Shown: piece after piece, positions 1-32,000 of the stretch
How the letters are laid out: each line of letters opens with the position of its first letter
Numbering within the stretch: position 1 is the first letter of the stretch
Assembly: GCA_900234795.1 (NCBI GenBank)
Contig: LT962688.1
Location: forward strand, 2,490,001 to 2,522,000
Length of the DNA: 32,000 nt
Reading direction: 5' to 3'
DNA from: Methylorubrum extorquens
Lineage (GTDB): Bacteria > Pseudomonadota > Alphaproteobacteria > Rhizobiales > Beijerinckiaceae
Translations under genes and position numbers: made by a program
The notes under the pieces: generated by a model
Seen by the model: only the letters and a program-made list of their open reading frames with translations
The model's database searches: none
What the model was told of the DNA's origin: nothing

Positions 1-75
1 GGCTTTTTCCTGTTGTTCTGCTTCGTCGTCTTCCGAAAGCCGGCAGACCCCTATCGGGGCGCCGCTCCGGAGGCG

Positions 76-258
76 TCAGTGCTCGGTGCCGGGCCGGTTC
101 GGGCGAGGCGCTTCGCCGTGGGCCTGGGTGAAGGCCGAGCGGTGCGGGTCGTTCTTCGACTGCGCCACCCGGGCCCGCTGCCAGATCGCGAAGGCCGCGA
201 CGAGGACAATGGTGACGATGGCGAGCAGCGGAATGAGCACGTCGTTCGACATCGCCAT
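76..258 (-). CDS. small single-pass membrane protein (60 aa), hypothetical
   Basis: Internal ATG at 258 of the 76..630 ORF, preceded on the coding strand by GGAGGAA (259-265). MAMSNDVLIPLLAIVTIVLVAAFAIW forms one hydrophobic helix. The upstream part of the ORF is Arg/Pro/Cys-rich noise. Confidence 0.5.
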   Translation of the reverse strand: MAMSNDVLIPLLAIVTIVLVAAFAIWQRARVAQSKNDPHRSAFTQAHGEAPRPNRPGTEH

Positions 259-589
259 TTCCTCCGATGATTGTGTTCGGGGGCAAGCGGCGCGCGGATG
301 AAAAGGTTCCGGAAGATCGTACTTGGCTATTCCGCTGCGGTCCGGCCAGTTTTCGCAAGTCTTTGATCGGATTCGCAACGGTGCGACTTCACGGCTTCGC
401 GAGCGGAAAGCGTTCGTGAGCCGGCCGTAGCGCTTCGGGAAGGCGCGCTCATGGCCCGGCGCAGTCGAGGCAGCGTGGTTCGCTCGCGGCTTTTCTCGCG
501 CGCCATCGATGCACGGCCATGCGAGGCCGGTGGCGCCCGACGTCACGGGGCCGCCGGGGCGCCGTAGCCCCGGATCGTGTCGCCGATGC

Positions 590-1069
590 TTACAGGCTGC
601 GCGAGAACACCAGCGGCCCGCCCTGCGCACCCCGGCCGTAGGGCGAGGGCGAGACGGAGGGGCGGCCGTAGACGGTGGGTGTGCGCGCCTTGGCGACTTC
701 CTCGGCCAGCGCCTTGATCAGCCCTTCGGAGACAGCGCGGGCGGTGGCAAGCACCTGCTGATTGGTTTCCACCACGGCGGCGAAGCGGTGCTGGGCCGCC
801 TTCAGCGCCTCCAGACCCTCCGGCGCGAAGCGGGCGAGTGCGATCGCGTTGGCCTTGGCCGCCTCCAGGCCGTTCATGTAGGCGGAGGCGAGTTCGGATT
901 TCGACGCGGAGTCCGTCAGCGCCTGGGCGATCCGCCCGGCCCGCACGCCGTCGCTCTCGCGGGTGAGCACCGCTTCCAGCTCGATCATGGTGGCGAGCAG
1001 CCCGCGCACGAAGGTCTGGGCCGAGGGGCGATCGGTGAGGCGCAGGGCGAGGGTTCGATCAACGGCCAT
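590..1069 (-). CDS. flagellar protein, FlbY/FlgN-like (third gene of the flgI-cheL-flbY type operon)
   Basis: 159-aa helical protein whose start overlaps the stop of the rod-binding gene by 11 nt. Its position after flgI and the flgJ-like gene matches the Caulobacter flgI-cheL-flbY layout. No catalytic motifs. Family call rests on context and general FlgN-like composition. Confidence 0.6.
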   Translation of the reverse strand: MAVDRTLALRLTDRPSAQTFVRGLLATMIELEAVLTRESDGVRAGRIAQALTDSASKSELASAYMNGLEAAKANAIALARFAPEGLEALKAAQHRFAAVVETNQQVLATARAVSEGLIKALAEEVAKARTPTVYGRPSVSPSPYGRGAQGGPLVFSRSL

Positions 1070-1418
1070 TGCCCGCCTCCTGCATCCGCATCATCTCGGA
1101 ATAGACCTGATTGCTGATGCCGACGCCACCGGTCTTCACGATGGCGTTGGCGTATTCCTTGGTCATCATCGAGCGCCAGACGCCGCCGCCGGTGCCGTTC
1201 TCGCCCATCGGCCCTTCCGTGCCCTCGCTCTGCGTCAGCTTCTCCAAGCTGTCCTCGAGGAACATCTTCTCGAAGTCGTCGGCGGTCTTACGCGCCTTGA
1301 CCGAGGCGGTGGACTTGGCCGTGTCCATCGTGTTCGCGTCGGTTTTCGCGAGCGTGTTGAGCAGGTTCTTGCCGACGCCGACGGCGGCGGAGGCCGCGAA
1401 GGTTGCGAGGGGCAGCAT
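1059..1418 (-). CDS. flgJ: flagellar rod-binding protein (FlgJ N-terminal domain only; CheL-like)
   Basis: Sequence ADDFEKMFLEDSLEKL...GGGVWRSMMTKEYANAIVKTGGVGISNQVY is typical of the rod-binding domain of FlgJ. There is no muramidase domain, as in alphaproteobacteria. Start taken at MLPLATF (1418); an ATG at 1433 is also possible. Confidence 0.8.
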   Translation of the reverse strand: MLPLATFAASAAVGVGKNLLNTLAKTDANTMDTAKSTASVKARKTADDFEKMFLEDSLEKLTQSEGTEGPMGENGTGGGVWRSMMTKEYANAIVKTGGVGISNQVYSEMMRMQEAGNGR

Positions 1419-1444
1419 GGTGCGGTCTCCCAAGGGGAAAGAAA

Positions 1445-2587
1445 TTACATCAGCTCGATGTCGGCCTGGAGCGCGCCGGCCGTCTTGATCGCCTGAAGGA
1501 TCGAGATCAGGTCGCGCGGGCCGACCCCGAGCGCGTTGAGGCCGTCGACGAGTTCGCGCAGGCTCACGCCTTCCTTCACCAGGGCGAGCTTGTTGCCGTC
1601 ACCGGTATCCACCTTCACGCCGGTGCGCGGCACCACCGCAGTCTGGCCGTTCGACAGCGGCGCGGGCTGGCTCACCATCGGCTGCTCGGTGATCGTCACC
1701 GTGAGGTTGCCCTGCGCGATCGCGACCGTGGAGACCCGCACGTCGCGGCCCATCACGATGATGCCGGAGCGCTCGTCCACCACGACTCGCGCTGTCTGGT
1801 CGGGCTCGACCTTGAGCTGCTCGACCTCGGTGATGAGACGGATCATGTTGCCGCGGTACTTGGCCGGGATCTGAAGGGTGATCGTCGCCGGGTCGGTCGG
1901 CTCGGCGGTGTCGGCACCCATGAAGTCGTTGATCGCTGAGGCGATCCGCTTGGCGGTGGTGAAGTCGGGGTTGCGCAGCGACAGCCGCAGGGAGCGCGCC
2001 TCGTTGAGCTTGAACGCCATCTCGCGCTCGACCAGCGCGCCGTTGGAGATGCGCCCGTTGGTCGGCACGCCGCGGGTGATCTTGGCGGCCTCGCCCTCCG
2101 CCGAAAAGCCGGCGATCGCCACCGAGCCCTGCGCCAGGGCATAGATCTCACCGTCGGCGCCGAGCAGGGAGGTCGCCACCAGCGTGCCTCCCTGAAGCGA
2201 CTTGGCGTCGCCGAGCGAGGAGACGGTTACGTCGATATGCGTGCCCTGGGTCGCGAAGGGGGGCAGGTTGGCCGTCACCATCACCGCCGCGAGGTTCTGG
2301 GTGCGCATGGTCGCGCCGCGGGTGTTGATGCCGAGCCGCTCCAGCATCGCCTGCAGGGACTGCTTGGTGAAGGGGATGTTGTTGAGGGTGTCGCCGGTGC
2401 CGTTGAGGCCGACCACGATGCCGTAGCCGACGAGCTGGTTGGAGCGCACGCCCTCGACGGCAGCGAGATCCTTGACCCGCGACAGGGCGCTGGCCGGGGC
2501 CGGCGGCAGCAGGACTGCGAGGCAGGCGAGCACCGCGACGAGACGCCGGGCGAGCAGGGCAGGAGACAGGGGGCGAGGCAGGGGCAT
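1445..2587 (-). CDS. flgI: flagellar P-ring protein FlgI
   Basis: 380 aa with a signal peptide (LACLAVLLPPAPASA), then SRVKDLAAVEGVRSNQLVGYGIVVGLNGTGD and the C-terminal LISILQAIKTAGALQADIELM, the hallmark FlgI sequence. Confidence 0.95.
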   Translation of the reverse strand: MPLPRPLSPALLARRLVAVLACLAVLLPPAPASALSRVKDLAAVEGVRSNQLVGYGIVVGLNGTGDTLNNIPFTKQSLQAMLERLGINTRGATMRTQNLAAVMVTANLPPFATQGTHIDVTVSSLGDAKSLQGGTLVATSLLGADGEIYALAQGSVAIAGFSAEGEAAKITRGVPTNGRISNGALVEREMAFKLNEARSLRLSLRNPDFTTAKRIASAINDFMGADTAEPTDPATITLQIPAKYRGNMIRLITEVEQLKVEPDQTARVVVDERSGIIVMGRDVRVSTVAIAQGNLTVTITEQPMVSQPAPLSNGQTAVVPRTGVKVDTGDGNKLALVKEGVSLRELVDGLNALGVGPRDLISILQAIKTAGALQADIELM

Positions 2588-2632
2588 CGGAACTCGGCAG
2601 CCGGACAGGCGACTTTACGCCGGTTCGATCTC

Positions 2633-2648
2633 TGCCAGGGCCGTGCCA
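2633..2648 (-). promoter_or_regulatory. candidate sigma54 (-24/-12) promoter for flgI operon
   Basis: The reverse complement reads TGGCACG-GCCC-TGGCA, against consensus TGGCACG-N4-TTGCW (one mismatch). The -12 element lies about 48 nt upstream of the flgI ATG. flgI is a sigma54/FlbD-dependent class III gene in Caulobacter. Confidence 0.5.
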
Positions 2649-2753
2649 AACACTAAGCCGCTGAAGATGAGACCGTTTCTCTTTTCCGGTGCCGCCGGAA
2701 TGGCCTGGGGGACGAGAGCGTTTCCTGCCGCCCCGGCAGCTTCTGCCGGGCTG

Positions 2754-2769
2754 TTTACCCGCGCTTAAC
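2754..2769 (+). promoter_or_regulatory. candidate CtrA box upstream of fliX
   Basis: TTTA-CCCGCGC-TTAAC against CtrA consensus TTAA-N7-TTAAC (one mismatch), about 72 nt upstream of the fliX ATG. fliX is a CtrA-dependent class II gene in Caulobacter. Confidence 0.3.
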
Positions 2770-2840
2770 CCTGTCGGCCGATGTCTTTGGAGATCGGTAC
2801 CCGCCGTGCATCGTCGGGTGCGAAAAGGTTTCGGACGATC

Positions 2841-3281
2841 ATGCGCGTCGACACACGCTTTGCCGCGGCCGCCGCGGGTGCGCTCAACGCCACCCGCCGC
2901 GCCGCCGCGCCGGGCGCCTTCGCCCCGACGTCGGGAGCAGAAGAGACGCCCCGGGCGGCGACCGCGGGCGCGAGCCAGACCGGCATGCTCACCGGGCTCG
3001 ACGCCCTCCTCACGCTCCAGGGACAGGACGGGGCCGCCGCGCAGAAGGAGCGGCGCCGCCGTTCGGTGCAGCGCGGGCACGACCTGCTCGACGGGCTCGA
3101 CCGCCTGAAAGCCGCGCTGATCGGCGGGCGGGTGGCGACGCGCGACCTTCAGGCCATCGCCGGCCGTCTCGCCGAGCGGAATGCGGAGAGCGGCGACCCC
3201 CGCCTCGACGGGCTGGTGGCCGAGATCGAACTGCGCGCGGCGGTGGAACTCGCCAAGCTCGAAGTGGCGCGCGGCGCCTGA
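2841..3281 (+). CDS. fliX: flagellar assembly regulator FliX
   Basis: Divergent from flgI. Ala/Gly-rich N-terminus, then LDALLTLQG...ERRRRSVQRGHDLLDGLDRLKAALIGG...DPRLDGLVAEIELRAAVELAKLEVARGA, matching the conserved FliX C-terminus as I recall it. Start taken at MRVDTRF (2841) rather than 2781. Confidence 0.8.
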   Translation: MRVDTRFAAAAAGALNATRRAAAPGAFAPTSGAEETPRAATAGASQTGMLTGLDALLTLQGQDGAAAQKERRRRSVQRGHDLLDGLDRLKAALIGGRVATRDLQAIAGRLAERNAESGDPRLDGLVAEIELRAAVELAKLEVARGA

Positions 3282-3290
3282 ACACGAAGA

Positions 3291-3319
3291 GGGCCGGACC
3301 CCTTTGCGAGGTCCGGCCC
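3291..3319. terminator. bidirectional stem-loop between convergent fliX and the small secreted-protein gene
   Basis: GGGCCGGACC (3291-3300), 9-nt loop, GGTCCGGCCC (3310-3319): a perfect 10-bp GC-rich stem located between two stop codons. Confidence 0.5.
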
Positions 3320-3325
3320 GTACGA

Positions 3326-3622
3326 TCACCAGTAATAGGGCCGTGGGCGGTAATAGCCGTAGGGCCGGTAGAGTGGCCGCGGGCGATAATAGCCGGGGGG
3401 CGGGCCGCCCCAGTAGCGCCGCGGACCCCAGTTCGGACGGCAGATGCCCCAGGGATTGGGGTGGAAGCCCGGCCCGCAGCCGCCGGCGGTGCGCTCCACG
3501 AGCGCGTTGTCCGTCGCGGTCGCGAGGGGAGCGGGGCTGAAGGGTGCCGCCTGGGCGCTGCCCGCAACACCAAGGCTGCCGGCGATTACCGCAGCCAATG
3601 CGAACGCCTTCGCGTGCGTCAT
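3326..3622 (-). CDS. small secreted Gly/Pro/Tyr/Arg-rich protein (GCG...CRPN motif followed by YYRPRP-type repeats)
   Basis: ATG at 3622 is preceded by GGAGAA. Signal peptide MTHAKAFALAAVIAGSLGVAGSAQA, then GGCGPGFHPNPWGICRPNWGP and RRYWGGPPPGYYRPRPLYRPYGYYRPRPYYW. The other ~620 codons of ORF 3326..5482 are antisense to the MBOAT gene and are discounted. Confidence 0.75.
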   Translation of the reverse strand: MTHAKAFALAAVIAGSLGVAGSAQAAPFSPAPLATATDNALVERTAGGCGPGFHPNPWGICRPNWGPRRYWGGPPPGYYRPRPLYRPYGYYRPRPYYW

Positions 3623-3929
3623 CGTACGATTTCTCCGTTGCGGCCGGACCATACGGCCGATGCCGGAAGCTAGGTCTGCCTCGATGAACCGAAGCTGACT
3701 GAGGCCTGTCCTTCGCGGTGCGGCACGACCACTGCCGGTGAGCCTTGCACATATCCAGGTCATCCGAAGTCCGGACCCTGGTTGCTTGCCGGTATTTCCG
3801 TCGGGCGCCTCACGGTGTGCCCAGAGGCGAGGATGATTCCGCCGCGCCCCGGGCCGCTTCGGCGCAATTGACGGTTCCGCTTCGATCCCCGACAAGGCTG
3901 GCCGCGTGAGCGGGCGCGCGCCGGTCTCA

Positions 3930-3988
3930 CCGGATCGCCAGCGGAGCCGGATCGCCGAGAGACCGGATCGCCAAGAGACCGGATCGCC
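3930..3988. repeat. four direct copies of CCGGATCGCC spaced 16-17 bp, immediately upstream of the MBOAT gene
   Basis: Core copies at 3930-3939, 3947-3956, 3963-3972 and 3979-3988. The last three units read GAGACCGGATCGCC(G/A)A. The array ends 21 nt before the ATG at 4010. Confidence 0.85.
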
Positions 3989-4009
3989 AGGGGAATCGTC
4001 CGCGCCGCG

Positions 4010-5383
4010 ATGCTGTTCAACTCCTTCGTCTTCCTGCTCGCCTTCCTGCCGGCCGCGCTGCTGCTGCACGCCGCCGCCGAACGCTATCGGCCGCAGGCGC
4101 GGCTGCCGCTTCTCGTCGGGCTGTCCTTCGTCTTCTACGCGTGGTGGGATTGGCGCTTCCTGCCGCTGCTTCTCGCCTCCATCGGCGTGAACTGGCTCGT
4201 GGCTCGAGCCCTGCCGCGGGATCGCACCGGCTGGCTGTTTCCGGTGGCGCTCGCCGGCAACCTCGCGGTGCTGGGCGCCTTTAAGTATCTCGGATTCCTC
4301 ACCGATCTCGCCGACATGATCCCCGGCATCGACCTTCCACGGATCGATCTGGCCCTGCCGCTCGGGATCTCGTTCTTCACCTTCCACCACATCATGTACC
4401 TGACGGACCTGAGGGCCGGGCGCGCGCCGGCTTTCGGGCTGACCCGCTACGCCCTCTACATCGCCTTCTTCCCGCAGGTTCTCGCCGGCCCGCTCGTGCG
4501 CTGGAGCGAGATCATGCACCAGTTCGAGGAGCGCCCCTATGCGCGTCCCGACGCGGCCGAGCGGATCGGGCGCGGGCTGATGCTGCTGACCGTCGGGCTT
4601 TCCAAGAAGGTGTTCCTCGGCGATCCGCTCTCGGTCTACGTCAACCCTGTGTTCCAAGCGGCGGCCGCGGGCAAGGCGGTGACGATGGCCGAGGCGTGGC
4701 AGGCAACGCTCGGCTTCACCTTCCAGATCTATTTCGACTTTTCCGGCTACACCGACATGGCGCTCGGCCTCGCGCTGCTGTTCGGGATCGTGCTGCCGCA
4801 GAATTTCGACGTGCCCTACCGTGCCACCTCGCTGCGCGACTTCTGGCGGCGCTGGCACATGACGCTGTCGCGCTTCCTGCGCGACTACCTCTACATCGCC
4901 ATGGGCGGAAACCGCCGCGGTCTCGCGCTCCAGGTCGGCGCGCTGTTCGCGACCATGACGCTGGGCGGCCTCTGGCACGGGGCGGGGCTGACCTTTGTCG
5001 CCTGGGGCGCCGCCCACGGTGTGGGCCTCGGGGCCGGCGTGCTCTGGCGCCGGGCGGGCGGACGGCTGCCGCACCTCCTCGGCTGGGCGCTGACGGCCGG
5101 ATTCGTGATCCTGACCTGGGTCCTGTTCCGCGCCTCCTCGTTCGAGGCGGCTTTGGCGATCTACAAGGGGTTGTTCGGGTTGGCGCCCACGGGGGCGGGC
5201 TTCAAGTGGCGCACCATTGCAATCGCCGCCGCCGTCGCGATGATCGGCCCGACTGCCTGGGCCGCCGTGCACCGCCTGCCGCCGAACCGTTGGCTCGCGG
5301 CCGCCTTCGCCCTGTTGTTCGTCGTCGTGCTCCTCAAGATCGGGGACGATGCGAACTACGAATTCATCTACTTCCAGTTCTGA
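4010..5383 (+). CDS. MBOAT family O-acyltransferase (AlgI/PatA-like polysaccharide O-acetyltransferase)
   Basis: 457-aa polytopic membrane protein. N-terminus MLFNSFVFLLAFLP and the FWRRWHMTLSRFLRDYLYI block contain the conserved MBOAT histidine. Confidence 0.9.
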   Translation: MLFNSFVFLLAFLPAALLLHAAAERYRPQARLPLLVGLSFVFYAWWDWRFLPLLLASIGVNWLVARALPRDRTGWLFPVALAGNLAVLGAFKYLGFLTDLADMIPGIDLPRIDLALPLGISFFTFHHIMYLTDLRAGRAPAFGLTRYALYIAFFPQVLAGPLVRWSEIMHQFEERPYARPDAAERIGRGLMLLTVGLSKKVFLGDPLSVYVNPVFQAAAAGKAVTMAEAWQATLGFTFQIYFDFSGYTDMALGLALLFGIVLPQNFDVPYRATSLRDFWRRWHMTLSRFLRDYLYIAMGGNRRGLALQVGALFATMTLGGLWHGAGLTFVAWGAAHGVGLGAGVLWRRAGGRLPHLLGWALTAGFVILTWVLFRASSFEAALAIYKGLFGLAPTGAGFKWRTIAIAAAVAMIGPTAWAAVHRLPPNRWLAAAFALLFVVVLLKIGDDANYEFIYFQF

Positions 5384-5384
5384 G

Positions 5385-6404
5385 ATGGGACCCGCCTCCG
5401 GCAGCGTCGCGCGGCAGGACTGGGCGGCTTTCGCGCGCCGGTTCCGGCGGACTGCCATCGGCCTGCTCGCCGGACATCTCACGCTCGCGGTCCTGATCGA
5501 TCCCTACGACAGCGGGCGCTCGACGCTGTTCTCGGCCGGCGCCGTGCGGCCGCAGGGTCCGCGCACCGCCGCCGCGTCACGCGGGCGCGACCCGGCTTTC
5601 GCCGGGGCGGTGTTCGGCAATTCGCACATCCAACTGATCGAGCCCGCGCGGCTCACGGCGGCGACCGGCATTCCCTTCGTGCAGCTCTCCGTGCCTGGGA
5701 CGGGTCCTGGAGAGCAGCTCGCGCTGCTCGGTTGGTTCCTGCGCCACCATCCGGCGCCGCAGGCCGTGGTCCTCTCGGTGGACGATTTTTGGTGCACCGA
5801 CGATCCAGCGCTGCCCAACGACAAGCCGTTCCCGTTCTGGCTCTACAGCCCCGATCCGCTTGCCTATCTGCGCGGTCTCCTGCGCTTTTCCGTGGCGCAG
5901 GAAGTCGTCGGCCGCATCGGCTGGCTCTTCGGCGCGCGCCGCAAACGGGCGGTCGCCGACGGCTGGTCGGACTATGAGCTGGATTTCCTGAAGCGCGGCA
6001 CGCTCGACGACGAACGCCTCCGCGTCATGCGCGAAACACCGGTGCCCGACGCGGCGGCTCCGGGCAAAGCAGGGCCGGACTTTCCCGCCGCGGACCGTCT
6101 CGGCACTGCCCTCGCCGCGCTGCCGGCCGAGACCGCCGTGGTCCTGGTCTTCCCGCCGGTCTACGCCGCCGGCCTCCCCCGGCCCGGCACGCCGCGGGCC
6201 CAGGCCGAGGCCGCCTGCCGAAGCGCGGCGGCGGCGGCGATGCAACGGCACGGGCGCAGCGCGCTCATCGACGCGCGGCGTGAGCGGCCGGCCCTGCACG
6301 ATCCCGGCCTGTTCTTCGACCAGACCCATTACCGGCACGCCCTCGCCCGCCCCCTGGCCGACGAGATCGCCGCCGCCCTCGTCCGGCTGCGCGGTACGCC
6401 CTGA
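5385..6404 (+). CDS. membrane-anchored partner of the MBOAT protein; possible SGNH-fold O-acetyltransferase/esterase
   Basis: The ATG lies 1 nt after the MBOAT stop (TGAGATG). One N-terminal TM helix (AIGLLAGHLTLAVLI). VFGNSHIQL near the N-terminus and FFDQTHY near the C-terminus resemble SGNH block I (G-x-S) and block V (D-x-x-H). Confidence 0.65.
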   Translation: MGPASGSVARQDWAAFARRFRRTAIGLLAGHLTLAVLIDPYDSGRSTLFSAGAVRPQGPRTAAASRGRDPAFAGAVFGNSHIQLIEPARLTAATGIPFVQLSVPGTGPGEQLALLGWFLRHHPAPQAVVLSVDDFWCTDDPALPNDKPFPFWLYSPDPLAYLRGLLRFSVAQEVVGRIGWLFGARRKRAVADGWSDYELDFLKRGTLDDERLRVMRETPVPDAAAPGKAGPDFPAADRLGTALAALPAETAVVLVFPPVYAAGLPRPGTPRAQAEAACRSAAAAAMQRHGRSALIDARRERPALHDPGLFFDQTHYRHALARPLADEIAAALVRLRGTP

Positions 6405-6418
6405 ACCGGGATGGTCTC

Positions 6419-6631
6419 ATGGATGAGCTATCCCTGCCTCCGTGGACGGACTCCATCGCGCGACTGTGGCAGCGGACCCACCGGCTCAACCTGATGTCGG
6501 GTCGGGGGCCACTTGAGCGTGTCGTCTATGCCGCATCGCGAGAGCTTTTCACGCGAGACGGTGCAAGGCGGCATCCGCGCGTTGTAGAGCTTGCCCGGCT
6601 CGATTATAGCCTCGCCGACGATCGCCGCTGA
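6419..6631 (+). CDS. hypothetical 70-aa ORF (weak)
   Basis: ATG ORF upstream of dksA. By my codon-by-codon count third-position G+C is only about two thirds, lower than in confident genes here. No recognisable motif. Confidence 0.25.
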   Translation: MDELSLPPWTDSIARLWQRTHRLNLMSGRGPLERVVYAASRELFTRDGARRHPRVVELARLDYSLADDRR

Positions 6632-6657
6632 CCGGCAGGGAGCGCGAGGATAAGACG

Positions 6658-7077
6658 ATGGCGAAGGTCACGATCGAGGACGGCTACAGGCCCTCCGACG
6701 ACGAGCCCTTCATGAATGAGCGGCAGCGCGAGTACTTTCGGCGCAAGCTGCTCAATTGGAAGAGCGAGATCCTGCGCGAGGCGCAGGGGACTCTCACCGC
6801 GCTTCAGAGCGAGAACGAGAACCATCCGGATATCGCCGACCGCGCCTCCTCGGAGACGGACCGGGCGATCGAGCTGCGCGCCCGCGACCGTCAGCGCAAG
6901 CTGACGAGCAAGATCGACGCGGCTCTGGCCCGGCTGGAGGACGGCTCCTACGGTTTCTGCGAAGAGACCGGCGAGCCGATCTCGCTCAAGCGGCTCGATG
7001 CGCGGCCGATCGCGACCCTGTCGCTGGAAGCGCAGGAACGCCACGAGCGCCGCGAGCGCGTCTATCGCGACGACTGA
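6658..7077 (+). CDS. dksA: RNA polymerase-binding transcription factor DksA (Cys-poor variant)
   Basis: RBS GAGGA lies 7 nt upstream. FMNERQREYFRRKLLNWK, the coiled-coil tip ADRASSETD, and the C-terminal YGFCEETGEPISLKRLDARPIATLSLEAQERHE are DksA-like. Confidence 0.9.
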   Translation: MAKVTIEDGYRPSDDEPFMNERQREYFRRKLLNWKSEILREAQGTLTALQSENENHPDIADRASSETDRAIELRARDRQRKLTSKIDAALARLEDGSYGFCEETGEPISLKRLDARPIATLSLEAQERHERRERVYRDD

Positions 7078-7098
7078 CGCGGACCGCTTCGGCCTTCC

Positions 7099-7407
7099 TC
7101 AGCGTTGTCCCGCCTCGATCCGGACGAAGCTGCGGACGGGTCCCAGGGCGGAATCGGTCCTTGTATCGACCGCGATGCGGCCCTGCACGGGGACGGCATG
7201 ACGGCGCGGGCCGACATCGGCACCGGCCGTCACCCGGCCCGATAGGCGGATGCAGCTCGCCGTGCCCGGAATCCGGAAGAAGCCCGCCCCCTGGCTCGGA
7301 CAGGGTTCCATCGGCGCCTCGGAAGGATGCGGAGCGCGCTCGAACGCGCTCGCGGAGAACGGCACCAGTGTGAGGCACAGGCCGAGGCAGCGCATCACGC
7401 TCCGCAT
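7099..7407 (-). CDS. porin-family N-terminal fragment (102 aa; possibly a truncated remnant)
   Basis: Signal peptide MRSVMRCLGLCLTLVPFSASA, then GAGFFRIPGTASCIRLSGRV and AVDTRTDSALGPVRSFVRIE. These resemble the first strands of alphaproteobacterial general porins, which are usually over 300 aa. The ORF stops about 20 nt from the convergent dksA. Confidence 0.55.
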   Translation of the reverse strand: MRSVMRCLGLCLTLVPFSASAFERAPHPSEAPMEPCPSQGAGFFRIPGTASCIRLSGRVTAGADVGPRRHAVPVQGRIAVDTRTDSALGPVRSFVRIEAGQR

Positions 7408-7448
7408 CCGTATTACGCTCTCCCCTGCCCTCACGAGACCAACGCGCC

Positions 7449-7667
7449 TCAGTAATGCGGCGGCGGCGGCTCCGGCGCGCCGCTGGCGCTCCGGAAGGCG
7501 CTGTCCTCGACCTGCTCCTGCAACCGGCCGAGCTGGCGGGTGAGCCGGTCGATCACCTTCCACTGCGCTGTGATGGCCGCGTTCAGATCCTCGATCACGG
7601 CCTCCTGTTCGGTCAGCCGAATCTCGAGGCGTGCAAGGCGATCGGTGTCGGGCGGCAGGTCGCTCAT
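7449..7667 (-). CDS. slyX: SlyX family protein
   Basis: 72-aa coiled-coil protein: LARLEIRLTEQEAVIEDLNAAITAQWKVIDRLTRQLGRLQEQV. Start is the internal ATG at 7667 of ORF 7449..7850. Confidence 0.8.
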   Translation of the reverse strand: MSDLPPDTDRLARLEIRLTEQEAVIEDLNAAITAQWKVIDRLTRQLGRLQEQVEDSAFRSASGAPEPPPPHY

Positions 7668-8089
7668 CGCCCGACCATGCCCGGAGCGGCCGCTTCCTGA
7701 CAACCGGCTGTGATCAACACGTCCCGTTCGCCATCGTATCTGAGCATGAGCGATATGCTCCCCTGGAATGGCTATCGGCTGGGGTCGGAATTCATCCGGT
7801 CTGAAAGCGCGCTGGCGAATTCCGCTTCGTATTGGCGCCGGCGCTTTCATTCGCCGAGAGAAATGTCATGTAAAAATCTTTGTCGGTTACAAGCTAGGAA
7901 GCCGAAAGACATCCTCTGAAATCGAACCTGTTCGACAGGGGCGAGACCAGGACTGGGTTGTCGGTGAGGCGAGGCGGTCCTCGCCACATTCGGGCGCTTG
8001 GTCCGGCGGCTCGCCCGCGAAAATTTCGGAAAAGTCGAGGGATTTTCGGCGTTTTCCCTTCAGAGCTGCAAGGCCAGTGTCGCGCAACG

Positions 8090-8680
8090 ATGACACGCGG
8101 CACCATGATCGAGCGCCCAGCCTCCAACCTCCATACGGTGTTCCTCCCTGCGCTGTGTTGGAGCCGGCGGCAGCCCGATTTCTACGCGGTGACGCAGGAT
8201 CTTTCCCGGACCGGCATCACCTTCCGGTCGGCCTCCGATCCGGCGGTCAATGAGCCGCTCACCTGCAGCATCCGCTATATCGGCCAGGTCGAGGCCCGCG
8301 TCGTCAGCAGCGGCGACAACCAGTTCGTCGTGCGCCTGATGGCGTCCCGGCAGCGGGCGGCCGAGGTCGCCCGCACCATGCTGGCGCTGGCCCGCGAGCA
8401 GGGGCGGACCTTCGAGTCGGCGCGGGCGCATCCGCGGATCAACCCGGCGCGCAAGGACGTGCTCGTGACCCTCGAAGACGGTCGCGTCCTGCCCGGTCGG
8501 CTGATCAACGTCTCGTCGTCCGGCGCGGCGCTCGCGATCGACCACACGCTTTCGCGCGGGGCGAGCATCACGATCGGCGACACGGCGGCGAAGGTGGTGC
8601 GCATCTTCCGCGACGGCATCGGCGCCACCTTCGCCTTTCCTCTCGATCCCGGGCAGGTCCATGCCGGGATCCGGCTCTGA
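8090..8680 (+). CDS. PilZ domain protein (degenerate N-terminal PilZ-like half plus canonical C-terminal PilZ)
   Basis: The C-terminal half has RAHPR (RxxxR) followed by LINVSSSGAALAI (N-x-S-x-x-G). The N-terminal half has QDLSRTGITF but no RxxxR. Start taken at ATG 8090; 8105 is also possible. Confidence 0.8.
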   Translation: MTRGTMIERPASNLHTVFLPALCWSRRQPDFYAVTQDLSRTGITFRSASDPAVNEPLTCSIRYIGQVEARVVSSGDNQFVVRLMASRQRAAEVARTMLALAREQGRTFESARAHPRINPARKDVLVTLEDGRVLPGRLINVSSSGAALAIDHTLSRGASITIGDTAAKVVRIFRDGIGATFAFPLDPGQVHAGIRL

Positions 8681-10313
8681 CGGTGCGGCCCTTCCCCTCG
8701 CATCCCGCCCTCGCATCCCGGCCGCGGAAGGACTAAGTCCCGGGCGTGCCCTGCCCGATGCCGCGGCCGAAAGCCTGCCCGTGACCGACTACATCAAGAA
8801 GATCCTCTCCGCCCGCGTCTACGACGTGGCGATCGAGAGCCCCCTCGATCCGATGCCCCGCCTGACGAAGCGGCTCGGCCGTCCCGTGCTGCTCAAGCGC
8901 GAGGATCTGCAGCCGGTCTTCTCGTTCAAGCTGCGCGGCGCCTACAACAAGATGGCCTCGCTGCCCCAAGAGCGGCTCGAGAGCGGCGTGATCTGCGCCT
9001 CGGCCGGCAACCACGCGCAAGGCGTGGCCCTGGCGGCGGCCAAGCTCGGCGTGCGGGCAGTGATCGTGATGCCGCGCACGACCCCGGCGATCAAGGTCGA
9101 TGCCTGCCGAGCCCGCGGTGCCGAGGTCGTGCTGCACGGCGACGCCTTCGACGAGGCTCTGGCGGAGGCTCGGCGCCTCGAAGCGCAGTGGGGCCTGACC
9201 TTCCTGCACCCGTTCGACGATCCCGAGGTGATCGCCGGACAGGGCACGATCGGCATGGAGATCCTGCATCAGCATACCGGACCGATCGAGGCGATCTTCG
9301 TGCCGATCGGTGGCGGTGGCTTGGCCGCCGGCATCGCCACCTTCGTGAAATATCTGCGCCCCGAGACCAAGGTGATCGGCGTCGAGCCGGACGACGCCGC
9401 CACCATGTCCGAGGCGCTCCGGGCCGGCGACCGGGTGATGCTGCCGAGCGTCGGGCTGTTCGCCGACGGCGTCGCGGTGCGGCAGGCCGGCGAGGAGACC
9501 TTCCGGCTCTGCCGCGAGCATCTCGACGCGGTCATCACCGTCGATACCGATGCGATGTGCGCCGCCGTCAAGGACATCTTCGATGATACCCGCGCGATCT
9601 CCGAGCCGTCGGGCGCACTGAGTCTGGCCGGGGCGAAGGCTTGGTCGGCGATGAATCCCGGTGCCGGGCCGCTGGTGGCGATCTCGTCAGGCGCCAACCT
9701 CAACTTCGACCGCCTGCGCCACATCGCTGAGCGGGCGGAGATCGGCGAGCAACGCGAGGTGCTGCTCGGCGTCACCATCCCCGAACGGCCCGGCGCCTAC
9801 CGTGCCTTCATCGGCGCGCTCGGTCCCCGCGCGATCACCGAATTCAACTACCGCTACGCGCAGGGCAGCGACGCGCGCATTTTCGTCGGCATCAACCTGC
9901 CCGGCGGCAAGCCCGAGAAGCGCGACCTGATCGCCGCCCTGGAGAGCGCCGGCTACCGCGTCGCCGATATGAGCGACAACGAGATGGCCAAGGTGCATGT
10001 CCGCTACATGGTGGGCGGCCGCGCGGCGGGGCTCGCCGATGAGCGGCTCTACCGCTTCCAGTTCCCCGAGCGGCCCGGCGCGCTGATGAAGTTCCTCGAA
10101 GCACTCGGCGACGGCTTCAACATCAGCCTGTTCCACTACCGCAATCACGGCGCAGATTACGGCCGCGTGCTCGCGGGGATCGAGGTGCCGACAGCGGAGC
10201 GCGCCCGCTTCGACGCCGCCCTCGAAGCGCTCGCCTATCCCTATGTCGACGAGACCGACAACCCGGCCTACCGGCTGTTCCTCGACAACGGCATCGGAGC
10301 AGCCGACCACTGA
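8661..10313 (+). CDS. ilvA: biosynthetic threonine ammonia-lyase (threonine dehydratase) IlvA
   Basis: Collinear with E. coli IlvA as I recall it: PLP-lysine block PVFSFKLRGAYNKM, SAGNHAQGVA, GGGGLAAG, and regulatory domain EMAKVHVRYMVGG...ISLFHYRNHGADYGRVLAG. ATG 8661 overlaps the PilZ gene by 20 nt and adds a ~25-residue N-terminal extension. An in-frame GTG at 8781 is an alternative start. Confidence 0.9.
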   Translation: MPGSGSDGAALPLASRPRIPAAEGLSPGRALPDAAAESLPVTDYIKKILSARVYDVAIESPLDPMPRLTKRLGRPVLLKREDLQPVFSFKLRGAYNKMASLPQERLESGVICASAGNHAQGVALAAAKLGVRAVIVMPRTTPAIKVDACRARGAEVVLHGDAFDEALAEARRLEAQWGLTFLHPFDDPEVIAGQGTIGMEILHQHTGPIEAIFVPIGGGGLAAGIATFVKYLRPETKVIGVEPDDAATMSEALRAGDRVMLPSVGLFADGVAVRQAGEETFRLCREHLDAVITVDTDAMCAAVKDIFDDTRAISEPSGALSLAGAKAWSAMNPGAGPLVAISSGANLNFDRLRHIAERAEIGEQREVLLGVTIPERPGAYRAFIGALGPRAITEFNYRYAQGSDARIFVGINLPGGKPEKRDLIAALESAGYRVADMSDNEMAKVHVRYMVGGRAAGLADERLYRFQFPERPGALMKFLEALGDGFNISLFHYRNHGADYGRVLAGIEVPTAERARFDAALEALAYPYVDETDNPAYRLFLDNGIGAADH

Positions 10314-10383
10314 CGCACCGTCGCGCCCGGCCCGCGTCCGTCACGCGGGCCTCTGCCGGTCCTCCGGCGCGGACCGGATCGCG

Positions 10384-10656
10384 TCACGCCGTGGCGTGAG
10401 CGGGCTGGCTGCGGAACAGGGCGGTGCAGCCGGCATCCCGATGCATGCTCAGGATCGAGGCACGGTCGATCTCGGGATGCTCGGCGAGAACGCGGCGCAC
10501 ATCCTCCACGACCTTGTCGTAGCGGTGGGCGTCGAAATTCTTCTCGAGCGGACTGACGGCGATATAGGCCTCGACCACGAGCACCCGTTCGGTGCGCTCC
10601 TTGGTGACATCGACGGCGATCCAGGCCGATTTGACCAAGCGGTTGGCGGCGAGCAT
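10384..10656 (-). CDS. hypothetical protein (90 aa)
   Basis: Internal ATG at 10656 is preceded by GGAGGG. Sequence MLAANRLVKSAWIAVDVTKERTERVLVVEAYIAVSPLEKNFDAHRYDKVVEDVRRVLAEHPEI has globular, non-artefactual composition. Family not recognised. Confidence 0.6.
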   Translation of the reverse strand: MLAANRLVKSAWIAVDVTKERTERVLVVEAYIAVSPLEKNFDAHRYDKVVEDVRRVLAEHPEIDRASILSMHRDAGCTALFRSQPAHATA

Positions 10657-10966
10657 GGGACGACCCTCCGATGCCGCCGCGTTGTCCGGCGGCTTTCGAC
10701 GGCGAGCATGTACCGCGCCGAAGACATTGCCAAGGGATTCCCAGGTCGAGCGCAGCCTCAATCCTCACGGATCTTGCGCAAACTCTCTCGCAACCGATGC
10801 AAGAACTAGCCCGGTCTGCTGCCGGCGCCGACATGAGCATCGCACGCCGACCTTGGTTGCGAAGCGACCGCAAGGCGGTGGCGTGATCGTGCGCCGGGGG
10901 CCTCGTGCGAGGGAATCGAGCGCGTGCCCGATGGCCCCGGCGATGCCCCCGACCTCTCCCGTCACA

Positions 10967-11194
10967 TCACGTGTCGGAGACGAGCCGCAGGCCCCCGTAT
11001 CCGTTCGGGCGGGACGGGGGCGCGTAGCTTCCCGTGCCGTCCTCGGCGTCGGCCGTGGCCGATCCCTTCTTGCGCCCCTTCATCAGCGTCGGGCGTGCGA
11101 TCCACCGCACCACCTTGTCGCCGTTGTATCGCCCGGTCCGCCGCTCGTCCCTGCGCAAGACCCAGCGCGGATGAACCGCCCCATTCCTCACCAT
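10967..11194 (-). CDS. small basic hypothetical protein (75 aa)
   Basis: ATG at 11194 is preceded by GAGGGGGA. By my codon reading third positions are almost all G/C, whereas the overlapping 10962..11312 frame is not. MVRNGAVHPRWVLRRDERRTGRYNGDKVVRWIARPTLMKGRKKG... An upstream GTG at 11245 is possible. Confidence 0.5.
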   Translation of the reverse strand: MVRNGAVHPRWVLRRDERRTGRYNGDKVVRWIARPTLMKGRKKGSATADAEDGTGSYAPPSRPNGYGGLRLVSDT

Positions 11195-11519
11195 GACCCG
11201 TCCCCCTCGGGGGGCGCCGCGCCGCAGCCGGCGCCCCCTTGGCACGCCCCGGTCTCACTGCGGCCTGGGCCCCCTCGGGTCGTAGCAGGCAATGATTTCG
11301 GGACAATTGCATCCTCCAAATTAGGGATATCCGGCATCATTTGCACTTAAGTAGTCTCGGGCATCCTCAAAGATATTTTTAAGCCTCACAGCGCATGACG
11401 CACCTTCCGTCACCGCATCCAGCCGGCCGTGCATTCAACGCAACAATCGACGCAACATGCCGGCAAACCGCCAAGGCTAGCCCGCTTCTTGCGAAATGTG
11501 AGATTCCACGAGGGGAAAG

Positions 11520-11744
11520 ATGCCGAAGATCGTCGCCGCCGCCCGTGTCGCCTCGATCGTCCTGATCCTGTCCTGCCTTGTTCCAGGCTTGCCGGCGCGC
11601 GGCGCCGTACCGGAGGTGCGCTCCGCGGAGTTCGGTGCCGTCGGTGGGCGCGGCCGTGTTCTGCGCACGACGCGCGCGCCGGATGCGCTACGGGCCTTGT
11701 GCCCTCCGCGCTGGCCCGACATCGATCTCACCTGCACGGCGTGA
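11520..11744 (+). CDS. small secreted Cys-containing protein (74 aa)
   Basis: RBS GAGGGGAAAG abuts the ATG. Signal-peptide-like AAARVASIVLILSCLVPGLPARG. High third-position G+C. No family recognised. Confidence 0.6.
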   Translation: MPKIVAAARVASIVLILSCLVPGLPARGAVPEVRSAEFGAVGGRGRVLRTTRAPDALRALCPPRWPDIDLTCTA

Positions 11745-11751
11745 TGCGGCC

Positions 11752-11838
11752 ATGACCCTGTTCATGATCCTGCTCGCCTGCAACCTTGCCCTCGGGCTGG
11801 TCTTCTCACTGATCGCCGCATCGGTGGAGCGAGCCTGA
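11752..11838 (+). CDS. possible 28-aa hydrophobic micro-protein
   Basis: The ATG lies 8 nt after the previous stop. MTLFMILLACNLALGLVFSLIAASVERA is one TM helix, and codon third positions are G/C-rich. Below the ORF-track cutoff, so support is weak. Confidence 0.35.
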   Translation: MTLFMILLACNLALGLVFSLIAASVERA

Positions 11839-11916
11839 TGGCTGGCGCCGGGGCTTCGAGCGGCGCGCTCGACCGGCGCGCTTGACCTCGGTGCCGGCTT
11901 GCGCGCACGAGGTCTT

Positions 11917-12261
11917 ATGCTGACGCTTGTTCGCCTGATGGCATGGGTCGTGGCCATCGGCCTCGTCGCCGTGACGCTTTCGCCGCTCGAGGCACGTCCG
12001 GTCCTGGCGCCCCCGACCCTGGAGCGGGCCGGGGCCTACGCGCTGTTCGGCTTCCTGCTCGTGCTCTCGTATCCGCGGCGTTGGGGATGGGCGCTCCTCG
12101 TGGCCGTTGCGCTGGCCGGGGGGCTCGAGGCGGCACAGGGCCTGACCGTGAGCCGGCATGGCCGACTCATCGATTTTCTGGTGAAAGGCGGCGCGGCTCT
12201 GGCCGGAGGGCTCGCCGCGCAGGGGATGCATCTCCTGCTCACCCGCCGCGCGGTGCGTTAG
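11917..12261 (+). CDS. VanZ-like family membrane protein
   Basis: RBS ACGAGG lies 4 nt upstream of ATG 11917. About 114 aa with 3-4 TM helices and RHGRLIDFLVKGGAALAGG near the C-terminus, typical of VanZ-like proteins. Confidence 0.7.
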   Translation: MLTLVRLMAWVVAIGLVAVTLSPLEARPVLAPPTLERAGAYALFGFLLVLSYPRRWGWALLVAVALAGGLEAAQGLTVSRHGRLIDFLVKGGAALAGGLAAQGMHLLLTRRAVR

Positions 12262-12316
12262 GCCATCCGCCGGCTCTCGGGACGAGTCTCTCGAGACCGA
12301 CGAGCTGACGGTCGGA

Positions 12317-13633
12317 TCAGTCGTAGCGGGCCAGGGCGCCGACGCCGACATGGCGCAGACCTTGGCGGCGGGCCTCTTCCGGCGCGTAGACGTTGCGCAG
12401 ATCGACGAGGACGGGGGCGCGCATCAGACCTTTGAGCCGGGCGAGATCGAGCGCCCGGAACGCGTTCCATTCCGTCACAATCACCAGAGCGTCGGCCCCT
12501 TCCGCGCAGGCATAGGCGTCCTCGGCGTAAGCGACGGCCTGCAGCAGCGGCCGCGCCTGCTCCATCCCCTCCGGATCGTAGGCCACGATCTGTGCCCCCG
12601 CATCCTGCAAGCCGGCGATGATCGACAGCGAGGGCGCGTCGCGCATGTCGTCGGTGTTCGGCTTGAACGTCAGCCCGAGCAAAGCCACCCGCTTGCCCCG
12701 CACTGACCCGCCGCAGGCAGCGATCACCTTGCGCGCCATCGCGCGCTTCCTCTGGTCGTTGACCGCCACTACCGTCTCGACGATCCGAACCGGCGTGCCG
12801 TAATCCTGCGCCGTCTTCACCAGCGCCAGCGTGTCCTTCGGGAAGCATGAGCCGCCATAGCCCGGCCCCGCATGCAGGAACTTACCCCCGATGCGGTTGT
12901 CGAGCCCGATGCCGCGGGCGACCTCCTGCACGTTGGCCCCGACCTGTTCGCACAGATCCGCGATCTCGTTGATGAAGGTGATCTTGGTCGCCAGGAACGC
13001 GTTGGCGGCATACTTGGTCAGCTCGGCCGTGCGCCGTCCGGTGAACAGGATCGGCGCCTGGTTGAGGTAGAGCGGTCGGTAGACCTCCTGCATCACGGCG
13101 GCGGCGCGGTTGTCCTCGGCGCCGATGACGATGCGGTCCGGCCGCTTGAAATCGCCGATGGCGGCGCCCTCGCGCAGGAATTCGGGGTTCGAGGCGATGC
13201 CGACATCGATGTCGGGGCGGGCCTCGCGAATGATGCGCTCGACCTCGTCACCGGTGCCGACGGGCACGGTCGATTTGGTGACGACCACGGTGTAGCCGGT
13301 GAGCGCCTCGGCGATCTCGCGAGCTGCGGCATAGACGTAGGAGAGGTCGGCAAAGCCGTCGCCGCGGCGAGACGGGGTGCCGACCGCGATGAACACGGCT
13401 TGCGCCTGCGCCACGGCGGGCTTGAGGTCGGTGGAGAAGGAGAGGCGTTTGGCCCGCACGTTCTCGGCGACGAGGGCGTCGAGGCCGGGCTCGTAGATCG
13501 GCATGCGGCCCTCGTTGAGGGCGGCGATCTTGCCGGGATCCTTGTCGATGCAGACGACCTCGTGGCCGAAATCGGCGAGGCAGGCGCCCGACACGAGGCC
13601 CACATAGCCCGAGCCAATCATCGCGATGCGCAT
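12317..13633 (-). CDS. ugd: UDP-glucose 6-dehydrogenase
   Basis: 438 aa. MRIAMIGSGYVGLVSGACLADFGHEV (Rossmann GxGxxG) and catalytic-Cys block GPGYGGSCFPKDT. Confidence 0.95.
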   Translation of the reverse strand: MRIAMIGSGYVGLVSGACLADFGHEVVCIDKDPGKIAALNEGRMPIYEPGLDALVAENVRAKRLSFSTDLKPAVAQAQAVFIAVGTPSRRGDGFADLSYVYAAAREIAEALTGYTVVVTKSTVPVGTGDEVERIIREARPDIDVGIASNPEFLREGAAIGDFKRPDRIVIGAEDNRAAAVMQEVYRPLYLNQAPILFTGRRTAELTKYAANAFLATKITFINEIADLCEQVGANVQEVARGIGLDNRIGGKFLHAGPGYGGSCFPKDTLALVKTAQDYGTPVRIVETVVAVNDQRKRAMARKVIAACGGSVRGKRVALLGLTFKPNTDDMRDAPSLSIIAGLQDAGAQIVAYDPEGMEQARPLLQAVAYAEDAYACAEGADALVIVTEWNAFRALDLARLKGLMRAPVLVDLRNVYAPEEARRQGLRHVGVGALARYD

Positions 13634-13865
13634 CGGTGGTCCGTCTCCCTGAAGTGGCGGACCCTGATCCTCAAGAACCGTCGAGGAGACCGCCCGTCAC
13701 GAGGGTCGGCATATTTTCCGATGCGGGCAATTCGCTCAGCGTGGCCGGCGCGGGCGCATCCGGGGGAAGGCGAAGTCCCGAAAGGCTGTGATCCGTTTTC
13801 GGGAACGAGGATCGGGCGACGCGCCGTCCAGGGCCTCTACTCCGAGGTGCTGGCCCGCAAGGGCT

Positions 13866-14879
13866 CTATTGGTCCCCGTAATAGTCGAGATACCACCTCA
13901 CGAAGGCGGGGATGCCGGTCTCCAGCGGCGTCTCGGGCAACCGGCCGACGAGGTCGCGCAGCAGGTCGGGGCTCGCATGGGTCCGGATCACGTCGCCGGG
14001 CGGGAGCGGCTTCAGCACCCGCTCGGCCTTGCGCCCCAGGGCCGCCTCCAGGGCGCCGATCATGGCATCGAGCCGGACCGGGCGGCCGCCGCCGATATTG
14101 ACCAGACGATAGGGCGCGACCGTGCTCAGCGTGTCGGCCGCCGAGATAGGGCCGCCCTCGGACGGCATCGGCGGCGGGCGCTCCGACAGCGCGACGATCG
14201 CGTCGATGAGATCGTCGATGAAGGTGAAATCGCGCTCCGCCGCGCCCTCGCCGAACACCTCGATCGGTTCGCCCGCCAGGATCTTCCGGGTGAACAGGAA
14301 CAGAGCCATGTCGGGCCGCCCCCACGGTCCGTAGACCGTGAAGAAGCGGAACGCCGTCGTCGGTATGCGGAACAGGTGGGCGTAGGAATGCGCCATCGCC
14401 TCGTTGGCGAGCTTCGAGGCGGCGTAGAGGGTAAGCGGCGAGACCGCACGGTCGGTCTCGCGGAACGGGACGCTCGCGTTGCCGCCATAGGCCGAACTGG
14501 TCGAGGCGACGAGCAGGTGCTTGACGGGGTGGGCGCGCACCGCCTCCAGCAGGTTGGCGAAGCCGACGAGGTTCGCCTCGACATAGGCGCCGGGGTCGAT
14601 CAGGCTGTAGCGAACGCCCGCCTGCGCCGCGAGATGGAAGACGAGGTCCGGCTTGACCCGCGCCATCACGTCGAGGAGCGCGCCGGGCGTCTCGAGCCGC
14701 GCCTCCACCGCCTCGAAGCCGGGAGATTGGGCGAGATCCGCGTGCCGGGCGCGCTTCAGCCCGACATCGTAATAGGGCGAGAGGCCGTCGAACCCCGTCA
14801 CGCCGAAGCCCGCCGCCAGCAGGCGGCGACTCAGCGCGTGGCCGATGAAGCCGGCCGAGCCCGTGACGAGAGCATGCAT
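13866..14879 (-). CDS. NAD-dependent epimerase/dehydratase, UDP-glucuronate 4-epimerase-like
   Basis: MHALVTGSAGFIGHAL (GxxGxxG), SDR catalytic YAASKLANE (YxxxK), and FRFFTVYGPWGRPDMA typical of UDP-glucuronate 4-epimerases. Start is the internal ATG at 14879. Confidence 0.88.
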   Translation of the reverse strand: MHALVTGSAGFIGHALSRRLLAAGFGVTGFDGLSPYYDVGLKRARHADLAQSPGFEAVEARLETPGALLDVMARVKPDLVFHLAAQAGVRYSLIDPGAYVEANLVGFANLLEAVRAHPVKHLLVASTSSAYGGNASVPFRETDRAVSPLTLYAASKLANEAMAHSYAHLFRIPTTAFRFFTVYGPWGRPDMALFLFTRKILAGEPIEVFGEGAAERDFTFIDDLIDAIVALSERPPPMPSEGGPISAADTLSTVAPYRLVNIGGGRPVRLDAMIGALEAALGRKAERVLKPLPPGDVIRTHASPDLLRDLVGRLPETPLETGIPAFVRWYLDYYGDQ

Positions 14880-15434
14880 GTGAGGCCCGGTGCGCCGTCT
14901 TCCAGAGGATCCGTGTCGCTCACTCAACTCCCGCTGCGCCGCCGTGCCAAGAGCCTTGCCAAGAGGAGAGGCGATCGGAGCGGCGATCGGCGGCCGGGAT
15001 TTTCATGAGGCACGCCGAAACGGGATAGCGTCGGCCCGCCCGCGTCGCAAGGAACGCAGTCAGCCGTCAGGAGGTGGGTCGCCGGGCTGATCGGGAACGT
15101 TGTGTCTCAACTTCGATTATCGTTTTCACAGGGTTTTTCAGGCAGGTGTCCGCCCGCCTTTCGCCCGGTGAACGAGCTAACCCTGCTTCCAGCGCGCAGC
15201 TGTCGCGCCGGCTCAGGGGTTGTTTGTCGGGGAATCAGGTATACTTACACCAGACTATCAGCCGACCTTCGTCTTGCGCCCGCTCGCGACGCCGGTCCCG
15301 CGTTCTGCCGGGACTGACCGTCGTCGTACGGATCGCGTGAGACGCGCGGGTCGGCCGAAACATCCGTCCAGGCCCAGGGCGCTGTGCCGCCCCTCGCTTG
15401 GGTCCAGCGAGTCCGAACACCGAGTGTCCGCACG

Positions 15435-15668
15435 ATGAACCAACTTTTCCGCCTGCCGCAAGTCGGTGAGGCCGATGCGATTGCCGAACCGTCCGCCGAT
15501 CTTCGTGTCCCCTTCGCGCAATCCGGCACTTTCGTCTGCAAGTTCATCATCGGTGAGCCGAGCGACCAGGCCGTGTGCTGCGGGGCTCCGGTCGCCGATG
15601 GCAAGAGCTGGTGCGCCTATCACCGCCGCATCGTATTCGAGCCGGCTCGTCCCGGCCGCGCTCGCTGA
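15435..15668 (+). CDS. GcrA-family C-terminal-domain-only protein (77 aa)
   Basis: FVCKFIIGEPSDQAVCCGAPVADGKSWCAYHRRIVFEP matches the conserved GcrA C-terminal pattern (CKWPxGDP...FCG...YCxxH...Y). No N-terminal GcrA DNA-binding domain is present in this or the upstream frame. Confidence 0.65.
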   Translation: MNQLFRLPQVGEADAIAEPSADLRVPFAQSGTFVCKFIIGEPSDQAVCCGAPVADGKSWCAYHRRIVFEPARPGRAR

Positions 15669-15743
15669 ACGCCTCTCAGGTCCCCGGTCTCTGACGGCCC
15701 CGCCTCTGTCGAAAGGCGGAGTCGATCTCCTATGCCGCGCCGA

Positions 15744-16364
15744 TCAGTCGAACGGTGATGGCTGGTTGCTCACGAGGCCGGTCGGCATGCCCGGTCCTCG
15801 CCAGCGCATGACGAGGTGGCCGTCTCCGCGCATCCCGACGGTGCGATAGGCCGGTCCGCCGTCCGACGGGAGGCCGAGCTCGCCCGGCCTGTTCCCGACG
15901 GTTCCGACCCGGCGCTGTTCGTAATAGGCCTCGGCCGGGGCATCGGGTGCGATGTACCCGTAGACCGGGCCCAGGCTCCGTCCCGTCGCCCTGACCGTCC
16001 TTGGTGGCGGCATCAACCGGGCCACGACCCGCCGGCTCGGTCGACTCTCTACCTTCCGTAACACTTCCACCCGTGCTTGGCGGATCGGCCGGGCGCGGCT
16101 CGTGGCCGTTCGGACCCGCTCCGGGCGAGCCTTGGCCGCACGTCGGCTCGGCCGGGTTTCGGAGCGGGCCGAGACCTTGGGCTCTTCGATCTTCGCAGGG
16201 GTCGTGGCCGGTTTTGCCACGGCGGCGTTCATCGCCGGGGTGTTCACCTTGGCCGGCGGATCGGTCCATTGGCCCGCGGCCTTATCCTCGGCGCCTGCAG
16301 AAGGCGCCGCCAGGATCGTGCCGAGCAGGAGGAGAAAGGTCGGAAAGCGGCTGCCGCGCGACAT
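15744..16364 (-). CDS. secreted basic hypothetical protein (206 aa)
   Basis: ATG at 16364 is preceded by GAGAGGA. Signal peptide MSRGSRFPTFLLLLGTILAAPSAGA. Third positions are consistently G/C-rich across the frame. Arg/Pro/Ala-rich middle section. No family recognised. Confidence 0.65.
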   Translation of the reverse strand: MSRGSRFPTFLLLLGTILAAPSAGAEDKAAGQWTDPPAKVNTPAMNAAVAKPATTPAKIEEPKVSARSETRPSRRAAKARPERVRTATSRARPIRQARVEVLRKVESRPSRRVVARLMPPPRTVRATGRSLGPVYGYIAPDAPAEAYYEQRRVGTVGNRPGELGLPSDGGPAYRTVGMRGDGHLVMRWRGPGMPTGLVSNQPSPFD

Positions 16365-16743
16365 GGAAAATCCTCTCGGGGTCGGAGAAGGACAACGCCG
16401 GCCGTGGGCTTTCGCGTCGCGTGCATCGGCACCCGCTGCGGAAGCTTTCAGCAAAGATAGGGGCGCCTCCGCACGGCGTCCATAGATCCATGTATCAAAA
16501 CGCGAAGTTCTGCGAAGCTTCCACCACAAGTCTCAGGCAAGACGCTTTCGCCTCGGCGACTCCACCCCAAAAGCCGTATCCGACCTGATCGCATCAGGCC
16601 GTCTTCTCTGGGTCTTCGTTTCGACACGCATTCGATCGACGAACCGGTGACCCCTTCGTCGGAATGCGCTCTCGTTTCGCTGTCCGATACAACCGGAGCG
16701 GTCACGGGTCCGGTCTCACCTTCGATCGATCTCAGGAGTCGGC

Positions 16744-18102
16744 ATGGCAGCGGATGGCACGGTCGCGCGGCGGCTCTGGATACGCGATCCCCTCGCGATC
16801 CTGGCGGACGGAGCCGGCGGGGGCGTCGTCGTCGAGGGCAGCCGCATCGCCGAACGCGTGCCGGCCGGCGGGCAGCCCACCGCGCCGGTGGACGAGACGT
16901 TCGACGCCTCGCGGCACGTCGTCATCCCCGGGCTCATCAACACGCATCACCACTTCTTCCAGACGCTGACGCGGGCCCATCCGGCGGCGATCAACAAGCC
17001 GCTCTTTCCTTGGCTGCAGGCGCTCTACGGGATCTGGGGTCGGCTGACGCCGGAGGCGTTCCGGCTGGCGACGCGGCTCGCCTATACCGAGCTGCTCCTG
17101 TCGGGCTGCACCACGGCGGGCGACCACCACTACCTGTTCCCGCAGGGACTGGAGAACGCCGTCGATATTCAGGTCGAGGAGGCGCGCAGCCTCGGCATCC
17201 GGGCCATCGTCACCCGCGGCTCGATGAGCCTGTCGCAGGATGAGGGCGGCCTTCCGCCAAAGGCGCTGGTGCAGGAGGACGACACCATCCTCGCCGACAG
17301 CGAGCGGGTGCTGCGCCTGTTCCACGATCCCGAACCCGGCGCGATGATGCGGATCGGGCTGGCCCCCTGCTCCCCCTTCGCCGTCACCAAGCGGCTGATG
17401 CGTGAGAGCGCCGTGCTGGCCGAGCGCTACGATTGCCCGCTTCACACCCATCTCGGTGAGACTCGCGACGAGAACGCCTTCTGCCTGGAGGCATTCGGCC
17501 AGCGCCCGGTCGATTACCTCGAAGAGGTCGGCTGGATGACGCGGCGGGCTTGGCTCGCCCACGGCATCCACTTCAACGACGACGAGGTGCGCCGCCTCGG
17601 CGCGGCTGGCGTCGGCGTGTGCCATTGTCCGACCTCGAACATGGTGCTCGCCTCGGGCCATTGCCGGACCTGCGAGTTGGAGGCGGCGGGCTCTCCCGTC
17701 GGCCTCGGCGTCGATGGCTCGGCCTCCAACGACAGCTCGAACCTGATGGAGGGCGTGCGCCACGCTCTGATGATCAACCGCCTGACCTACGGTGCGGAGG
17801 CGGTGACCCATCTCGACGCCCTGCGCTGGGCGACGGAGGGCTCCGCCGCCTGCCTCGGGCGCAGCGACATCGGCCGGATCGAGCCCGGCCGCGAGGCGGA
17901 TCTGGCGCTGTTCACCCTGGACGAGTTGCGCTTCTCCGGCGCCCACGACCCGCTCGCGGCGCTTGTGCTGTGCGGGGCCCACCGGGCGGATCGGGTGATG
18001 GTCGCGGGCACGTGGCGGGTGATCGACGGTCAGCCGCTCGGCATCGAGACCGGCCGCCTGCGCGAGGAGCATTCGCGGCTCGCCCGGCACCTGTTCGGCT
18101 GA
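16744..18102 (+). CDS. amidohydrolase, 8-oxoguanine deaminase / atrazine-pathway aminohydrolase-like
   Basis: RBS AGGAG. GLINTHHHFFQTL (HxH metal site), YDCPLHTHLGET, AHGIHF, and GVDGSASND (metal Asp). The architecture is that of the cytosine/guanine-deaminase-type amidohydrolase superfamily. Confidence 0.85.
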   Translation: MAADGTVARRLWIRDPLAILADGAGGGVVVEGSRIAERVPAGGQPTAPVDETFDASRHVVIPGLINTHHHFFQTLTRAHPAAINKPLFPWLQALYGIWGRLTPEAFRLATRLAYTELLLSGCTTAGDHHYLFPQGLENAVDIQVEEARSLGIRAIVTRGSMSLSQDEGGLPPKALVQEDDTILADSERVLRLFHDPEPGAMMRIGLAPCSPFAVTKRLMRESAVLAERYDCPLHTHLGETRDENAFCLEAFGQRPVDYLEEVGWMTRRAWLAHGIHFNDDEVRRLGAAGVGVCHCPTSNMVLASGHCRTCELEAAGSPVGLGVDGSASNDSSNLMEGVRHALMINRLTYGAEAVTHLDALRWATEGSAACLGRSDIGRIEPGREADLALFTLDELRFSGAHDPLAALVLCGAHRADRVMVAGTWRVIDGQPLGIETGRLREEHSRLARHLFG

Positions 18103-18104
18103 CA

Positions 18105-18329
18105 TCAGCATCCGCGATCGGTCTGGTCGCTCCAGGAGCTGGCGACCGGGGCTTGATACAGCCCCTCCGGCTCGGCCACGCCGAAGCGGATCGGCACCGC
18201 GTCGAGGAAAGCAGACTCCCGCAGGACGAGCCCGGCGCGGAGATACTCGCCGATGTGGAAGCGAAGTCCGTAGGTCGCCGGTACCGGGCGACGCCAATCA
18301 TCGGGGGGCATCAGTGCGCCTGTCCGCAT
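18105..18329 (-). CDS. hypothetical small protein (68-74 aa)
   Basis: Convergent with the deaminase; the stops are 2 nt apart. By my count the frame has about 80% G/C at third positions. ATG at 18329 or 18311. No family recognised. Confidence 0.4.
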   Translation of the reverse strand: MRTGALMPPDDWRRPVPATYGLRFHIGEYLRAGLVLRESAFLDAVPIRFGVAEPEGLYQAPVASSWSDQTDRGC

Positions 18330-18716
18330 TGGTCGCGGCGCGGGCGACCGTCACCGATTCGCCCCCGACGATCGGCTGGGAGAGGTGGTCGCGGTACTCC
18401 TCCACGGGATACATTTCGTTTAGTCCCGGCAGAAACGCGCGCCGTGTCCGCGCGCACATGCCGGGAAAGGATCATGCCACATGCTATGCAAGCAGGCAGA
18501 TTTTTTGATTAATAACTAAATCACTGAGAATTATAGAGAATATTGTGCAGCGGAGGCTGCGCTCTCTGGCCAGGGTTGTTTGAAGTGCCCTGCTGGTGCC
18601 CGCATTGTACGCAATCGGTGGCTATCCAGTGGGCTTCGCTGCACAAATTCTGTGAGCATCGCGCCCGCGCCGTGCTTATCTCCCTGACCGAAACACCTCA
18701 TTCGGGAGACAAGAAC

Positions 18717-18965
18717 ATGTCCGTACGCATCTTCTCCGCCGCACTCGTCGCGCTCGCGGTCTCTTCGGGTAGCGCTTTTGCTGGCGATCGGGGCCGGATG
18801 GTCGGGGCGCCGCAGCCGGAGGCGACCGGCAGCGTTTCCCGCTCGGCCGAGCGGCTGAACCTGTTCGGTGTCCCGGAGCGCGATCCCCGCCTGGTCGCGC
18901 CCGAGCGTCAGACCCGCAGCACTTTCAACGCCAACACCGCCCGCGCGCGCCACTACGAGCGCTGA
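18717..18965 (+). CDS. small secreted protein (82 aa)
   Basis: RBS GGGAGA lies 7 nt upstream of the internal ATG at 18717. Signal peptide MSVRIFSAALVALAVSSGSAFA. Confidence 0.6.
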   Translation: MSVRIFSAALVALAVSSGSAFAGDRGRMVGAPQPEATGSVSRSAERLNLFGVPERDPRLVAPERQTRSTFNANTARARHYER

Positions 18966-18996
18966 GCGCCTGTCGGGCAACCTTGCTTCGGTGCGT

Positions 18997-19022
18997 CCGG
19001 CCGCTCCCCACCGAGCGGCCGG
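18997..19022. terminator. stem-loop between convergent genes
   Basis: CCGGCCGCTC (18997-19006), 6-nt loop, GAGCGGCCGG (19013-19022): a perfect 10-bp stem. No clear U-tract follows. Confidence 0.4.
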
Positions 19023-19123
19023 GCTTCGAGGCTGCGGGCGTAGCGCCTCGATTAAGTGCCGTTGCGAAACAAGCCGGCTCGGCGCTCTGCGCCGCGGCCG
19101 GCTTTCCGCCTCCGCAAAGGCGA

Positions 19124-19642
19124 TCAGTCGCCCTTGGACTCCGGACGCGGCAGAACGCGATAATGCCGCCCGGCATAGAGCAGGCTCTCGGCGCCGCTGA
19201 TCTCGGCGAGCGCCTCGACCGCGCAGATCAGCACGTCGTGCGTGCCGACCTCGTGGCGGTCGACGATCCGGCAATCGAAGGCGACGAGCGCGCCTGCCAG
19301 CACCGGAGCGCCGGTCTGCAACCGGCCCCAGTCCGGTCCCGCGAAGCGCTCGGCCTGCGGCACGCGGCCGGCGAAGTCGGTGGCGAGGCCTTCATGCGCC
19401 GCCGTGAGCGTGTTGATGCAGAGCACGCCGTTGCGCAGGAAGGCCGGATAGGCCGATGAATTGCGGTTGAGGCAGACCAGCAGCGTCGGCGGGCCGTCGC
19501 TGACGCTGCACACCGACGTCGCCGTCAGACCCGCACGGCCGCCGGGCCCGTCCGTGGTCACCAGATGCACCGCACTCGCGAGCTGAGCCATCGCTTCGCG
19601 GTAGGCCGAGGCGGAGACGGCCTCGGGGTCGGATGAAATCAT
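19124..19642 (-). CDS. flavin reductase (HpaC/NtaB-like FMN-binding split-barrel)
   Basis: 172 aa from the internal ATG at 19642 (RBS GAGAGG). [47 protein letters not shown] and HDVLICAVE are typical of flavin reductase domain proteins. Confidence 0.85.
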
Positions 19643-19884
19643 GACGATCGCCTCTCGGGGCCGGATGAGGTCCCGATCGTTGAGCAGGACGTCGCAAGGC
19701 TCGGTTGAACGCCCTTGAAACGATGACGCGGTGGGCGTTCCGGCCGCTCCGGTCAAGGGGAAGAGTGACCACCTCACGGTCAAGAACGGCCGTCGCTGCC
19801 CGCATCCTGTGCCATCGCTGCCAAAGATCGGTGCGGGATGGCACCCGTCCGGTGGTACCCGCCACCTTGCGGACCGGGGCTCGG

Positions 19885-20781
19885 GTGGCCGATGAAGCCG
19901 GCACCCGCTCCGCCGGAGGCCGTCCGATCCCCGCCGCCGAACCGCTTCGCCCCGCCTTGTCCCGCCAGCGCTCGCAGGGCGCGGTGCATCTGCGCGTCGC
20001 CCCGGCCGGAACAGCCGCGGATGCGCCAACGCGGATCGTCGATCTCGCCGAGAGCGGCCCCTTGCGCCTGCGCTGTCCCCGCCAGGGGGCCGAGCGGATG
20101 CTGGAGGGCGTGCTGGTCAACACTGGCGGCGGCATCGCCTGCGGCGATGTGTTCGCGGTGTCGGTGACGGTCGAGCCGGGTGGGGCCTGCGTGCTGACGA
20201 CCACCGCGGCGGAGAAGATTTACCGCTCGGACGGACCCTGCGCGGAGATCGTCAACCGGGTGAGCGTCGGCGCGGGCGGGCGGCTCGATTGGCTGCCGCA
20301 GGAGACGATCCTGTTCGACTGCGCCCGGCTCGTGCGCCGCTTCGAGGCGGACCTTGCCCCCGACGCGTCGCTGCTTGTCGCCGAGATCGCGGTGCTCGGC
20401 CGTGCCGCCCGCGGCGAAAGCCTGGAACAGGCGCTGTTCGAGGATCGCTGGCGCATCCGCCGCGACGGCCGCCTCGTCTATGCCGACAGCCTGCGCCTCG
20501 ACGGCGCGGTCACGGCCCTCATGGACCGCCGGGCGATCGGCGGCGGGGCCCGCGCGCTGGCGACGATCCTCGACCTTTCGCCGCGTGCGGAAGGCCGGCT
20601 CGACGAGGCCCGTGCCCTTCTCGACGCCCTGCCGGCGCAGGTCGAGGCCGGGGCGAGCGCCTGGAACGGTCACCTCGCCGTGCGGATGCTGGCCCCCACC
20701 GTCGCTCCCCTGCGCGACGCCGCCGCCCGCTTCCTTGCTGCATGGCGCGGGCAGCCGATGCCGCGCGTGTGGCAGACCTGA
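19885..20781 (+). CDS. ureD: urease accessory protein UreD
   Basis: [26 protein letters not shown] and [14 protein letters not shown] are UreD/UreH-like. The ATG at 19705 would add about 60 non-homologous residues, so I prefer the in-frame GTG at 19885. The start remains uncertain. Confidence 0.8.
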
Positions 20782-20861
20782 TCAGCTTGACCTTGGGCCG
20801 AGCATGATCCTTGCTCGGCCCACCTTCAGGCCCGCCCGACTCTCACCTCAGGACGCACGCC

Positions 20862-21482
20862 TTGCTCCTTACGCCCCGCGAGAAAGACAAGCTCCTCATC
20901 GCCATGGCCGCGCAGGTTGCCCGCAACCGGCTGGCGCGGGGGGTGAAGCTCAACCATCCGGAGGCGATCGCCCTCATTACCGACTTCGTGGTGGAGGGCG
21001 CCCGCGACGGGCGCTCCGTCGCCGAGTTGATGCAGGCCGGCGCCCGCGTTCTCGATGCCTCCCAGGTGATGGAGGGCGTGCCCGAGATGATCCACGACAT
21101 TCAGGTCGAGGCGACCTTCCCCGACGGGACCAAGCTCGTCACGGTCCACCACCCGATCCGCGGCGCACCCTCGGCGGACGTGCCGGGCACGGTGACGACA
21201 TTGCCGGGCGAGATCGTCTTCAATGCCGGCGCACCGCGCACGGTGATCGAGGTCGCCAATACCGGGGACCGCCCGATCCAGGTCGGCTCGCACTACCATT
21301 TCTTCGAGGCGAATCCCGGCCTCGTGTTCGACCGTGACAAGGCCCGCGGCCAGCGCCTCGACATCGCGCCGGGGACGGCGGTGCGCTTCGAGCCGGGCTC
21401 GACCCGCGAGGTGGCACTGGTGCCGCTCTCGGGCGACCGAAAGGTCTACGGCTTCCGCGGCGACGTGATGGGGGCGCTGTGA
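20862..21482 (+). CDS. ureAB: fused urease gamma/beta subunit (UreAB)
   Basis: (M)[16 protein letters not shown]...[11 protein letters not shown] is a complete gamma subunit. After a ~15-aa linker, PGEIVFNAG...[26 protein letters not shown]...GTAVRFEPG...[12 protein letters not shown] is a complete beta subunit. Likely TTG start at 20862; the upstream ATG at 20811 gives a non-homologous extension. Confidence 0.9.
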
Positions 21483-21511
21483 CGCGCGCCCCCACACGAA
21501 GTTCGGCTCGC

Positions 21512-22645
21512 TCACGCCTCCAGTTCGGGCAGGGGCAAACCCGTTGTCGACCAGTGCATGCCGAAGAGGTCGCGTACGGCCTCGACGCGGTTCTCGCTCC
21601 CCGCTGCACGCGTGACCAGCGCCAGGAGGACATCCGCCGGATCCCTGCCGTCGAAGGCGGCAAACGCGGCCTGCTTCAGGCGCGGATCGATCCGTTTCGA
21701 CACCAGGGCCGCGAAATCCTTGCGGGACAGGTCGCCATGCTCCGCCACGAATGTGCGGATCGCGCGGGCTTGCTCCGCAAGTCCTGCATTGACCGTACCC
21801 TGGTAGGTCAGCACCCGTTCCCCGATTTCGGGCGGGAGCAAGGGGATCACGTCGTCGACCGCCCCTGTCGCGACCCAGGCGAGCACGTTCTTTTCCAGAT
21901 GCACCCCGGACAAGGCACGGTGGCGCAGGACGTAGGCATCCGTCTTCAGCTTCAGCCGATGACCGTCGTCGAAACAGACGACGTAGCCCTCGATTCCGGC
22001 TTCGCGACGGGCGGCCTCCGCGAAGGCCCGAGCATCCGCGATGCTTCCATGGCTGCGCACCAAAGGCACCGCGAAGCGCTCGGCCAAATCTGCCAATTCG
22101 ATCTGCGGCAGATAGGTGCCCGAGACCATGTCGCGCGCCGTGAGCAGGGTCAGTGCCGGCCGCTCGTAGGCGACGACGATACGGTTTTCCGGCGAGGTGA
22201 ATTCGAAGACGGGCGTGATGCCGGCCGCGAGCAGGTGACGCGACAGGTCAAGCGTTCCGGAATCGGCCTCGGACCCCGCCGCCATTGCCTGAGCGGTGGC
22301 CCCCATTCGCGTCATGAAGGTGAGGCTGCCCTCCAACAGGACGGGATGGACCATCGAGCCGTCGAGCTTGTCCTGGACCGCGTGCGGCACCGACCAGTCG
22401 ATCTCTTCGATCCGCTCGCGCTCACCCAGATTAAAGAATTTGTGGAAGGGGCGCCCGATGAGGAGGCCGTCGCGATCGAACTTCAGGCCTCCGCACTCGC
22501 GGGCGATCGGGGTGTCGAAGGTCTCAGGCAAGGCAAAGACGTAATCGATGACGGTATGGTTGGGGCGCCGCGAAACGACAAAACCCTTATCGAAAGAGAC
22601 GTGCGGCGTCACGTCGTCGATATGTTCTATTTTTGGGAAACTCAT
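21512..22645 (-). CDS. ATP-dependent RNA ligase, phage T4 Rnl1 (RnlA) family
   Basis: 377 aa (T4 Rnl1 is about 374). Collinear with T4 Rnl1 as I recall it: ECGGLKF / ECRGIMF; RPFHKFFNL / RPMEKFFNL; motif I KLDGS (Lys codon 22367-22369) / KEDGS; FEFTSPENRIVVAY / FEFVAPTNRIVLAY; IEGYVVCFDDGHRLKLKTDAY / [21 protein letters not shown]; C-terminal-domain similarity GAVDDV / GASDDL. Confidence 0.85.
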   Translation of the reverse strand: MSFPKIEHIDDVTPHVSFDKGFVVSRRPNHTVIDYVFALPETFDTPIARECGGLKFDRDGLLIGRPFHKFFNLGERERIEEIDWSVPHAVQDKLDGSMVHPVLLEGSLTFMTRMGATAQAMAAGSEADSGTLDLSRHLLAAGITPVFEFTSPENRIVVAYERPALTLLTARDMVSGTYLPQIELADLAERFAVPLVRSHGSIADARAFAEAARREAGIEGYVVCFDDGHRLKLKTDAYVLRHRALSGVHLEKNVLAWVATGAVDDVIPLLPPEIGERVLTYQGTVNAGLAEQARAIRTFVAEHGDLSRKDFAALVSKRIDPRLKQAAFAAFDGRDPADVLLALVTRAAGSENRVEAVRDLFGMHWSTTGLPLPELEA

Positions 22646-22865
22646 GTCGGTATCTTTCTATGTATTTTATGATCGGCGCACGGATTGGATCGATGATTGA
22701 GCATCGGATGCCAAAGTCGAATGGTCATGATTCTCTCCTGATTCGGCCGATGGATCGGCTGACTGAATATGGCTGTCTAACCTTGAGCCCGGCAAGTCTG
22801 CGCTGACGCGATCGCCGCCGTTTTCCGCTGAACGTGCTGCCACCCCTTCCAAGGCATCTCGAGCT

Positions 22866-24593
22866 ATGGCCGACATCCGCAAGCCCGCCGCCCTCCCTCG
22901 CGCCGCCTATGCCGCCATGTTCGGGCCGACCACCGGCGACCGTATTCGTCTCGCCGACACCAGCCTCGAGATCGAGGTCGAGCGTGATCTCACGACCTAC
23001 GGCGAGGAGGTGAAGTTCGGCGGCGGCAAGGTGATCCGCGACGGGATGGGCCAGTCGCAGGCGACCAACGCCGAGGGCGCCGTCGATACCGTCATCACCA
23101 ACGCCGTGGTGCTCGACCATTGGGGTATCGTGAAATGCGATGTCGGCATCCGCGCCGGCCGTATCTTCAAGCTCGGAAAGGCCGGCAACCCGGACGTTCA
23201 GGCCAATGTCGACATCGTCGTCGGCCCCGGCACCGAGGTGATCGCGGGCGAGGGCAAGATCCTCACGGCCGGCGGCTTCGACAGCCATATCCACTTCATC
23301 TGCCCGCAGCAGATCGAGGAGGCGCTCTGCTCCGGTGTGACGACGATGCTCGGCGGCGGCACCGGGCCGGCGCACGGCACCTTCGCCACCACCTGCACCC
23401 CCGGCCCCTGGCACATCGCGCGGATGATCGAGGCGGCCGATTCCTTCCCGATGAACCTTGCCTTCGCCGGCAAGGGCAATGCCTCGGTGCCCGGCGCGCT
23501 GGAGGAGATGATCCGCGCCGGCGCCTGCGCGATGAAGCTGCACGAGGATTGGGGCACCACGCCCGCCGCGATCGACACCTGCCTCTCGGTGGCGGACGCC
23601 TTCGACGTGCAGGTCATGATCCACACCGACACGCTCAACGAGTCGGGCTTCGTCGAGGACACCATCGCCGCCTTCAAGGGCCGCACCATCCACGCCTTCC
23701 ACACCGAAGGCGCCGGCGGCGGTCACGCGCCGGACATCATGCGCGTGGCGGGGCTGGCCAACGTGCTCCCGTCGTCGACGAACCCGACACGGCCCTTCAC
23801 AAAAAACACCATCGACGAGCATCTCGACATGCTGATGGTGTGCCACCACCTCGACCCGTCGATTCCAGAAGACCTCGCCTTCGCCGAGAGCCGCATCCGC
23901 AAGGAAACCATCGCGGCCGAAGACATCCTGCACGACATCGGCGCGCTCTCGATGATGTCGTCCGACAGCCAGGCGATGGGCCGGGTCGGCGAAGTCGTGA
24001 TCCGCACGTGGCAGACCGCCGACAAGATGAAGCGCCAGCGCGGCGCCCTGCCCGGAGACGCGTCGGGCAACGACAACCTGCGCGCCCGGCGCTACGTGGC
24101 GAAATACACGATCAACCCGGCCATCGCGCACGGCGTCTCGCGCCATATCGGCTCGATCGAGCCGGGCAAACTCGCCGACCTCGTGCTGTGGACGCCCGCC
24201 TTCTTCGGGGTGAAGCCGGACCTCGTGCTCAAGGGCGGCATGATCGCCACCGCGCCGATGGGCGACCCCAACGCCTCGATCCCCACGCCGCAGCCGGTGC
24301 ATTACCGGCCGATGTTCGGCGCCTACGGCCGCGCGCCCTATGCCACCGCGCTCACCTTCGTCTCGCGGGCGGCGCTCGAGGACGGCGTGAAGGAGAAGCT
24401 CCGCGTCTCCAAGGAGCTGGTGGCGGTGGAGAACGTGCGCGGCGGCATCTCGAAGAAGAGCATGATCCTCAACGACGCGACCCCGAATATCGAGATCGAC
24501 CCCGAGACCTACGACGTGCGCGCCGACGGCGAATTGCTGGTCTGCGAGCCGGCGGAGGTCTTGCCGATGGCGCAGCGCTACTTCCTGTTCTGA
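22866..24593 (+). CDS. ureC: urease alpha subunit UreC
   Basis: 575 aa. [27 protein letters not shown] (carbamylated Lys), [27 protein letters not shown] and [12 protein letters not shown] are canonical urease active-site blocks. Confidence 0.97.
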
Positions 24594-24596
24594 GCT

Positions 24597-25088
24597 ATGA
24601 TCCGCGCCACCCGTGTCATCCGCCGCGACCGTCTCGGCTCCGGCGAGATCGTCGATCGCATCGTGCTCGACTCGAACGACCGGCATCGCCGCCGCATGGC
24701 GATGCGCGGCGTCGGCGGCACCGCGTTCCTGCTCGACCTCGCCGAGGCCACCGTGCTCGATGACGGCGACGCCCTCGCGCTGGAGGACGGCCGGCTCGTC
24801 TGGGTCGAGGCGGCGCCCGAGGCGCTGCTGGAAATCCGCGCGCCCACCCCGCACGCCCTCAAGCGGCTGATCTGGCATATCGGCAACCGGCACATCCCCG
24901 CCGAGATCGGCGAGGCCGCGGTGTGGATCGGTCACGACCACGTGCTCGCCGAGATGGTGCGGGGTTTGGGCGGCAGCGCCGAGCCGGTGATGCGGCCGTT
25001 CCGGCCCGAGGGCGGGGCCTATGCCGGCGGCCATGCCCATGGCCACGGTCACGGACATTCGCACGATCACCCGCACGCCCATGATTGA
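24597..25088 (+). CDS. ureE: urease accessory metallochaperone UreE (His-rich tail)
   Basis: The ATG lies 3 nt after the ureC stop. AWHIGNRH-type block ([14 protein letters not shown]). C-terminal [18 protein letters not shown]. Confidence 0.9.
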
Positions 25089-25755
25089 CGCCCTGCGGCT
25101 GATGGCGTGGCTCTCGCCGACCTATCCGGTCGGCGCCTTCGCCTATTCGCACGGGCTCGAATGGGCGGTGGAGTGCGGCGACGTCCGCGACGCCGCCACC
25201 CTCGGCGATTGGCTCGCCGACGTGCTGGAACGGGGCGCGGGGCGCAACGACATGATCCTCTGCGCCGCCGCGCATCGCGCCACCGAGGCCGGAGACGATG
25301 CGGGATTGGCCGAGATCAACGACCTCGCTTTGGCGCTCGCCCCCTCCCGCGAGCTTCATCTGGAGACGAGCCAGCAGGGGCGCAGCTTCCTGGATGCGAC
25401 GCTGCGGGCCTGGCCCTGCCCTGCCCTCGCGACGGTCGCCGACCGGCTGAACGCCGAGGTCGCCTATCCCGTCGCCGTCGGTGCGGCGGCGGGCGCGCAC
25501 GGCGTCGCGCGGGCGGCGACGGTGGCGGCCTACGGCCTCGCCTTCGTTCAGAACCTCGTCTCGGCCGCGCTGCGGGTGGCGCCGGTCGGCCAGAGCGCGG
25601 GCACGACGATTCTCGCCGCGCTGACCCCTCGCGTCGCCGGACTGGCCGAGGCGCTGCATGAGGCCGGACTCGACGCGCTCGGCAGCGCAACCCTGCGGCT
25701 CGATCTCGGCTCCTTTCGGCACGAGACGCAGTATTCCCGCATCTTCCGCTCCTGA
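25081..25755 (+). CDS. ureF: urease accessory protein UreF
   Basis: ATG 25081 overlaps the ureE stop (ATGATTGA). [25 protein letters not shown] is the conserved UreF N-terminal block. Confidence 0.9.
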
Positions 25756-25770
25756 GGATTTTTGGAAGTC

Positions 25771-26385
25771 ATGGCATCCGTGAACGGACCCCTGCGCGTC
25801 GGCATCGGCGGACCCGTCGGCTCCGGCAAAACCGCGCTGATGGAACAGCTCTGCCGCCGCTTCCGCGATTCCTACGAGATCTGCGCGATCACCAACGACA
25901 TCTACACCAAGGAGGATGCCCGCATCCTCACGGTGGCCGGCGCCCTGCCGGAGGAGCGCATCCTCGGCGTCGAGACCGGCGGCTGCCCGCATACGGCGAT
26001 CCGCGAGGATGCCTCGATCAACCTCGCAGCGGTGGCGGAGATGCGCCGCCGTTTCCCGAAGCTCGACCTCGTGCTGATCGAATCCGGCGGTGACAACCTC
26101 GCGGCAACCTTCTCGCCGGAACTGGCCGACCTCACCCTCTACGTCATCGACGTGGCGGGTGGGGAGAAGATCCCGCGGAAGGGCGGCCCCGGCATCACCC
26201 GCTCCGACCTGCTCATCGTCAACAAGACCGACCTCGCCCCCCTCGTCGGCGCCGACCTCTCGGTGATGGAGGCCGACACCCAGCGGATGCGCGGCACGCG
26301 GCCCTACGTGTTCGCCTCCCTGCGCGAAGGGCACGGGGCGGACACGGTCGCCCGCTTCATCGTCGAGGCCGGGGGGCTGGGCTGA
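25771..26385 (+). CDS. ureG: urease accessory GTPase UreG
   Basis: P-loop [27 protein letters not shown] and NKTDLAP. ATG at 25771 preferred over the TTG at 25762. Confidence 0.95.
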
Positions 26386-26420
26386 GGGTGCTTCGCAAAA
26401 CCTGATCGACTCAGTGCATG

Positions 26421-26444
26421 CCCTCTCCCCGCGCAGGGAGAGGG
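26421..26444. repeat. REP-like GC-rich palindrome / bidirectional terminator between convergent ureG and crtB
   Basis: CCCTCTCCC (26421-26429), 6-nt loop, GGGAGAGGG (26436-26444). This CTCTCCCC...GGGGAGAG hairpin type recurs intergenically in many alphaproteobacterial genomes (from memory). Confidence 0.45.
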
Positions 26445-26461
26445 GAACCCGCTCGTTATCC

Positions 26462-27520
26462 TTACGACGCGGCCGAGCGGCGGAAGGCGTCGCGCTCCTC
26501 CAGCACCTCGATCAGGTCGAGCACCCGCACGACCTGCCCCGACACGTTCCACCACGGCGGCAGGCGGCGCGCTGCCGGGACCGGATGGTGCATCACGGCT
26601 TCCACGAGGAAGGCGGTCTCGGGCAATGGTGGCGCCGATAGCCCCCCGCCGCCCGCGGGCAGGATGGCGGTGGCCAGAAGCCCGGCCTTGCGCGCGCCGG
26701 TGACGCGCGCGCGGCGCGTGACCGAATCGAGGCCGTTCGCCTCCACGGCACGGCCGATCTCCGCGTAGATCAGGCCGGCGGCGCGGATCGCCGGGCGGCA
26801 GCTCAACGGGAGCGCGGCGATGCCGGGTTCGGCGCGGGCGTAGAGTTCGTCGGCCGCGGCCAGCAAATCGGCCACGACCCGCTGCAGGCTGGGGCGGAGC
26901 CGAGGCTCGGCAAGGAAAGCGTTCGCGTCGATGCCGGCCGCGTCGAGCCACTCGCGAGGCAGGTAGAGGCGCCCGGCGCGGGCATCTTCGCCGACATCGC
27001 GGGCGATGTTGGTGAATTGCATGGCGACGCCGAGATCGCAGGCGCGGGCGAGCGCGGGGCCGTCGCGCACCCCCATCACCAGCGTCATCATTGCCCCGAC
27101 CGTGCCCGCGACCCGGGCGGCATAGGCGGCCACCTCCGACAGAGTGTCGTAGCGCCGGCCCTGCGTGTCCCAGGCCAGCCCTTCGAGCAGCGCCCGCGGC
27201 AGCTTCTCGGGGATGGCGTGGCGGGCGAGCACCTCGGCGAGCGCCCGGTCGGCCGGGTGGTTGTCGGGCCGGCCGGCACAGGCCGCCGTCAGCCGTCGTT
27301 CCAGGCGGGCGAGGGCCGCAGCACGGTTGCCTCCCGCCTCGTCCACCGCGTCGTCGGAGACGCGGCAGAAGGCGTAGAGGCCGTAGGCCGAGACCCGAAC
27401 CGAGGGCGGCAACAGCAGCGAGGCCGCGAAGAAGCTCTTGGAGCCGGCGCGGATCGCGGCCCGGCAGGCAGAGCGGTCCGCCGCACTGGTGGCGAAAGGG
27501 TCAAGCGCAAACACGGGCAT
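26462..27520 (-). CDS. crtB: phytoene synthase CrtB
   Basis: YAFCRVSDDAVDE (first Asp-rich motif) and NIARDVGEDARAGRLYLP (second). Start at MPVFALDPF (27520) overlaps the crtI stop by 20 nt. Confidence 0.9.
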   Translation of the reverse strand: MPVFALDPFATSAADRSACRAAIRAGSKSFFAASLLLPPSVRVSAYGLYAFCRVSDDAVDEAGGNRAAALARLERRLTAACAGRPDNHPADRALAEVLARHAIPEKLPRALLEGLAWDTQGRRYDTLSEVAAYAARVAGTVGAMMTLVMGVRDGPALARACDLGVAMQFTNIARDVGEDARAGRLYLPREWLDAAGIDANAFLAEPRLRPSLQRVVADLLAAADELYARAEPGIAALPLSCRPAIRAAGLIYAEIGRAVEANGLDSVTRRARVTGARKAGLLATAILPAGGGGLSAPPLPETAFLVEAVMHHPVPAARRLPPWWNVSGQVVRVLDLIEVLEERDAFRRSAAS

Positions 27521-29027
27521 CCGGCACCACGGAATCGAGGACACGCGCCGAGGACAGCACACCCGGCAGACCGGCGCCGGGATGCGTCCCCGCGCCGACG
27601 AGGAAGAGGTTGGCCACGTCTTCCGAGCGGTTGTGCGGACGGAACCACGCCGATTGCGTCAGCACCGGCTCCAGCCCGAACCCGGAGCCGCGGAAGCTCA
27701 AGAAGTCGTCGGAAAAGTCCTGCGGCGTCGTCACCCGCGAGGTGACGAGGGCGTCCGACAGCCCCGGCAGCACCGAGCTTTCGAGGAAGCGTGCGATCCG
27801 CTGGCGGTAGGGCTCGGCAAGCTGAGCCCAATCCTGGCCGCCGTCGAGGTTCGGCACCGGGGCGAGCACGTAGAACGCGTCGTGCCCCGGCGGCGCGAGC
27901 AGCGGGTCGGTCGCGGTCGGGCGGTGGAGATAGAGGCTGAAATCGTCCGCCAAGTGCTTGCGGTCGAAGATGTCCTGCAACAGGCCGCGATAGCGTGGGC
28001 CCATCAGGATCATGTGGTGATCGACCTCCGGGTACTTCTTCCGGGTGCCGAAATACCAGACGAACAGCCCCATGGAGGACGAGGCGCGCGCCAGACGCCG
28101 CGGGCTCCAGCGCCGGGTTCGGCCGCCGAGCAGCGTACCGTAGGTGAAGGCGGAATCGGCGTTCGAGACAACGATGTCGGCGGGGATGACCTCGCCCCCC
28201 GCCAGCACCACACCGGTCGCCCGCGCGTCCTCGACGCGGATGCGCGCAACCTCCTCGCCGCAGCGGACTCGGCCGCCCTGCCCCCGGATCAGCCCGCAGA
28301 GTCCGTCCACCAGCCGCCCGGTGCCGCCCATGGCGAAATGGACGCCCCATTGCCGCTCCAGATGGGCGATCAGGCAGTAGATGCCGCTGGCGCGAAACGG
28401 GTTGCCGCCGATGAGCAGGGGATGGAAGCTGAAGATGGTGCGCAGCCGCTCGTCGCGGATGAAGCGGGACACCACGTCGTAGACGCTGCGGTGGCCCGAC
28501 AAGCGCAGCAGATCGGGCGCGATGCGCAGCATCGAGCCGAGGCTGCCGAACGGGACGTGGCCGAGTTCCTCGAAGCCCATCCGGCACACGGCCTCGCTAT
28601 GGGCCATGAAGCGCTCGTAACCGGACACGTCATTGGGCGAGAAGCGGGCGACCTCGGCCCGCATCGCCGCGCGGTCGCCGCTATAGGCGAAGCTCTGTCC
28701 GTCCTCGAAGCGGATGCAGTAGAACGGCTGCATCGGCACGAGGGTCACGTCCTCGCGCATGTCCCGCCCGCACAGCCGCCACAGCTCCTCGAACAGGAAC
28801 GGCGCGGTGACGATGGTGGGCCCCGCATCGAAGGTGAAGCCGTCCTGACGGTGGACGCGGGCGCGGCCGCCCGGCTGGTCGAGCCGTTCCAGAACGGTGA
28901 CGCGATAGCCGCGGGCGCCGAGCCGAACCGCCGCGGCCAGCCCGCCGAAGCCGGCCCCGATCACGACCGCATGCGGCCGGGCATCGGGGTCGGACGTGAC
29001 AGTCGGTTTGACGGCCAGTGTCAACAT
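27501..29027 (-). CDS. crtI: phytoene desaturase CrtI
   Basis: 508 aa. FAD fold AVVIGAGFGGLAAAVRLGARGYRVTVLE and C-terminal carotenoid-desaturase signature NLFLVGAGTHPGAGLPGV. Confidence 0.95.
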   Translation of the reverse strand: MLTLAVKPTVTSDPDARPHAVVIGAGFGGLAAAVRLGARGYRVTVLERLDQPGGRARVHRQDGFTFDAGPTIVTAPFLFEELWRLCGRDMREDVTLVPMQPFYCIRFEDGQSFAYSGDRAAMRAEVARFSPNDVSGYERFMAHSEAVCRMGFEELGHVPFGSLGSMLRIAPDLLRLSGHRSVYDVVSRFIRDERLRTIFSFHPLLIGGNPFRASGIYCLIAHLERQWGVHFAMGGTGRLVDGLCGLIRGQGGRVRCGEEVARIRVEDARATGVVLAGGEVIPADIVVSNADSAFTYGTLLGGRTRRWSPRRLARASSSMGLFVWYFGTRKKYPEVDHHMILMGPRYRGLLQDIFDRKHLADDFSLYLHRPTATDPLLAPPGHDAFYVLAPVPNLDGGQDWAQLAEPYRQRIARFLESSVLPGLSDALVTSRVTTPQDFSDDFLSFRGSGFGLEPVLTQSAWFRPHNRSEDVANLFLVGAGTHPGAGLPGVLSSARVLDSVVPDARVCA

Positions 29028-29036
29028 AGGTTGACA
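29019..29036. promoter_or_regulatory. TGT-N12-ACA palindrome (candidate PpsR/CrtJ operator) at the crtI 5' end
   Basis: TGTCAAC-ATAG-GTTGACA is a perfect 7-bp inverted repeat fitting the PpsR/CrtJ consensus TGT-N12-ACA. It spans the predicted crtI ATG (29025-29027) and contains TTGACA hexamers in both orientations. Confidence 0.45.
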
Positions 29037-29071
29037 CTATGGCTGGGATTTTCGTCAGCGCAAGAGGCGTC

Positions 29072-29967
29072 TCAGGTTGCCGAGGCGCGAAGGGCGTCCG
29101 CTTCCGCCAGAATGATCTTCGCCACCCGCTCCGGCGCCTCCTCGTGGGCGAGGTGGCCGAGACCGCGCAGCAACTCGACGCGCGCGCTCCGCAGCCGCTC
29201 GCGCAAGGCGAACGAATCGTCCGGCTTGATCGCCTTGTCGTCCCCGCCGACGACCAGCAGCGTGCGGGTTTCGAGCCGCGGCAGGTCGCGGGCGAGCGCC
29301 GGGAGATCCCAATTCGCCATCATGCCGAGGGCGCCCGCGACATGGCCGGGGCGGGTGAACAGCCGCCGGTAGAGGTCGAGCCCCTGTGGGTCGAGACGCG
29401 AGCCGGTGCCGTCGATGAGGCGACGCACCGCTGCCCGGTCGGCGCTCCAGGCAAAGACCTTCGGCGTCACGGGGTTCAGGAACAGCATCCGGGCGATGCC
29501 GGGGAAGAGGAAGCTGACAACGCCCGGAAACGGGGTCAGCGCGCCGTTGAGCGCCACCAGCAGGTCGGGATCGATGCGCCGGTCGACGCACATCCGCGCG
29601 AGTACCGCCGCACCGGCCGAATGGCCGATCGCGAGCCGCGGGTTCAGGCCGAGAGCGGTGACGAGGTCGCCCACCGCCTCGGCCATCCCTGGCAGGGAGA
29701 GCCGGCGAGGGGGCAGCGGATCGGTGAAGCCGTGGCCCGGCAGATCGGGCGCGACGACCCTGAACCGTTCGGCGAGAAGCGGTGCCAGCCCGCGCCAGGA
29801 ATGGGTCGCGGCGCCGGTGCCGTGCAGGAGCAGCAGGCCGGGCGCATCCGGCTCGCCGAATTCCTGGACGTGCCAGCGCAGGCCTGCCGCCTCCACGAAG
29901 TGGCTCGCTGCCCGGTGCGGCCAATCGCGGCCATCAAGCTCCCAATCCGGCCGGTCGTCTTTAGAGG
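29072..29967 (-). CDS. bchO: alpha/beta hydrolase, BchO-like (magnesium chelatase-associated)
   Basis: LLLLHGTGAATHSWRGL and nucleophile elbow AIGHSAGAAV. Its position between bchD and crtI matches Rhodobacter bchI-bchD-bchO-crtI-crtB. There is no ATG; GTG at 29967 (or TTG at 29961) lies just after the bchD stop. The upstream part of ORF 29072..30628 is an artefact overlapping bchD. Confidence 0.8.
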
Positions 29968-29985
29968 GCAAGGGCACAGGGGGCC

Positions 29986-31734
29986 TCAGGCTGTGGCGGC
30001 GCGCACCGCCGCGCTGACGCTGCCCGCATCGGCATGGGGCAGTGGACAGTAACGCCCCTGCGCCGCCTCGGCGAGGCCGCGCGCCCCGTCGGGCCGGGCG
30101 CCGGTGTCGATCACGAGGATGGGCAGCGCCTGCACCCGCAGCACGCGGGCGGCGGCCAAAGCCTCCTCGCCGGCCAGCGCCCGGCCGCCGAGGCCGGAGC
30201 GGGCGACGTTGGCGCGCCCGTCGGTGAGCAGGACAATGACGGGGCTTCCGCCCGCGCGACGGATGCCGAGGGCCAGGGCGGCGGCGGTGTCGAGCCCGGC
30301 GGCGAGTGGCGTGCCGCCTCCGCCGGGGAGGCCCGCGAGCACGCGCTTGGCTCTGACCAGGGAGCGCGTCGGCGGCAGCACCGTCTCGGCCCGCGCGCCG
30401 CGGAAGGCGACGAGGGCGATGCGGTCGCGCCGGACGTAAGCCTCGGCGAGAAGCAGTTCGACGGCGCCCTTCGCCTCCGCCAGCCGTTCGAGCGCCGCCG
30501 AGCCGGAGGCATCGACGCAGAAGATCGTCGTCGTCTCGCTGCGCCGCTTCAACCGGCGAATCCGGAAATCCTCCGGGGTGACGCAGACACGGCGCGGATC
30601 GGCTTCGCCCCGGCGCAGGCGCTGCCACGGGGCAGCGGCGCGCAGGGTCGCGATCAGGTCGAGCCGGCCCCGGCGCGGATCGCCGGGACGGCTGCCGACC
30701 GGGCGGCCCGCGAGCGGCGAGGCGGAGGCCACCCCCATCCGTCCGGCCGCGCCGGCGCGCAGCGGCGGGCCGCCGGCCAGGAACCGGGCGAGCAAGTCCT
30801 TCGGGAGGGCGGCACGGACCGCGTCGAGCACCGTCTCGTCGGCTTCTCTCGGCGTGGCATCCGCCCGCTCGGCTGCGTCCTCGGGGGGGCGATCGGCGTC
30901 CTGTGGGGGCTGCGGCTCCGGCGGCGGCGGGTCCGCCGGTTCCGGCTCGGCCGGTTGCGGCGGCGCGGGAAGACGCGTCGCCCGCGGCGCCAGGACGAGG
31001 TGGGCGGCTTCGATCAGGTCGGCCTCGTTCGGTTCGTCGCGCCCGGCCTCCCCTGCGATGAGCCGTCCAATCCGCAGGGCGAGAAGCGGCGCCCGCAGCG
31101 AGGCGATGCCGAAGGCCTCAGCGACGGCGCAGAGGGTGGCGGTCGCGTCGGGCGCGGGTGGGCCTGCCGCTGCGTCCGCTCCGCGAGCGGTATGCGAAGG
31201 GGCGGCTCTCACGTCCCGCAGGCTCACGCCGGACAGGTCGAGGCGGAGTGCCAATCGGTCGGCCAGCGCCTCCGCGACAGTCTCGTCCTCCTGCCCCTCG
31301 TCGAGCAGCACGAGGCCGAAGCGGGCCGGGAGCCGTGCGGCGAGGCCATCACGTTCCAGCACCAGCATGCCGGTGTCGAGGGCGCCCGCGAGCCGGGCCA
31401 CGGTGCCGCGCTCCAGGCGTTCAGCCATCGGCACCACGACGACACCGCCATCGGCCTCCGCCAGCAGGCCGCGCTGGATCACCGGACGGCCGGCCCGCAG
31501 GGTGGCGGGCAAATCGAGCCCACCGATCAGACGGTCGTCGGCGATGCCCGGCGGCATCCGCCGCACCGGGCCCGTCAGCCTGTCGCGGAGATGATCGAGC
31601 CAGAGATCGCGCACCGGACCGGCCCCGGCGCGCAGCACGATCCCGCCGAGACCGTGCGGGTCGGCGGCGAATAGGTTGGCGGCACGCAGCGCATCGTTCC
31701 AGACCCCAGCCGGATCGTCGGGCTCCGGGGCCAT
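29986..31734 (-). CDS. bchD: magnesium chelatase subunit D (BchD)
   Basis: 583 aa from the internal ATG at 31734. Degenerate AAA-like N-domain (GGIVLRAGAGPVRD), acidic Pro-rich linker (PAPPQPAEPEPADPPPPEPQPP), and C-terminal VWA domain with MIDAS IFCVDASGS and LLTDGRAN. Confidence 0.9.
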   Translation of the reverse strand: MAPEPDDPAGVWNDALRAANLFAADPHGLGGIVLRAGAGPVRDLWLDHLRDRLTGPVRRMPPGIADDRLIGGLDLPATLRAGRPVIQRGLLAEADGGVVVVPMAERLERGTVARLAGALDTGMLVLERDGLAARLPARFGLVLLDEGQEDETVAEALADRLALRLDLSGVSLRDVRAAPSHTARGADAAAGPPAPDATATLCAVAEAFGIASLRAPLLALRIGRLIAGEAGRDEPNEADLIEAAHLVLAPRATRLPAPPQPAEPEPADPPPPEPQPPQDADRPPEDAAERADATPREADETVLDAVRAALPKDLLARFLAGGPPLRAGAAGRMGVASASPLAGRPVGSRPGDPRRGRLDLIATLRAAAPWQRLRRGEADPRRVCVTPEDFRIRRLKRRSETTTIFCVDASGSAALERLAEAKGAVELLLAEAYVRRDRIALVAFRGARAETVLPPTRSLVRAKRVLAGLPGGGGTPLAAGLDTAAALALGIRRAGGSPVIVLLTDGRANVARSGLGGRALAGEEALAAARVLRVQALPILVIDTGARPDGARGLAEAAQGRYCPLPHADAGSVSAAVRAATA

Positions 31735-31739
31735 CACGG

Positions 31740-32000
31740 TTAGCGCTTGAACATCGGGTGCTCGACCCGGTCGCCCGCGCGGATGCCGAGCTTGGCGGCG
31801 GTGCCGGCGTTGAGTTCGAGCACCGCGAGAACCGGCTCGCCCGACGGGATCACCTTGGTCGAGAGCGGCTCGGTATCCGGCGCGATCCGGGCGATCGAGC
31901 CGTCGGAGCGGATGAACACCATGTCGAGCGAGAGATAGGTGTTCTTCATCCACATCGTGGCCGGCGCCGGCCGCTCGAAGTCGAACAGCATGCCGTGGTC
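31740..32000 (-). CDS. DUF192 domain protein (3' part; the gene may continue beyond the window edge)
   Basis: MWMKNTYLSLDMVFIRSDGSI...PVLAVLELNAGTAAKLGIRAGDRVEHP matches the DUF192 pattern (M..t..pLD..F.d..g.i...........vLEl.aG......i..GD.v). Its stop lies 5 nt before the bchD ATG. Confidence 0.75.
   Translation of the reverse strand, partial: DHGMLFDFERPAPATMWMKNTYLSLDMVFIRSDGSIARIAPDTEPLSTKVIPSGEPVLAVLELNAGTAAKLGIRAGDRVEHPMFKR

Follow-up and report, generated by a model that had tools for sequence, protein, structure and literature searches.

To our knowledge, phage T4, in which the enzyme reverses host tRNA cleavage, is the only biological setting where Rnl1-type RNA ligases are understood; beyond this, they are known as laboratory reagents. 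In the phage system, T4 Rnl1 and polynucleotide kinase-phosphatase reseal tRNA that was cut by the host anticodon nuclease PrrC. The T4 enzyme (gp63, rnlA) represents the best match, in sequence and in fold, to a ligase encoded within a 32,000-nucleotide stretch of Methylorubrum extorquens DNA (contig LT962688.1, positions 2,490,001 to 2,522,000), in the following referred to as the window. Both proteins feature the same two-domain architecture, comprising 374 aa in T4 and 377 aa in the window, and motifs I, III, IV and V as well as T4 Lys75 and Phe77 are conserved in the window's ligase. Identity between them amounts to just ~23–29%. Furthermore, T4 Lys119 is replaced by Arg throughout the clade of the window's ligase, and the predicted domain orientation differs from that of T4 Rnl1 in the structural model (TM 0.55, rmsd 15 Å). 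Unlike T4 Rnl1, the window's ligase is cellular and chromosomal, its gene has neither an adjacent Pnkp nor an adjacent anticodon nuclease gene, and the window allele lacks an equivalent of Arg54.

The closest phage homolog is the RNA ligase of Caulobacter phage CcrBL9, which aligns over 96% of the protein at 35.8% identity. The host of this phage is alphaproteobacterial, as is the clade of the window's ligase, but the jumbo-phage gene is placed well outside this cellular clade, whose members share 47–100% identity. Moreover, the fungal Trl1 ligase domain (Rnl6) and the archaeal Rnl3 enzymes (MthRnl, Pab1020) possess a common adenylyltransferase domain including an Rnl1-like N-subdomain (PMC6379707). 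Compared with the model of the window's ligase, Trl1/Rnl6 and Rnl3 yielded Foldseek E-values of 7e-10 to 1e-8, much weaker than T4 Rnl1, and their C-terminal modules differ from that of the window's protein. Based on the comparisons described below, the following combined reading is considered likely: the gene represents a cassette of an old chromosomal Rnl1 clade residing in a slot of variable content within the urease cluster, it has no urease role, and its Gly52 copy is probably sealing-defective.

Family membership and catalytic residues of the ligase

The ligase gene and two of its codons are located as follows:

21512..22645, minus strand: Rnl1-family ATP-dependent RNA ligase gene, Gly52 allele (ORF encoding 377 aa; Pfam, PDB, phrog and Foldseek matches)
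22367..22369, minus strand: codon of Lys93, the adenylylation lysine of motif I (KLDG), aligned to T4 Lys99 and Lys in 118 of 119 homologs
22490..22492, minus strand: codon 52, GGA (Gly), in place of an otherwise invariant Arg (T4 Arg54) in the homolog alignment

The Rnl1-type identity proposed in the first-pass annotation was corroborated by Pfam, PDB, phrog and structural searches. The Pfam model PF09511 (RNA_lig_T4_1) matched residues 51–238 with an E-value of 1.9e-20 and a score of 74.1 bits, well above the cutoff of 28.3, and also matched all 44 aligned relatives. T4 Rnl1 structures deposited in the PDB (2c5u, 5tt6, 9do4) matched residues 29–269 (E ~1e-22), and phrog_562, annotated as 'RNA ligase and tail fiber attachment catalyst', matched residues 19–344 (E=9e-64). 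Furthermore, an AF2 model of the protein (pLDDT 93.5) retrieved T4 Rnl1 as top Foldseek match with 366–371 aligned columns. The all-helical C-terminal domain that sets Rnl1 apart from Rnl3, Rnl4 and Rnl6 is present as well; its likeness to Rnl1, which had likewise been noted from the sequence, is backed by the structural alignment and phrog_562. Matches to PF20819 (T4_Rnl1_C) were obtained for 30 of the 44 family members; the ligase of the window gave none at E≤0.01. Judged by these sequence and model comparisons, the window's ligase is a full-length Rnl1-family member by descent. Its score against TIGR02308, the T4 RnlA equivalog model, was 103.1 bits and hence below the cutoff of 242.25, so that the T4 function is not automatically transferable. 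By likeness to T4, members of the family may adenylylate themselves with ATP and join RNA ends of the 3'-OH/5'-P type.

All nucleotidyltransferase motifs, namely I (KxDG), III (Glu), IV (EG) and V (KxK), are present in the ligase. The motifs read from the sequence beforehand were recovered in the alignment: K93 in KLDGS, VFEFTSPENRIVVAY, E219-G220-Y-V, and K232 and K234 in LKLK. Residues K93, D95, G96, E148, E219, G220, K232 and K234 align with T4 K99, D101, G102, E159, E227, G228, K240 and K242. Among the Rnl1-specific residues of the N-subdomain, K69 and F71 (T4 Lys75 and Phe77) are kept, and the position of Arg54 is occupied by Gly52. All T4-essential positions except Arg54 are conserved, and the T4 catalytic set is incomplete in the Gly52 copy only.

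Conservation was assessed for 119 homologs of at least 340 aa in length, and the equivalent of residue 52 is Arg in each of them as well as in T4. The glycine at this position had been overlooked in the first-pass annotation. The window's protein is identical to SOR29346.1 of M. extorquens and present on 13 contigs, which shows that the Gly52 allele is genuine. Among 14 cluster members, Gly52 occurs in P0121 and P0132 only; P0127, the Arg52 protein WP_056118288.1 found in sister strains, differs from the window's ligase at this residue only.

In T4 Rnl1, the gamma-phosphate of ATP is contacted by Arg54, a residue essential for the enzyme in vitro (PMC6379707), and the T4 R54A variant is defective at steps following adenylylation (PMC4797309). 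Judging the Arg-to-Gly exchange by these T4 alanine mutants, the Gly52 copy is probably impaired, i.e., it would fold but be defective in overall RNA sealing. Most likely, Gly52 is a loss-of-function or hypomorphic allele that arose recently in a dispensable RNA-repair gene. As a consequence, the Lys93Ala control proposed earlier for biochemical assays would use a protein that is possibly inactive already. A Gly52 protein that retains its ligase competence, with the substitution tolerated or compensated and the window encoding a normal active clade member, appears rather doubtful. In its favor, the ORF is otherwise intact and a single residue apart from the Arg52 allele, the allele occurs on 13 contigs, a second Gly52 variant is known, and T4 R54A is milder than K117A in isolated reaction steps (PMC4797309); conceivably, the neighboring Arg50 (in ARECGG) may compensate. 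Against this stand the invariant Arg in all homologs and T4, the reported requirement of Arg54 for in vitro ligation and the loss of the entire side chain in glycine.

The urease junction and the origin of the insert

The ligase gene is located within a urease cluster, with the following features bordering the insert:

20811..21482, plus strand: fused ureAB (urease gamma and beta), left border of the variable slot (Pfam Urease_gamma, Urease_beta)
21464..21498, no strand assigned: GC-rich hairpin without a U-run, covering the stop codon of ureAB and the convergent gap of 29 nt
22866..24593, plus strand: ureC (urease alpha), delimiting the variable slot on the right (Pfam Urease_alpha, Amidohydro_1)

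Pfam annotation of the flanks confirmed the antisense placement between ureAB and ureC described earlier, with ureD and fused ureAB on one side and ureC, ureE, ureF and ureG on the other, all on the strand opposite to the ligase. The hairpin folds with -30.6 kcal/mol (z -3.1) on the plus strand and -32.0 kcal/mol (z -3.5) on the minus strand and may mark a 3' end or stop transcription in both directions.

Slot content was compared with three other Methylobacterium urease clusters, in which the ureAB-ureC junction carries a MazE/PIN pair or an HD-domain gene, or is empty; the empty junction of M. organophilum reads TGA-g-ATG. The junction is a permissive variable slot. The expectation that ureAB and ureC adjoin where the ligase is absent held for one species, the others harboring different cargo, and the sharing of the ligase placement by several genera speaks against a recent insertion. 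Methylorubrum, Methylobacterium, Prosthecomicrobium and Beijerinckiaceae together contributed 11 distinct loci showing the urease-linked arrangement, the identities of their ligases going down to ~57%. Since the arrangement persists over such divergence, there may be a selective reason for the urease position.

One alternative is a functional coupling of ligase and urease, in which, for example, convergent or antisense transcription would tune ureAB-to-ureC read-through or the ligase would act on urease transcripts. The opposite-strand placement between ureB and ureC kept in the 11 loci, the convergent gap of merely 29 nt with its strong hairpin, and the division of an operon whose halves need co-expression are compatible with such a role, which had also been considered in the first-pass annotation. 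Nevertheless, it is regarded as quite improbable. In the three other Methylobacterium species, the junction is taken by unrelated cargo or left empty, ligase and urease genes do not consistently co-occur across related clusters, and most of the ligase clade is encoded away from urease genes; homologs elsewhere occupy the ruvA-ruvB interval, the sucD-sucA interval or unrelated contexts. Moreover, a catalytic-site variant is tolerated in the window's lineage. The Rfam match 5_ureB_sRNA (73.6 bits within ureC) was rejected as an antisense sRNA, since it recurs in every ureC tested and reflects conservation of the coding sequence. Nothing found ties the enzyme's function to urease.

Regarding the origin of the gene, homologs sharing 47–71% identity are spread over Hyphomicrobiales, Rhodobacterales and Rhodospirillales. 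The urease-linked ligases are monophyletic and nested inside this wider chromosomal alphaproteobacterial clade, in which the hairpin leader described below occurs. Based on the monophyly, divergence and nested position of these sequences, the insertion appears to be old and neither recent nor phage-derived. A lower GC content at the ligase 5' end and in the spacer had been taken as a sign of acquisition. The dip is real but modest, amounting to 0.53 at 22400–22849 versus 0.69 for the whole window, and the segment corresponds to the intergenic promoter region and the first codons of the ligase. Ligase GC3 is 0.80 as compared to 0.85–0.93 for the urease genes, which lies inside the window's own range of 0.80–0.93 and lends no support to acquisition. 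Recent horizontal transfer from a T4-like or jumbo phage could further be invoked from the abundance of the family in phages (1741 matching phage records), but it is judged very improbable: even the best phage relative reaches only 35.8% identity, the position is conserved and divergence extends through the clade, and the insert is accompanied by neither integrase nor phage genes. No convincing terminal direct or inverted repeats indicative of a mobile element were detected around the insert.

Leader regions of the ligase genes

Upstream of the window's ligase, the following elements were recorded:

22642..22728, minus strand: 28-codon uORF (MTIRLWHPMLNHRSNPCADHKIHRKIPT, then stop), whose TGA stop overlaps the ligase ATG (ATGA)
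22733..22739, minus strand: Shine-Dalgarno sequence of the uORF, AGGAGAG (direct sequence reading)
22646..22865, no strand assigned: 220-bp divergent spacer between ligase/uORF and ureC, GC ~0.53

This uORF and the leader architecture had been overlooked in the first-pass annotation. The ligase ATG itself is preceded just by a weak GAAAGA, and the overlap of the uORF TGA with the ligase ATG suggests that ligase translation is probably coupled to that of the uORF. At loci L032 and L034, the latter encoding a ligase 71% identical to the window's, the uORFs are identical to the window's in length, position (-83) and ATGA overlap; the uORF of L001 comprises 33 codons and overlaps by 20 nt. All five substitutions between the uORFs of the window and L032 are nonsynonymous. 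The 220-bp spacer must contain the ligase promoter and probably also holds that of ureC. A CC-N-TTGC motif conserved among the four uORF-bearing loci is a candidate -35 element only. Scanning positions 21300–23000 for consensus sigma-70 promoters or intrinsic terminators gave none above chance, and a sigma-54 motif sought by eye in the spacer was dismissed for wrong spacing. Likewise, no special RNA structure was detected at the window's uORF/start region (z=+0.7).

A different leader precedes the ligase genes of the wider clade, where the cassette is arranged in the order promoter, uORF of 30–45 codons, intrinsic terminator and ligase. In 31 loci (29 unique), a hairpin followed by a T-run ends 16–24 nt before the ligase ATG, and in most loci the uORF stops 23–36 nt ahead of this hairpin. 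Pairing in the terminator helix reaches 91%, there are 27 compensatory cells, and none of 500 shuffles was as good; a covariation-supported terminator between uORF and regulated gene was found in the relatives, excluding the window. Moreover, TTGAC occurs at a fixed distance in 23 of 28 loci (2.7 expected). A candidate anti-terminator in the relatives is 66% paired versus 63% in shuffles, 18 of 500 shuffles being as good. Asn (3.3-fold) and Ser (2.2-fold) are enriched in the leader peptides, with p-values that ignore sequence relatedness. Sensing of queuosine-family codons (Asn/Asp/His/Tyr, NAY) was discarded as an explanation, their frequency being 0.171 compared to 0.157 in the ligase ORFs (p=0.25). 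None of the leaders matched a known RNA family in Rfam at gathering thresholds.

A uORF followed by a terminator just before a gene is the layout typical of ribosome-dependent transcription attenuation. The leaders of the relatives share with trpL-type and antibiotic-responsive attenuators a promoter, a uORF that is short and poorly conserved, and an intrinsic terminator immediately preceding the Shine-Dalgarno sequence of the regulated gene, as well as a box within the uORF that complements the 5' arm of the terminator. From its sequence, the relatives' leader looks like a ribosome-sensing attenuator; we know of no uORF-terminator leader described for an RNA ligase. In contrast to these attenuators and to its wider clade, the window copy features a start-overlapping uORF and no terminator hairpin, so that regulatory interpretation at this locus is drawn exclusively from the uORF overlap.

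Repair partners and possible role of the clade

Concerning the T4 pathway, none of the 25 window ORFs matched Pnkp, PrrC, restriction, integrase or phage families in a Pfam scan, in agreement with the earlier statement that end-healing, anticodon-nuclease and phage genes are missing from the window. Moreover, no linked kinase-phosphatase or anticodon nuclease was found in the 32-kb window and ~20 related neighborhoods. All-against-all neighbor clustering and seven Pfam-annotated neighborhoods revealed no conserved partner gene beside the ligase, and PADLOC defense models gave no match for the ligase or the uORF peptide.

These results bear on whether the clade belongs to a conflict system, i.e., serves anti-ribotoxin or defense-linked RNA repair in the manner of T4 Rnl1 versus PrrC with its partners elsewhere in the genome. 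The T4 paradigm itself, the toxin-antitoxin cargo in the urease slot of a sister species and one Roseibium ligase locus ~4 kb from rtcR and Ro60 point in this direction, and the attenuator-like leader would fit induction by translation damage. Given the lack of PADLOC matches, of neighbors conserved across loci and of Pnkp or nuclease genes in the window, this explanation is considered unlikely. In addition, a VapC-laboratory review lists VapC cleavage products as 5'-OH (PMC4705866), which Rnl1 could not join without healing; the idea that a stand-alone Rnl1 reseals cuts of this PIN toxin without end healing was dropped for this reason.

According to the favored explanation of an old chromosomal cassette, the ligase is a stand-alone enzyme whose adenylyltransferase domain is joined to a helical C-domain of the Rnl1 type, inherited within a chromosomal alphaproteobacterial clade. 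The gene travels as a cassette complete in itself, including a promoter and a short uORF, the latter ancestrally followed by an intrinsic terminator 16–24 nt ahead of the ligase start. From the attenuation-typical layout, we infer that the ligase would be off by default and induced once translation of the leader is disturbed. In one subclade, represented by Methylorubrum/Methylobacterium, Prosthecomicrobium and Beijerinckiaceae, the cassette lies antisense in the junction that separates ureB or ureAB from ureC, and the terminator has been lost within this urease-linked set. The stop of the uORF lies over the ligase ATG in the Methylorubrum lineage, where ligase translation is probably coupled to that of the uORF.

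A more far-reaching proposal is put forward tentatively and, taken as a whole, is held to be improbable. It regards the clade as a translation-stress-inducible RNA (tRNA) repair ligase gated by an undescribed ribosome-sensing leader, in which stalling, possibly at recurrent Asn-Ser codons, would permit read-through into the ligase gene; Methylorubrum would have been rewired to uORF coupling after the cassette had settled in the urease slot.

For the widely used methylotroph M. extorquens, these findings imply that the Gly52 copy of its lineage probably is a poor representative of the family and that the Arg52 allele is better suited for biochemistry. The ureAB-ureC slot and a second one between ureC and ureE illustrate that unrelated cargo can interrupt a conserved multi-subunit enzyme cluster, and the urease association is removed as a clue to ligase function. 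Furthermore, the uORF-terminator leader of the relatives represents a concrete regulatory element that is usable as a reporter for conditions inducing the ligase. If the stress-inducible interpretation were true, it would provide the first physiological handle on cellular Rnl1-type ligases.

Family membership, an altered essential residue and apparently decaying copies

The open reading frame (ORF) of the first-pass annotation was recovered with the position, strand and length originally assigned to it. Its protein is identical to SOR29346.1 of M. extorquens, and a 99% identical protein from Methylorubrum extorquens is already annotated as RNA ligase. Hence, the existence of the ligase is not new, as public databases already label it 'RNA ligase'.

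21512-22645, minus strand: Rnl1-type RNA ligase ORF, 377 aa
22490-22492, minus strand: codon 52, GGA (Gly), aligned with Arg54 of T4 Rnl1

The window's protein passed the Pfam model RNA_lig_T4_1 (74 bits, cutoff 28.3), was matched by PDB chains of T4 Rnl1 over residues 29-269 (E about 1e-22) and matched phrog_562 ('RNA ligase and tail fiber protein attachment catalyst') over residues 19-344 (9e-64). Moreover, an AlphaFold2 model built with 44 relatives as input was confident (pLDDT 93.5), and the top Foldseek hits were the three T4 Rnl1 entries (E about 1e-20 across 366-371 aligned columns), with fungal Trl1-LIG (7e-10) and archaeal Rnl3 far behind. The global TM-score of 0.55 and the rmsd of 15 A against T4 Rnl1 point to an altered relative orientation of the two domains in the model, with the same fold. 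The C-terminal Pfam domain T4_Rnl1_C was detected in 30 of the 44 relatives, the window's protein itself giving no match at E<=0.01. Taken together, the Pfam, PDB, phrog_562, Foldseek and T4_Rnl1_C matches support the original assignment to Rnl1-type ligases including the C-domain. The protein is a member of the Rnl1 family by descent and, by analogy, would work like T4 Rnl1. Since the NCBIfam T4 RnlA equivalog model yielded 103 bits and its cutoff of 242 was not reached, the T4 function is not simply transferable.

Positions essential in T4 Rnl1 were read from an alignment of the T4 enzyme with 119 homologs, each 340 aa or longer. Residues K69, F71, K93, D95, G96, E148, E219, G220, K232 and K234 are conserved, and the position of T4 Lys119 is an invariant Arg across the ligase clade. 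The position of T4 Arg54 is Arg in all 119 homologs and Gly52 in the window, a difference overlooked in the first-pass annotation. Within the 14-member 90% cluster of the window's protein, Gly52 is confined to two members, the window's sequence (13 contigs) and a single other variant. Cluster member P0127 (WP_056118288.1, 'MULTISPECIES: RNA ligase [Methylobacteriaceae]') differs from the window's protein solely by Arg52. Based on these distributions, the Arg to Gly substitution is real, recent and restricted to one lineage. In T4 Rnl1, Arg54 is in contact with the gamma-phosphate of ATP, and ligase activity in vitro requires it (PMC6379707); its substitution is reported to make step 3, assayed in isolation, turn towards AppRNA deadenylation (PMC4797309). 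Judging from these T4 mutants, overall ligation by the Gly52 protein is probably impaired. The allele is undescribed in the literature searched. In contrast to T4 Rnl1, the window's ligase is cellular and stand-alone, scores below the RnlA equivalog threshold, is linked to neither a healing enzyme nor a nuclease and, in the window's allele, lacks one essential residue.

Furthermore, four homologous copies seem to be frameshifted, as the query matches them in two reading frames; they comprise two from Mesorhizobium, one from Rhodobacteraceae KLH11 and one from a urease-linked metagenomic contig.

L017:6001-7106, two-frame match
L018:6001-7090, two-frame match
L020:6001-6683, two-frame match
L049:3001-4094, two-frame match

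The M. extorquens entry P0125 is truncated at the N-terminus. Barring assembly errors, frameshifts and truncation suggest a dispensable, sporadically decaying gene.

An occupant of a variable slot in the urease cluster

Neighbouring genes were called as ORFs filtered by GC3 and subsequently scanned with Pfam. The urease genes are arranged as ureD, fused ureAB, the ligase ORF on the opposite strand, ureC, ureE, ureF and ureG, and further neighbours are ordinary chromosomal genes (flgI, fliX, an MBOAT protein gene, dksA, a PilZ protein gene, ilvA, ugd, and genes for an epimerase, an amidohydrolase and a flavin reductase, crtB and crtI). In agreement with the first-pass annotation, kinase-phosphatase, anticodon nuclease, restriction, integrase and phage families were absent from the scanned ORFs of the window. 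An Rfam match to 5_ureB_sRNA (RF02514, 23035-23320, minus strand, 73.6 bits), antisense within ureC, was rejected as evidence of an sRNA: the same match (96-116 bits) occurs in every other ureC tested and is therefore attributable to the conserved coding sequence of urease.

The arrangement of ureB or ureAB, opposite-strand ligase and ureC was found in 11 distinct loci from Methylorubrum, several Methylobacterium lineages (including sp. 4-46 and M. oryzihabitans), Prosthecomicrobium hirschii, a Beijerinckiaceae MAG and metagenomic contigs. Urease-linked ligases share as little as about 57% identity with that of the window and are monophyletic in a neighbour-joining tree, nested in a larger alphaproteobacterial clade whose surrounding members are not located near urease. 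The ligase cassette is flanked by ruvA and ruvB, on the same strand, in Mesorhizobium and by sucD and sucA in Filomicrobium (L027:6140-9202 and L031:6001-8185 cover these cases), and in Pelagibius, Yoonia and Roseibium the contexts are unrelated. The cassette was repeatedly observed inside otherwise conserved gene clusters. The alphaproteobacterial sRNA BjrC1505 (RF02356, 66 bits; L004:3681-3824) precedes ruvC-ruvA-ligase in Mesorhizobium by about 2 kb and is unrelated to the ligase. One Roseibium genome (L030:11171-13116) has rtcR and a Ro60/Rsr-like gene, both part of the RtcR-controlled RNA-repair operon, about 4 kb away from the ligase, an isolated case that may be coincidental.

Relatives of the fused UreAB from three other Methylobacterium species were surveyed for the content of the same junction. 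In M. brachiatum the junction holds a toxin-antitoxin pair (MazE-type antitoxin, PIN toxin) and in Methylobacterium sp. 10 an HD-domain gene (HD_4); in M. organophilum ureAB abuts ureC directly (TGA-g-ATG). A second variable slot separates ureC from ureE and is filled by a DUF29 gene in another M. extorquens strain (L032) and the three Methylobacterium species.

L114:5213-5922, L115:5118-5678 and L116:5121-5123: ureAB/ureC junctions with MazE/PIN pair, HD_4 gene, or nothing
24593-24597 in the window: ureC/ureE slot without DUF29
L032:5535-6020, L114:7689-8174, L115:7438-7920 and L116:6884-7168: ureC/ureE slot with DUF29

The toxin-antitoxin pair, the HD-domain gene and the empty junction therefore identify the ureAB/ureC junction as a permissive, variable cargo slot in a conserved enzyme cluster, the ligase being one alternative occupant. 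On the urease-linked metagenomic contig L025, ureA and ureB are separated by an FmdE-family gene plus a small ORF, and ureC is followed by a DUF559 (Vsr-like) gene (inserts at L025:7310-7852 and 3088-3489); this contig is further evidence of unrelated inserts accumulating in alphaproteobacterial urease clusters.

Acquisition by insertion had been proposed initially, and the event is taken to be old, given the 11 loci, the identity floor of about 57%, the monophyly and a ligase GC3 of 0.80 inside the window's own range. Within the window (69% GC), low GC does not extend beyond the intergenic spacer and the ligase gene's first codons. Neither repeats nor mobility genes were found around the insert, and the best phage relative, from Caulobacter phage CcrBL9, is 36% identical (T4-like phages about 29%). 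On sequence grounds, the ligase is a long-standing insert in a permissive site, neither recent nor phage-derived. The contexts, slot contents and relatives examined provided no evidence of a urease-related function, and the placement, which is undescribed in the literature searched, is judged to be incidental.

Leader cassette of the wider clade and the upstream ORF in the window

Every locus unlinked to urease at 47-59% identity (31 loci, 29 unique; L004-L014, L016-L018, L027-L031, L036-L048, e.g., L013:5774-5991 and L027:6786-7003) carries a GC-rich hairpin and, after it, a T-run whose end lies 16-24 nt upstream of the ligase ATG, with GGAG in between. This arrangement is absent from the urease-linked subclade, including the window, and from distant homologs (44% identity or less). 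In the leader alignment the terminator helix is 91% paired with 27 compensatory cells, a value reached in none of 500 shuffles. In at least one locus, that of Yoonia, the upstream neighbour lies on the other strand, and the hairpin therefore cannot be its terminator. Upstream of the hairpin, an upstream ORF (uORF) with a Shine-Dalgarno sequence and a length of about 30-45 codons was found, its stop preceding the hairpin by 23-36 nt in most loci, and a TTGAC motif occurs farther upstream at fixed distance in 23 of 28 loci (2.7 expected from shuffles). This layout of promoter-like motif, uORF and terminator looks like that of a ribosome-dependent transcription attenuator. A GCGGCTT-consensus box in the uORF is complementary to the 5' arm of the terminator and varies with it in several loci; on the full alignment the pairing amounts to 66% vs 63% in shuffles (18 of 500 as good), which leaves it a weakly supported candidate anti-terminator. 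Leader peptides are poorly conserved. Enrichment of Asn/Asp/His/Tyr codons was rejected (p=0.25); Asn and Ser are enriched 3.3-fold and 2.2-fold, respectively, in many cases within an aligned AAY-UCN pair, in statistics that ignore phylogeny.

In the window, a uORF directly precedes the ligase gene, whose own Shine-Dalgarno sequence is weak.

22642-22728, minus strand: 28-codon uORF, its TGA stop overlapping the ligase ATG (ATGA)
22733-22739, minus strand: strong Shine-Dalgarno sequence of the uORF, AGGAGAG
21464-21498: stable GC hairpin across the ureAB stop, in the 29-nt gap between convergent ureAB and ligase (about -31 kcal/mol, z about -3, no U-run)

A uORF of equal length, position and overlap occurs in the other M. 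extorquens strain (L032:7918-8004) and in a lineage with a ligase of only 71% identity, and a fourth locus has a 33-codon uORF with a 20-nt overlap; other urease-linked loci have no start-overlapping uORF. Between the window and L032 (ligases 99% identical), all five uORF substitutions are nonsynonymous and the remaining 137 nt or so of spacer show only about three differences, a pattern expected if translation itself matters and not the peptide sequence. Translation of the ligase is probably coupled to that of the uORF. Window-type uORF peptides loosely resemble the leaders of the attenuator clade (…N-S-Y…C-A-D…), and the window's uORF is probably a remnant of the ancestral leader.

The uORF-terminator cassette of the wider clade, located outside the window and with a partly supported mechanism, has no Rfam family, is undescribed in the literature searched and represents the most interesting lead obtained for these ligases.
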